Assembly: GCA_039809265.1 (NCBI GenBank)
Contig: JBDHUR010000004.1
Location: 1 to 55,211 of the forward strand
Length of the DNA stretch: 55,211 nucleotides
Origin: Minisyncoccia bacterium
GTDB lineage: Bacteria; Patescibacteriota; Minisyncoccia; Phycocordibacterales; UBA9973
Direction: 5' to 3'
Shown: positions 1-55,211 of the stretch, one piece after another
Position numbering within the stretch: the stretch's first letter is position 1
How the letters are laid out: the number at the start of each line of letters is the position of its first letter
Position numbers and translations under genes: made by a program
The notes under the pieces: generated by a model
The model's input: the letters and a program-made list of their open reading frames with translations, nothing else
Databases searched by the model: none
What the model was told of the DNA's origin: nothing

Positions 1-240
1 AATTAGAAATGCGGAGCGGATTTTTGGAACAAAAATCCGCGCTGTGTGTCCCGCTTCCGCCCTTTGCGGAAGCGACAAAATCCCAAAGTTCGCCCCAATT
101 GCATGAAAGTGTTTTGTCTTTGAGAGTGGGGTTCGAGCCGATTTTTTGGAAAAAAGTTTTCCACTCCAAATAATTTTCGGTTTTTCCCAAATCGGCGGCT
201 TCTTTCAAGGACAAAACGAAACTTCGCAAGGGTTCGACCT
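1..240. repeat. Hairpin-dense non-coding element A (left flank of accessory cassette; may extend beyond window)
   Basis: Perfect stems 16-25/31-40 and 52-60/66-74; long stem 111-126/202-217 with 2 G-T pairs enclosing 137-144/189-196; shares motifs with 2411-2727. Confidence 0.6.
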
Positions 241-264
241 TAATGTTAGTATTATACTAAAGTT

Positions 265-471
265 ATGTCAACAAATCAAAATTTAGCAAAAAATGTAAAA
301 CGCTTGCGGGAAGCCAAAGGGCTTTCGCAGGAAAGGTTGGCGAGATTGGCCGATGTCGCCAACAATACCCTGATTAAAATGGAAACAGGGGAAAATAAAA
401 ACCCAACGCTTGAAACCTTAAAAAAAGTGGCGAAAGCCCTTGAGGTTAGCGTTGATGATTTAATAAATTAA
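265..471 (+). CDS. XRE-family helix-turn-helix transcriptional regulator
   Basis: 68 aa; LAKNVKRLREAKGLSQERLARLADVANNTLIKMETGENKNPTLETLKKVAKALEV is a typical HTH_3 pattern. Confidence 0.9.
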   Translation: MSTNQNLAKNVKRLREAKGLSQERLARLADVANNTLIKMETGENKNPTLETLKKVAKALEVSVDDLIN

Positions 472-485
472 AGGAGAATAAAATT

Positions 486-1157
486 ATGAACAACGAAGAA
501 CAAAATCAGAGCAAAGCTCATACAAAGATCACTGTTGGTTTGGTATTGAGTTGGGGTCTTGGAGTACTGGCGGCAATAAGTGGTGTAACACTTTTGTTTT
601 CGCAACTCCTTACGGGTATTTTGATGTTACTACTTGCGGCGATTTTATTGCCGCCAGTAAATAAATTTGTCGCCGACAAATTTCACTTCTCAATTTCGGG
701 AGGATTGAAATTTATTGTGGTAATTATTTTGCTCGGTGTTATCGGGGCAACAATGTCCACTGATTCAAATTCTAATACCAATACAAACAACACAAGCACG
801 ACCCCAAGCGCAGAACAAACAAACGAGGTTAAAACAGAAGATACGAGTGTGCCAAAAGAATATAAATCCGCCCTCAACAAAGCCGCTTCATATGCCAACA
901 CAATGCATATGTCCAAGCGAGGTGTTTACGATCAATTAGTTTCGGATTATGGCGAGAAGTTTTCGGCAGAAGCCGCGCAATATGCAATAGACAATGTAAA
1001 AGTCGACTGGAACGCAAATGCGCTAGCCAAAGCAAAAAACTATCAGAACACCATGAATATGTCGCCAGCCGCCATTCATGATCAATTAACTTCTGAATAC
1101 GGCGAAAAATTTACTACAGCAGAAGCGGACTACGCCATTCAACATCTTAATGATTAG
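486..1157 (+). CDS. Membrane protein with two Ltp-family (host cell surface-exposed lipoprotein / superinfection exclusion) repeats
   Basis: Two repeats A..KA..Y...M.MS.....DQL.S.YGEKF....A.YAI; N-terminal hydrophobic helices; Ser/Thr/Asn linker; AAGGAG upstream. Confidence 0.8.
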   Translation: MNNEEQNQSKAHTKITVGLVLSWGLGVLAAISGVTLLFSQLLTGILMLLLAAILLPPVNKFVADKFHFSISGGLKFIVVIILLGVIGATMSTDSNSNTNTNNTSTTPSAEQTNEVKTEDTSVPKEYKSALNKAASYANTMHMSKRGVYDQLVSDYGEKFSAEAAQYAIDNVKVDWNANALAKAKNYQNTMNMSPAAIHDQLTSEYGEKFTTAEADYAIQHLND

Positions 1158-1174
1158 TAATCTCCAATTCTGAT

Positions 1175-1648
1175 ATGAACGACAATCAAAATCACAAAGA
1201 ATATAAGGGGTATAACGGAACTTTAATTCTCACTGACACGGGAGTAATTATTAAGCGAGGAGCGAAAGGCTTTTTGCTTGGCGGTGGAATGTTGAGAGGC
1301 GACAAAACAATTCCATATGGCAGTATTGTTGCGGTTCAGTTGAAAAAGGCAGGAATGACGGCTGGCTATATTCAGCTTACGCTTAAAGGTGGCTCAGAAG
1401 CCAAAAGCGGACTTTTTCAATCAACAACAGACGAAAATTCAATCAATTTTCATTCAGCATTTGGCGGGAACAACAACGAGCTTTTTGCAGAAGCAAAGAA
1501 ATTGATTGAGGAAAGAATAAATGCTGTAAATTCTCCCGCTAAAAATAGCGGACTTGACGATTTAGAAAAACTGGCCGCTTTGAAAGAAAAAGGGATTATC
1601 AGCAAGGAAGAATTTCAAGCAAAAAAGAAGCAACTTTTAGGTTTATAA
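1175..1648 (+). CDS. DUF4429/bPH-like protein with C-terminal SHOCT domain
   Basis: GDKTIPYGSIVAVQLKKAG...GYIQL pattern; C-terminal LDDLEKLAALKEKGIISKEEFQAKKKQLL is a SHOCT motif. Confidence 0.8.
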   Translation: MNDNQNHKEYKGYNGTLILTDTGVIIKRGAKGFLLGGGMLRGDKTIPYGSIVAVQLKKAGMTAGYIQLTLKGGSEAKSGLFQSTTDENSINFHSAFGGNNNELFAEAKKLIEERINAVNSPAKNSGLDDLEKLAALKEKGIISKEEFQAKKKQLLGL

Positions 1649-1651
1649 AAT

Positions 1652-2410
1652 ATGGGGATACTCGATCTTTTTCGCTCACAATCAAAAAACACAAATCAAC
1701 AACGCAAGCAAAAAGACGAGCGTAAGGCCGAGTGCCCAAATTGCCACAAAGCCCTCTCAAAAATTCCAGGAGCAAAAACAAAGTGTCCGCATTGTGGCGA
1801 GTTTATGTTTGTTCGCACTCGGCCAAAAGGTGACGCTCGCGTTGTTGTAACAAAAGCGGAAGCCGACAAAATTGATGAAGAATGGTCAATCGTTGCCGGA
1901 ACGCACGATATTTTTGTTGCCGAAAAAGAAGAGTTTGCAAAAGAAAAAGAAATTTTGCGAAAAAGATTTGGCGGCAAAGAGCCGTCAGATAACGATGTTC
2001 GTTGGGGTTTGTTGAATAAGCAACTTATAGAACATGCAAAAAACGGCGATTGGGGTTTATATCGCAATGCGCGTTTCCAAATGGCGGAAATTCTGAGAGG
2101 CGAAATGAAATTAAAAGACGCTCTCCGAACATATCTCGAAGTTTGTTATCTTGACTTAAATGGTCCAAATAATACTGGCGGAATGAACGACCCAGAATTA
2201 TTAAAAGAATTTCCGCCATTTAATCCAAAAGATTTTTCATTTTTGGCTCCTGGTGTTATAGATTTAATCAAGCGAATTGTGCTAAAGTTAAAATTGAACA
2301 AAGACGAAATCAAACAGATTTTTATTGAGCATAATTCGCGAATTGAAAAATCTTTGAGATTGCCAGTATCTGTTGAAAAATCGTGGCAATCGTTAGAGAA
2401 AGAAATTTGA
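1652..2410 (+). CDS. Hypothetical protein with N-terminal Zn ribbon and helical (TPR-like) C-terminus; prophage-accessory-like
   Basis: CPNC...CPHC; GLYRNARFQMAEIL...YLEVCYLDLNG helical motif. Confidence 0.6.
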   Translation: MGILDLFRSQSKNTNQQRKQKDERKAECPNCHKALSKIPGAKTKCPHCGEFMFVRTRPKGDARVVVTKAEADKIDEEWSIVAGTHDIFVAEKEEFAKEKEILRKRFGGKEPSDNDVRWGLLNKQLIEHAKNGDWGLYRNARFQMAEILRGEMKLKDALRTYLEVCYLDLNGPNNTGGMNDPELLKEFPPFNPKDFSFLAPGVIDLIKRIVLKLKLNKDEIKQIFIEHNSRIEKSLRLPVSVEKSWQSLEKEI

Positions 2411-2727
2411 GGCGGCGCGCCAACTTTGTTGGCACGAAAAATTGCGGCGGCGAAAAAAGAAGCGGCGAAAGCGAGGGCGGGCAAAAATTCCTTCTCCCCA
2501 ACCCCCTTCCTTTTTGCCCGCCCGAGCGTTCAGTTTTGGTTCTGCCGCGCTTCGCGCGGCAATCAGTCGGGATTTTGCTCAAAATGAGTTCGGACTTTAT
2601 CCAGAAGACACCACCAAACGAAACTTGTTCGGAATTAAATAAGCGGAGCGATTTTGCGGAAGCCAAAATCGCAATACATTTTAAAAAGAATAACTATTTA
2701 AAAGTTTTGAATGAATAGTTATTCTTT
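2411..2727. repeat. Hairpin-dense non-coding element B (right flank of cassette)
   Basis: Perfect stems 2475-2487/2511-2523, 2543-2550/2554-2561, 2648-2656/2664-2672, 2685-2698/2714-2727. Confidence 0.6.
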
Positions 2728-2836
2728 CTTTGTTTATAAATATGATGACAACTTTTGTGTTGTTGATGTTTCTATCAAAAAATGCTCGGTAAAGTTTTCT
2801 TATGTCGATATTTAAAGAGTAGTGTATCATAAAAAA

Positions 2837-2990
2837 ATGTTTATTTTATATTGTGTTGTTGGCATTCATGCTTGGTTCTGTTTCTGTCATACCAGTTGAT
2901 TACAAGGAGGCAATGATTTTATATGCAGGAATACTTTTTGTTGGTATAGGGGTAATCCAAATATTAGAACGCAAAGTCACTAGGCGATAG
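2837..2990 (+). pseudogene. Possible frameshifted small two-TM protein (about 50 aa)
   Basis: TATCAT 2825-2830, then ATG 2837; removing one T from the TTT after the ATG gives MLFYIVLLAFMLGSVSVIPVDYKEAMILYAGILFVGIGVIQILERKVTRR*. Confidence 0.3.
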
Positions 2991-3019
2991 ACGATACTAG
3001 AGGTATAATATTTCTATAA

Positions 3020-5188
3020 ATGGACATAAATGAATTGCCACACAATAGAGATATAACCTACTTTGCTAGGACGAATTTTCGCGGGAGTAAACAGTTGTTT
3101 GGTATAAAGCGAAGAGATCGCCGTCAACATATGTATGTGCTGGGGAAGTCTGGCACTGGAAAGTCAGCATTGCTTTCCAATATGATAATTCAAAACATAA
3201 ACAACGGCGAAGGTGTGTGTGTTGTAGATCCACACGGAGAGCTGGTAGAGGGGATACTGGCTTCTATTCCAGAGCATCGCTTGAATGATGTTATATACTT
3301 CAACCCAGCAGATACAGACTACCATGTAGGGTTTAATGTTTTGGAGCTTGAAGACGAAAGGTATAAACACTTAGTAGCATCTGGGCTTATGGGTATTTTT
3401 ACAAAAATCTGGGCAAATGCTTGGAGTGCAAGAATGGAATACATTTTGAATAATGCTATTTTGGCATTATTAGATACTCCTGGTACTACACTTCTTGGGA
3501 TACCGCGTCTTCTTGTGGACAAAGATTACAGAAAAACAATCATCGGGAATTTGAAGGACCCAGTAGTAAAAGCTTTTTGGGTGCATGAATATGAGCAATG
3601 GCGAGATCAGTTTAGAAACGAAGCGATCGCTCCGATCCAGAATAAAGTAGGGCAATTCCTTTCCAGTGCCATCGTTAGGAATGTGGTAGGACAGGCAAAG
3701 TCTACAATTAATGTTTTTGATGTGATGAATAGCGGTAAGATATTTTTGATAAATGTTTCTAAAGGAAGAATAGGAGAAGACAATTCAGCTCTTTTAGGAG
3801 GAATGCTTATCACTAAAATACAATTGGCCGCTATGGAGCGCGTACGTGTGCCAGAAGAAGAAAGAAAAGACTTCTATCTATATGTGGACGAATTCCAGAA
3901 CTTCGTTACAGATTCTTTTGCGTCTATTTTGTCAGAAGCTAGAAAGTATAGACTAAATCTTATCATTGCCCACCAATATACAAACCAGCTGGTTACAGCC
4001 AATGGCACAGCAGTGCGAGATGCAGTATTTGGAAATGTGGGCACAATGATTACTTTTCGCGTAGGCGCACAGGATGCAGAGTTTCTGGAGCAAGAGTTTG
4101 CGCCGGAGATAACACCAGAGGACTTAGTGGCTTTACCAAACTACAATATATACCTGAAGCTGATGGTGGACGGTTTTACATCAAGGCCTTTCTCAGCTAC
4201 TACTATACCGCCGCTTAGGTTTGCCGGTAATCCGGTAAGTATAGAAAAGATAGTGGATAGATCGCGCGAGCTATATACCATGCCTCGCGCTGTCATAGAA
4301 GAAACAATAAATTCTTGGAGTGCTGCCAAGGGCGGCGTGGTGCTTGCAGAAGGGGAAGTTCCGCCAGCAGAGGAAATAAGTGAAAAAGAAAAAGAGGGAA
4401 AGTTTAAGGCCAATTGCGCTATATGCGGCAAGGAAATCTGGCTTCCATTTGAACCTACGGCAGGCAGACCGGTGTACTGTAGGGAAGATTTGGCAAAGAT
4501 AAAGTCTGGTGAAATAGCTCCAGCTAAAACAGAGCATTTGTCGTCAATAAAGAAAGAGCAAGAGGTTAGCCGTCAACAAGAAGAAAAAATCGCCCAAGAG
4601 AAAAAGCGCAAGGCAGATATGAACCCAGAAAATATAAAGTCTGCCTTGAATGAAGCGCTGTCTGGAGTTTTGCCTGCATCTGTGGATAAGGGGGGTACTG
4701 TAAGATCCATTCCTGTACCTGAACCGATTTTAATAAAGAAAAACCGTTATGAAGTTTTTCATAAACCAAAAGAGCCAATAACGGACAGTAAAATAGCCGA
4801 GGGTGCTGATGAAAAGAGCGTTTCTCTGCGCTCGCTTGAAAGTACTCAAAGCCAGAGTTCTGTAGCGCGAAATATGAAAAAGGCGGGCAGTCCAGAGTCT
4901 GTGTCTTTGCTGAAAGATGCTATTTCCAAAGCTATGGCAGCAAGAGTTTCTGTGGCGCCGGCTTCTTATATGAATGTTGATAGGGTTGCGGCTGAAGAGA
5001 CAAGTATTGAAAGCGATATCGCAGCTGGTGCCGAGGAAGAGAAGCCGGCGCCATCCCAGGGCTTCACTCTAAACTTACCAAAAGAAGAAGTAAAACAAGA
5101 AAATTTGGCCGAAGAAGTGACGAAAAAGACAGAAGAAAAAATAAAAGAAGTTCCCAAAGATGTTTTGCGGAAGATTTTAGAACAATAA
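3020..5188 (+). CDS. VirD4/TraD/TrwB-like (type IV coupling protein-like) ATPase with CxxC-x17-CxxC domain and low-complexity tail
   Basis: Walker A GKSGTGKS; LYVDEFQNF Walker B; SEARKYRLNLIIAHQY; CAICGKEIWLPFEPTAGRPVYCRED. Confidence 0.85.
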   Translation: MDINELPHNRDITYFARTNFRGSKQLFGIKRRDRRQHMYVLGKSGTGKSALLSNMIIQNINNGEGVCVVDPHGELVEGILASIPEHRLNDVIYFNPADTDYHVGFNVLELEDERYKHLVASGLMGIFTKIWANAWSARMEYILNNAILALLDTPGTTLLGIPRLLVDKDYRKTIIGNLKDPVVKAFWVHEYEQWRDQFRNEAIAPIQNKVGQFLSSAIVRNVVGQAKSTINVFDVMNSGKIFLINVSKGRIGEDNSALLGGMLITKIQLAAMERVRVPEEERKDFYLYVDEFQNFVTDSFASILSEARKYRLNLIIAHQYTNQLVTANGTAVRDAVFGNVGTMITFRVGAQDAEFLEQEFAPEITPEDLVALPNYNIYLKLMVDGFTSRPFSATTIPPLRFAGNPVSIEKIVDRSRELYTMPRAVIEETINSWSAAKGGVVLAEGEVPPAEEISEKEKEGKFKANCAICGKEIWLPFEPTAGRPVYCREDLAKIKSGEIAPAKTEHLSSIKKEQEVSRQQEEKIAQEKKRKADMNPENIKSALNEALSGVLPASVDKGGTVRSIPVPEPILIKKNRYEVFHKPKEPITDSKIAEGADEKSVSLRSLESTQSQSSVARNMKKAGSPESVSLLKDAISKAMAARVSVAPASYMNVDRVAAEETSIESDIAAGAEEEKPAPSQGFTLNLPKEEVKQENLAEEVTKKTEEKIKEVPKDVLRKILEQ

Positions 5189-5198
5189 CATAAATGCC

Positions 5199-6641
5199 AT
5201 GAAAAAATTCATAACGTATGCTTTCATTATAATGTTTGCATTATCAGCTCCAGTGCTGGCGCATGCAGCTGTCGTTATAAACGAGATCATGTACGATTTG
5301 GACGGCACGGACACTGACAGAGAGTGGATAGAGATTTTCAACAATGGCTCTGCTGCTGTAAATCTTTCGGGATATAAATTCTTTGAAGCTAATACGAACC
5401 ATTCTCTGACCCCAGAGACAGAAAGCTCTGTGCCTGCCGGTGGCTATGCAGTCATTGTAGACAACATCGCAAAATTCCGTGCTGACTGGCCAAACTTTTC
5501 TGGGATTATCTTTGACTCCAGTTTTTCTTTGAGCAATGATCCTGGGGAGACTTTGGCGATAAAAGATGCGACCAACACTATCGTAGACCAAGTTACATAT
5601 ACAGCAGATCCTTCTGGTGCTGGTGCAGGTAAGTCTTTACAGAAAAATGGTGATAGTTGGGTCATAGCTGCGCCGACACCTGGTGCTACAAATGCTACGT
5701 CTTCAGATACAAATGCTTCAGGCGGCAATGCGAACGGAACAACTGGCGGTACAAGTACAAACAGCAGCGGAAGTACGACTGCCGCTACGGTAACAAAGGC
5801 AGAGCCAACTGTGACCAAGCGCTCAGCAGAAATTTTAGGCAAGACTCTGGCTTCTACTCGCTCCGAGATAACTTTTGAGCCTAAAGTTTTAGAAGCTACA
5901 GGTGAGACAATGTTCCGCGGCAAGTTCGTATGGAACTTCGGTGATGGAGCGAGTGTTACGAAAGATACCAATGAAAAAGTTTCGCACACTTACTACGCCG
6001 CAGGTGAATATGTTGTAAGTTTGGATTACTTTTTCAACCCGTACATGATCAGCACTGTGCCGGATCTGTCTGACAGGCTGGTTATAAAGATAGAAGACCA
6101 CAAGATCTCCGTCGCTTCTTTTGACAAAGACGGCGATATTACTTTGAAAAATGCAGATACGAAAGAGTTTGACCTGACAAACTGGACGCTTGTTTCCGAC
6201 GGGAAAACTTTTACTTTGCCGTTCCACACTATCATTCTGCCTAGCGGAACAATTTTCTTGGCGCACGAGATAACTGGCCTTGTAAATGCTGGCACGCCAG
6301 TAGAACTCAAAACAAAAGATGGTTTATCTGCTTCTATTTTTCCTGCACCGAAAGCGATAAAAATGCAAACAACCTCTCTTCTTTCTCTCGCTGCTCAAAC
6401 TGTTTCTGCTTCTCTTGCACCTGCTACTACTGCACAAATACTAAATGCTGATCTGGATTACAATCCGCTTTCCGCAAGTATCGGAGATACCAACATAAAG
6501 ACAAGCAACAAGTCTGTTATACTTAGTGTATTCGCCCTTGCGATAATCGTTACAATTTCTTCCATTGCTACTTTGTACTTTAGGCGCAAGCAAAGGAGTG
6601 CTGTGCCGTCAAATGCAGAAGATATCACGATCGTTGAATAG
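5199..6641 (+). CDS. Secreted, C-terminally anchored lamin-tail-domain / PKD protein
   Basis: Signal peptide; VVINEIMYD...DREWIEIFN (LTD); WNFGDG...HTY (PKD); C-terminal TM followed by basic residues. Confidence 0.8.
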   Translation: MKKFITYAFIIMFALSAPVLAHAAVVINEIMYDLDGTDTDREWIEIFNNGSAAVNLSGYKFFEANTNHSLTPETESSVPAGGYAVIVDNIAKFRADWPNFSGIIFDSSFSLSNDPGETLAIKDATNTIVDQVTYTADPSGAGAGKSLQKNGDSWVIAAPTPGATNATSSDTNASGGNANGTTGGTSTNSSGSTTAATVTKAEPTVTKRSAEILGKTLASTRSEITFEPKVLEATGETMFRGKFVWNFGDGASVTKDTNEKVSHTYYAAGEYVVSLDYFFNPYMISTVPDLSDRLVIKIEDHKISVASFDKDGDITLKNADTKEFDLTNWTLVSDGKTFTLPFHTIILPSGTIFLAHEITGLVNAGTPVELKTKDGLSASIFPAPKAIKMQTTSLLSLAAQTVSASLAPATTAQILNADLDYNPLSASIGDTNIKTSNKSVILSVFALAIIVTISSIATLYFRRKQRSAVPSNAEDITIVE

Positions 6642-6644
6642 TAA

Positions 6645-7892
6645 ATGCAAAACAAAGATCACATACGCATACTAATAGTCGGAGCAGGCTTTGCTGGCAT
6701 AGAAGCTGCTCTTTCTCTTTCACGAATGCATTTAAAGAATGCTTCTATTACTCTGTTGTCTAAAAACACTCACTTTGAATATTACCCTATGTTTTATAGG
6801 GCTGTTGCCGGCAAAAGCCCACTGGAAGTTTGCATTCAGCTCTCAGATATATTTGAAGATACCAATGTGTATACAGTGACAGACGAAATAGTCTCTTTCT
6901 CCTTTGAGCAGAAGATGGTTGTCGGTATAAACGGAGCAAAATACAAATATGACTATCTAGTACTCGCCCTTGGCTCGGAGGCATCGTATTTCAATATCCC
7001 TGGTATAGAGAAAAATTCCTTTTCTTTCAAATCCATCAACGATGCTTTACGGCTGAAAAATCATTTGCATGAAATGTTTCGAGATCATGCTGCGGCAAGA
7101 GTGGAAGATATGGAAAGTGCTTTGCGGATTGTTGTAGTGGGAGGCGGAGCTTCCGGCGTAGAACTCTCTGGGGAACTTGCCCGATATACCAAAGAATTGG
7201 CCGAGGCGCATGAAGTAAAGAAAGAGCATGTATCTATAATTCTTTTGGAAGGAGCAGACAGAGTACTGCCCGCATTGCCAGAGCATGTAAGCGAAAAGGC
7301 CGAGAATCGTTTGCGAGAGCTCGGCGTGCATGTGCATGTTGGAGAAAAAGTCTTGAGCGAAGATGTCGGCAGTATACAGACAGACCACATGAAAATACCT
7401 TCAAAGACCATAGTCTGGACGGCCGGTGTCCGCGCTTCTCATTACTACTCGTCTGCTTTTGGGCTGCAAGCTGCAAAAAATGGCAGGGTTGTGGTGACAG
7501 ATGAGCTAGAGGCCTTGGGGCAAAAAAATGTTTTTGTAGTTGGAGACGGCGCAGACACAAAGTTTGCAGGCTTTGCCCAGACAGCTATCCGCGATGCGCG
7601 CTTTGTGGCAAAAGTTATATATGCCCGCATAAAGGGCAAAAAGAAAAATTTTGTTTACAAGCCAAAGGCTGTGGCGCATGCGTTGCCAGTCGGCGGCAAG
7701 TGGGCGATAGTGGAAATAGGAAAAATTGTTTTCTCCGGCAAGAACGGATGGTGCGTGCGAACCCTGATAGACTTACGATATTTCCTTTCTATTCTACCTG
7801 TCAAAAAAGCTTTCCGTGTGTGGAGAGAAGGAGAGAAGAATTGCGAGACATGCGTGACTTGTCTTTCTTTAGAAGGGCGGGAAGATGAATAG
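6645..7892 (+). CDS. ndh: Type II NADH dehydrogenase-like FAD/NAD(P) oxidoreductase
   Basis: GAGFAG; YDYLVLALGS; VVGGGASGVELSGEL; VWTAGV; FVVGD...AQTA. Confidence 0.8.
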   Translation: MQNKDHIRILIVGAGFAGIEAALSLSRMHLKNASITLLSKNTHFEYYPMFYRAVAGKSPLEVCIQLSDIFEDTNVYTVTDEIVSFSFEQKMVVGINGAKYKYDYLVLALGSEASYFNIPGIEKNSFSFKSINDALRLKNHLHEMFRDHAAARVEDMESALRIVVVGGGASGVELSGELARYTKELAEAHEVKKEHVSIILLEGADRVLPALPEHVSEKAENRLRELGVHVHVGEKVLSEDVGSIQTDHMKIPSKTIVWTAGVRASHYYSSAFGLQAAKNGRVVVTDELEALGQKNVFVVGDGADTKFAGFAQTAIRDARFVAKVIYARIKGKKKNFVYKPKAVAHALPVGGKWAIVEIGKIVFSGKNGWCVRTLIDLRYFLSILPVKKAFRVWREGEKNCETCVTCLSLEGREDE

Positions 7893-8477
7893 CTATTTTT
7901 CTCCAGAATTTATCTTTTTTAGAATAAGCGGTATCTTTTCAAAGTCTTCCATCAAAGTTTCTTTCATGCTGCCATTGTATAGTGCGGCAGCAGGGTGGTA
8001 CAGTGGCAAGAAATGCTGCCTTCCCAAACTTGTGTTTCGTATAAGCAATTTACCGTGTACCTGAGATATTTTTTCTAGCGGGAAATAGTGGTTCATAGAG
8101 TGTCTGCCAAGGAATACTATAAGTTTGGGTTTTATGAGCGCCAGTTCTTCGTGCAACCATTCTTTGCAGGCTGATATTTCCTCTGGCAATGGGTCGCGAT
8201 TGTTTGGTGGGCGGTACTTTACTATGTTTGTGATGTATATATCTTCGCGCTTCATTCCTATATTGTCCAGCATTTCTGAAAGGAAGCGCCCGGCCGCGCC
8301 AACGAAAGGCACACCTTGCTTGTCTTCATCGCGGCCGGGCGCTTCTCCTATGAACACAACCTCGCTCTCTGCATTGCCGTCTCCTGGAACACCTTGAGTT
8401 GCGGTTTGCCTCAGTTTACAAATGCACTCCGCCAGCCATTTCTTGTGTATTTGTGCCAGCTCGTCCTGTTTTGACAT
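7893..8477 (-). CDS. Uracil-DNA glycosylase, family 4
   Basis: FIGEAPG; PFVGAAG; NIVKYRPPNNRDP; LYHPAAALY. Confidence 0.92.
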   Translation of the reverse strand: MSKQDELAQIHKKWLAECICKLRQTATQGVPGDGNAESEVVFIGEAPGRDEDKQGVPFVGAAGRFLSEMLDNIGMKREDIYITNIVKYRPPNNRDPLPEEISACKEWLHEELALIKPKLIVFLGRHSMNHYFPLEKISQVHGKLLIRNTSLGRQHFLPLYHPAAALYNGSMKETLMEDFEKIPLILKKINSGEK

Positions 8478-8499
8478 ATAGCGTATTATAGCTTAGAAT
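8471..8499 (+). promoter_or_regulatory. Sigma70-type promoter, overlapping the divergent UDG promoter
   Basis: TTGACA-17-TAGAAT, 7 nt before ATG 8507; minus-strand TATAAT (8485-8490) lies 7 nt before the UDG ATG. Confidence 0.7.
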
Positions 8500-8506
8500 T
8501 ACGTTT

Positions 8507-8734
8507 ATGTTCAAAGAATTTTTAATGAAGCAGATGCTGAAGCGCCAGCTGAAAGGTATGCCGCAGGCAGAACAAGACAGGATTATAAAGGCAGTTTCTT
8601 CTAACCCAGAGCTTTTCCAAAAGATTGCAAAGGAAACTCAAGAAAAAGTAAAAGGCGGTATGAGCCAAATGCACGCCACTATGGCTGTGACTCAAAAGTA
8701 TAAAGAAGAACTCCAAAAAGTGCTAGGGCAGTAA
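8507..8734 (+). CDS. Small helical hypothetical protein
   Basis: 75-aa ORF with promoter, directly upstream of ychF. Confidence 0.7.
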   Translation: MFKEFLMKQMLKRQLKGMPQAEQDRIIKAVSSNPELFQKIAKETQEKVKGGMSQMHATMAVTQKYKEELQKVLGQ

Positions 8735-8739
8735 AGTAT

Positions 8740-9747
8740 ATGTCTACCTCGCTTTCTATTGGAATTGTCGGTTTGCCAAATGTCGGCAAGTCAACCTTGT
8801 TCAATGCTTTGACGAAAAAAGGCGTGCCGGCAGAAAACTATCCATTTTGCACCATAGATCCGTCTGTGGGTATTGTGCCTGTGCCAGACGAGCGCGTTGG
8901 CAAGCTTTCAGAATTTTCAAAATCCAAAAAAACTATACCGGCGGTAATAGAATTTGTGGACATTGCTGGTCTTGTGGCGGGTGCTTCAAAAGGGGAAGGG
9001 CTTGGCAATAAATTTCTATCAAATATCCGCGAGGTAGATGCGATACTAGAAGTGGTACGTGTGTTTGAAGATGGAGATATTATCCATGTAGCGAACAAAG
9101 TTGACCCATTGGACGATATATCTGTTATAAACTTGGAGCTGATACTTGCCGACTTGGAAACTGTGACCAAGCGCCTTGGTAGCTTGTCAAAAGATGTGAA
9201 GCGCGGAGACAAAGCTGCTATAGCCGAGGAAGCGGTACTTTCGAAAGTAGAGAAAGTTTTGGCAGACTCTCGGCTTGCGACAGCTGCAGAGCTGGATGAA
9301 GAAGAGAAAAAGATAGTTAAGGGCATGAACTTGCTTTCTATGAAGCCCATACTTTATGCGCTAAATGCATCTGAAGTTTCTGAAAATGTAGTAGATAAAG
9401 TAGTACAGAATATTCCGGGTAAATATGTGGTAATAGATGCTGTATTTGAAAAAGGATTTGAGGAAATGATAAAGGCAAGCTATGAATTGCTGGGCTTGGA
9501 AACTTTTTTTACGACAGGAGAAGACGAAACCCGTGCTTGGACTATAGCAAAGCATTCTACTGCGCCTGTTGCTGGTACTGCTATACATACGGATTTTCGC
9601 GACAAATTCATCCGTGCCGAAGTTGTAAACTGGCAAGAACTTATCTCTGCTGGCAGCTACGCTGATGCCCGCGCCAAAGGCAAAGTCCGCACAGAAGGCA
9701 AGGAATACGTCGTAAAAGATGGAGATGTAATTGAGTTTAGAATATAA
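8740..9747 (+). CDS. ychF: Redox-regulated ATPase YchF
   Basis: GIVGLPNVGKSTLFNALT; NYPFCTIDP; DIAGLV; TGS C-terminus EGKEYVVKDGDV. Confidence 0.97.
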   Translation: MSTSLSIGIVGLPNVGKSTLFNALTKKGVPAENYPFCTIDPSVGIVPVPDERVGKLSEFSKSKKTIPAVIEFVDIAGLVAGASKGEGLGNKFLSNIREVDAILEVVRVFEDGDIIHVANKVDPLDDISVINLELILADLETVTKRLGSLSKDVKRGDKAAIAEEAVLSKVEKVLADSRLATAAELDEEEKKIVKGMNLLSMKPILYALNASEVSENVVDKVVQNIPGKYVVIDAVFEKGFEEMIKASYELLGLETFFTTGEDETRAWTIAKHSTAPVAGTAIHTDFRDKFIRAEVVNWQELISAGSYADARAKGKVRTEGKEYVVKDGDVIEFRI

Positions 9748-9790
9748 AAAAGCCCAACCAAATTAGTCGGACTTTTCCTTTCTGTTTGTA

Positions 9791-10363
9791 TCATTTCTCA
9801 TCCCCTTTCTCCCTTATGAAAAGGTAGTAGCGGTTTGTGGTTTCTTTGGCAAAGATTGCTGTTATAGCCCAGAGCTTGCCGCTATTAGCGTCTGATACAA
9901 CCATAGGATATTCATCTGGCATATCTTCTTGTTCTCTGGTACTTGCTACATTTTCTAGCTCAGTCAAGAGCTGCGGATACTCTAATGCAAATGTCACAAG
10001 CTCTTGCACGGTTGCTGGACGTAAGCCAATGTCTGCCATTTCTTCGGTGATTTCTGGTATCGAATAATCTGTTGTCAATGATCTTACCACTACGATATTA
10101 ACAGAGAATCGGGAGATACTTTTAGGAAAATAAATTTGCCTAAATTTAATTCCATGTATTGTTCCATCTACATCTAAAGTAAAAGTTCTCCCGTCCCTGG
10201 CTTTAGATGCCAAGAGGTCGTCTATACTTTTACTAAGGTCCATAGACATTGTCATGATGGGGTTCAGTACAAACTTGTTGTTGGGCAGGCGCTTCTGTTG
10301 AGCGTATGCATTGCCGGCAGTGAAAATGGCCACCGCAAGACAAAAGGCTGAAATTTTCTTCAT
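9791..10363 (-). CDS. Secreted hypothetical protein resembling a CPR C-type-lectin-like DGR target family
   Basis: Signal peptide MKKISAFCLAVAIFTAGNAYA; motif EEMADIGLRPATVQELVTFALEYPQL; own promoter TTGACA-17-TAGTAT at 10424-10396. Confidence 0.6.
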   Translation of the reverse strand: MKKISAFCLAVAIFTAGNAYAQQKRLPNNKFVLNPIMTMSMDLSKSIDDLLASKARDGRTFTLDVDGTIHGIKFRQIYFPKSISRFSVNIVVVRSLTTDYSIPEITEEMADIGLRPATVQELVTFALEYPQLLTELENVASTREQEDMPDEYPMVVSDANSGKLWAITAIFAKETTNRYYLFIREKGDEK

Positions 10364-10433
10364 TTTTATAGATTTTTAAAATATGTTTAGTAGGCATACT
10401 ATCATATGGTGGGTATGTTGTCAATAGGAAAAC

Positions 10434-10467
10434 AAAAAGCCCTCACAAGTTTTTATTTGCGAGGGCT
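10434..10467 (-). terminator. Intrinsic terminator
   Basis: Minus strand AGCCCTCGCA/TGTGAGGGCT stem followed by a T-run. Confidence 0.7.
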
Positions 10468-10494
10468 TAAGCACATAACGCTGTTTCTAATTTA

Positions 10495-10566
10495 TCAGTT
10501 CATAGCTTGCCACACAGAGGTATCTGTATTCACGAGCAAGGCAAACATTAAGATGCTTTTATTCAT
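10495..10566 (-). CDS. Candidate 23-aa small peptide (or sRNA) in its own transcription unit
   Basis: MNKSILMFALLVNTDTSVWQAMN*; upstream TTGACT-17-TACAAT (10620-10592) and A-rich leader; downstream terminator. Confidence 0.4.
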   Translation of the reverse strand: MNKSILMFALLVNTDTSVWQAMN

Positions 10567-10679
10567 TGTTATGTTTTTAATATTTAGTGGTATTGTATCA
10601 TATAATAAATAAAAAGTCAAGTGCTAAAACCTTATAAAATACAAGGGGAAACAGTCACTTTGTGGTAGATTTAGTTTGT

Positions 10680-11240
10680 ATGCAAAAGGTTATAGAAGTG
10701 CTGAAAAACGGCGGAGCAGGGGTTCTACCCACAGATACCCTCTATGGAGTGGTGGCCTCGGCCTTCTCTGAAGAAGCTATAAGCAGGATTTATAGCCTGA
10801 AAGGGAGGGATGAAAACAAGCCTTTTATCATCCTTATTTCTTCCATAAATGATCTGGGTAAGTTTGGGGTGAAGCTTTCAGAGAAACAAAAGAAATTCTT
10901 GAAAAGTGTTTGGCCAGGCAGGGTGAGCGTAGTGCTGAAATGCGCTCTGAAAAAGTTTGAATATTTACACCGAGGAGGCAAAACGCTGGCATTTCGTTTG
11001 CCAGCCGATGATGCCTTGATAGGTCTCTTGTCAAAAACTGGCCCGCTGGTTGCTCCGTCTGCAAACCCGCAGGGAATGCCGCCGGCCGCCACTGCCACAG
11101 CGGCCAAGAATTATTTTGGCAAAAAACTTGATTTCTATATAAGTGGCGGCCGGCGTGAAGGCTTACCTTCCATGGTTGTGTCTTTGGTGGGCAAGGAGCC
11201 GAGGATACTTCGCGGAGCGCTGCTTTCTCTGAAAAGCTAG
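10680..11240 (+). CDS. tsaC: L-threonylcarbamoyladenylate synthase (Sua5/YrdC/TsaC)
   Basis: PTDTLYG; KGRDENKP; APSANP; start moved to ATG 10680. Confidence 0.92.
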   Translation: MQKVIEVLKNGGAGVLPTDTLYGVVASAFSEEAISRIYSLKGRDENKPFIILISSINDLGKFGVKLSEKQKKFLKSVWPGRVSVVLKCALKKFEYLHRGGKTLAFRLPADDALIGLLSKTGPLVAPSANPQGMPPAATATAAKNYFGKKLDFYISGGRREGLPSMVVSLVGKEPRILRGALLSLKS

Positions 11241-11241
11241 C

Positions 11242-11270
11242 TTGACAAGTGTATTTGTATATGATACACT
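11242..11270 (+). promoter_or_regulatory. Sigma70-type promoter
   Basis: TTGACA-17-TACACT with TGn extension. Confidence 0.7.
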
Positions 11271-11301
11271 CTAGAACAGAAATTCAAAACAAAATAACAA
11301 T

Positions 11302-11532
11302 ATGATGCAAACAGTAATAAGTTTATTCAAAGTAGACAAAGACGGCAGTATGCTGGTGGTAACGGCAGATGCAGGTTTCTTTGCGGATAAAGACGGCAAC
11401 TTCATATCGGAAGTTGGATATATAAAAAACGCAAATCTTCTGCAGCGTATAGCTCAGAAATTACAGCCCCTCTTGCCGCAGAACATCCCCCTTGTCATAT
11501 CACAGCGCATAGCACTTTGCTATGTAAGCTAA
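11302..11532 (+). CDS. Small hypothetical protein
   Basis: 76-aa ORF with its own promoter and A-rich leader. Confidence 0.55.
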   Translation: MMQTVISLFKVDKDGSMLVVTADAGFFADKDGNFISEVGYIKNANLLQRIAQKLQPLLPQNIPLVISQRIALCYVS

Positions 11533-11576
11533 TTTTTAAAGTTTAAATTGTAAGTCGTCAGAACAATTCTGGCGGC

Positions 11577-12146
11577 TTATTTTTTTGTCGTCTTTCGCGT
11601 AGCAGCTTTTCTCTTGCTATCTTTCAGCATCTGCACTTCTTGGATAAGCTCGGCAAGCTTGTCATGTATGTGGGACATTAGCGCTTCGTCTCTAGCTTTG
11701 TCTTCTTTTTCATAAGTTCCAACATCTTCAGTTATATCTTCCACGTCTTCGTTTATGTCTTCCACATCTTCTTGTATCTCGTCTATATCTTTTTCTATAC
11801 CTTCCACGTCCTCCTGGATTTCCTCCACGTCCTCTTGTATTTCTTCCACATCTTCTTGTATTTCTACAATGTCTTCTGAAACTTCGCGCAATCTCTTGGC
11901 CTGCCTGTTTACGGACATTTGGATAAAAATGGAAAGATAGATAGCTTCCAAAGAAACTATGGTGGTAAGTATGAGCAATACTTTATCAAATCCGACACCA
12001 GATATGGCGAGAAGCATCATGACCACAAAAAACACCGTGTGTGCTATGAGCGAGCGTGTGGAGCCTACCCACCTAGTTAGCACTACAGAGAGTTTCTCTA
12101 TATCTGTAGGCGGGCGTTTTGTTGTGATTTTTCTTTTTGGAGTCAT
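11577..12146 (-). CDS. DUF1003-like membrane protein with acidic heptad coiled coil
   Basis: WVGS...H.VFF; LTTIVSLEAIYLSIFIQMSVNRQ; (EDVEEIQ)n. Confidence 0.8.
   Translation of the reverse strand: MTPKRKITTKRPPTDIEKLSVVLTRWVGSTRSLIAHTVFFVVMMLLAISGVGFDKVLLILTTIVSLEAIYLSIFIQMSVNRQAKRLREVSEDIVEIQEDVEEIQEDVEEIQEDVEGIEKDIDEIQEDVEDINEDVEDITEDVGTYEKEDKARDEALMSHIHDKLAELIQEVQMLKDSKRKAATRKTTKK
11715..11880 (-). repeat. Degenerate 21-nt tandem repeat encoding acidic heptads
   Basis: About 7 units: EDIVEIQ EDVEEIQ EDVEEIQ EDVEGIE KDIDEIQ EDVEDIN EDVEDIT. Confidence 0.8.
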
Positions 12147-12212
12147 ATATTTTACTTGTCGTTCGTTTAGTATACTATATAAGTATTATCAGTTCATGTG
12201 AATATCAAATAT

Positions 12213-13250
12213 ATGGATCAACATAAACCATCTTTGACACCCAAGTTTTTCTTCCTTTCATTGGGAGTGCTTGTTACGCTTATCACCACTGTCGCATCAT
12301 TTCTTAGTCTGGTATTTGAGACGCTGGATAAGAAATTCCCAGATGCTTTGAATGCAGTGTACCAGTACGGATACAACACATACGACTATGCAAGCATGCG
12401 CAGTGCTTTGGCGACACTTATCATAATCTTCCCGCTATTTCTGGTGCTCTCATACTTTTGGACAAAGAGCATCCGCGCCGAGTTAGGCAGGGCAGATGAG
12501 ACTATAAAAAAGTGGATGCTTTACCTGGTTATCTTTTTGTCTGGACTTGTGGTTGCCATAGACTTGGTGACGCTGGTACGATACTTTGTTTCCGGAGAGA
12601 TAACTACGCGCTTCACACTGAAGGTAGCAGCGACACTTGTGGTGGCGCTTGTAGTCGGTGTTTACTACATATATGAACTTCGCGGCAAGAGCAAGATATA
12701 TGGCTTCAAAATCGGTCCGTATATGGCAGTGAAGTCCAGTATCCTGGTCTTGGCACTAGTCGTTTTTGCTTTTTCTGTCATGGGTTCTCCTGTAAAGCAG
12801 CGCGCATACCGGCTGGATGACAGACGCGTGCAAGATTTGCAAAGCATACAGTGGCAAGTTATTTCTTTCTGGCAGCAAAAAGAAAAATTGCCAAATGGCT
12901 TGGACGATCTGAAAAATCCAATATCCGGCTGGAGTATCCCCGTAGATCCGGAATTCCAAAAAGGCACGACCTACGAATATGAAAAAACAGGGGACTTGTC
13001 TTTCAAACTTTGTGCAACATTTGCCGAGCCGATGCCGGATGGATGGAGCGAGTACAAGGGCGGAGGTGTGATGCCGATGATGTTTAGTGAAACCGGGCGC
13101 GATGCAGCCGTGTCTTCTATAGCTCCATACCCAGGCGGTGGGGTAAATGAGTCTTGGGATCATCAAGCAGGCAGGACTTGTTATGATAGAACTATAGATA
13201 AAGATATTTATCCCCCATATCCAAAAGCAGAACCAGCGAAAGCAATTTAA
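12213..13250 (+). CDS. DUF5671-like multi-pass membrane protein with pilin-like C-terminal domain
   Basis: Several TM helices; RLDDRRVQDLQSIQ...LPNGLDDL...DPE...YEY...FKLCATF; ATG 12213 preferred over GTG 12198. Confidence 0.7.
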   Translation: MDQHKPSLTPKFFFLSLGVLVTLITTVASFLSLVFETLDKKFPDALNAVYQYGYNTYDYASMRSALATLIIIFPLFLVLSYFWTKSIRAELGRADETIKKWMLYLVIFLSGLVVAIDLVTLVRYFVSGEITTRFTLKVAATLVVALVVGVYYIYELRGKSKIYGFKIGPYMAVKSSILVLALVVFAFSVMGSPVKQRAYRLDDRRVQDLQSIQWQVISFWQQKEKLPNGLDDLKNPISGWSIPVDPEFQKGTTYEYEKTGDLSFKLCATFAEPMPDGWSEYKGGGVMPMMFSETGRDAAVSSIAPYPGGGVNESWDHQAGRTCYDRTIDKDIYPPYPKAEPAKAI

Positions 13251-13252
13251 AG

Positions 13253-13283
13253 AAAAGCCCGCGAGATTCTCCGCGGGCTTTTT
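13253..13283 (+). terminator. Intrinsic terminator
   Basis: AAAAGCCCGCG/CGCGGGCTTTT. Confidence 0.8.
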
Positions 13284-13326
13284 CGTTTATTTTCTGTTAT
13301 TATGCAAGGATAATAATGCAAAGTAT

Positions 13327-16119
13327 ATGGAAAAATACGACCATAAAAAAATAGAGAAGAAATGGCAGGAGAAGTGGCGGGAAGATGGGATATATCGTAT
13401 CTCGGACAACGCGGATGAGAAGAAAAATTTCTATCAGCTTGTTGAGTTTAGCTATCCGTCTGGAAATCTGCATACCGGACATTGGTACGCGTTTGCAGTG
13501 CCTGATATCCATGCTCGCTTCAAGAGAATGAATGGCTACAATGTACTTTATCCAATGGGGTTTGATGCGTTCGGGCTTCCTGCGGAAAATGCAGCGATCA
13601 AAAACGGTGGTGATCCTGCTGAGTGGACAGAGCGCCAGATGGAAGCAATGCGCACGCAGCTGTGCAGTATGGGTGCGATGTTCGATTGGTCGCGCGAGGT
13701 GATCACGTGCAATCCCGAATACTACAAATGGACGCAGTGGATGTTTAACCAATTTTTAAAGCATGACCTCGTATACCGCGCTATCACGATGGTGAACTGG
13801 TGTCCGAAGGATCAAACCATTCTTGCAAACGAGCAAGTGGTCGACGGATGCTGCGAACGCTGCGGTACGCCGGTCGTGCAGCGCGAGCAGCCGCAATGGA
13901 TGCTCCGTATTACAAAGTATGCAGACCGACTTATCGATGATCTCGATACACTCGACTGGCCTGAGCAGATCAAAGCTGCACAGCGCAACTGGATCGGACG
14001 AAGCGAGGGAAGCGAGATAGAATTTAAAATAGACGGAACACAAGAAAAAATTAAAGTATTTACCACGCGTGCTGATACGCTCTTTGGAGTAACATATGTC
14101 GTGCTTGCGCCGGAGCATGAATTAGTTGAAAGTTTAAAGTCGAAAGTTGAAAGTGAAGAAAACAGAAAAGAAATAGAAGCATACATTGAACAAACAAAAC
14201 ACAAGCTCGAACTTGAACGCCAGCAGTCCAAAGAAAAAACAGGTGTCGAGCTCAAGGGCATCAAAGCGATCAACCCCGCGAACGGCGAAGCAGTACCCAT
14301 CTGGATTGCGGATTATGTGCTTGCAAATTACGGCACTGGCGCCGTTATGGCTGTTCCCGCACACGACGAAAGAGATTTTGAGTTTGCACAAAAATACAAT
14401 TTACCTATAAAAACAGTTGTTGTTTCAAATTACGAACCAATAACAAGAGTTACAGCGCTTTTAGTAAATAAAGATAAAGATCTCATTTTGCAATTATGGA
14501 ATAAAGAAGATGGTAAAAAACTTATTGGAAGATTTGGCGGCCATGTAGAAATAGGAGAGAATATTTTTGAAACGCTTAAAAGAGAAATGAAGGAAGAAAT
14601 TGAATTAGATATCAATAAACATTCATATTATTTTGCAGATTATTTAGATACGCATAAAGATGAAGGCGATATTTTGTTTGTTATTGAAGGTGTAGATGTA
14701 AGTACATTAAAACAGCATGAAGGACATGAAATAATTGAATTGCAAAAATATCTTCCAAATACTGAAGGATTATCTGAAAATACATTGAATGCTTGGAAAA
14801 AATATACAAGTAATTTATATAAAGCAGATGTAAGAGAAGGTATTCTTGTTAATTCGAGTCGGTTTGATGGATTATCTTCCGAAGAAGCACGCGTCAAAAT
14901 CACCGAATTCGTCGGTGGAAAATTGGTCAAAGCCTATCGATTGCGCGATTGGGGAATTTCGCGGCAGCGATACTGGGGCTGTCCCATACCTATTGTCTAT
15001 GATCCAGAAGGTACTGCGCATCCAGTGCCTGACGAACATTTTCCGTGGCTCTTACCGACCGATGTAGACCACACGCCCGATGGCACAGCGCCGCTTGCCC
15101 GCAGCCGCGAGCTTTTTGAGCGCACCGAAAAAATCTTTGGCAAAGGTTGGACACCGGAAGTTGAGACGATGGATACATTCGTAGATTCGTCGTGGTACTT
15201 CTATCGCTATTTGGATAACAAAAACAGTGAAGTCTTTGCAGCAACGGAAAAAATAAACGCGTGGATGCCAGTTGATTTTTATATTGGTGGAGCAGAACAT
15301 ACAACGATGCACTTGCTATATTCACGATTTTGGAATAAGGTGCTGCTTGATCTTGGTTTGGTAACTCAAAACGAACCTTATACAAAACGCATAAATCACG
15401 GAATTATTCTTGGCCCTGATGGAAACAAGATGTCAAAGTCAAAAGGAAACGTGGTTGATCCTGATGCAATTGTAGCTCAGCTCGGCGCTGATACAGTACG
15501 CCTCTATTTGGCATTTATGGGGCCGTATGAAGGCGGGAATTATCCATGGGATCCGAATGGCGTAGTCGGTGTACGCAGATTTTTGGAGCGTGTATGGAAA
15601 TTGAAAGAAAAAATTGATCCTGAGAAAAAAGTGTGCAAGACAGATCCGCTCGTGCATAAAACAATCAAAGGGGTTGGAGAAGATATTGAGCAATTCAAAT
15701 TCAACACTGCAATTTCAAAAATGATGATACTTTTGAACGCGCTTGAGAAAGAAGAAAAAATCGTGCTTGGTTCGTACAAAATACTTTTAAAACTTCTCGC
15801 GCCGTTTGCGCCGCATATTACAGAAGAATTGTGGCATGAACTGAGCGGCCTTTCGACAAGTGGGGAGCAGGTAGATAGCATTCATCTTACAAGTTGGCCG
15901 GAATATAACGAGACGAAAATTGTAGAAGAAAATATAAATGTTGCCGTTCAGGTCAATGGCAGGGTGCGCGCAGAGATTGTATTCTCGGCAGATGCTTCTG
16001 AAGATGAGATCAAATCAAAGGCTATGGAGCATGAAATGGTAAAGAAGTGGACAGAGGGTAAAGTGGTGAAGCGGGTGGTGTATGTGAAGGGCAGACTTGT
16101 TAACATTGTTGCCTCATAA
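13327..16119 (+). CDS. leuS: Leucine--tRNA ligase with inserted Nudix domain
   Basis: YPSGNLHTGH; GTGAVMAVPAHD; KMSKS; Nudix box at about 14536-14604. Confidence 0.97.
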   Translation: MEKYDHKKIEKKWQEKWREDGIYRISDNADEKKNFYQLVEFSYPSGNLHTGHWYAFAVPDIHARFKRMNGYNVLYPMGFDAFGLPAENAAIKNGGDPAEWTERQMEAMRTQLCSMGAMFDWSREVITCNPEYYKWTQWMFNQFLKHDLVYRAITMVNWCPKDQTILANEQVVDGCCERCGTPVVQREQPQWMLRITKYADRLIDDLDTLDWPEQIKAAQRNWIGRSEGSEIEFKIDGTQEKIKVFTTRADTLFGVTYVVLAPEHELVESLKSKVESEENRKEIEAYIEQTKHKLELERQQSKEKTGVELKGIKAINPANGEAVPIWIADYVLANYGTGAVMAVPAHDERDFEFAQKYNLPIKTVVVSNYEPITRVTALLVNKDKDLILQLWNKEDGKKLIGRFGGHVEIGENIFETLKREMKEEIELDINKHSYYFADYLDTHKDEGDILFVIEGVDVSTLKQHEGHEIIELQKYLPNTEGLSENTLNAWKKYTSNLYKADVREGILVNSSRFDGLSSEEARVKITEFVGGKLVKAYRLRDWGISRQRYWGCPIPIVYDPEGTAHPVPDEHFPWLLPTDVDHTPDGTAPLARSRELFERTEKIFGKGWTPEVETMDTFVDSSWYFYRYLDNKNSEVFAATEKINAWMPVDFYIGGAEHTTMHLLYSRFWNKVLLDLGLVTQNEPYTKRINHGIILGPDGNKMSKSKGNVVDPDAIVAQLGADTVRLYLAFMGPYEGGNYPWDPNGVVGVRRFLERVWKLKEKIDPEKKVCKTDPLVHKTIKGVGEDIEQFKFNTAISKMMILLNALEKEEKIVLGSYKILLKLLAPFAPHITEELWHELSGLSTSGEQVDSIHLTSWPEYNETKIVEENINVAVQVNGRVRAEIVFSADASEDEIKSKAMEHEMVKKWTEGKVVKRVVYVKGRLVNIVAS

Positions 16120-16140
16120 ATTGCGTTATAATATACCTGC

Positions 16141-17835
16141 ATGATAAGGCGTTTCTTTTCAATTCTCAATAAGGAGTTTGGCGGCATAAATGAGGCCGCC
16201 TTTCTTCTGGGCGCTTTTGCTTTATTTTCACAGATACTCGGTCTTTTCCGCGACAGATCTCTGGCGCACTTTGTCGGACCATCTTCAACGCTGGATATTT
16301 ATTACGCAGGTTTTCGTATTCCAGACCTTATATTCAACTCAGTCGCCTCACTGGTTTCCATAACTGTTCTTATTCCATTTTTTATAGAAAAGCTGAACAA
16401 GGACGACAGCGGAGAAGGCGGCGGGCATGCGAGGCACTTTTTCAACGAAGTCTTTACTTCATTTGCTTTTTTTATCACACTAGTCGCGCTTCTTGTTTTT
16501 ATTTTTATGCCAAAGCTGGCGCACTTGGTGGCGCCTGGGTTTGGAGTTTCTGAAATGAAAGACTTGGTGACTATGAGCCGCATCATGCTTTTGTCCCCGA
16601 TATTTCTCGGTATGTCAAATCTCTTCGGTACTGTTACGCAGATATACAAGCGATATTTGGTGTATGCTTTGGCGCCAGTTTTCTATAACCTTGGCATAAT
16701 ATTCGGTATCATTTTCTTGTATCCAAAGTTTGGCAAGTTCGGCTTGGCATATGGTGTGGCTCTGGGCGCTCTTTTACACATGTCTTTGCAAATACCTGTG
16801 CTTTTGCGTAACCACTTTGTGCCGATTATTACCAAGCGCATAAATTTTGCCCATATAAAAAAGGTTTTCCTTTTATCTTTGCCTCGCACACTGGCGCTTT
16901 CTTTGAATAGTTTTGCTATTGCTGCCATAGTTTCTATCGCCTCTACTATCCGCGAAGGTTCTATTTCTCTTTTCAATTTCTCTTACAACCTGCAAGCTGT
17001 GCCGATCTCCATCATAGGTGTTTCGTATTCTGTAGCAGCTTTTCCGATGCTGGCGCATGCATTTTCGTCTGGGCAAATAGAAAATTTTAAAAAGCAGATA
17101 ATAAGTGCTTCAAGACAGATAATCTTTTGGTCATTGCCGATCATATTCTTGTTTATAGTTCTTCGTGCGCAGATAGTGCGTGTGATACTCGGCTCTGGAC
17201 AGTTTTCTTGGAACGACACCAAGCTTACAGCAGCTTCATTAGCGCTCTTTTCTTTATCAGTGCTTGCGCAGAGTTTGATAGTACTTTTTGTGCGCGGCTA
17301 TTATGCAGCAGGCAAGACGCGGAGACCTCTGGTGGTAAACTTAGTCTTTACCGCACTTGAGATAGCTTTTGCCTTTCTTTTTTTGCATCTATTCAGGCAA
17401 TGGGAAGGTTTCCGATTTTTTATAGAATCGCTTTTCCGAGTAGAAGACGTCCCTGGGACAGAGCTGCTCATGCTCCCTCTGGGGTATTCGCTGGGCACTA
17501 TACTAAACTTTTTTGGTCTTTGGTTTTTATTCAAAAAAGATTTCTTGCGAGAGCATACAAACTCGTTGGCCAGAACATTTTTCCAAGTTTTTGCAGGAGC
17601 ATTTTTCATGGGATTTGTCGCATACAAATTCCTGGATATATTTGACAACATTTTCAATATAAATACCTTTTGGGGTATACTCGGGCAAGGATTTTTTGCG
17701 GGGATTGTTGGCATCTTTGCCGGTATCTTTGTCCTTTGGCTTTTGAAAAATCCAGAATTTGAAGAAGTCAAAAAAGCATTTAAGCATAAATTCTGGAGAG
17801 AAAAAGTCATCGTACCGGATCAGAAGGAGCTTTAA
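16141..17835 (+). CDS. murJ: Lipid II flippase MurJ (MviN)
   Basis: SQILGLFRD; AGFRIPD; multi-TM; RGYYA. Confidence 0.9.
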   Translation: MIRRFFSILNKEFGGINEAAFLLGAFALFSQILGLFRDRSLAHFVGPSSTLDIYYAGFRIPDLIFNSVASLVSITVLIPFFIEKLNKDDSGEGGGHARHFFNEVFTSFAFFITLVALLVFIFMPKLAHLVAPGFGVSEMKDLVTMSRIMLLSPIFLGMSNLFGTVTQIYKRYLVYALAPVFYNLGIIFGIIFLYPKFGKFGLAYGVALGALLHMSLQIPVLLRNHFVPIITKRINFAHIKKVFLLSLPRTLALSLNSFAIAAIVSIASTIREGSISLFNFSYNLQAVPISIIGVSYSVAAFPMLAHAFSSGQIENFKKQIISASRQIIFWSLPIIFLFIVLRAQIVRVILGSGQFSWNDTKLTAASLALFSLSVLAQSLIVLFVRGYYAAGKTRRPLVVNLVFTALEIAFAFLFLHLFRQWEGFRFFIESLFRVEDVPGTELLMLPLGYSLGTILNFFGLWFLFKKDFLREHTNSLARTFFQVFAGAFFMGFVAYKFLDIFDNIFNINTFWGILGQGFFAGIVGIFAGIFVLWLLKNPEFEEVKKAFKHKFWREKVIVPDQKEL

Positions 17836-17891
17836 TTCCTGCTCCATAGAACTCTGTAAAATCTGTATTTTGTGGTAGGATGTGGTAACTT

Positions 17892-19709
17892 ATGAATTTG
17901 AAGCATATAAGGAATTTCAGCATTATCGCTCATATAGACCACGGCAAAAGTACTTTGGCGGACAGGATGCTGGAAGTTACAAATACTATAGAAAAGCGCA
18001 AAATGAAAGACCAGGTATTAGACTCCATGGAGCTTGAGCGCGAGCGGGGTATTACGATAAAGATGCAGCCGGTTCGGATGGAATTTCCCCATAATGGGGA
18101 AAGTTTTGAGCTTAATCTCATAGATACTCCTGGACACATAGATTTTTCTTACGAGGTTTCTAGAGCACTCAAAGCAGTGGAGGGTTCTATTTTGCTTGTG
18201 GACTCTACGCAGGGAGTGCAGGCACAGACACTGACAACTCTTGGTATGGCAAGAGAGTCTGGGCTCAAGATCATCCCCGTCCTTTCAAAGGTTGATTCGC
18301 CTCTTGCCCGAGTGGAAGAAGTGAAGTTTGAAGTTGCAAAGCTTCTGGACTGCGACTTGGACGATATTTTGGAAGTCTCTGGGAAAACAGGTCAAGGCGT
18401 TGCAGAACTTTTGCACGAAGTTGTAGAACGCATCCCATCACCTACTACAGAGTTCGCCGGTGCTTCCGACTTGCGCTCGCTCGTTTTTGACTTTAAATAT
18501 TCCGACCACAAAGGTGTTATAGTCTATGTTCGCGTACTAGACGGCTCTGCAAAAAAAGGGGAGAATATGCTTTTTAAAGTCGCAGATGAAAAATTTATTT
18601 CCCTAGAGGTTGGTACTTTTTCGCCGGAAGAATATCCACGCGAAACTTTGTCGGCTGGAAGTATAGGCTACATTGTGACAGGCATAAAAAAGCCTGGTAT
18701 TGCTTCGGTGGGAGACACTATCACTCTGCTCAAAAATCCTCTGCCGGCATTTCCTGGGTATTTGAATCCGCAGCCTGTCGTCTGGGCATCTGTTTATCCA
18801 GAGTCCCAAGATGACTTCAATCAGCTTCGTATGGCGCTTGGGCGTTTGAAGCTTTCTGATTCCGCTTTTTCTTTTGAAGAAGAATCTTCTGGCGCGCTTG
18901 GGCGCGGATACAGGTGCGGTTTCCTTGGTATGCTTCACCTTGAGATAATAACAGAGCGGCTAAAACGGGAATTCAATCTAGAGCTGGTTTTGACCACGCC
19001 TTCTATAACTTACTATGTAACTTTGAAAAACGGCAAGAAAGAAAATATATATTCTCCGCATCTTTTTCCAAACGACGGCGAGATAGTGTCCATAGACGAG
19101 CCGTGGGTAAATATCACACTGATTACTCCGACAGCATACCTCGGCAATGTGATGCAGCTGCTTTTTGACCACGAAGCGGAAGTCGGCAAGACAGACAACT
19201 TTGGAGATGACAGAACAGAGATGGAGATAAAGATGCCGCTGCGTGAGATGATGCGAAACTTTTTTGACGAGCTGAAAAGCTCTACTTCAGGCTTTGCTTC
19301 TATATCTTACAAAATCGGCGAGCTGCGCAAGGCAGATGTGACAAGGCTTGATATACTTGTAGCAGACGAAGTTGTGCCTGCTTTCACTAGAGTTGTCTCA
19401 AAAAGGAAGGCTTATGAAGAAGCTGAACAAGCAGTAGAGAAACTTCATAGCATCTTGCCCAGACAGCAATTTGCTACCAAAATCCAGGGTTTTGCTTTGG
19501 GAAGGATTTTATCTTCGCGTACACTTTCTGCTTATAGGAAAGACGTGTTGATGCACGGATCAAAAGTTGTTGGCGGCGGAGATGTTTCCCGCAAAAAGAA
19601 ACTTTTGGAAAAGCAGAAAAAGGGAAAAGAGCGTATGAAAGAGCGTGGCCGCGGCAACGTGAATATTCCGCAAGATGTTTTCTTGAAAATGATGCGCTCG
19701 GGGCAGTGA
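17892..19709 (+). CDS. lepA: Elongation factor 4 (LepA)
   Basis: IAHIDHGKSTLADR; DTPGHIDF; RKKKLLEKQKKGK. Confidence 0.97.
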   Translation: MNLKHIRNFSIIAHIDHGKSTLADRMLEVTNTIEKRKMKDQVLDSMELERERGITIKMQPVRMEFPHNGESFELNLIDTPGHIDFSYEVSRALKAVEGSILLVDSTQGVQAQTLTTLGMARESGLKIIPVLSKVDSPLARVEEVKFEVAKLLDCDLDDILEVSGKTGQGVAELLHEVVERIPSPTTEFAGASDLRSLVFDFKYSDHKGVIVYVRVLDGSAKKGENMLFKVADEKFISLEVGTFSPEEYPRETLSAGSIGYIVTGIKKPGIASVGDTITLLKNPLPAFPGYLNPQPVVWASVYPESQDDFNQLRMALGRLKLSDSAFSFEEESSGALGRGYRCGFLGMLHLEIITERLKREFNLELVLTTPSITYYVTLKNGKKENIYSPHLFPNDGEIVSIDEPWVNITLITPTAYLGNVMQLLFDHEAEVGKTDNFGDDRTEMEIKMPLREMMRNFFDELKSSTSGFASISYKIGELRKADVTRLDILVADEVVPAFTRVVSKRKAYEEAEQAVEKLHSILPRQQFATKIQGFALGRILSSRTLSAYRKDVLMHGSKVVGGGDVSRKKKLLEKQKKGKERMKERGRGNVNIPQDVFLKMMRSGQ

Positions 19710-19718
19710 TAAAAATTT

Positions 19719-20420
19719 ATGAATTTTCATATCGTAACTTTATTTCCAGAGATGTTTGACTCATATTTAAGCGAGAGTATTTTGGCGCGGGCGATAAAAG
19801 AAAAAAAGATTTCTGTGAAGTTTTATAATCCTAGACTTTTTGTGACTGGCAAATATAAGAAAGTCTGGCCAGACGGGAATGTAAGCCAGATAGTGGATGA
19901 CAGGCCTTATGGCGGCGGGCCTGGAATGGTGATTCGTGCCGAGCCGGTTTTGAAAGCTGTAGAGAAGGCACTGGCCAATATTTTGAGGAGGCGCGGTATT
20001 GCGAAAATAATTCTTTTCTCTCCATCTGGAAAGAAATTCACCACAGAGTATGCAAAAAGTTCTGTAAAGAAATATACAGACATTGTGCTGATTTCAGGCA
20101 GATATGAGGGCATAGACGCCAGAGTGAAAAAGATTTTGAAAGCAGAAGAAATGTCCATCGGAGACTATGTTTTAACTGGTGGAGAATTACCGGCTATGGT
20201 CTTGGTGGACAGTATTGCCCGGCAGGTATCAGGCGTGCTGGGGAAATATGAATCTTTAGAAGAAGAACGTGTATCTTCCGGAGAATTTTACACTAGGCCG
20301 GAAGTCCTGGAATGGAAAGACAAAAAAAGCGGTAATATAAAAAAGTATAGGGTGCCAAAAGTTTTGCTATCTGGCCACCAGAAGAATATTGACGAATGGA
20401 AGTCGGGCAAAAGGAAGTAA
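19719..20420 (+). CDS. trmD: tRNA (guanine37-N1)-methyltransferase
   Basis: VDDRPYGGGPGM; GRYEGID; SIGDYVLTGGE; VPKVLLSGH. Confidence 0.97.
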   Translation: MNFHIVTLFPEMFDSYLSESILARAIKEKKISVKFYNPRLFVTGKYKKVWPDGNVSQIVDDRPYGGGPGMVIRAEPVLKAVEKALANILRRRGIAKIILFSPSGKKFTTEYAKSSVKKYTDIVLISGRYEGIDARVKKILKAEEMSIGDYVLTGGELPAMVLVDSIARQVSGVLGKYESLEEERVSSGEFYTRPEVLEWKDKKSGNIKKYRVPKVLLSGHQKNIDEWKSGKRK

Positions 20421-20468
20421 TTCACACAAGACGCTTCCCATATATTTGTATACACATATAATATGTAT

Positions 20469-22604
20469 ATGAGCAAAAAAACTATAGCTTTCAGCTCGTT
20501 TGCCTTGGCAGTATTTGTTGTAGCGTTTTGGCTGTCGTCTCGTGTTTCAGCAGATGATACGTTTGCTAAACTCTACCGTGTAGACAGCACCCAAATCTCT
20601 GCAGCCGCGACAGCTGCCGTGCTTTCTAGTCCTAAAAAAGAAGCAGAAGCGCCTAAATATATGTATGAGATGAACAGAAATCTTCTTTTGAATGGCATAA
20701 ACTATAAATCAAAATCAGTTTTTGCAACAGACGAAGTAAAAAAAGTATCGCAGCAAAACATTGTAAATGTGTTAACAGAACGCAAAAAAGTATTGCTGGC
20801 TATGCTTGCAACAAATCCAAAACTTGTCGGAGCATATGCATTGCCACTTCTGACGAGGTCTCTGCTCCCGTCTGGACTGGAGAGTATGTATGAACAGCAA
20901 AAGACTATTACAGGTACACTTGTGGCTTTCCATAAAGAAAATTTCTTGGATCAAGATCATGACATGGACGCGGATTTTGAATACCAGATAGTCAGCCAAA
21001 AGGAAAGATATGCTTTCTATCCGACAAAGCCTGTCGGTGTGCAAACTGGCACACAAGTGTCTGTGCGCGGGCTACTGCTGGATAGAAATATCATAGGTGA
21101 AGTCTCTGTGGGTGGACAGGCTTCGCGCGGAGCCGCACCTGCCAATCCGCCAACTATTGCTCCTTCTGCCAACCATCGGCTGCTTGTACTGCTTGCCAAC
21201 TACAACGATGCTACGAATGTGCCTTTTACTCCTGCTGATGCGAAGGCAAAAATATTTACCGGACCATTTGCGAGTTTCTACAAAGAACAATCATATGGAA
21301 AAATATCTTTCTCTGGCGATGTGTACGGCTGGTACACCGTGCCGCGGCCGACAGGCTCTTGTGACAATCCGACTTTGGGCTGGGACGGGGACTTAGATGG
21401 ATTTGTTGCATCTAGCTCTATAAATCTTGCGAATTATGACCATGTGCTGGTAGTAACAAATTGCTCGGGCGGCTATGCCAAAGGTTTCGCCTATGTTGGA
21501 TCTTCGCCAATGCTTGTGAACAACCAGATGTACAACCTCTCTACATCTTGGGTAAATTCCTCTGGGCAAATGTCCCTACAAAATTCTCTTTGGACATTTA
21601 CTCCTCCGCCGTTTGCTTGGAGTAACTTGGATTCTATGGTGGCACACGAGGTGGGGCACGGGCTTGGACTTTGGCATGCAAACGGCTACGATTGCGGCGC
21701 AATAACTCTGGACTCTCACGCTATGGGGCAAAGTGCTATATGCTCGCATGTAGAGTACGGCAATCCGTTTGACATAATGGGAGATGAAAGGGGATATGGC
21801 TTTCATACAAATCCTTTTTATAAAGAAATGCTTGGCTGGTTGGACTCTTCAAACATGACTACGGCAACTTCAAGCGGTAGCTATACACTGGCTCCATACG
21901 AAACATCTGTAGGCAAAAAAGCTGTGAAAATCGTAATGGCGGGCAGTTCTACTGCGTCGTACTATGTGGAGTGGCGGCAGCCGATAGGTTTTGATAGGCT
22001 GCTTGCCAATGGCGCTGTTTCCTCAAACCAAGACGGGATTGTCATAACTCGTGCGTATAGCGACGCCATGACACCACCATACAACCAGACACGTATGTTG
22101 GACGCACGTCCAACTTCTGATACTTGGACTAATGATATAAAGACTTCTACGCTAAACGGCTCATCTGTTTTTACTGATCCTCGTACTGGCATAAGTATTG
22201 GCCCTATAACTTCCAAGACAAAAAACGCCATAACATTTAGCGTGGACATAGCTTCAGTGGCTTGTGTGCACGAGAACCCAATGTTCCTTTACCCAGACAC
22301 ATACGGGCTAAATGTCGGCCCAGGGTCAACGTTTGCGCTTTTCCCAACAGTTTGGAATGACGACTATACTGGCTGTGCGCCGGCAGACATGCTTGTGACT
22401 ATGGTATTGCCATCAGGTATGAACGCCAGTCAGCTGACTTACACTATGCAGAACCTTGCTCCAGAAAATGCAGACACGGCACAGCTACCAGATATTACAG
22501 TTTCTAGCTCTATGGCTCCAGGAACATACAACATCGGCTTGCAGGTGCAAAACTTGGCTGGAACTCTTAGCTCAATGACATCTGTGCCGATAGTTGTGCA
22601 GTAA
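20469..22604 (+). CDS. Secreted zinc metalloprotease (M6/M11 gametolysin-like metzincin)
   Basis: Signal peptide; HEVGHGLGLWH; EYGNPFDIMG Met-turn; C-terminal Ig-like domain; ATG 20469 lies 6 nt after TATAAT. Confidence 0.8.
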   Translation: MSKKTIAFSSFALAVFVVAFWLSSRVSADDTFAKLYRVDSTQISAAATAAVLSSPKKEAEAPKYMYEMNRNLLLNGINYKSKSVFATDEVKKVSQQNIVNVLTERKKVLLAMLATNPKLVGAYALPLLTRSLLPSGLESMYEQQKTITGTLVAFHKENFLDQDHDMDADFEYQIVSQKERYAFYPTKPVGVQTGTQVSVRGLLLDRNIIGEVSVGGQASRGAAPANPPTIAPSANHRLLVLLANYNDATNVPFTPADAKAKIFTGPFASFYKEQSYGKISFSGDVYGWYTVPRPTGSCDNPTLGWDGDLDGFVASSSINLANYDHVLVVTNCSGGYAKGFAYVGSSPMLVNNQMYNLSTSWVNSSGQMSLQNSLWTFTPPPFAWSNLDSMVAHEVGHGLGLWHANGYDCGAITLDSHAMGQSAICSHVEYGNPFDIMGDERGYGFHTNPFYKEMLGWLDSSNMTTATSSGSYTLAPYETSVGKKAVKIVMAGSSTASYYVEWRQPIGFDRLLANGAVSSNQDGIVITRAYSDAMTPPYNQTRMLDARPTSDTWTNDIKTSTLNGSSVFTDPRTGISIGPITSKTKNAITFSVDIASVACVHENPMFLYPDTYGLNVGPGSTFALFPTVWNDDYTGCAPADMLVTMVLPSGMNASQLTYTMQNLAPENADTAQLPDITVSSSMAPGTYNIGLQVQNLAGTLSSMTSVPIVVQ

Positions 22605-22689
22605 CATTTGGTAAAATCTAAAAGCAATAGGCTGGATTTTAGGCGTTTTATCTGCTAGTATGTTGACACATTGCCAAGCGGCATTTGAC

Positions 22690-22762
22690 GGGGCTTATGG
22701 TGTAACGGTTAACACTGGGGTTTGTGGAACCCTCGATTCGGGTTCGATTCCCGATAAGCCCC
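22690..22762 (+). tRNA. tRNA-His (GTG), CCA not encoded
   Basis: G(-1); acceptor GGGCTTA/TAAGCCC; anticodon loop TTGTGGA; T arm TCGGG-TTCGATT-CCCGA; discriminator C. Confidence 0.93.
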
Positions 22763-22974
22763 CTTTTCGGGATTTAATATAACTGAGTCAGGTAATTTGG
22801 TCGGCATTGTCCGCAATCTTTTGCTTTTTGCATACCGCTTGAACGAGCCCATTGAAATCCCGAAGGCGGATGAACCCCCGAAATGGTCCCGAAGATCGCA
22901 CACAGGGTAGAATCCGGCAAATTACGCCCTAAACAGCGATTAATCCATATGGAATAAGGACTTATTGCTGTAGA

Positions 22975-23003
22975 TTGACAAATAGACTGTAAAGTGATAC
23001 AAT
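22975..23003 (+). promoter_or_regulatory. Sigma70-type promoter of the DGR target gene
   Basis: TTGACA-17-TACAAT with TGn extension. Confidence 0.75.
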
Positions 23004-23081
23004 ATAGTACAGAATACAGTAAACCTCTTGCTGTCTTCGGTATAACGAGTAGAGGCTCTTTCAAAAATAAAAAGGAAAAAG

Positions 23082-23717
23082 ATGAGAACAAAAACTCTCG
23101 AGCAGAACACGGCGCAAGATTTCGCTGGACTGCAAATTGACCAGTTGCAAAAACTTCGCAACGGCAACATTACGTACGAACAGGTGAAATGGTTTAACAA
23201 CCTTTCCTACGAACAGCGTCAGCAGTTGATGGGTAAGCAACCTGAAAAGGCTGCCATCCTCAAATGCATCTCTGAAGCGCAGGAGATCTTTATCGAAACC
23301 TGTGACGGCACTAAAACTATTGCAACCGCCAAAGAAACCTTTAAATCAGGAATTGATAGCGACTTCAAAAACTGGGACACCAACAAACCCGGGAACTCCA
23401 CACAGAAAACCTCTGTGCAGGTTCGCGAGTTGGTGAAGGATGCAACGTTTGCACAAATGTTCGGCTCCCTCGGGACCGATCTGGACAAGCTGTGTCTGAC
23501 ACAGCACCAGATAAAACTGTTTTGTGAGGTTCACAAAGACTGGTTACGCAAAGACGGATATGCGACCTTCTTCCTGTTCAAGGTTGATGAGCAATTCTTC
23601 GTTGCCTACGTGCTCGTGTCCTCTGGCGGCTTGTACGTCTGCGTGTACCGGTTCGAGCTCGACTACGTTTGGGATGCCGAGTACTCCCCTCGTGTGGTAG
23701 TTCCGCAACGCTCTTGA
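23082..23717 (+). CDS. DGR target (variable) protein, CPR cytoplasmic C-type-lectin-like family
   Basis: C-terminus [38 protein letters not shown] with NNC codons at alternating positions; no signal peptide. Confidence 0.8.
23595..23717 (+). other. DGR variable region (VR)
   Basis: Only 10 A in 23595-23700 (106 nt); TAC/CTC/TCC/TGC/GGC codons where a template AAC is expected. Confidence 0.75.
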
Positions 23718-23809
23718 AACTTTTCGGCTTAGAACCTTTTGTTCTGAAACTTATTTTCTTAATCCCTTTGACTCTTAATCGAGCCAGAGGGATTTTTTAT
23801 ATAAAATCC
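23718..23809 (+). promoter_or_regulatory. T-rich IMH-like segment and downstream hairpin (DGR cis element and/or terminator)
   Basis: TGAAACTT twice; stem 23761-23774/23781-23794 with TTAATC loop and T-run; second palindrome 23790-23809. Confidence 0.55.
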
Positions 23810-24021
23810 GTATAATGGATATGCAGTGGTGCGGTATCCGACGGTCACAGCTTTCGGGTCACGATTGCTCAAAATCATCATCGAGAATTTTGCCGGTCAC
23901 GGCTTGCAAAAGAGTGGGGGTCATTTTGAAACAAAAAACTTTTCAGTTGGTGCGGTGCGCTTGCGGACTTTCATGTCCCGAATAAAATACAGCACGGTCC
24001 TTGATGGAAACATGCTTGGAT

Positions 24022-24316
24022 CGGAAGGCATTTGTTTTCCCATGACAATTGCAAAAAAAATTTCACGCCATCGAGCTTTGATATAGAAATAGTGATTCGA
24101 TTGATCTTTTGATCTCCCGACATATACAGCGAAACAAAAACATTTTCTAGTAGTTCCAAAAAATAACAGTCAATCTTGCTGCCAAGATTATGGCGGTAAG
24201 TTTTGGGAAAATCAGCCAGTATTTTAAACCAGAGTGAGTATGATGCTTTTGCTTTTATTAGCACTGAAGGTGCTCGGGTAGGCAATAAGCCTTAGTTTTT
24301 CTCGAAAAATTTGCAT
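24022..24316 (-). pseudogene. avd: Truncated DGR accessory variability determinant (Avd, four-helix bundle)
   Basis: SYSLWFKILADFPKTYRHNLGSKIDCYFLELLENVFVSLY...SKLDGVKFFLQLSWENKCLP; the expected final helix (EIGRMLGGW-like) is missing; ATG 24316 is out of frame with the TTG 24285 frame. Confidence 0.75.
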
Positions 24317-24437
24317 ATACCCCTCATCAAGAAGTATAGTTAGAAGGTCATTCTGGCTCTGCCCCACAATTCTTGCGTTAGATTTCTCTCAAAGTTTTTG
24401 TTATAATGCACCTATTACCAGTTTATTTTAATTTGTT

Positions 24438-24803
24438 ATGACTACAATTTTTATTATCGGGCGAATAATTTTCGGAGGTTACTTTATTTACAGCTCTTTG
24501 GGTCATTTCTTTGGCACAAAGGGTATGGCAGGCTTTGCGGCTAGCAAGGGTGTGCCAATGCCAAAGCTTGCTGTAGTAGTCTCTGGTATATTACTGCTTC
24601 TTGGTGGGGTTGGCATAATTACTGGCTTTGCTGTAAAGATTGCGCTTCTCTGTCTTGTGGTGTTCTTTATATTTGTTACCCCTGCTATGCACGCTTTCTG
24701 GAAGGATACAGATCCTATGGTGAAGATGAATAACAAGATACAGTTTGCAAAGAATGTAGCTATCCTTGGCGCTATCATTATGATGCTTGCACCGTTCTTC
24801 TAG
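24438..24803 (+). CDS. DoxX-family membrane protein
   Basis: GRIIFGGYFIYSSLGHF; HAFWK; FAKNVAILGA. Confidence 0.88.
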   Translation: MTTIFIIGRIIFGGYFIYSSLGHFFGTKGMAGFAASKGVPMPKLAVVVSGILLLLGGVGIITGFAVKIALLCLVVFFIFVTPAMHAFWKDTDPMVKMNNKIQFAKNVAILGAIIMMLAPFF

Positions 24804-24836
24804 TCTTTGCTTAAGCATGTAAAAATCTAAAGTTTG

Positions 24837-24872
24837 AAAAGAGCGGTATTCCACAAGGAATACCGCTCTTTT
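24837..24872 (+). terminator. Intrinsic terminator
   Basis: 16-bp perfect stem AAAAGAGCGGTATTCC/GGAATACCGCTCTTTT. Confidence 0.85.
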
Positions 24873-24895
24873 CTTGATACAATGAAGAAGTACTT

Positions 24896-27800
24896 ATGCT
24901 TTGGGATAGGGAAAAAAGAGCTCACAAACATATGCTCCATGCAATTGCCATGGCAGTGGTGTTCGTGCTGGGTTTTTCTATGATCGCAAGTTCTCGTGCG
25001 GCAGTGAACTATATGGCGTCTGGTTTGTTGGGGCAGTTTGGTTTAATCCCAGTATATGGACCGCATACAAGTACATATGCAACTACAGATGCAGACGATG
25101 GTGAAGCGGGTCCAAATGATTACGGCTTCAACAATCCTGGCGATTTGGCTCTCGATGTCGTACATCATAGACTTTTCGTTTCTGATACCGTGAATAACAG
25201 GATACTTGTTTTTAATTTGGATACTGACAATCATATAAACGACTACCAGGCAGATTTTGTTCTCGGACAACCAGATTTTACTACAACGTCTTGGACCCGC
25301 GCGAGTCACCCGGAAAATTCTTTTGGATATGGATCAGCATATCACAAAATACCAATTGCTTATAACCCAGCCAATGATTTACTTTTTGTTGCTGATAGTA
25401 CGGATTACTACAAAAAGAGGATTTTGGTTTTTGATGTTTCGTCTATTACAAATGGTCAAGCTGCGTCAAAGGCAATAGGTAATTTTGTTACAAGTTTGGA
25501 TGATACGACTTTCTCAGGATGGAACATGTCTTCTTTTTTATCTCTGTCCGTAGATCCAAGCTTTGGCCTCCTTTATGCTTCTGTGGGTGTTGAAGACTAT
25601 ATAAATTACCACTCTGCTGAAGTTCAAGTTTTTGATATATCTGGTGGATTGGCAGGTATCACTAACGGTCAACAGCCGGTACACTACCTTGAAGCGGACG
25701 GAGAGTCTGCAAATGCAATGGAAGATTGTTCATACCAGATGTCTCCAGATGGCCACAATTTTTGTCCAGGCGGTCTTGCTGCTGTACCCGGGCATGGTCT
25801 TTTTGTTGCGGACTGGCTTTACAATAGAGTATTGTACTTTGATTTTTCAGCCGGAGTTGGGTCTATTACAGACTACATGGACGCATCAAATGTACTTGGC
25901 GCGCCAGACTTATACACTCCAGGAGCTGGTAGTTACGGAAATCTTAATACTGACATAGTAGGCCTGGGGGCACTCCAAAATATATCTTATGACTCCAAAA
26001 ATGATACTGGAAATCTTTATGTATCCATAGGTTCGGGGGTTCTAGTTTATCATATAAAAGGGACTGTGGTTGACTACATGCAAAATCTATCAGGCGATTG
26101 TAGTGATGTGTGCAGTGGGCCAAATATTTATCCGCCGTTTTATGGATCAGATCTTTGGTACTACACAGGGGATAATTATTTGCTTGCCGGGGATGCTATC
26201 GGTGTAGCTGGATCTCCAGACGGCACTGTCTTTATCGCTGACACTGGCCGCAATCGTGTTACGCAGTTTGAGTCACTTGATAGTTATTCGAATGGTTATA
26301 GTTTGTATCCTCAGCCAACAGGGGTTTTGGGGCAGACTGATGTGTCTGTAAGTTATGAATGGGATACAACAACACCCATATATACACAAAGTGACCAATA
26401 CAGTGGCGCAGCAGATCCAAATGAAGTTGGATTGTACCAGCCATATGATATTGCTGTTGATACAGTTCACCACAGGCTATTTGTAAGTGATCATGCTAGT
26501 AGTTCAATACATGTATTCAACTTAGATAGCTATAATAATCTTCTAGACAATGTAGCTGATGTTGCTTTGGGTCAAGCAAGTTTTAGTGCCAATGATCACA
26601 CTGTCAACCATTTCCAATTATCTTCGCAAGGTCTTATTGCTTATGATACCGTTGATGATAGATTGTTTGTGGCTGATGTGGGTCATAATCGTGTCGGGGT
26701 TTGGGATACATCTGTTCTGTCAAATGGAGGTCTTTCTTTTAAAAATGTGTTAGGTAAACCAGATTTATATTCTGAAGGAGAACCTACAAGTGTTAATGCC
26801 AGTGAAATAGATATTCCTTCAGCTATAGCTTATGACTCTGTTCATAAAAGACTCTTTGTTGCAGACAGCAATGTAAATGAGAACGGTCATTCTTTTGTTA
26901 GAATACTTGTCTATGATCTTAGTGGTGGACTGAATTGGTACGAGACTAAAGATGCTGACTATGTTTTGGGTCAAAGTAGTTTAACATCTGGAGATTATGA
27001 GATACCTGGTATATCAGATACACCAACCGCATCAGGTTTTGGGAACGTTGGTTCATTGGAATACGATTCAAATAACAACCGGCTTTATGTTGGCGATAGC
27101 ACAAATAGCCGAGTGCTTGTTTTCGATGTTTCAGATATACACAACGGCGAAGATGCGTCGTATGTTATTGGAGCACCGGACTTTACGACAGCAGGAACAC
27201 TCATTGACTTAAACGGGATAACTTTGGACGGGACTAGCACCACTTTATTTATCTCACGTGGCTTTTATGGTGTATATGCATATAACATCTCCGATATGGA
27301 AGTTGGAGCTCAGGAAGTTGGGCAATTTGCATCTGATGGAGGCCCAAATCAGTATCAAACTGCAGTAGTTTATAATACAGGTTTTGACGATCTTAATCAG
27401 AGGCTTTATGTGAGTGATCTTGGCAATAATCGCGTTCTATACTTCAACCTAATACAAATAAACCCAGTAACTCCAACTACATACTCAGCAGAAGTTGGAC
27501 AGCCATTTTCTACTACACCAGCAACTACAAATGCGCAAGGAGATGTGACCTTTGGACTTGTGAGTGGCACAGGTGCACCCCCAGATGGAATAACTTTTAG
27601 CTCAAGTATTTCTGGTACTCCAACTACTGCCGGTACATATACTTTCAAGATTCGCGCACAAGACAATATAGACACAAACAACTACATACCATCGGCACCG
27701 TTTGAGGTGACTGTAAATGTTGCACCAGCGCCCGGAGGCGGTTCGACTGGGACATCGACAAGTGGCAGCGGTTCTACTGGCGTAGTTTTACCTCCATCAT

Positions 27801-29200
27801 CTACCACATCTGGCACTGGTGTTTCTGGTAGCACAACTGCAAGCGGGACAACAGGCACGACAACCGGAGGAAGCGGAACTGCGTCATCTGCAACAGGAGG
27901 ATCCTCTTCCAGCGGAAACAACGGAAGCAGTAGTGCCAGTGGGAATGTAACTGGCAACTCTAGCTCTGTAAGCGGAGATACTTATGAAGTTGGTATGGGT
28001 GGTGGCACCGGCGATATAGGAGACTCTGACACAAGCGGGGGTACTAGTTCAAGTACAACTGCAGATGCTGGTGTAGATACCAGTGGCAATCTTGGCAGTT
28101 CGTCCGGCGCAGATTCTTCTTTTGTAGATGAATGCCCCGGTAACATTTTCAACCAAGTGGTTTGTAATGTCATGGATAGTTACGATTACACCGCAGGAGT
28201 TTTGGGAGATACCCTACATCAGGTGCGCGGATATATGGCAATGCCAACGGGGGATGTTATATCCAAGTCTATCGGCATAGTTGGTATAATTGCCGGCACT
28301 TTATTTACACTTTTACCTGTACTTTTTGCAAACCCTATATCTTTCTCTGAATTGTTTTTGTTGCCTGCGAGACTTTGGTCTTTACTTTTAGTTGCTTTTG
28401 GTTTGAAAAAGCGTAATAGGCCATGGGGTAGAGTATATGACTCTGTCACCAAACAGCCGCTTGACCCTGTGTATGTTTCCTTGCAAGACAACGAAGGCAA
28501 GGAAGTTGCAAACTGTATTACAGATATAGACGGCAGGTATGGCTTTCTAGTAGAGCCTGGAAAGTATCGCATGATACCACAGAAAACACACTATTCATTT
28601 CCATCGGCAAAGTTGATAGGTAAGACAAGGGACGAGCTGTATCTTGATCTTTATTTTGGATACATTTTTGAAGTGAAAAAGGCTGGAGAAGTTATAACCA
28701 AAAACATACCAATGGACCCGGATACTTTTGACTGGAATGAATTCGCAAAGCAGGAGCGTACGCTGATGCGTTTCTATTCCAAGAGAGACAGAGTTTGGGC
28801 TAGGATTTCAGACGTTGCGTTTTCCATAGGTTTGACTGTGGCTACTGTTGCGCTTGTGACTGCGCCTACAAAATACAACATAATAATCTTTGCGCTTTAT
28901 ATTCTGATGCTGGTAGTCAAAGAAGTTGGCTTCCGACAAAGATCTGCTGGAGTTGTGGTGCGAAAAGGCACAGATATACCAGTACCGTTTGCGATTTTGC
29001 GTATCATATCTGCAAAGACCGGCGTTGAAGTTTTGCATAAAGTTACAAACATCCTTGGAAAGTACTACGCACTTGCTTCAAACGGTACGTACAATGTAAC
29101 AATAGAAACCAAAAATCAAGACGGCTCTTACACCATGGCGATGAAGAAAGAAGGTGTAGTTATAAGCAATGGTATATTGAAAGAAAAATTTGAAGTCTAG
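24896..29200 (+). CDS. Large surface protein: NHL beta-propeller repeats, putative Ig domain, Gly/Ser/Thr linker, TM segments, carboxypeptidase-regulatory-like domains
   Basis: Repeats LALD.VHHRLFVSD..NNRILVF...ADFVLGQ.DF; ISGTPTTAGTYTF; WGRVYDSVTKQPLDP. Confidence 0.8.
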   Translation: MLWDREKRAHKHMLHAIAMAVVFVLGFSMIASSRAAVNYMASGLLGQFGLIPVYGPHTSTYATTDADDGEAGPNDYGFNNPGDLALDVVHHRLFVSDTVNNRILVFNLDTDNHINDYQADFVLGQPDFTTTSWTRASHPENSFGYGSAYHKIPIAYNPANDLLFVADSTDYYKKRILVFDVSSITNGQAASKAIGNFVTSLDDTTFSGWNMSSFLSLSVDPSFGLLYASVGVEDYINYHSAEVQVFDISGGLAGITNGQQPVHYLEADGESANAMEDCSYQMSPDGHNFCPGGLAAVPGHGLFVADWLYNRVLYFDFSAGVGSITDYMDASNVLGAPDLYTPGAGSYGNLNTDIVGLGALQNISYDSKNDTGNLYVSIGSGVLVYHIKGTVVDYMQNLSGDCSDVCSGPNIYPPFYGSDLWYYTGDNYLLAGDAIGVAGSPDGTVFIADTGRNRVTQFESLDSYSNGYSLYPQPTGVLGQTDVSVSYEWDTTTPIYTQSDQYSGAADPNEVGLYQPYDIAVDTVHHRLFVSDHASSSIHVFNLDSYNNLLDNVADVALGQASFSANDHTVNHFQLSSQGLIAYDTVDDRLFVADVGHNRVGVWDTSVLSNGGLSFKNVLGKPDLYSEGEPTSVNASEIDIPSAIAYDSVHKRLFVADSNVNENGHSFVRILVYDLSGGLNWYETKDADYVLGQSSLTSGDYEIPGISDTPTASGFGNVGSLEYDSNNNRLYVGDSTNSRVLVFDVSDIHNGEDASYVIGAPDFTTAGTLIDLNGITLDGTSTTLFISRGFYGVYAYNISDMEVGAQEVGQFASDGGPNQYQTAVVYNTGFDDLNQRLYVSDLGNNRVLYFNLIQINPVTPTTYSAEVGQPFSTTPATTNAQGDVTFGLVSGTGAPPDGITFSSSISGTPTTAGTYTFKIRAQDNIDTNNYIPSAPFEVTVNVAPAPGGGSTGTSTSGSGSTGVVLPPSSTTSGTGVSGSTTASGTTGTTTGGSGTASSATGGSSSSGNNGSSSASGNVTGNSSSVSGDTYEVGMGGGTGDIGDSDTSGGTSSSTTADAGVDTSGNLGSSSGADSSFVDECPGNIFNQVVCNVMDSYDYTAGVLGDTLHQVRGYMAMPTGDVISKSIGIVGIIAGTLFTLLPVLFANPISFSELFLLPARLWSLLLVAFGLKKRNRPWGRVYDSVTKQPLDPVYVSLQDNEGKEVANCITDIDGRYGFLVEPGKYRMIPQKTHYSFPSAKLIGKTRDELYLDLYFGYIFEVKKAGEVITKNIPMDPDTFDWNEFAKQERTLMRFYSKRDRVWARISDVAFSIGLTVATVALVTAPTKYNIIIFALYILMLVVKEVGFRQRSAGVVVRKGTDIPVPFAILRIISAKTGVEVLHKVTNILGKYYALASNGTYNVTIETKNQDGSYTMAMKKEGVVISNGILKEKFEV

Positions 29201-29232
29201 CATTTAAGACACAGCTGTAGTAGTATCGTTGT

Positions 29233-30126
29233 ATGAAGTCCTTGATTCTTGTGCTGACAAAAACAAAAGATTATGAACTAGTGGACTCAGGAGGTGGCGC
29301 AAAACTAGAGCGTTTTGGTAATTTTCTAGTTTCTCGTCCGGATCCGGAAGCCATATGGCACGTGGTGAATGAAAGTGCGTGGAAAGATGCAGATGCTGTT
29401 TATGTAAGGAAAGGGAAAAATGGTTCATGGAAGGCGAAAAATTTGCCGGCAGACTGGAAGTTAGAAATGAATAGGCTGACTTTTGTGCTAAAGCCGACAG
29501 TGTTCAAGCATGTTGGTATTTTCCCAGAACAAAGCAAGCAATGGGAATGGATGGAGGAAGCAATTAAAAATTATGAATTAAAAATTAAGAATGATATTGA
29601 GAATGCTAAGAAAATAAAAGTCTTAAATTTATTTGCTTATACTGGCGGGGCAAGCTTGGTGTGTGCCAGAGCTGGTGCAGAGGTTACACATGTAGATGCC
29701 TCAAAAGTTGCAGTATCTTGGGCAAAGGAGAATGCTGAAATTTCAGGTCTTACTGGTAGTCCGCTCCGATGGATAGTGGACGATGTTCTGTCATTTGTCC
29801 GCAGGGAAGTCAGGCGCGGCAATACTTATGATGCTATAGTTATGGATCCGCCCGCTTTTGGTCGCGGGCCTACAGGGCAAGAGTGGAATATAGAAAAAGA
29901 TTTTTCTATTCTTGTAGATGAATGTCTGAAGCTGCTTTCAGACAAGCCTCTATTTTTCTTGGTGAATGGATATTCTGCTGGTTACTCTGCTGTGGCATAC
30001 GGCAACGTGCTTTTGCCTTTGGTAGAGAAATATGATGGTACTGTTGAGCACGGCGAACTCGTAATAAAAGAAACTTCCGGTGGTCGTGTGTTGCCGGCTG
30101 GGATTTTCGCCAGGTGGAGCAGATAG
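29233..30126 (+). CDS. Class I SAM-dependent methyltransferase (RlmI/RlmK-like)
   Basis: HVGIFPEQ; VLNLFAYTGGAS; DAIVMDPPAFG. Confidence 0.88.
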   Translation: MKSLILVLTKTKDYELVDSGGGAKLERFGNFLVSRPDPEAIWHVVNESAWKDADAVYVRKGKNGSWKAKNLPADWKLEMNRLTFVLKPTVFKHVGIFPEQSKQWEWMEEAIKNYELKIKNDIENAKKIKVLNLFAYTGGASLVCARAGAEVTHVDASKVAVSWAKENAEISGLTGSPLRWIVDDVLSFVRREVRRGNTYDAIVMDPPAFGRGPTGQEWNIEKDFSILVDECLKLLSDKPLFFLVNGYSAGYSAVAYGNVLLPLVEKYDGTVEHGELVIKETSGGRVLPAGIFARWSR

Positions 30127-31239
30127 CTATTTTACTTTTATAATCACAATCTCAGGGTTCGTGCCGAGACGAAGCGGGCTCATGGCTGTGCCAACTCCGC
30201 AAGTTGTTACAGATGCTGTATTTCCCACTTGATTTACGCCGTATGTATACTTCTTGTAAATACTTTTTACAATGAGATTTATAGGGAAGAATTGGCCACA
30301 GTGTGTGTGTCCAGAAACAGCCAGAGACACACCGGCATTTTGCAGCGCCTTTATGTTTTTGGGGTCGTGCATTATTACAATACTTGGCTTATTGGCATTG
30401 TAGCCTGCAGTGCTAAGTCGTGTTGCTGTGGTGTCTGCCGTCTCGTTTTTGAAATCAAGCCCGATGATTTGCGTATTGTTTATGTCCACTTTTCTATCAC
30501 GAAGCATTATGGTGTATTTCTCTATAATGGGGTAAAACTTTTCCGGTTCGCTATTATACGCTTCGTGGTTTCCTGGAGTATAGAAAACGCCAAAAGTAGC
30601 TCGCAGTTCGGAAAGCTGTTCCAAACCTTTTGCATAATTAAACTTTGGTCCATCTATAATGTCTCCAGCAAAAAGCACTATGTCTGGGTTTACAGAGTTT
30701 ATTTTTTTCACCACTTTTTTCATAAAATGCTTGTTGCGGACTATGCCAAGGTGTGTATCAGAAACCAAAACTATATTTTTGTCTCTCCAGTCGGCAGAAA
30801 GTGCTGCGGATTCTACTGTCTGGGTTACTATCCTTATCCTTGTTGCGTTCCAGATGCCATAGGCTGTGGCTGCTAGTGATACAAATACCACAATGCTTGC
30901 AAGCAGTGTCATTGGTAAGTGCACGCCGAAACTTTTTGAGATGAAATATGTTATCCATAGCAGGATGCTGCCAAGGAATAGATAAAGTAATATAGGCAGC
31001 CATATAATGCCGATGTGATAGAAAAATGAAAGGGCCGGGGAATTTATTTTGTTGTAAAGTGTCATGCATAGTATAAGTACAATAGGGGTGGCAGAGAAGA
31101 ACCAGACTAAAGTGCGCGCTGCTGCAGGGCTGCCTACAAGCCCAAAAGCACCAAGCGTGCGAAGCACAAGCAGCGATGAACCTGCTATTATTGCCAAGAA
31201 TGTCAGTAATATAGCCAAGAATCCAAATGAGAGCTTCAT
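30127..31239 (-). CDS. Membrane-anchored metallophosphoesterase (YkuE-like)
   Basis: SDTH; AGDIID; PGNHE; HDP; SGHTHCGQ. Confidence 0.9.
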   Translation of the reverse strand: MKLSFGFLAILLTFLAIIAGSSLLVLRTLGAFGLVGSPAAARTLVWFFSATPIVLILCMTLYNKINSPALSFFYHIGIIWLPILLYLFLGSILLWITYFISKSFGVHLPMTLLASIVVFVSLAATAYGIWNATRIRIVTQTVESAALSADWRDKNIVLVSDTHLGIVRNKHFMKKVVKKINSVNPDIVLFAGDIIDGPKFNYAKGLEQLSELRATFGVFYTPGNHEAYNSEPEKFYPIIEKYTIMLRDRKVDINNTQIIGLDFKNETADTTATRLSTAGYNANKPSIVIMHDPKNIKALQNAGVSLAVSGHTHCGQFFPINLIVKSIYKKYTYGVNQVGNTASVTTCGVGTAMSPLRLGTNPEIVIIKVK

Positions 31240-31339
31240 GTCAGGAAGTATAGCGTATTTGGAGAAATATGGCGATTTCTGCTAAACTAGCTACTAGTGT
31301 ATACTTAATCGTATTATTTATAAGTTATTTATTAAAAAT

Positions 31340-31909
31340 ATGAATTTATTTAAATCAGTTCTTGTGATAATTGTAGTTGCCGTTGTTGGATACTTTGCCT
31401 TTCGTCATGCACCAGAGAGAAGTGCTACGACGAATAATATAGATACAAGTCAGATGAACACATATGATGGTGGTACAAATACCACAAATACCTCATTAAA
31501 TACATCAGATAATACAAATACAAATATGAACACAAATACAGAAAAAAGATTGTTAGAGAATTTCACACCAGTTACAAAAGTGGATTCTTTGCAAAAAATA
31601 GATCTGGTTGTCGGTACAGGCAAAGAAGTAGCAGCTGGAGCAACAGTTTCTGTGCATTACACTGGTGCAGTCGCTGCTACGGGCGAAGTTTTTCAAAGTT
31701 CAAAAGATTTTGGAGACCAGCCAATAACTTTCCCGCTTGATGGGGTGATCAAGGGTTGGACAGATGGAATTCCAGGTATGAAAATCGGCGGTAAACGCAG
31801 ACTTGTAATACCAGCAGAAATGGCTTATGGCTCAAATCCGCCGCCTGGTTCTGGTATCCCCGCTAATGCAGCTCTTGTCTTTGATGTAGAGCTGGTAGAT
31901 GTTCAGTGA
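31340..31909 (+). CDS. FKBP-type peptidyl-prolyl cis-trans isomerase, membrane anchored
   Basis: VHYTG; VIKGWTDGIPGMKIGGKRRLVIPAEMAYG; LVFDVEL; Thr/Asn linker. Confidence 0.92.
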   Translation: MNLFKSVLVIIVVAVVGYFAFRHAPERSATTNNIDTSQMNTYDGGTNTTNTSLNTSDNTNTNMNTNTEKRLLENFTPVTKVDSLQKIDLVVGTGKEVAAGATVSVHYTGAVAATGEVFQSSKDFGDQPITFPLDGVIKGWTDGIPGMKIGGKRRLVIPAEMAYGSNPPPGSGIPANAALVFDVELVDVQ

Positions 31910-31920
31910 AATAGTTTACA

Positions 31921-31954
31921 CAAAAATACCGGCCGTCACGGACCGGTATTTTTG
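31921..31954 (+). terminator. Intrinsic terminator
   Basis: CAAAAATACCGG/CCGGTATTTTTG. Confidence 0.8.
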
Positions 31955-32002
31955 TGCGTTATTTTGGTATAATTTAGATATTAACAATTAGCTTACAAAT
32001 AT

Positions 32003-32782
32003 ATGGAAAATATGTCACATAGAAAGATTTGGGGAGCGGGGGTATTTGTTCTGTGGGCGCTTGGTTTGTTTTTGGTTGCGCAGTTTATAAATACAGTAAA
32101 ATCAAACAAATATATCGGTGCAGGCGTAGCGTCGGCTAATACTATATCTGTATCCGGCAAAGGAGAAGTAAAAGCTGTGCCAGATATTGCAACAGTGTAT
32201 GTGACTATCCGCGAACAGGGTAAGGACCAGAAAGATGCTTCCGGCAAAATGGCATCTAAGGAAAAAGCTGTTCTTTCTGCTATACACAACTTGGGTGTAG
32301 ACGACAAGGATATAAAAACTACAAGCAGCAGTGTTAACCCACAGTATGCAAGAGGGCCAGCTGTAGTGTGTTTGACATATCCTTGCCCAGAACAAAAACA
32401 AGAGATAATAGGCTACGAAGCATATGAAAACTTGGAAGTAAAAGTGCGCAAGACGGAAGACGCAGGCAAAATAACCGCAGCTGTCTCTGCTTCTGGCGCC
32501 GAATTTTCAGGCCCGAATTATGCTTTGGATGATGATGCAAAGTATCAAGATGAAGCTCGCGAGCTCGCTATAAAAGATGCAAAAGAAAAAGCGGAAACTT
32601 TGGCAAAGCAACTCGGAGTAAAAATAGTCCGCATAGCTTCTTTTTCTGAAAACGGAAATTATCCGATGTATTATACAAAAACAGAAGCTGCTATGAGTAC
32701 ACCTATGGGAGATATTCCAGAGATGCCAGCAGGACAAAACACTATAACTTCAAATGTAAATATAACATACGAAATAAGATAA
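32003..32782 (+). CDS. SIMPL (DUF541) domain protein
   Basis: ISVSGKGEVKAVPDIA; ARELAIKDAKEKAETLA; SNVNITYEI. Confidence 0.9.
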   Translation: MENMSHRKIWGAGVFVLWALGLFLVAQFINTVKSNKYIGAGVASANTISVSGKGEVKAVPDIATVYVTIREQGKDQKDASGKMASKEKAVLSAIHNLGVDDKDIKTTSSSVNPQYARGPAVVCLTYPCPEQKQEIIGYEAYENLEVKVRKTEDAGKITAAVSASGAEFSGPNYALDDDAKYQDEARELAIKDAKEKAETLAKQLGVKIVRIASFSENGNYPMYYTKTEAAMSTPMGDIPEMPAGQNTITSNVNITYEIR

Positions 32783-32860
32783 ACTTGCGCTTGGTGTTGA
32801 AAGTTGTATAATAAGTTTCTCTTTCAAAAATCAAATAATCAACTACAAAAAAGTTTAAAA

Positions 32861-33064
32861 ATGATGGACAAATTCAACCAAGAGCTCAACCCTCATTTTG
32901 ATGAGGAGAGCAAAAAAGAGAAGCTGACGGCAAACATGCCGTCAAAACTTTCACCACCTTCTTGCTCGGGCAGTAAAGAGGAGTTAAATAATAAAAAGTC
33001 TAAAGATGTTAATGATATCTTTGACCAAGAATATAAAACTCCTCCACCACCAGGATGTTTCTGA
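32861..33064 (+). CDS. Small disordered hypothetical protein
   Basis: 67 aa from ATG 32861; upstream TATAAT and A-rich leader; downstream terminator. Confidence 0.55.
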   Translation: MMDKFNQELNPHFDEESKKEKLTANMPSKLSPPSCSGSKEELNNKKSKDVNDIFDQEYKTPPPPGCF

Positions 33065-33079
33065 AAGTAGTTTTTGTTT

Positions 33080-33110
33080 AAAAAAGCCTGTACTTGTTTC
33101 AGGCTTTTTT
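33080..33110 (+). terminator. Intrinsic terminator
   Basis: AAAAAAGCCTG/CAGGCTTTTTT. Confidence 0.75.
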
Positions 33111-33114
33111 GTGT

Positions 33115-33143
33115 TTGACTTTGTTGTATAAAAGAAGTAATAT
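33115..33143 (+). promoter_or_regulatory. Sigma70-type promoter for secE-nusG
   Basis: TTGACT-17-TAATAT. Confidence 0.6.
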
Positions 33144-33191
33144 ATAAAAACATTCACCCACGGGGTGTTTTTTAATAGGAAACCAAAACAT

Positions 33192-33377
33192 ATGTCTAAA
33201 CTAACACAATTTATAAGTGAGACTAGGACAGAGATGAAGCGTGTATCTTGGCCAACAAGAAAGCAGACTCTAAACTATACAATCGTTGTAATAGCGATAT
33301 CTCTTGTTGTAGCTCTCTTGCTCGGAGCATTTGATGCATTATTCAAAGAGGGTCTTGCAAAACTATTAGCACTTTAA
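33192..33377 (+). CDS. secE: Preprotein translocase subunit SecE
   Basis: EMKRVSWPT plus single TM; upstream of nusG. Confidence 0.93.
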   Translation: MSKLTQFISETRTEMKRVSWPTRKQTLNYTIVVIAISLVVALLLGAFDALFKEGLAKLLAL

Positions 33378-33404
33378 CTTTTGTGCGCGTACGCGCAACT
33401 TCAC

Positions 33405-33953
33405 ATGGCAAAACAAGAACAACATGGGGAACGCAAATGGTATGCTATCCATACTTATGCCGGATATGAGAACGCTGTTATGAGAAATCTAAAACAACGT
33501 ATAGACTCCCTTGGCATGCATGATAAAATTTTCAACGTCATAGTTCCTACTGAGAAAAAAATAAAAATCAAAGGTGGTAAGCGCACCGAAGTGGAAGAAA
33601 AGACCTTTCCGGGCTATGTGCTTGTAGATATGATAGTGACAGATGACTCTTGGTATGTAGTGCGAAATACTCCGCGTGTTACAGGTTTCGTCGGTGCTGG
33701 TGTTAACCCTGTACCTTTGAACAAGCAGGAAATAGACTTTTTGTTCAGCAAAATGGATGATACAACTGTGGCAAAACACAAGATAGACCTTGAAGTCGGT
33801 GAGTCTATACTCATTGCTGACGGACCATTCAAAGATTTGGAAGGGAAGGTCAGCGAGGTGGATTCTGAGCGTGGAAAAGTCAAAGTCCTTGTCTCCATGT
33901 TTGGAAGAGAAACTCCAGTTGAGCTTGATTTTCTTCAGATAAAGAAGCTATAG
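33405..33953 (+). CDS. nusG: Transcription termination/antitermination factor NusG
   Basis: [11 protein letters not shown]; FPGYVLV; [12 protein letters not shown]; KOW motif; FGRETPVEL. Confidence 0.96.
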
Positions 33954-34031
33954 GCGACGCTTTACGCAAGGGATTCTTTGTGCTATATTTCCTTCGTTAC
34001 GCTAAGCTTCAATGTATAATCATTTTATTTT

Positions 34032-34466
34032 ATGGCAAAGAAAATAATCAAAAAAGTAAAAGTGCGTGCTCCAGCTGGTAAGGCTACCCCAGCTCCGCCT
34101 TTGGGGCCTACGCTTGGTCAGGCTGGTATAAACATTGGTGACTTCGTTACCAAGTTCAATGCCGCCTCCGGTCAGCCGCAGGGGTTTAATCCAGGGGAGA
34201 TAGTTGGTGTAAAGATAACTGTTTACGAAGACAGAACTTATGACTTTACAGTTACAACTCCGCCTGTAGCCAATTTGCTTTTCAAAGCTGCTGGTGTTGA
34301 GAAAGGCTCTGGCAAGCCAAATGTAAGCAAAGCTGGGAAAGTAACGAAGGCTCAAGTAGAAGAAATAGCAAAGAGAAAAATGCCGGACTTGAATGCAAAA
34401 GACCTTGCTGGTGCTATAAGGATAGTAGAAGGTTCTGCTCGCGCTGCTGGCATAGAAGTTAAATAA
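34032..34466 (+). CDS. rplK: 50S ribosomal protein L11
   Basis: AGKATPAPPLGP; KMPDLNA. Confidence 0.96.
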   Translation: MAKKIIKKVKVRAPAGKATPAPPLGPTLGQAGINIGDFVTKFNAASGQPQGFNPGEIVGVKITVYEDRTYDFTVTTPPVANLLFKAAGVEKGSGKPNVSKAGKVTKAQVEEIAKRKMPDLNAKDLAGAIRIVEGSARAAGIEVK

Positions 34467-34468
34467 GT

Positions 34469-34567
34469 AAAAGTAAAAGAAACTAAAAAGCAAAATTCTT
34501 GCGTCTCACCCTCTCTGTGGAGGATCCGATGCTACAAGAGTTTTGCTTTTTAGTTTCTTTTACTTTT
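34469..34567. repeat. Long inverted repeat (33-bp arms, one G-T) after rplK
   Basis: 34469-34501 pairs with 34535-34567; inner helices GCGTC/GATGC and CCTC/GAGG. Confidence 0.85.
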
Positions 34568-34591
34568 TAGGGATTATAGTACAATGCCTAT

Positions 34592-35092
34592 ATGAATAAC
34601 GAAAAGCCAGAGCCGTACAAGCGCCCGTCTTGGGATGAATACTTCACGTCTATCGCTGACATGGTTGGCACAAGGGCTACCTGTGATCGCGGAAGGTCTG
34701 GGTGCGTTATCGTTAAGGATAAGAGAATTTTGACCACTGGTTATGTCGGCTCTCCGCCTGGTATAGCGCATTGTGATGATGTGGGACATGAGATGCATAC
34801 CGTGGTTGATATGGATGGTAAGGAAAGCAAGCACTGTATCCGTACTACTCATGCCGAGCAGAATGCTATAGTACAGGCGGCGCGTACAGGTATAGCTCTG
34901 TCAGGCGCTACACTTTACTGCAAGATGACACCATGCTATGTTTGCGCCAAGCTTATAATAACTGCAGGTATCACTAAGGTTGTCGCACAAAAGGACTACC
35001 ATTCTGGCGGCAGGGGTAAAGAAATTTTCAAAGAAGCAATGGTAGAATTTGTATTACTAAATAATGAAACGGAAACTTATTCCAATATGTAA
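34592..35092 (+). CDS. dCMP deaminase (ComEB-like)
   Basis: RPSWDEYF; HAEQNA; PCYVC. Confidence 0.92.
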   Translation: MNNEKPEPYKRPSWDEYFTSIADMVGTRATCDRGRSGCVIVKDKRILTTGYVGSPPGIAHCDDVGHEMHTVVDMDGKESKHCIRTTHAEQNAIVQAARTGIALSGATLYCKMTPCYVCAKLIITAGITKVVAQKDYHSGGRGKEIFKEAMVEFVLLNNETETYSNM

Positions 35093-35096
35093 AAAT

Positions 35097-35429
35097 ATGT
35101 CTATAGATTTGAAAAAGTTACAAGAAGAGGTTATGCGCAACAAGTTAGAGAAGGGTTTTAATACCCAAGACGTATCCGTGGAGTTTTGTCGCGCATACGA
35201 AGAGTTGTCTGAAGCATACAGCAAGTTCTCTAAAAGAGAAGACGGAGTGGCAGAAGAGTTTGCTGATGTTGCCATCTTTCTGCTCGGCATGTGCGAGATA
35301 CTGGGCTATGATTTAGAGAAAGAGCTAGTTAGAAAAATAGAAGTAAATAAAAATCGAAAATATATCAAGAAACAGACGCCGGATGGCAGAGACATCTTTA
35401 TCAGAGAAAAGACAGACATAGACCCATAA
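35097..35429 (+). CDS. MazG-like nucleotide pyrophosphohydrolase
   Basis: EELSEA...EEFADVAIFL; start moved to ATG 35097. Confidence 0.8.
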   Translation: MSIDLKKLQEEVMRNKLEKGFNTQDVSVEFCRAYEELSEAYSKFSKREDGVAEEFADVAIFLLGMCEILGYDLEKELVRKIEVNKNRKYIKKQTPDGRDIFIREKTDIDP

Positions 35430-35440
35430 AGAGTTTCTAC

Positions 35441-35468
35441 AAAAAAGCGCAAGTATTTGCGCTTTTTT
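35441..35468 (+). terminator. Intrinsic terminator
   Basis: AAAAAAGCGCAA/TTGCGCTTTTTT. Confidence 0.8.
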
Positions 35469-35541
35469 ATTTTTTCGTGTAGTATGAAAATCCCTGTGCG
35501 AAAGTTCATTTCAAAATCAAATAATAAAAAACCACTAAATT

Positions 35542-36066
35542 ATGAGTAGAGAAAAAATAAAAGAAATCATGATCGTCGGCGGAGCAAAGATTGCCGACCG
35601 AATTGCTAAAACACTGCTTTCTAAAGAAGTTTTTACCAGCAAGTACAAAATTTATCTTTTCGGAGAAAATGCCGAGACGAAATCATCATTGCTTGAAATT
35701 GCGTTAAATCAAAATGATGAGAAGTATGTGTGCCAAGTAACAGAAGATTTTACTTCTTTGCTTGATGTTGGACACAAGATGGCGGTACTGTATTTTCCTC
35801 AGATAAACTTCACTAAAGAACAGGATATGGTGAGCCACCTTGTACGGCCGAAAGTGCCGCTTGTCTTGTGCAATCACCATCATGCCAGACGTATCCATAC
35901 GGATGAATTCCGCAGGATTTATGAAATACCAGACAGCATCCCTATATTAAATGCCCGTGTGAAGTTTGAGCGAAATGGGTTTGCGTTGCACATGATGCCT
36001 TTTTATGTCAGCAAGTATAAAGACCTCGGAACAAACGAACTTTTTGCATCTATAAATGCAAATTGA
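35542..36066 (+). CDS. Hypothetical protein
   Basis: 174-aa ORF; no recognised motif. Confidence 0.65.
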   Translation: MSREKIKEIMIVGGAKIADRIAKTLLSKEVFTSKYKIYLFGENAETKSSLLEIALNQNDEKYVCQVTEDFTSLLDVGHKMAVLYFPQINFTKEQDMVSHLVRPKVPLVLCNHHHARRIHTDEFRRIYEIPDSIPILNARVKFERNGFALHMMPFYVSKYKDLGTNELFASINAN

Positions 36067-36081
36067 CCCAAAACCAAATGA

Positions 36082-36108
36082 AAGCCCCTCTGTAAACCAG
36101 AGGGGCTT
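36082..36108. terminator. Hairpin between convergent genes (possible bidirectional terminator)
   Basis: AAGCCCCTCTG/CAGAGGGGCTT. Confidence 0.7.
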
Positions 36109-36111
36109 AGC

Positions 36112-37458
36112 TTATTTCAGTACTATGTCATGTTCTCCGCGTTTTACATCAAACCTATCGGGCTCGGCATCTATGTGTATCTTTAATCCATTTTTGCTGA
36201 ATTCTTTTACGAGTGTTTCGCTTATCTCCAGAGCTCGCTTTCGAAGAGTGGGGTGGACAAATCTTGTTGCACGCAGTTCTACTAGGTAGACAAGGGCGGG
36301 CAAGTTGCCGGTCAACCTGTTGGCTGTTTTATAGCCCATAGCTGTGTAGTATTGTGCTATCTCTTTTGTTGTGTTTAGATTCGCTATCTTTTCTTCTTGC
36401 TCTTCTAGAAATATTGCAGCACGGTCTTTGACAGATTTTGGCACTTCTTCTAAATACCAGCTTTCAAAACCAAGTTCTGTAGTCAGAAGCGGCATACGTT
36501 GCGTGACAGCTCTATGTCTGTGTATATCTCTGAATGAACCAAAGTCTAAAGTAAACTCAAACTGCAGTGTTCCTGCTTCCGCTAAGTGTTTAGGCAGTTC
36601 TGTCTTTGCTGGTCTGTCGTTCAAGACTTTTTCGTCCAGCAGTGAAATATCCACATTGTTTTTTGCAAGTTTGAAGTCAGGGCAATTTTTATCGTGATGG
36701 TAGTAACTATCCTTCATCCACATTGCATTGTAGTTTTCCGTTGCCTCGTATCTTTTATGCCCAAAAGAATTCGGATAGCTTACTGTCAAAGTTTTTTCTA
36801 TCGCCTCTGATATGTCCCTTACTTCTTGAAGCGGGTGATGGCGGAGCAGGGCAACTTTGTCCGCTGCTTGGCGCAAGTTTGTGTGCCAGGCCAAGTTGGT
36901 AGTGGCGCCTGACGGCAAGAAACCTCGCAGTGCATCAAAGGCTCGGGCATTTATTGCTTTATCATAAATCGCTCCTGCTTCGTCTGCCTGCATGGGAAAT
37001 TTATTTTTCAAGTACTCCTTGGTTTCTTCCATTGCGTCTTGATAAAACTTGCGCCAGGCTTCCAGTATTTCCGTACCATCTTTTGTACCCAGAGGATTTT
37101 TAAGGGGCTGTATTTTGAAGTCTATGTACCTAGTAGAAGCTTCTTGCCCAGAGTAAAGTGGCCAGTCCTGTATGGCTTTGGCGGCAAGCATGGAAACTCC
37201 TTCTATGAAGAGTGTTATCGTGCCGCAGTCGCCAATGGATTTGTGCCCATAGCCCACATAAAAATTCTTCATAAAGTTTTCCGGCCCACGTTCGGACAGG
37301 ACTTCCAAATGGCTCTTTAGTCCACCAACGGAGCGCGAGTGCAGTGCCTGAAGCATCGCTTCTGCTTCTGGACCTATGATTGCACCAGTGTTTAGAAGGA
37401 TAACTTCTCCGCCGCCTCTTATGGGTATAGTAGCGTGAACTATTTCGTCTAGTTTCAT
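36112..37458 (-). CDS. thyX: Flavin-dependent thymidylate synthase, long tandem-domain form
   Basis: YGHKSIGD; QEASTRYIDF; DFGSFRDIHRHR; LVYLVELR. Confidence 0.85.
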   Translation of the reverse strand: MKLDEIVHATIPIRGGGEVILLNTGAIIGPEAEAMLQALHSRSVGGLKSHLEVLSERGPENFMKNFYVGYGHKSIGDCGTITLFIEGVSMLAAKAIQDWPLYSGQEASTRYIDFKIQPLKNPLGTKDGTEILEAWRKFYQDAMEETKEYLKNKFPMQADEAGAIYDKAINARAFDALRGFLPSGATTNLAWHTNLRQAADKVALLRHHPLQEVRDISEAIEKTLTVSYPNSFGHKRYEATENYNAMWMKDSYYHHDKNCPDFKLAKNNVDISLLDEKVLNDRPAKTELPKHLAEAGTLQFEFTLDFGSFRDIHRHRAVTQRMPLLTTELGFESWYLEEVPKSVKDRAAIFLEEQEEKIANLNTTKEIAQYYTAMGYKTANRLTGNLPALVYLVELRATRFVHPTLRKRALEISETLVKEFSKNGLKIHIDAEPDRFDVKRGEHDIVLK

Positions 37459-37521
37459 ATTGCTATTATAGCAATTTTCTTTAGAGTTTATACTATAGCA
37501 AAAATAAAGAATATAATATAT

Positions 37522-37550
37522 TTGACACCCAGCACAAGATATGCTACTTT
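37522..37550 (+). promoter_or_regulatory. Sigma70-type promoter
   Basis: TTGACA-17-TACTTT with TGn. Confidence 0.6.
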
Positions 37551-37589
37551 AAATGTGAAAAATATGTCTAACAATTAAAAAATATAAAA

Positions 37590-38129
37590 ATGGTAGAAAA
37601 AAGAGTTCAAGTTAAGGTGGCAAAAACAAAAAGGCAAACTTCGTCACTAGAAGAAAGTTTAACGGCAATAACCAAGGTTGCCAATGTGGTTTTGAAAAGA
37701 AGAGAAGAATATTATGCGGCCAAAAAGATTTTTGACCACATGCTGAACACCGAAGCCAAGGAGATAAGCAAGCAAGAAGATGGTATCATGCTTATGTTTA
37801 AACAGCACATAAAGCTTTTGCCAAAACAAAAAGATTTTATAGATCTTATGGCAAGAAAGGTGGATTATAATGGTGCCTCGTTTCTTTCAAAAGCAGACAC
37901 AGTCGAGGATTTGCTTTGTAGATTATTGCTCGGAGTTTTATTAAAAAAAGAGTGTCTTGTTGAATTTGAGTCCCTGAACTTTATCCCAACAGCCAAACTC
38001 GAAAAAAGCGTCAATGATAGATTGAAATACTTACAGGAAAGTTTGGCGTCTGCTGGCTTTAAGGGCAGTCTTTCTTTTGGTATAGATGAAAAGAAAAAGA
38101 CAGAAATGTTTTTTGATTTTCAAGTTTAA
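37590..38129 (+). CDS. Hypothetical protein
   Basis: 179-aa ORF with own promoter and terminator (38145-38171). Confidence 0.65.
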   Translation: MVEKRVQVKVAKTKRQTSSLEESLTAITKVANVVLKRREEYYAAKKIFDHMLNTEAKEISKQEDGIMLMFKQHIKLLPKQKDFIDLMARKVDYNGASFLSKADTVEDLLCRLLLGVLLKKECLVEFESLNFIPTAKLEKSVNDRLKYLQESLASAGFKGSLSFGIDEKKKTEMFFDFQV

Positions 38130-38202
38130 GAAAAAGTGTTTTGTAAAAAGCCCCAAATCCTGGGGCTTTTTGTTTGCCTGTTTTCTGTGTTAACATGATT
38201 GC

Positions 38203-39375
38203 ATGAAAGACAAGCAGGTAGAGAAACTTATAAAGATGGAAGAGAAGAGGCAGAATAGTGTTATAAATCTTATTGCTTCTGAAAACTATGTTTCTAAAGA
38301 TGTGCTTGCTGCTCTTGGTTCTGTACTCACAAACAAATATGCAGAGGGTTATCCAGGCAGGAGATACTACGGTGGCAACAGTATCATAGACAAAGTAGAA
38401 CAGCTTGCTATAGACAGAGCTCTTCGGCTATTTGGGCTGTCGTCAAAGTCATGGAACGCAAATGTTCAAGCTTTGTCCGGCTCGCCAGCAAACTTGGCTG
38501 TGTATTCGGCATTTGTACCAATTGGCGGGAAAATAATGGGATTGAAGCTTTCTTCTGGTGGACATTTGACCCATGCACAGAGTGTTTCAATGACCGGTAA
38601 AATATGGAAGCCGGTACTTTTTGAAGTTGATCCAAAAACAGAACTGCTGAACTACGAGGTGATCAAGTCACTCGCGGTGAAAGAAAAGCCAGACTTGATT
38701 GTAGTTGGTTTTACCGCTTATCCTAGGATTATTGATTTCAAGAAATTTAGAAAAATTGCGAATGCTTGCGGAGCGCATTTACATGTAGACATGTCGCACT
38801 TTGCCGGACTTGTGGCTGGCGGAGTGTATCCGTCTCCGTTTCCTTTTGCTGATTCGGTGATGACTACCACCCACAAGACTTTGCGCGGGCCAAGGCATGC
38901 TTTGATCTTTGTAAAAAAAGATAAAAGGGAACTTGATAGGAAAATAGACAAAGCAATAATCCCCGGTCTTCAGGGTGGTCCGCATGAGAACACTATTGCC
39001 GCCGTAGCTGTTGCCTTGAAAGAAGCATCCTCTCTTTCGTTTAGAAGATATGCCAAACAGGTGGTTAAAAATGCAAAGGTGTTGGCTGATTCACTAGCTG
39101 CTCTTGGCTGGCGTGTTGTCTCTGGCGGAACGGATTCACATCTGATATTAGTAGATACTTGGGCCTCAGGTATCTCTGGTAAAGAGGCAAGCGACAGGCT
39201 GGAAAAAGCTGGGATAATAGTAAACATGAATACTATCCCAGGAGATTCAAGGACAGTTATGGATCCTTCTGGTATCAGGCTTGGCACAGCAGCAGAGACA
39301 ACGGAAGGTAAAAAGGAAAAAGACATGTTAAATATTGCAAAAAAGATAGACAAAATCCTCCGTGCGAAAAGATAG
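38203..39375 (+). CDS. glyA: Serine hydroxymethyltransferase
   Basis: LIASENY; NKYAEGYPGRRYYGG; TTHKTLRGP; SGIRLGT. Confidence 0.96.
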   Translation: MKDKQVEKLIKMEEKRQNSVINLIASENYVSKDVLAALGSVLTNKYAEGYPGRRYYGGNSIIDKVEQLAIDRALRLFGLSSKSWNANVQALSGSPANLAVYSAFVPIGGKIMGLKLSSGGHLTHAQSVSMTGKIWKPVLFEVDPKTELLNYEVIKSLAVKEKPDLIVVGFTAYPRIIDFKKFRKIANACGAHLHVDMSHFAGLVAGGVYPSPFPFADSVMTTTHKTLRGPRHALIFVKKDKRELDRKIDKAIIPGLQGGPHENTIAAVAVALKEASSLSFRRYAKQVVKNAKVLADSLAALGWRVVSGGTDSHLILVDTWASGISGKEASDRLEKAGIIVNMNTIPGDSRTVMDPSGIRLGTAAETTEGKKEKDMLNIAKKIDKILRAKR

Positions 39376-39427
39376 ACTTGTTCACTTGTGCGTGGTAGCA
39401 TTGGCCTAAATTTAAAAAATATAAAAA

Positions 39428-40009
39428 ATGAAAAAAGGAATACTTGTTACAATCATGGGGGTGACTAATATGGGCAAAACTACTCAGATGGGTCTTTTGG
39501 AAAATTATTTGCTGGAAAAGAATTTGAAATTTAAAACTTTGAAATATCCCATATACTCTCTTGTCCCAACTGGCCCAAGGATACACGCATTCCTTAAGGG
39601 CAATAATCCAGAAAATTTAACACCAACACAGTTTCAAGAATTGTGCGCACAAAATAGAATGGATTTTCAGCCAGAGCTAGAAAAGATGCTTGCAGAAAAT
39701 GATGTTGTAATAGCTGAAATGTATACTGGCACAGGTATTGCATATGGTATAGGCGATGGTGTTCCGCGGGATTATCTGCTTAAAGTGAATGAGGGACTTC
39801 TTGCGCCAGATGTTTCTATCTTGCTTGATGGTACAAGGTATCTGGAGAGTATAGAAAAAACTCATGTGTATGAGAATGATAATGAAAAGACAGAAAGGAT
39901 TCGTGCAATTCATTTAGACTTGGCCAAGGAGTTTGGCTGGCATGTACTGAATGCAAATTTGAGCAGGGATGAAATACATAAAGAGATTATAGACATTATT
40001 TTAGATTAA
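39428..40009 (+). CDS. tmk: Thymidylate kinase
   Basis: P-loop GVTNMGKTTQ; LKYP; AYG; PDVSILLD. Confidence 0.8.
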   Translation: MKKGILVTIMGVTNMGKTTQMGLLENYLLEKNLKFKTLKYPIYSLVPTGPRIHAFLKGNNPENLTPTQFQELCAQNRMDFQPELEKMLAENDVVIAEMYTGTGIAYGIGDGVPRDYLLKVNEGLLAPDVSILLDGTRYLESIEKTHVYENDNEKTERIRAIHLDLAKEFGWHVLNANLSRDEIHKEIIDIILD

Positions 40010-40017
40010 ACAAGATT

Positions 40018-40046
40018 AAAAGCTGATACCACAAGTATCAGCTTTT
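40018..40046 (+). terminator. Intrinsic terminator
   Basis: AAAAGCTGATAC/GTATCAGCTTTT. Confidence 0.75.
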
Positions 40047-40061
40047 GTGTATAATTGTGCT

Positions 40062-40487
40062 ATGCAACTTAAAGTAAAAAAATTACACGAAGATGCTAAG
40101 TCCCCGACAAAGGGGCATCCCGGAGACGCTGGGATAGATTTTTATGCATTAGAAGAAGTAGTGTTCGAGCAGGGAGCACAAATGAGAATAAGGACAGGTA
40201 TTGCGCTAGAGATACCAGAGGGATATGTCGGGCTGGTTTGGGATAAGTCCGGCATTTCTTTCAATAAAGGTTTGAAAATAGTGGGCGGCGTTATAGACGC
40301 GCCTTTTCGTGGCGAATTTGTAGCCTCTATGGTCAATTTTTCCGGGCAAAGGCAAGTGGTGGAAAAAGGTCAAAAATTTACACAAATGCTGATACAGAAG
40401 TTTGAAGATTGTGAGATTATAGAAGCAGCTGAGCTGTCTGAAACTGTTCGCGGTGATGGTCGCGAGGGAAGCACTGGGCATCGCTAG
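40062..40487 (+). CDS. dut: Trimeric dUTP diphosphatase
   Basis: AGIDF; KSG; GGVIDAPFRGE; RGDGREGSTG. Confidence 0.93.
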   Translation: MQLKVKKLHEDAKSPTKGHPGDAGIDFYALEEVVFEQGAQMRIRTGIALEIPEGYVGLVWDKSGISFNKGLKIVGGVIDAPFRGEFVASMVNFSGQRQVVEKGQKFTQMLIQKFEDCEIIEAAELSETVRGDGREGSTGHR

Positions 40488-40519
40488 GGTTTTTCTTTTG
40501 ATTTTGCTAGACTACCCGT

Positions 40520-42205
40520 ATGATAAGAAGTATTTTACAAACTCTAGTGGTAGATGCTTGCGCAGAACTTGGATTTACGCCAGAGAAGATAAATCTTGAA
40601 TATCCGGAAGATTTTGCTCATGGAGATTTTTCTTCAAATATTGCTATGACGAGCGCCAAATCTTTTGGTGCAAATCCAAAAGATTTGGCGCAAAAAATCG
40701 CCGATAAAATAAAAAACAAAAACTCTGAATACATAAAAGATATACAAGTTGCTGGCCCAGGATTTTTGAATTTTTTTTTGGCAGATTCATATTTCAACCA
40801 TGAGCTTACGAAAGCATGTGCTAAAGACGCAGGCCTCTCTTCTTCTTTGTATAAAGGAAAAGAAATATTGGTAGAGCATTCAAGCCCAAATCTTTTCAAG
40901 CCGTTCCACATAGGGCACGTGATGAACAATGCTATAGGCGAGTCTGTGGCTCGCTTGGCAAAAGCAAGCGGGGCCAGTGTAAAAGTTATATCTTATCCGT
41001 CAGATGTTTCGCTTGGTATAGGCAAAGCCGTCTGGGCAATGCTACAAGACGGAAAGACAAAGTGGGACAGTCTCACTTCGCAAAAAGAGCAACTGCAATA
41101 TTTTGGAGATTGCTATGTGCGCGGCACAAAGGCTTTAGAAGATAATCCAGCACTTTTGAAAGAGGTACAGGCAATAACAAAAAACCTGTATGACAAAACT
41201 CCTTCCCGGGAGTACGAAGTTTATGAGTGGGCAAAAAATATAAATCTAGATTATTTCAAATCCACTGTTGCTTCGCTTGGCTCGATGTTTGACGACTATA
41301 TATACGAGTCGGAAGCTGGTCTTGAGGGTACAAAGATTGTAGAAGCACACATAGGTGATGTATTTGAAAAGTCGGATGGGGCAGTGATATATCGCGGTGA
41401 ACAAGATGGACTGCATACCAGAGTTTTTATCAACAAAGAAGGCTATCCGACATATGAAGCTAAAGATCTTGGTTTGCTTGCACTGAAGTTTAAAAAATAC
41501 AACCCAGATATTTCGCTTTTTGTGACAGATCATCAACAGGAAGAATATTTCAAAGTAGTTGCTGCTGCGGGAGGCAAGATAGATAAAGCTTGGCAGGATA
41601 AGACTGTGCACTTGACGCATGGGCGCATGAGCTTTAAAGGCCAGAAAATGTCTTCGCGTTTGGGTGGTGTGCCGACTGCTAGTGAGATATTGGAAGTTGT
41701 AAATAACGAAATATTAGATAAATCGGACAAGCTTGATGGAAAAGAAAGGGAAGCCATTGCAATCTCAGCACTCAAGTTCTCTATCCTTCGGGCAGGGCTT
41801 GGGAAGAATATAAACTTTGACCCGGAAACCTCGCTTTCATTTGAAGGAGATTCTGGTCCGTATTTGCAGTATAGTGCCGTGCGCGCCAAGGCAATACTAG
41901 CAAAGGCAAAAGAAATGGGGAAGTCTATTTCCGTAGACAGTTCTGCGTCAGCGACAGAACTTACAAAAAACATTTCACGTTTCCAAGATTGTGTTGAACA
42001 ATCTATCTCAAAATGGGAGCCACATTATATTGCTACTTATCTGCTTTCGATAGCACAGTCTTTCAATAGCTGGTATGCAACAGGTAAGATTTTGGATGAA
42101 AATAATAAAAATATGGACCACGAGCTTGCACTTGTTTCTGGTACTTACAACGTACTCTTAAAAGGACTCAATCTACTAGGAATATCTGTACCAGAAAAAA
42201 TGTAA
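40520..42205 (+). CDS. argS: Arginine--tRNA ligase
   Basis: HGDFSSN; PNLFKPFHIGH; KMSSR; GDSGPYLQY. Confidence 0.95.
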   Translation: MIRSILQTLVVDACAELGFTPEKINLEYPEDFAHGDFSSNIAMTSAKSFGANPKDLAQKIADKIKNKNSEYIKDIQVAGPGFLNFFLADSYFNHELTKACAKDAGLSSSLYKGKEILVEHSSPNLFKPFHIGHVMNNAIGESVARLAKASGASVKVISYPSDVSLGIGKAVWAMLQDGKTKWDSLTSQKEQLQYFGDCYVRGTKALEDNPALLKEVQAITKNLYDKTPSREYEVYEWAKNINLDYFKSTVASLGSMFDDYIYESEAGLEGTKIVEAHIGDVFEKSDGAVIYRGEQDGLHTRVFINKEGYPTYEAKDLGLLALKFKKYNPDISLFVTDHQQEEYFKVVAAAGGKIDKAWQDKTVHLTHGRMSFKGQKMSSRLGGVPTASEILEVVNNEILDKSDKLDGKEREAIAISALKFSILRAGLGKNINFDPETSLSFEGDSGPYLQYSAVRAKAILAKAKEMGKSISVDSSASATELTKNISRFQDCVEQSISKWEPHYIATYLLSIAQSFNSWYATGKILDENNKNMDHELALVSGTYNVLLKGLNLLGISVPEKM

Positions 42206-42207
42206 AC

Positions 42208-42236
42208 TTGACTTTTTTTCTACATAGTGGTAATAT
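42208..42236 (+). promoter_or_regulatory. Sigma70-type promoter
   Basis: TTGACT-17-TAATAT with TGn. Confidence 0.65.
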
Positions 42237-42264
42237 AGAGTAAAACAACAAAAAAATAATAATT

Positions 42265-42885
42265 ATGACAACAACCATCATTTTAACCTCATGCTTTCTT
42301 TGTGTGTGTGCTTACTTTCTGTTCAAAAAGCGTAACAAGAAGACTAAACAAATTTTCCAACAAAAGAATGATTATGTTATGTTCGAGGAAGATACAAGTT
42401 TCGGCTCGGAACATAAAGAATCTTTTCTTCATATACCACTGGAAAATTTTGCAAATTATGCTGTGCGGTATTTCGATTCTTTACAGGATACAGAAGAGTT
42501 TTTGGATTATTTAAAAAAACTTTATTTTTCTTTGTATAGATTAAGCGATAAGGCTAATTTTCTAACCAAATATGCAATATATTATTCTCTCTTTGAAGAT
42601 CATATGCGTTATAGGGAAGCAATATATGATTTAGAATATCAGAAATGGGAAGATCTTCATGATAGAGCATTGGGGTTTTATATAACACACGTTCCCGCTT
42701 TTATAAAGAATAGAGAAATTACCTTACACGAAGAGTGTTATTCTGTCTCGTTTTTTATTGAAAATAAGCCGGTTATTCTATTTATGCCTTATTTTCTTTG
42801 GGATAAATATATGAAGAAAAAAGAGTCTAAAAGCTTGATAGATGATAAAACCAGAGAGCTTAGTCGTTCTGTGTGTGTAAATTAG
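42265..42885 (+). CDS. AT-rich orphan with N-terminal membrane anchor
   Basis: 206 aa; hydrophobic N-terminus followed by basic stretch; Tyr/Phe-rich. Confidence 0.65.
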   Translation: MTTTIILTSCFLCVCAYFLFKKRNKKTKQIFQQKNDYVMFEEDTSFGSEHKESFLHIPLENFANYAVRYFDSLQDTEEFLDYLKKLYFSLYRLSDKANFLTKYAIYYSLFEDHMRYREAIYDLEYQKWEDLHDRALGFYITHVPAFIKNREITLHEECYSVSFFIENKPVILFMPYFLWDKYMKKKESKSLIDDKTRELSRSVCVN

Positions 42886-42990
42886 AATTATTTTAGTGTA
42901 TTTTTATATATCCCATTTGCGTAAGCAGGTGGGATATTATTTTGTCTTGCAAAAAACTGTTTTTTCCGTACAATTTGAGGAATATAGTCT

Positions 42991-45900
42991 ATGGATGAAA
43001 AAAAACAATATAAATCAGAAAAAGCAGTAAGGGAAGAGAAAATCCTAGATTTTTGGCGCGAAAACAAGATTTTTGAAAAGACGCTTGCTCGTAAGTCTGT
43101 CAAAGGCGAGTTTGTCTTCTACGAGGGTCCTCCCGGAGCAAATGGAGTGCCGATGCTTCACCACTTTGAGGCGCGTGCATTCAAAGACGTTATACCTCGC
43201 TACAAGACAATGCAGGGCTACCATGTGGATAGACGCGCCGGCTGGGACTGCCATGGCTTGCCGGTGGAACTTCAAGCCGAAAAAGAGCTGGGCCTTGCTT
43301 CAAAAAAAGATATAGAGGTATACGGCGTTGCCAGATACAATGACTATTGCAGAAGCGCTGTTTTGCGTTATACAAAAGAATGGGAAATTTTTACGCATCG
43401 CATGGGGTACTGGGTGGACAACGATCGCGCATACTACACCATGTCTAACTCTTTCATAGAGTCTGCTTGGCATGTAGTGAAAGAAGCCGCGAACCGCGGG
43501 TATTTGTATAAAGATTATAAAATTCTGCCATGGTGTTCACGTTGCGGCACTGGTCTTTCCTCGCACGAGCTTGGTCAGCCAGGAGCATATGTGGATGTGA
43601 AGGATTTGTCAGTGTATGCCAAGTTTCCGATTGTTGGATTTGAAAAAGCTTATTTTGTGGCATGGACAACTACTCCTTGGACGCTTCCCGGAAATGTAGC
43701 GCTCGCAGTGGGTGCAGATATAGATTATGTAGAGGCAAAAGTCGGGGAAGAGATTCTAGTTGTTGCAAAAGAAAGATTGTCCGTGCTTGGCGAAGGATAT
43801 GAAATAATTGCTGAACACAAAGGCAAGGACATGGCTGGCATGAAGTACACGCCTCTTTTCAACGAGCTTGAGAATGCAAAACCAGACGGGATAGAAAATG
43901 CTTTCAAAATATATGTCGCGGATTTTGTAACAACGACAGACGGCACTGGCATCGTCCACACGGCTGTCATGTACGGGGCAGACGACTTTGAGCTTGGCAC
44001 AAAAGTTGGCTTGCCTAAATACCACACTGTAAATCCAGACGGCACTTTTATGCGAGGTCTCGGCAATCTTTCTGGCCGATTTGTCCGCGACGAAGATGTT
44101 GCTGTGGACATTATAAAGGACTTGGCTCATAGCGGGCTTCTATTTAAAAAAGAAAAATACGAACACTCGTACCCGCATTGCTGGAGATGTAAGACTCCAC
44201 TCATATACTATGCACGAGATTCTTGGTATTTTGCTATGTCAAAACTTCGCGATGAAATGTCTGCACGAAACGAAAGCATTCATTGGGAGCCCGAATATAT
44301 AAAGGACGGACGTTTTGGTGAGTGGCTACGTGAGGCTAAAGATTGGGCGATTTCGCGTGAGCGATACTGGGGCACTCCGTTGCCGGTTTGGCAGGGAGTT
44401 GGCGGTGAGCTGAAAGTTATTGGAAGCATAGAAGAATTTAAGAAGTATGCAGTAAAGTCTGGTAATAGTTACTTTATTATGCGTCACGGTGGTACGGAAG
44501 GAAACGAGAAAAATCTTGTTAGTTACAAAAACCAAGCCAGTGATCATTTGACTGAAAAAGGTAAACAACAAGTACTTTCTGAAATTGGTCATTTCAAAAA
44601 AGAAGGTATAGATATAATCATTGCTTCGCCATTTGCTCGTACTAGGGAAACTGCCGAAATTGTCCGCACCGAACTTGGGTTAGCAGAAGATGCATTGCTG
44701 TTTGACGATAGGCTTGCAGAAATAAACGCAGGAGATTTTGACGGCAAGAATTGGAACGAATACCACAAAGTTATATATGACGTGGGTGTAGATTGGTATA
44801 AGAACAAAATTCCAAACGGTGAGTCTTTGCAAGATGTTGGCAAGCGCATCGGTTCTTTGCTTTATGAAATTGAAGAGAAGTATAAAGATAAGCGTATTTT
44901 GCTGGTAACTCATGGCGGGCCGGCATGGCTTGCGTATGTGGTATCTGGAGAATATGTACCAGACGGCAAAACTTATCACATGCCAGAGACTATGGCATTT
45001 GTGAAAGAGTTCAAACGCTTTACCAACGCGGAAATACGTAAATTAAATTTTGTTCCCATACCACATAACACTAACTACGAGCTTGATCTGCACAAGCCGT
45101 ATGTGGATGAGGTAAAGCTCGTGGCTGAAAATGGGGAAGTAATGACAAGAGTAAAAGAGGTGATGGATGTATGGTTTGACTCCGGCGTTATGCCATTTGG
45201 GCAAGAGCATTATCCTTTTGAGAATAAGGAGTATGTGGATACCAAAGGCTATCCAGCAGACTTTATCTCTGAAGCGATAGATCAGACCAGAGGCTGGTTT
45301 TACACTTTGGTTGCGGTTTCTGCTTTGCTTGGTAAGCCTGCGCCATTTAAGAATGTAATCTGTCTCGGACACTTGCTGGATGCAAAAGGGCAGAAGATGT
45401 CAAAATCTAAAGGCAATGTCATAGACCCGTGGGGACAGATGGACAAATTTGGTGCGGACGCAGTGCGGCTGTGGATGTATTCTGTTACCCAGCCTGGGGA
45501 CAGCAAGAATTATGACGAAAAAGTGGTGACGGAAATGTCTCGACAAGTTTTCGGGCTGCTCTCAAATGTGCTAGCATTTTATGAGCTATATCCCGCAGAA
45601 ATGAAGAATAACAAGCGGCCAGACGCGACTGCCGTGCTCAACAAGTGGATACTTGCAAGACTAGACCAGTATATATCTCTGACCACAGAGTATTTGGATG
45701 CATACAAAATATTTGAGCCTGCCCGCGAACTTCGCAACTTCATAGACGATCTTTCTACATGGTATGTGCGCCGAAGTAGAGACAAGATCAAGGCAGGTGA
45801 TATAGAATCTAGAACGACCTTGTATTTTGTACTAAAAACCCTTGCACAAGTCATGGCGCCATTTGCACCGTTTACCGCAGAAGAAGTGTGGCAGAAACTA

Positions 45901-46404
45901 AAGATAAATGAAGACGCAGAAAGCGTGCATCTAAGTGTATGGCCTACCAGCGATGCTTTGCAATATGACGATATGGTCGGACATAATATTATGCGTGATA
46001 TGCAAATAGCAAGAGAAGTATGTACTGAAGGCAATGCGCTTCGCAAAAAACTAGGTATACCAGTGCGTCAACCTCTTTCTAGGTTTATTGTAAAGAACTG
46101 GGACTTAAGTAGCGAGTATGCAACTCTTGTAAAAGAAGAACTTAATGTAAAAGATATTGTAGCAGGAGACGAGACGGTGCTTGATATAAACATAACACCA
46201 GAGCTAAAACTTGAAGGAGATTATCGCGAACTTGTGCGAAAGGTACAAGACTTACGAAAAGAAAAAGGTCTAATTCCAAGTGACGCTATAACTCTTGTGC
46301 TTCCAGAAACGTATCGAGAAATTATGCAAACTTTCGGTGAAGATTTGAAAAAGACAGTCGGTGCAAAAGAGGTTGTAAATGGAGAGAATATGCTAATATA
46401 TTAA
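42991..46404 (+). CDS. ileS: Isoleucine--tRNA ligase (type 2-like) with inserted histidine-phosphatase domain
   Basis: FYEGPPGAN; GWDCHGLP; WTTTPWTLP; KMSKS; insert RHG...THG at about 44461-45050. Confidence 0.96.
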   Translation: MDEKKQYKSEKAVREEKILDFWRENKIFEKTLARKSVKGEFVFYEGPPGANGVPMLHHFEARAFKDVIPRYKTMQGYHVDRRAGWDCHGLPVELQAEKELGLASKKDIEVYGVARYNDYCRSAVLRYTKEWEIFTHRMGYWVDNDRAYYTMSNSFIESAWHVVKEAANRGYLYKDYKILPWCSRCGTGLSSHELGQPGAYVDVKDLSVYAKFPIVGFEKAYFVAWTTTPWTLPGNVALAVGADIDYVEAKVGEEILVVAKERLSVLGEGYEIIAEHKGKDMAGMKYTPLFNELENAKPDGIENAFKIYVADFVTTTDGTGIVHTAVMYGADDFELGTKVGLPKYHTVNPDGTFMRGLGNLSGRFVRDEDVAVDIIKDLAHSGLLFKKEKYEHSYPHCWRCKTPLIYYARDSWYFAMSKLRDEMSARNESIHWEPEYIKDGRFGEWLREAKDWAISRERYWGTPLPVWQGVGGELKVIGSIEEFKKYAVKSGNSYFIMRHGGTEGNEKNLVSYKNQASDHLTEKGKQQVLSEIGHFKKEGIDIIIASPFARTRETAEIVRTELGLAEDALLFDDRLAEINAGDFDGKNWNEYHKVIYDVGVDWYKNKIPNGESLQDVGKRIGSLLYEIEEKYKDKRILLVTHGGPAWLAYVVSGEYVPDGKTYHMPETMAFVKEFKRFTNAEIRKLNFVPIPHNTNYELDLHKPYVDEVKLVAENGEVMTRVKEVMDVWFDSGVMPFGQEHYPFENKEYVDTKGYPADFISEAIDQTRGWFYTLVAVSALLGKPAPFKNVICLGHLLDAKGQKMSKSKGNVIDPWGQMDKFGADAVRLWMYSVTQPGDSKNYDEKVVTEMSRQVFGLLSNVLAFYELYPAEMKNNKRPDATAVLNKWILARLDQYISLTTEYLDAYKIFEPARELRNFIDDLSTWYVRRSRDKIKAGDIESRTTLYFVLKTLAQVMAPFAPFTAEEVWQKLKINEDAESVHLSVWPTSDALQYDDMVGHNIMRDMQIAREVCTEGNALRKKLGIPVRQPLSRFIVKNWDLSSEYATLVKEELNVKDIVAGDETVLDINITPELKLEGDYRELVRKVQDLRKEKGLIPSDAITLVLPETYREIMQTFGEDLKKTVGAKEVVNGENMLIY

Positions 46405-46407
46405 ATT

Positions 46408-46974
46408 ATGAAAACAGCAGTCATTGCCCATGGATGGGGTGGAAGTCCTGATGAACCGATGCTCAAGTGGATTAGAAGCGCTATGGAAGCAAAAGGATTT
46501 TCTGTTATTGCGCCCCTCATGCCACACCCAGATACACCGACGATTGATGACTGGGTGGCGTGTCTGAGAAGTGTTGTTCCTACTCCAAATGAAAATACCT
46601 ATTTTGTTGGCCACTCGGTCGGATGTCAGACGATATTACGATATATGGAAACGCTTCCTACTAGCGTACAGGTTGGGCAGGTTATCCTTGTTGCGCCTTG
46701 GATTAAATTAACGGTAGAAAATTTGGATGCTGAAGAAGAGGAAAGTATTGCTCATTCATGGATGAATACGCCGATAGACTTTGAAAAAGTAAAACGTCAC
46801 TCACACAGTATTATTGGTATTTTTTCTACAAATGACCCATTCGTTCCACTCGAAGAAAATAAGCATATACTAGAAGAAAAAGTTAACGCAAGGACGATTG
46901 TCTTGGAAAATCGAGGGCATTTTACTAAAAGTGACGGTGTTTCATCGCTCCCAGAACTTTTAGAAGAATTTTAA
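46408..46974 (+). CDS. RBBP9/YdeN-family alpha/beta hydrolase
   Basis: HGWGG; GHSVG; STNDPFV; GHF. Confidence 0.9.
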   Translation: MKTAVIAHGWGGSPDEPMLKWIRSAMEAKGFSVIAPLMPHPDTPTIDDWVACLRSVVPTPNENTYFVGHSVGCQTILRYMETLPTSVQVGQVILVAPWIKLTVENLDAEEEESIAHSWMNTPIDFEKVKRHSHSIIGIFSTNDPFVPLEENKHILEEKVNARTIVLENRGHFTKSDGVSSLPELLEEF

Positions 46975-46977
46975 TAT

Positions 46978-47565
46978 ATGTCGCACCATATATACCACAC
47001 AGAAGGTTTTGTTGTCGGATCAGTGAACACCGGCGAGGCAAACAGATATCTTACGCTTTTTACTCGTGATCTAGGTGTCGTGTGGGCAGCGGTTCAAGGG
47101 GTAAGGCACCTGAAGAGCAAGCTCCGCTTCGGTCTGCAGGATTTGTCTTATGCAAGACTAGACCTTGTACGTGGTCGCGAAGTTTGGCGTGTCACGAGCG
47201 CAACACATTTGCCGGAATATTCTTGTGTGCGTCAAGAAGTTAGTAAGTCTCTTGTATATGCTCGCGTTCTTTCTTTAGTCAAAAGGCTGATGCAAGGCGA
47301 AGGGCCGAACGAGCTTTTGTTTGACGATGTTTGCGGACTATTCCATTTTATGGAAGAACATACTTTATCAAAGTTAGAGCTGGAAGCTTGCGAGATCGTC
47401 GGCGTTGTACGCATACTTTCTAGGCTTGGTTATGTCGGCTCTGACAATGAGCCACGGACATTTATAGAAGAAGAGCTTTCCTTGTCTTTGATCAGTAAGG
47501 CTAGCAGGGCAAAAGTTTCTCTTGTCTCTCTTATAAATACTTCTCTGCGAGAAAGCCAGCTTTAA
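46978..47565 (+). CDS. recO: DNA repair protein RecO
   Basis: TEGFVVGS...GEANRYLTLFTRDLG; GVRHLKSKL. Confidence 0.8.
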   Translation: MSHHIYHTEGFVVGSVNTGEANRYLTLFTRDLGVVWAAVQGVRHLKSKLRFGLQDLSYARLDLVRGREVWRVTSATHLPEYSCVRQEVSKSLVYARVLSLVKRLMQGEGPNELLFDDVCGLFHFMEEHTLSKLELEACEIVGVVRILSRLGYVGSDNEPRTFIEEELSLSLISKASRAKVSLVSLINTSLRESQL

Positions 47566-47626
47566 TTAACAATTTAGGGTGAATAACAGGAAATTGAAAT
47601 AAATAATTGTGATATACTTTTAATGT

Positions 47627-49543
47627 ATGGCAGAATCAACAGAAAAAAAGGACAGAATAGAAGCTTTAAACCGCACGCTTTACATGCGTGATGAATCCAA
47701 GATCAGGAAAACTCGTACGGGCACCATTCATCCGCAAAAATTTGAAGTTGCAGACAAATGGACTGTAGAGGATAAGATACCTGTTATAGATAGAGAGCCG
47801 CACATAGCACCATCTATGTTCAAGAAATTTTTCATAGCATCTATTATCTTTTTTGTATTAGCTTTAGGATTTGCCGCCTACAAGTTCTTTGGCGGTTCAA
47901 ATACTGTTTCTAATAACAACATCGAGATTTCAGTCCTGGGCAATGCTTTCACTCCGGGGGGAGAGGAGTTGCCGCTTCAGATAGCTATAAGAAACGGCAA
48001 TACTGTACCTATAGAATTTGCAGATTTGAAGATAGAGTACGCGCAAGGAGATGACAATGACACTAGCTCTATAAACAGGAGGACTATAGACATAGGCACT
48101 ATAGGTGCAGGAGACACTCATACAGAGGATGTACGCCTTACACTTTTCGGCGAGCAGGGTAGTACGAAAAATATAAAGTCCACTCTTGAATACCGCATTC
48201 GCGGGTCCAATGCTATTTTCGTAAAAGAGAAAGATTACTCTGTTTCCATAAGTTCTGCTCCGCTTAGTCTGACTGTTTCCGCACCTACTTCCACATCTGC
48301 AAATCAGACTATTATCCTGGATTTTAAGACCATTTTGGCGGCAACTGTGGCACCGGCTAATACCATGCTCAAAGTTACATATCCTCCTGGGTTTGAATTT
48401 ACAGATGCAGATCCGAAGCCCACTTTTTCAAACAATGTTTGGCTGCTTTCAGCCCTGAAGCAGGGTATAGAATCAAAAGTTTCTATCCAAGGCACACTTG
48501 CCGGACAAGATGGAGAAGACCGCTCTTTCCGCGCTTCTGTCGGCCAGCAAAATCCGCAAGATCAAGCAAATGTAGGCATAATATACAGCACACTTTTGCA
48601 TACTATAAAGATTGAACGCCCATTCATAGACGCACAGCTTGCTATAAATGGCCAAGACAAAGATGAAGTGGCTGTTTCTCCCGGACAAGTTCGCGGTGAG
48701 ATAACTTGGACGAACAACTTGCCGACTCGCGTGGACAATTTGGAAATATATGCGAAGTTCTCTGGTGCTTCGTTTAACAAAGAAAATGTAAGTCCAGGCA
48801 ATGGTTTCTATGACTCGCTAAACTCGCAGATCGTTTGGGACAGAAATACAGTATCGCAGTTTGCCTCTGTCCCACACGGAGGTTCTGGCAAAGTTTCTTT
48901 CTCTTTCACTCCTTTGCCTACATATAACGGCACAACTTCTATACCAAACCCGCAGGTAGTCATAGACGTTTCTGTGAAAGGCAGCCAGCCTGCAGCATCA
49001 AACATTTCTACATCTGTGGACAATTTTGTAAGAAAGGTTATAAAAATAAATACAGACTTGCAGCTTGCGGCAAAGGCTACATATTTCTCTGGACCATTTA
49101 CAAACACAGGCCCTATCCCTCCAAAGGCAGAGCAGGCGACAACTTATACCATAACTTGGTCACTGGTAAATTCTGCAAATCGCGCAAGCAATGTGGAAGT
49201 TAAAGCAAGTCTTCCTGTTGGTGTCACTTGGGTGAACTCTATTTCTCCTGCTACAAACTCTGGCGTCAGCTACGACAATGGCTCGCGTACTGTCACATGG
49301 AAGGCTGGTACAGTAAATTCTGGCACAGGACTGACTACGGGCTCAAAAGAGATTTCTTTCCAAGTTCGCCTAATTCCAAGCTTGACACAAGTGGGCTCTG
49401 TGCCGCTTCTAATTGACAAGACGACCCTGACAGGGCAAGATAGCTTTACTGGCTCGGCTTTGCAGTCTGTTAGGAACGGCTTGAATACCAGAATATCCGG
49501 CGATTCCAGCTTTACAAGCGGTATGGAAACTGTAGTGAGATAG
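47627..49543 (+). CDS. Membrane-anchored protein with repeated Ig-like/DUF11-like beta domains
   Basis: Single N-terminal TM; GPIPPKAEQATTYTITW pattern. Confidence 0.7.
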   Translation: MAESTEKKDRIEALNRTLYMRDESKIRKTRTGTIHPQKFEVADKWTVEDKIPVIDREPHIAPSMFKKFFIASIIFFVLALGFAAYKFFGGSNTVSNNNIEISVLGNAFTPGGEELPLQIAIRNGNTVPIEFADLKIEYAQGDDNDTSSINRRTIDIGTIGAGDTHTEDVRLTLFGEQGSTKNIKSTLEYRIRGSNAIFVKEKDYSVSISSAPLSLTVSAPTSTSANQTIILDFKTILAATVAPANTMLKVTYPPGFEFTDADPKPTFSNNVWLLSALKQGIESKVSIQGTLAGQDGEDRSFRASVGQQNPQDQANVGIIYSTLLHTIKIERPFIDAQLAINGQDKDEVAVSPGQVRGEITWTNNLPTRVDNLEIYAKFSGASFNKENVSPGNGFYDSLNSQIVWDRNTVSQFASVPHGGSGKVSFSFTPLPTYNGTTSIPNPQVVIDVSVKGSQPAASNISTSVDNFVRKVIKINTDLQLAAKATYFSGPFTNTGPIPPKAEQATTYTITWSLVNSANRASNVEVKASLPVGVTWVNSISPATNSGVSYDNGSRTVTWKAGTVNSGTGLTTGSKEISFQVRLIPSLTQVGSVPLLIDKTTLTGQDSFTGSALQSVRNGLNTRISGDSSFTSGMETVVR

Positions 49544-49571
49544 ACTAGAAAAATAATTTCTGAAAATCAAA

Positions 49572-50897
49572 ATGAAAGAAAATGATGAAAAACTTATGGA
49601 GAAAATTGTGTCGCTATCCAAGCGCCGCGGCTTTATTTTCCAAGGTTCGGAAATATACGGTGGGCTAGCGGGTGCTTGGGATTATGGGCATTATGGAGCG
49701 GAGATGCTTGATAATATAAAAACATCTTGGTGGAAAAGATTTGTTTCAGATAGAGAAGATATGTATGGGCTAAGGAGTGCTGTGCTTATGCGAAGCGAAG
49801 TATGGGAGGCTTCAGGCCATGTCGCTGGTTTCTCGGATCCAATGGTAGAATGCACAAAGTGCCATCATCGTTTTCGTACGGACCAACTTGAAGACAAAGC
49901 AAAATGTCCAGACTGCGCCGGTGCCTTGGGCGAGTCCAGACAATTCAACATGATGTTTTCTACAAAAGTCGGTGCTGTCGAGGATTCTGCTTCAACAGTT
50001 TACTTGCGTCCGGAGATTGCGCAAGGAATGTTCATAAATTTCAAAAATACAGTAGATGCATACCACCCCAAACTTCCTTTTGGCATAGCTCAGATCGGGA
50101 AGGCTTTCAGGAACGAAATTACTCCTCGTGATTTTACTTTTCGTTCACGTGAATTTGAACTAATGGAATTTGAATACTTTATCCGTGCTGGAGAGTGGTC
50201 TAGGCATTTTGAATACTGGAAAGCCGAAATGAATGCGTGGATTAAAGAGGTCGGCATAGATATTACAAAAATCCATGAGTTGGAAGTCTCTGAGAGTGAT
50301 AGAGCGCACTATTCTAAGCGTACAGTTGATTTTGAATTTGATTATCCTTTCGGCCGTAAAGAGCTTTTTGGTTTGGCATACAGGGGTAACTTTGATCTTT
50401 CAAACCATAAAGCTGAATATCAAGACGAAGAAACAGGAGAGAAAGTTGTACCTCATGTCATAGAGCCGTCTTTTGGTGCTGACAGAGCATTTTTGGCAGT
50501 ACTGCTTTCTGCTTATACTGAAGATGAACAGAATGGAGAAGTGCGTGCATTTCTAAAACTAAAGCCCTGTATTGCCCCAGTTATATGTGCAGTTTCTCCT
50601 CTCCTTAAAAACAAGCCGGAGCTTGTGCAGAAAGCGCGGGAGGTTTTTGGAATGTTGAAAAAAGAATTTGGCAATGTAGTGTATGACGACAATGGCAACA
50701 TCGGCAAGCGCTATAGGAGGCAAGACGAGATAGGTACTCCATGGTGTGTGGTTGTAGACTTTGACACTGTCGGTGCAGGAGAAAATGTAAATCCGGATTT
50801 CAAAGATATGGTAACCATCCGAGACAGAGACAGCGGTGCTCAGGAAAGGGTGGCTATTTCAAAGCTTTCGGATCATATACGCGAGAGGCTAGGCTAG
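49572..50897 (+). CDS. glyQS: Glycine--tRNA ligase (homodimeric alpha2 type)
   Basis: YLRPEIAQG; FRNEITPR; VIEPSFG; IGKRYRRQDEIGTP. Confidence 0.95.
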   Translation: MKENDEKLMEKIVSLSKRRGFIFQGSEIYGGLAGAWDYGHYGAEMLDNIKTSWWKRFVSDREDMYGLRSAVLMRSEVWEASGHVAGFSDPMVECTKCHHRFRTDQLEDKAKCPDCAGALGESRQFNMMFSTKVGAVEDSASTVYLRPEIAQGMFINFKNTVDAYHPKLPFGIAQIGKAFRNEITPRDFTFRSREFELMEFEYFIRAGEWSRHFEYWKAEMNAWIKEVGIDITKIHELEVSESDRAHYSKRTVDFEFDYPFGRKELFGLAYRGNFDLSNHKAEYQDEETGEKVVPHVIEPSFGADRAFLAVLLSAYTEDEQNGEVRAFLKLKPCIAPVICAVSPLLKNKPELVQKAREVFGMLKKEFGNVVYDDNGNIGKRYRRQDEIGTPWCVVVDFDTVGAGENVNPDFKDMVTIRDRDSGAQERVAISKLSDHIRERLG

Positions 50898-50926
50898 GCA
50901 CGCTATAGATGGTATCATGGGTGCAT

Positions 50927-52009
50927 ATGGCAGTACGCGATACTAACAATAAAGTAGTTTTTGAAGTTTCAAACGGCACTATTTTGCGGGTTATAATTTC
51001 CGGTATTTTGGTATTTGCTCTTTATTATCTGCGCAGCTTGGTGTTAGTCATCTTGACTTCTATAGTCATAGCTTCATTTGTCCAAGCCACGAGTCTCAAA
51101 CTTTCCAAGTATCGCATAAACCGTGTTTTGTCTGTAGTTTTGATGTACATACTTATATTTGCAATTATTGCAGCAGTGTTTTATATATTTGTGCCGATAC
51201 TGGTGGTAGAAACTTCAAACCTTATATCGTTGCTTACAAAGTACATACCTGCGTCAGACCTTTTGCAAAACATCCAAGCTTCAGGGCAGAGTATAAGCTC
51301 CGGAGATATTTCTCATGGTGTTTCTGTTGGCGGTGATTCTGTGACCACTCTTGTAGACAACGCCAAAGTCTTTGTTTCAAACCTTTCGCTGAGTTTCTTT
51401 GATATTCTTACCAAAACTTTCGGCGGTATCTTAAATGTAGTTTTGATTGGTGTTATTTCTTTTTATCTTTCCATAGAAGAGGGGGGGATAGAGAAATTCT
51501 TGAGGCTGGTTACACCTAGGCATAATGAACAATACATCATAAGCCTATGGCAGCGTACGCAGAGGAAGATCACGCTTTGGATACGAGGCCAGCTTATACT
51601 TGGGCTTATTGTTGGTGTTCTCATATACCTTGGCTTGCTTATACTAGGTGTACACTACGCTTTGGTCTTGGCCATAGCTGCAGCAATATTTGAGCTTATA
51701 CCGTTTGGCATAGTTTTGGCTGCTGTGCCCGCTATATCTTTTGCTTATATAGACGGAGGTCTTACCCTTGCGCTTTTAGTTACAGGGTTCTATGTCGTAG
51801 TTCAGCAATTTGAATCTTATTTGATACAGCCTTGGGTAGTAAGGAAGGTTGTTGGCATTTCTCCGCTGGTTGTGATACTCTCTGTGCTTATAGGGGCAAA
51901 GCTTGCGGGCTTTTGGGGCATTATTTTGGCTATACCTGTGGCGGTGGCCCTGCTTGAGTTCGCTGATGATGTGGAAAAACGAAAGAGCATGACAGATATA
52001 CAAGAATGA
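50927..52009 (+). CDS. AI-2E family transporter
   Basis: Multi-TM; ELIP.G; QQFESYLIQP; P.VVILSVLIG..L.G.WG. Confidence 0.9.
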   Translation: MAVRDTNNKVVFEVSNGTILRVIISGILVFALYYLRSLVLVILTSIVIASFVQATSLKLSKYRINRVLSVVLMYILIFAIIAAVFYIFVPILVVETSNLISLLTKYIPASDLLQNIQASGQSISSGDISHGVSVGGDSVTTLVDNAKVFVSNLSLSFFDILTKTFGGILNVVLIGVISFYLSIEEGGIEKFLRLVTPRHNEQYIISLWQRTQRKITLWIRGQLILGLIVGVLIYLGLLILGVHYALVLAIAAAIFELIPFGIVLAAVPAISFAYIDGGLTLALLVTGFYVVVQQFESYLIQPWVVRKVVGISPLVVILSVLIGAKLAGFWGIILAIPVAVALLEFADDVEKRKSMTDIQE

Positions 52010-52010
52010 T

Positions 52011-53456
52011 ATGGATAAAAAACCTTTTTACATAACCACTACATTGCCGTACGTCAACGCACCTTTGCATATAGGGCACGCGCTAGAGTTGGTGCGCGCG
52101 GATGCCATAGCCCGTTATAAAAAACTCTCTGGTTTTGAGGTTTTTTTCAACACCGGCACAGACGAGCATGGACAAAAGATATATGAGAATGCGAAAGCCA
52201 TCGGTATAACACCGCAAGAATTTGTGGACAGAGGATTTGCAACATTCAAAGAACAGATAAAGATGTTTGGTATTTCGGATGATGTACATTTTATCCGTAC
52301 TACAGACCAGTATCACATAAGGGCTGCGCAAGAATTTTGGCAGAAAGTTGCCGACAATGGTTATATTTACAAAAAGAATTACCAAGCAAAATATTGCGTG
52401 GGATGTGAGAGTGAAAAAACAAATTCAGAGCTGGATGAAAATGGAGAGTGTCCGCTGCATCCAGGGCGACAGCTTGAGCTGATAGACGAAGAAAATTACT
52501 TTTTCAAGTATTCAGAATTTGGCGAAAAGATTTTGGATTTGTATGAAAAAAATCCAGATTTTATAGTTCCTGACTTTCGCTTCAACGAGATGAAAGCTTT
52601 CGCGGAGCGCGGTTTACAGGACTTTTCTATTTCTAGACTTAAAGAAAAAATGCCGTGGGGCATACCAGTACCAGGGGATGACAAGCATGTCATGTATGTG
52701 TGGTTTGATGCTTTGGTAAACTACATATCTACTCTAGGCTGGCCGAATGATGAAGAGAACTTTACTCGTTTTTGGGTGAATGGTACTCCAACGCAGTATT
52801 GCGGCAAAGACAACACTCGTTTCCAGGGTGTCATGTGGCAAGCAATGCTTTTGGCGGCTGGCTTGCCAAACTCTCACCAGATAGTTGTCAACGGATTTGT
52901 GACTGCCGACGGCGGAGTGAAGATGTCCAAAACTTTGGGAAATGTGGTGGATCCGCGCGAGGTGGTGGCAGAGTACGGAACAGATGCCTTGCGTTTCTTT
53001 CTGCTTTCCGAAATCAGCAATTTTGAAGATTCGCCGTTTACAATGGAGAGATTTAAGGCGGTTTATAATGCCAAACTTGCAAATGGTATTGGGAATCTGA
53101 CGAGCCGAATATTGAAAATGGCGACTGCAAACCTAGACGTTTTCCCAGAAATAGATGAGCAAAAGTTGCCAAGTGATTGGCATAAAGCCATGAATAGCTT
53201 TGACATAAAGACTGCTTGTGAAATTATTTTTCGTTATGCTGGAGAACTTGATGCTCTTATCCAAGAAAAAGAACCTTTCAAACTTGCGAAGACGGACCCA
53301 GATACGGGCAAAAGTATTATTGCAGATTTGGTGGTAAAACTTTTTTATATAGCACGCATGTTGCAGCCTATACTTCCATCAACTAGTGCAACATTACAGA
53401 ATCTTGTATTGTCCCACTCTATGCCAAGCTCGCCGCTTTTCCCGCGCAAAGACTAA
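52011..53456 (+). CDS. metG: Methionine--tRNA ligase (short form)
   Basis: YVNAPLHIGH; GTDEHG; YVWFDAL; KMSKT. Confidence 0.95.
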   Translation: MDKKPFYITTTLPYVNAPLHIGHALELVRADAIARYKKLSGFEVFFNTGTDEHGQKIYENAKAIGITPQEFVDRGFATFKEQIKMFGISDDVHFIRTTDQYHIRAAQEFWQKVADNGYIYKKNYQAKYCVGCESEKTNSELDENGECPLHPGRQLELIDEENYFFKYSEFGEKILDLYEKNPDFIVPDFRFNEMKAFAERGLQDFSISRLKEKMPWGIPVPGDDKHVMYVWFDALVNYISTLGWPNDEENFTRFWVNGTPTQYCGKDNTRFQGVMWQAMLLAAGLPNSHQIVVNGFVTADGGVKMSKTLGNVVDPREVVAEYGTDALRFFLLSEISNFEDSPFTMERFKAVYNAKLANGIGNLTSRILKMATANLDVFPEIDEQKLPSDWHKAMNSFDIKTACEIIFRYAGELDALIQEKEPFKLAKTDPDTGKSIIADLVVKLFYIARMLQPILPSTSATLQNLVLSHSMPSSPLFPRKD

Positions 53457-53457
53457 T

Positions 53458-54240
53458 ATGCAAATATCTTTTTTTGACATTCATTCGCATTTGAACATTG
53501 CACCTTTATCCGAGCGGGTAGATGAGCTGGTAGATAGGTTGAAAGATGAATGTGTAGGTACTATAGTTGTCGGCGTAGATTTGGAGACTTCAAAAAAAGC
53601 TTGCGAACTTGCAGAAAAATACGACAACATCTGGGCTTGCATAGGCATGCATCCTGCTGATAACTTAAAAGAAGAATTTGATGCCGATCAGTATCGCACT
53701 CTTGCCGCTTTGCCCAAAGTTGTAGCCATTGGTGAGTGCGGGCTGGACTATTTCCGAGGTAAGAGTGCGGATATGATTGCAAGACAAAAAGAGGTGTTTG
53801 AAAAACAGATTGCTATTGCAAAAGAGTTTCGCAAACCGCTTATGATACACGCTAGACCAAGCAAAGATACTGCAGATGCCTATGAAGATGTGCTAGATAT
53901 TTTAGAAAAACATGAAAGTGTCCATGCGCACTTTCATTTCTTTGTGGGGAGTGTAGAAATTGCAAAGCGAGCTTTGGCACGAGGATTTACTTTCAGCTTT
54001 GATGGACCCATCACTTTTTCCAGCGACTATGACGAGGTGATAAAAATGCTCCCATTGGAGAACATAATGCTGGAAACAGACGCTCCATTTGCTGCTCCAG
54101 CGCCATACAGAGGCAAGACTTGCGAGCCTTGGATGGTAGTAGAAATGTATAAAAAAGTTGCTGAGCTGAAGAATTTGTCTTTGGAGGGAGTACAAAAACA
54201 GGTAGCTGAAAACGCAAAAAGGGTGTTTGACCTAGGGTAA
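53458..54240 (+). CDS. tatD: TatD-family deoxyribonuclease
   Basis: DIHSHL; GMHP; IGECGLDY; IHAR; LETDAPF; start moved to ATG 53458. Confidence 0.92.
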   Translation: MQISFFDIHSHLNIAPLSERVDELVDRLKDECVGTIVVGVDLETSKKACELAEKYDNIWACIGMHPADNLKEEFDADQYRTLAALPKVVAIGECGLDYFRGKSADMIARQKEVFEKQIAIAKEFRKPLMIHARPSKDTADAYEDVLDILEKHESVHAHFHFFVGSVEIAKRALARGFTFSFDGPITFSSDYDEVIKMLPLENIMLETDAPFAAPAPYRGKTCEPWMVVEMYKKVAELKNLSLEGVQKQVAENAKRVFDLG

Positions 54241-54261
54241 TTTTTCTGCTATTATGCCCTA

Positions 54262-54329
54262 GTCTCGTTTGAGGGTGCCTTATAGCACTTTCACTTGGTC
54301 CATAGCGAGATTGTCCGATTTTTCGGATA
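54262..54329 (+). ncRNA. Structured 5' leader of rpsF-ssb (candidate S6:S18 autoregulatory RNA)
   Basis: -10 TATTAT 54250-54255; helices 54262-69/54304-11, 54270-78/54285-93, 54312-18/54323-29; CCA in internal loop. Confidence 0.45.
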
Positions 54330-54353
54330 TTATTAGCAAAGAAATTTATAAAA

Positions 54354-54842
54354 ATGTCAGAAGAAATAAAGAATGAAGTTAGCGTCCTGGAAGATGCTAA
54401 AGTCTACGAGCTTGGATACATCTTGGTCCCGTCTTATTCTGAAGAAGAAGCTGTGGCTACCGCAGGCGCTCTTCGCGAAGAAGTGGAGAAAGCTGGAGGA
54501 GTGTACATCTCTTCCGATCTGCCTCGCCGCATGGAGCTTGCTTATGAAATGGCAAAGCCTATCGCTAACAAAAAACAGAAATTCGCCGAAGGATACTTTG
54601 GATGGATCAAGTTTGAGATAAAGCCAGAGGTTGCAGAAAAGATGAACAAAGCATTTATCCGAGACGACCGCCTTGTCAGACACTTGCTCATAAAGACTGT
54701 CCGAGAAAACACGGTTATCGGCAAGCGTCCTGCTGGGGCAGGCCTTCGCAAGAAATATGTGAAGAAGTCCGACGAACCAGCTGTAGAGATAGACAAAGAG
54801 GAGGTAGACAAAAAGCTGGACGAACTGCTGCAAGCGGAGTAA
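54354..54842 (+). CDS. rpsF: 30S ribosomal protein S6
   Basis: VYELGYIL; RRMELAYEM; EGYFGWIKF; LVRHLLIK; upstream of ssb. Confidence 0.9.
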   Translation: MSEEIKNEVSVLEDAKVYELGYILVPSYSEEEAVATAGALREEVEKAGGVYISSDLPRRMELAYEMAKPIANKKQKFAEGYFGWIKFEIKPEVAEKMNKAFIRDDRLVRHLLIKTVRENTVIGKRPAGAGLRKKYVKKSDEPAVEIDKEEVDKKLDELLQAE

Positions 54843-54888
54843 ACTGTAACTGTGTGTCGCTTATAAACAATTAAGTATAGAAAAGTAT

Positions 54889-55211
54889 ATGTATCTAAAC
54901 AAAGTGCAACTTATAGGCAATCTTACCCGAGATCCAGAACTGAAGTCCCTTCCTTCTGGCATCAAAGTTACCAGTTTTGCTATCGCAACCAACCGCACAT
55001 GGAAGGACGCAGATGGCTCCCGCAAAGAAGCTAGCGAGTTCCACAACATTGTGGCATTTGCAAAGCCAGCGGAACTCATTGCCCAGTATTGCAAGAAAGG
55101 CAACTCTATATATGTAGAGGGACGCTTGCAAACCAGAAGCTGGGACGACCAAGCTACTGGCCAAAAGAAGTATAGAACAGAGATCATCGTGGAGAATTTC
55201 CAGTTTGGTCC
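54889..55211 (+). CDS. ssb: Single-stranded DNA-binding protein (runs off window end; absent from ORF track)
   Basis: MYLNKVQLIGNLTRDPE...EFHNIVAF...VEGRLQTRSWDD...KYRTEII. Confidence 0.95.
   Translation, partial: MYLNKVQLIGNLTRDPELKSLPSGIKVTSFAIATNRTWKDADGSRKEASEFHNIVAFAKPAELIAQYCKKGNSIYVEGRLQTRSWDDQATGQKKYRTEIIVENFQFG

Follow-up and report, generated by a model that had tools for sequence, protein, structure and literature searches.

Allelic cassette loci, such as those for capsule and O-antigen or the target-recognition domains of hsdS, carry divergent AT-rich alleles at one site that are reshuffled via conserved flanks and recombined among close strains. Inteins and homing elements occupy a fixed, conserved site of an essential gene in frame, spread horizontally and are patchily distributed. 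Among the class Ia aminoacyl-tRNA synthetases, small-molecule enzymes are also found fused in frame to isoleucyl-tRNA synthetase (IleRS), for example an N-acetyltransferase (NF040702). The leucyl-tRNA synthetase (LeuRS) described here resembles all of these in part. It is encoded in the window, i.e. the whole 55,211 nucleotide stretch of a Minisyncoccia bacterium contig (JBDHUR010000004.1) that was analysed, and it contains a Nudix domain within its CP1 editing domain (Table 1). The Nudix cassette is likewise one of several divergent, AT-rich alternatives at a single site that appear to recombine among close relatives, but the unit is one protein domain in an essential gene rather than a gene cluster or specificity subunit. 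It shares with inteins the in-frame position, patchiness and apparent horizontal spread, but it has no splicing residues, Hint domain or endonuclease, remains part of the mature protein and is under selection at the protein level. The IleRS of the window has an in-frame insert of its own, a histidine-phosphatase; unlike the IleRS fusions, the LeuRS module lies inside CP1, is found in ~16% of the sampled phylum and appears to be swapped between genes. We consider it likely that the Nudix domain is nested in an old slot in the CP1 loop and that the cassette is exchanged between leuS genes as an allele.

Table 1. Position of the Nudix cassette and of the principal LeuRS features in the window.
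Feature	Position	Strand	Basis
leuS, bacterial-type leucyl-tRNA synthetase, 930 aa, host of the insert	13327..16119	+	TIGR00396
HIGH-type motif HTGH, residues 49-52, synthetic site	13471..13482	+	conserved motif
CP1 editing domain, portion 5' of the insert, residues 220-365	13984..14421	+	PF13603 positions 1-144/185
Thr-rich editing motif TTRADT, residues 246-251	14062-14079	+	CP1 motif
AHDERD, residues 345-350	14359-14376	+	CP1 editing motif
AT3-rich tract, codons 348-521, GC3 0.138 inside vs 0.475 outside	14368..14889	+	change-point fit
Nudix cassette, 138 aa, residues 366-503, 'short' type	14422..14835	+	PF00293 41.6 bits
Nudix box GHVEIGENIFETLKREMKEEIEL, residues 405-427	14539..14607	+	GX5EX7REUXEE pattern
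Distal QHEGHE motif, conserved	14713..14730	+	short-type alignment A3
CP1 C-terminal part and return to catalytic body, EGILVNS...RLRDWGISRQRYWG	14836..15006	+	TIGR00396/PF13603 second stretch
KMSKS motif, residues 701-705	15427..15441	+	conserved motif

Apart from the insert, the LeuRS is intact and single-copy. The equivalog HMM, the HIGH and KMSKS motifs and the CP1 editing motifs all identify a bacterial LeuRS: TIGR00396 scores 956.5 bits in a profile search (cut-off 548.4), and in an alignment of 93 LeuRS the residues H49, G51 and H52 are almost invariant, while K701, S703, K704 and the editing residues T246, T247, R248, T251, D347 and D350 are invariant. The TIGR00396 match falls into two stretches with a break at residue 368, and PF13603, the Pfam LeuRS editing model, is split too, with residues 220-369 matching profile positions 1-144 of 185; the segment downstream of the insert aligns with residues 375-457 of Thermus thermophilus LeuRS. 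An AF2 model of the whole protein, built from the 93-sequence alignment, has a pLDDT of 91 and a pTM of 0.83, and a Foldseek search with it returned LeuRS matches only, including the Escherichia coli and T. thermophilus enzymes (TM 0.79/0.85, E = 1e-80). The full-length fold, HIGH-type and KMSKS motifs, Thr-rich motif and editing Asp are common to the window's LeuRS and to the solved T. thermophilus (1H3N/2BTE) and E. coli (4AQ7/5ON2) structures. However, the short loop at residues ~365-378 of the T. thermophilus enzyme corresponds to a 138-residue enzyme domain in the window's protein, and none of the solved LeuRS among the structure matches listed has a domain at that site.

The first-pass annotation had proposed that about 138 extra residues near the end of CP1 form an in-frame Nudix domain with a box of the pattern GX5EX7REUXEE, and both points hold. 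The insert is exactly 138 in-frame codons between ...YNLPIKTVV and EGILVNS, and on its own it matches PF00293 (NUDIX) over insert residues 9-120 with E = 1.5e-10 and 41.6 bits, above the cut-off of 21.1. The box reads G405-x5-E411-x7-R419-E420-M-K-E423-E424-I-E-L, so that the terminal 'XGU' is IEL and the change of the last Gly to Glu is the sole deviation. Beyond the box, the E-G pair of the distal motif is invariant in short-type cassettes (E100 and G101, cassette numbering, alignment A3). In the AF2 model computed with the alignment, the cassette has strands at 374-406, the Nudix-box helix at 413-425, strands at 433-472 and a helix at 484-494, with pLDDT mostly 80-91, and it is seated on a surface loop of the CP1 domain. 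The box, the size of ~130-150 aa and the predicted order of secondary structure elements are shared with free-standing MutT-like Nudix proteins (Rickettsia felis 4KYX, E. coli MutT 1MUT, NudG 2RRK, ADP-ribose pyrophosphatases 8WV3/9JAX; profile E-values 6e-10 to 2e-6), but the cassette, unlike these, is nested in another enzyme with its termini only a few residues apart in the host loop. The cassette is probably a complete, folded MutT-like Nudix pyrophosphohydrolase domain and is predicted to be catalytic.

A non-catalytic role for the Nudix fold, which would then sense nucleotides, bind tRNA or a partner, or be a structural spacer that influences how CP1 moves, was also considered and appears improbable. 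The strict box is absent from 14 of 115 LeuRS cassettes, some of which are altered at catalytic positions, three LeuRS have non-Nudix inserts of similar size at the CP1 site, and in many relatives an insert is missing altogether. The loss of the box and the non-Nudix inserts indicate that catalysis is dispensable for LeuRS itself, and the Glu that closes the window's box could be read in the same direction. Set against this, all metal-binding and catalytic residues of the box are kept in the other 101 cassettes (88%) amid overall identity of only ~25%, and E411, R419, E420, E423 and E424 are all retained in the short cassette type, to which the window's belongs.

As to what a catalytic cassette would act on, profile searches place it among generic MutT-like Nudix enzymes, its best PDB profile matches are a mixture of ADP-ribose pyrophosphatases, MutT and CTP pyrophosphohydrolase, and no substrate-indicating sequence motif was found in it. 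The diadenosine-polyphosphate (ApnA) subfamily reportedly carries a Tyr ~16-18 residues past the box; taken as a lead only, the window's cassette has Tyr at +7, +8 and +12 rather than +16 to +18, while the long-type consensus has Y-F at +17, again only a lead. The Pro that is said to mark ADP-ribose pyrophosphatases ~15-16 residues past the box is absent, +15/+16 being Thr/His in the cassette. We infer that the domain would be a tethered accessory enzyme acting on a nucleoside-diphosphate-X compound rather than taking part in amino-acid proofreading; ADP-ribose, non-canonical NTPs and the dinucleoside polyphosphates that synthetases produce are candidate substrates. The first-pass annotation had put forward the clearing of by-products such as Ap4A or of damaged nucleotides as a possible role. 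The genome encodes one HIT protein and neither YqeK nor ApaH as other Ap4A-degrading enzymes, and a role in Ap4A turnover is thereby neither supported nor excluded.

The insert could in principle be an artefact or a conventional selfish element, i.e. an assembly chimera, an intein, an intron or an IS remnant, and the composition does change abruptly at its borders. An assembly artefact, a concern raised in the first-pass annotation, is nevertheless contradicted by the recurrence of the protein: 4 contigs encode the exact 930-aa LeuRS, and 19 further contigs encode five equally long variants whose 1-3 changes are all near the C-terminus, giving 23 contigs from three sources (NCBI, ENA and Logan). 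The reported lack of an intein signature was also confirmed, as the insert starts VSNY and ends ADVR, followed by Glu, with no HN and no Hint match. The reading frame is open, Pfam detected no Hint, endonuclease or transposase domain in the 138-aa cassette, border or terminal repeats are short and at chance level, Rfam gave no RNA family match at the cassette, no internal promoter or terminator stands out, and the AF2 model is confident as a continuous protein. With the frame open, selfish-element domains missing and 23 contigs in agreement, this explanation is already contradicted and has next to no probability. An autonomous mobile element (IS or homing-endonuclease gene) was rejected separately, given the lack of a nuclease or transposase domain and of border repeats above chance level.

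That the insert is more AT-rich than the flanking leuS, as noted in the first-pass annotation, was confirmed by the GC and codon profile: GC is 0.278 in the insert and 0.456 in the remaining leuS, and GC3 is 0.138 and 0.46 respectively. This GC3 lies at the 0.3 percentile of 1547 genomic coding windows of 138 codons each (mean 0.38, sd 0.08) and below the intergenic GC of 0.372. A two-change-point fit (2*dLL = 74) delimits an AT-rich tract with support ranges of codons 345-359 for its start and 507-524 for its end; the tract is longer than the cassette, so the AT-richness reaches slightly into the conserved flanks, by ~18 codons on either side. Furthermore, seven hosts of moderately high GC were examined, and in every one the cassette, whether short or long, is AT-rich at third positions (cassette GC3 0.14-0.25, flanks 0.30-0.64). 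Relaxed constraint was rejected as the source of the low GC3, since the poorly conserved C-terminal domain has a GC3 of 0.47, intergenic DNA has a GC of 0.37, and no comparable GC dip is seen in the IleRS insert (GC3 0.35 vs 0.40-0.44). A rare-codon or translational-pause reading was also discarded; the cassette favours the commonest codons of the genome (CAI-like value 0.82, genome mean 0.744, sd 0.026).

Exchange is indicated by the conflicting histories of cassette and backbone. Across 115 LeuRS, cassette identity shows no correlation with backbone identity (r = 0.076): 18 of the 32 pairs with backbone identity of at least 80% have cassettes less than 35% identical, while 16 of the 39 pairs with cassette identity of at least 70% have backbones less than 60% identical. 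The window's cassette is 75-79% identical to the cassettes of four other LeuRS. On the cassette tree the five LeuRS with this type of cassette are united in a single clade (support 100), but on the backbone tree they are spread over three. Forcing the backbone tree to unite them costs 1262 lnL (AU p = 1.6e-44) and the reciprocal AU tests reject congruence as well, with the tested clades having been chosen once the trees were known. Relative to the window's LeuRS, three proteins (P0004, P0005 and P0006) have cores ~50% and cassettes 78-79% identical, whereas three others (P0055, P0084 and P0029) have cores ~80% and cassettes 23-28% identical. In the genomes of the former trio the neighbouring genes follow the backbone, not the cassette (DUF5671 55-57%, MurJ 42%). 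In a relative from the same genus (G001), DUF5671 (76%), MurJ (81%) and the LeuRS core (72-78%) are all similar to the window's, but the cassette is only 24% identical and is 176 aa rather than 138 aa long.

A single ancient insertion, inherited vertically and evolving fast, with the swapping a mere artefact of rate variation, would fit the identical insertion site in all LeuRS, the shared Nudix box and a YF...HK-D/N-E motif that by eye is apparently common to both types. A single origin is also not contradicted by any strongly supported branch of a joint tree with free-standing Nudix proteins, in which no such branches separate one capture from several. However, a high rate of change cannot leave the cassette better conserved than the essential core and the flanking genes of the same genomes, nor does it suit sister backbones that are 87-96% identical around cassettes of different length and 25% identity. 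Together with the rejection of congruence in both directions, the greater conservation of the cassette already contradicts vertical inheritance, which we regard as very unlikely.

The boundaries of the exchanged unit are visible among close relatives. Sister pairs with 87% identical backbones have sharp borders, with ...IKTV(V/I) immediately before the cassette and (E)GILVNS immediately after it, and short and long types are both present within two small backbone clades. In one pair, L036 and L037, identity is 100.0% over the 5029 nt that lead to the GAVMA codons; their cassettes (160 vs 157 aa) are unalignable, and identity is then 92-95% for at least 5 kb downstream. As the comparison sequences are mostly metagenome contigs, chimeric assembly is in principle possible for single mosaics such as L037. 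Purifying selection acts on the cassette protein, with dN/dS of 0.06-0.14. Searches for a donor were less informative: a word-based search with the cassette only found nothing, and an exhaustive search returned free-standing Nudix proteins of at most about 43-44% identity along with spurious repeat proteins.

Whether sister taxa carry variable cargo at this site, a question posed by the first-pass annotation, can be answered in the affirmative, the same-genus LeuRS with its different Nudix domain being one case and the few non-Nudix inserts another. Many Patescibacteria use this site, which is an intragenic slot of long standing: when 401 genomes were sampled evenly across the phylum, 63 had a Nudix domain at exactly this position, and more than 100 protein clusters have the LeuRS-Nudix architecture with an identical insertion site. 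The proposal of a recently acquired module survives only in relative terms, in that lateral exchange followed the split from the same-genus relative, but the architecture itself is old and common, and silent sites between the window's cassette and short-type copies in other genomes are saturated (dS 1.1-2.9). Recency was likewise rejected as the cause of the AT-richness, since the resident long-type cassettes of sister genes are equally AT-rich; with both types AT-rich in all hosts examined, composition is not evidence of recent arrival. AT-richness that persists despite saturated silent sites is not accounted for by a single transfer and subsequent amelioration alone.

Under the preferred reading of allelic exchange, the CP1 loop (around T. 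thermophilus residues 365-378) would have long served as a slot for Nudix modules, and whole cassettes would be swapped between leuS genes like alleles, with crossovers in the conserved flanks (GTGAVMAVPAHDERDFEFAxKYxLPIK upstream and G-I-L-V-N-S downstream). The 138-aa type of the window would have displaced another kind of Nudix domain once the lineage had separated from that of the same-genus relative. Homologous recombination is the most likely route, as suggested by the breakpoints and the composition; neither a recombination intermediate nor dedicated machinery was seen.

Why such divergent alleles should be maintained is a matter for more tentative proposals. The cassette may be an immunity or conflict module, with Nudix alleles kept diverse by balancing or diversifying selection and each hydrolysing different nucleotide-like toxic compounds that target LeuRS or tRNA-Leu, e.g. 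aminoacyl-adenylate mimics or nucleotide signals. This would account for divergent alleles that co-circulate and are reshuffled among near-identical strains, and it is consistent with ~25% identical alleles in 87-96% identical backbones, with the mixture of short and long types in the two small clades, with an AT-richness of the persistent kind typical of horizontally circulating variable loci and with the purifying selection on the protein. In addition, LeuRS is a known target of adenylate-mimic antibiotics, and PDB 3ZGZ is a complex with the toxic moiety of agrocin 84. Nevertheless, no linked toxin, signal or partner gene was found, the neighbours being housekeeping genes (DUF5671, MurJ and TPR). 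The phosphoramidate or sulfamoyl links of known adenylate-mimic toxins are not known to be cleaved by Nudix enzymes, which also counts against an immunity function, and we judge it unlikely. A broader conjecture, which we regard as doubtful, is that the CP1 loop of Patescibacteria LeuRS is an intragenic 'cassette port' served by a circulating pool of AT-rich enzyme domains under balancing or diversifying selection; its alleles could possibly neutralise different nucleotide-like toxins or signals aimed at the translation apparatus.

Few enzymes are as conserved or as well studied as the aminoacyl-tRNA synthetases. Here, a second whole enzyme is reported within the LeuRS editing domain of about one in six sampled Patescibacteria, an architecture that is apparently undescribed, a full-text literature search having found no description of a LeuRS-Nudix fusion. 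If domains are replaced like alleles between genes that are otherwise near-identical, proteins would be evolving in an unusual way, namely by domain-level horizontal exchange in an essential gene, with neither inteins nor mobile-element machinery involved. Furthermore, the genome of the window has no free-standing Nudix gene and just two Nudix domains, one fused to LeuRS and the other to NusB, so the fusion may show how ultra-small cells organise nucleotide housekeeping around translation and transcription.

The leuS gene of the window encodes a bacterial-type leucyl-tRNA synthetase (LeuRS) whose match to TIGR00396 (956.5 bits; cut-off 548.4) comes in two stretches with a break at residue 368, and the Pfam LeuRS editing-domain model is broken off past profile position 144 of its 185. 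As the first-pass annotation had proposed, a Nudix domain lies in frame within the editing domain (CP1): taken alone, the insert scores 41.6 bits against the Pfam NUDIX family (cut-off 21.1), its box fits the consensus and the last glycine is the sole substitution in the extended motif. The catalytic and editing motifs of the host enzyme are (near-)invariant across 93 LeuRS relatives, and judged from its sequence the synthetase looks complete. An AlphaFold model of the LeuRS from a 93-sequence alignment (pLDDT 91, pTM 0.83) gives TM scores of 0.79 and 0.85 against the E. coli and T. thermophilus enzymes respectively, and the insert adopts a strand/helix/strand pattern with the helix on the Nudix box. 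In sequence alignment the insert takes the place of a CP1 loop, which in T. thermophilus LeuRS is short (~365-378), whereas the window LeuRS carries a 138-aa domain there. Upstream of leuS, the spacer that separates it from the DUF5671 gene holds a perfect 12-bp hairpin, rich in G+C and with T-runs on either strand, that looks like a bidirectional terminator; a nearby ORF containing an extended acidic repeat (EDVEEIQEDVE...) is kept beside DUF5671-leuS in the same-genus relative, where 92 aa align at 79% identity.

Features of the window and, where marked, of other contigs (C) of its genome, G000
Feature	Position	Strand	Remark
Acidic-repeat ORF	11577-12146	-	189 aa
Hairpin	13252-13283		12 bp
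leuS	13327..16119	+	930 aa, TIGR00396
HTGH	residues 49-52	+	LeuRS motif
TTRADT	residues 246-251	+	Thr-rich editing motif
AHDERD	residues 345-350	+	LeuRS motif
KMSKS	residues 701-705	+	LeuRS motif
Nudix cassette	14422-14835	+	exactly 138 in-frame codons; Pfam NUDIX
Nudix box GHVEIGENIFETLKREMKEEIEL	14539-14607, residues 405-427	+	fits GX5EX7REUXEE
AT-rich tract	codons 348-521	+	change-point fit
IleRS	42991-46404		1137 aa
IleRS insert	44461-45050		in frame, histidine-phosphatase-like
AT-rich coding region	G000 C3:30555-36837		outside window
AT-rich coding region	G000 C8:4169-5066		outside window
NusB-Nudix ORF	G000 C8:6132-7031		300 aa, outside window

An intein, already discounted in the first pass, is ruled out by the absence of both intein residues and a Hint domain from the insert. 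It also has no nuclease domain and matches no RNA family, and repeats at its borders do not exceed chance. The gene with its insert is not an assembly artefact, a possibility raised at the outset, because the identical protein occurs on 4 contigs and five same-length variants with 1-3 C-terminal differences on 19 further contigs (NCBI, ENA, Logan).

The insert was also described as visibly AT-rich, and the difference is large: GC is 0.278 vs 0.456 in the rest of leuS and GC3 0.138 vs 0.46, which places the insert at the 0.3 percentile of the genome (mean GC3 0.38, sd 0.08; intergenic GC 0.372). The AT-rich tract starts within the conserved AHDERDFEFAQKY flank and ends a little past EGILVNS. 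Relaxed protein constraint was rejected as the cause, given GC3 of 0.47 in the poorly conserved LeuRS C-terminal domain and 0.35 in the histidine-phosphatase insert of the window IleRS; the latter is near its flanks (0.44 and 0.40) and therefore shows no strong AT dip of the LeuRS-cassette kind. Nor is this a rare-codon region, the cassette being built from the genome's commonest codons. The sole other coding regions of the genome with cassette-like GC3 (0.09-0.18), on C3 and C8, are probably horizontally acquired islands. Among relatives, both this short cassette type and the long type resident in sister genes have GC3 of 0.14-0.25 in hosts with leuS flanks of 0.30-0.64. The cassette is AT-richer than its own gene in 17 of 18 relatives, mostly by a smaller margin, and cassette GC (0.28-0.36) is spread more narrowly than host-gene GC (0.37-0.51); one carrier, L032, is AT-rich throughout (GC 0.34), and its cassette matches the host in composition. 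The persistent AT-richness may reflect a continuing flux from an AT-rich pool, the explanation favoured here.

Alignment with sister-taxon LeuRS proteins, a check suggested in the first pass, revealed variable cargo at the site. The same-genus relative G001 shares gene order and is similar in DUF5671 (76%), MurJ (81%) and LeuRS core (72-78%), but its cassette is 176 aa long and 24% identical to that of the window; three further LeuRS (P0055, P0084 and P0029) with cores ~80% identical have Nudix domains of different length that are only 23-28% identical. The closest cassettes (P0004-P0007, 75-79% identical over 138 aa) include three in LeuRS whose catalytic cores are just ~50% identical, and neighbouring genes in the P0004-6 genomes track the backbone (DUF5671 55-57%, MurJ 42%). 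Phylogenies built from 50 sequences place the five carriers of the window cassette type in a single cassette clade (support 100) and in three well-supported backbone clades, so that this well-defined type spans three backbone lineages. Constraining the five to one backbone clade lowers the log-likelihood by 1262 units (AU p = 1.6e-44), and the converse constraints, imposed on the cassette tree, were rejected too; the p-values are optimistic because the groups were named once the trees were seen, although the effect is very large. Across 115 LeuRS, backbone identity shows no correlation with that of the cassette (r = 0.076), and of the 32 pairs whose backbones are >= 80% identical, 18 have cassettes < 35% identical. 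These comparisons indicate that the cassette has a history different from that of its gene and has been exchanged laterally. Furthermore, LeuRS backbones within one family (loci L002-L028, same GTDB family and order) fall into two deeply split types, ~75% and ~50% identical to the window LeuRS, which suggests whole-gene replacement as well.

The edges of the exchanged segment are sharp. In the sister pairs P0004/P0044 and P0005/P0035 (backbones 87% identical) similarity is lost right after ...LPIKTV(V/I) and returns at GILVNS. Two syntenic loci from different samples, L036 and L037, match at 100.0% identity across 5029 nt, as far as the GAVMA codons immediately ahead of AHDERD; they then carry unalignable cassettes (160 vs 157 aa, 25% identical) and are 92-95% identical over >= 5 kb downstream. 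Such a break is the characteristic trace of homologous recombination with its breakpoint inside the conserved flank, in agreement with the extension of the window's AT-rich tract into both flanks. On these breakpoint and composition patterns, cassettes would most likely be swapped by homologous recombination via the conserved flanks. A single mosaic contig could be an assembly chimera; the overall incongruence comes from many independent genomes.

The first-pass description of a recently acquired module is partly supported: the cassette has been exchanged laterally, recently only in a relative sense, after the split from the same-genus relative. Among the five copies of the window type dS is saturated (1.1-2.9; dN 0.12-0.24), so on an absolute scale these transfers cannot be called recent. 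Their dN/dS of 0.06-0.14 implies purifying selection on the cassette protein, which is a real, selected Nudix domain. The slot itself is old. A region search found >100 LeuRS clusters (90% identity) annotated PF00293, those named being Nomurabacteria, Paceibacterota, Pacebacteria or Patescibacteria, and every one has 125-160 additional residues at a spot bracketed by one pair of anchors. A profile covering the upstream flank and first half of the Nudix domain gave full-length matches (E <= 2e-25, ORFs of roughly 650-1800 aa) in 63 of 401 evenly sampled genomes of the phylum, from many families and several classes, and cleanly separate matches in the flank alone in the remainder. Among the 40 nearest relatives the cassette is patchy, present in about half, and cassette-free LeuRS of ~800-850 aa are found within the same family. 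MAGs labelled Clostridia (L041, 142-kb contig) and Bacilli (L044) also have a boxed Nudix domain at this LeuRS site.

By sequence the domain belongs with minimal MutT-like Nudix enzymes; its best PDB profile matches are a Rickettsia 'ADP-ribose pyrophosphatase MutT', ADP-ribose pyrophosphatases, MutT and CTP pyrophosphohydrolase, NCBIfam matches are weak and confined to the box region, and the nearest free-standing proteins are <= ~43% identical. A joint tree with free-standing Nudix proteins is compatible with one capture or several. The strict box is retained in 101 of 115 cassettes, and the window's cassette is probably catalytic; a speculative role, suggested in the first pass, would be the clearing of Ap4A or damaged nucleotides. 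The genome has just one other Nudix domain, also in a fused protein, so that none of its Nudix genes is free-standing; relatives have 1-14 Nudix matches each. YqeK and ApaH are absent, and there is one HIT protein. The other domain, the sole further PF00293 match, is C-terminal in an ORF whose N-terminal part was assigned to NusB by eye, and it looks like a conserved fusion because ~300-320 aa ORFs with a Nudix match recur in many of the 40 relatives. Box residues are missing from some cassettes, and exactly at the Nudix site P0118, P0119 and L015 (the last from same-family genome G014) carry unrelated inserts of 117-132 aa in which neither a Pfam family nor a Nudix box was found; the role of the cassette is therefore dispensable for leucylation itself.

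Relatives' LeuRS with extra inserts (P0025, P0107, P0062, P0108, P0017, P0079 and P0039) disclosed a second hot spot near the CP1 start (~residue 240 of the window LeuRS), with DUF559/REase-like, HAD, ASCH or additional Nudix cargo, a third site with an alpha/beta serine hydrolase, and one LeuRS whose main site holds a tandem pair of Nudix domains.

Bacterial LeuRS, the Nudix superfamily and synthetases with appended domains in general are already known. Full-text literature searches returned neither a complete enzyme nested in CP1, the LeuRS editing domain, nor its replacement as an allele.
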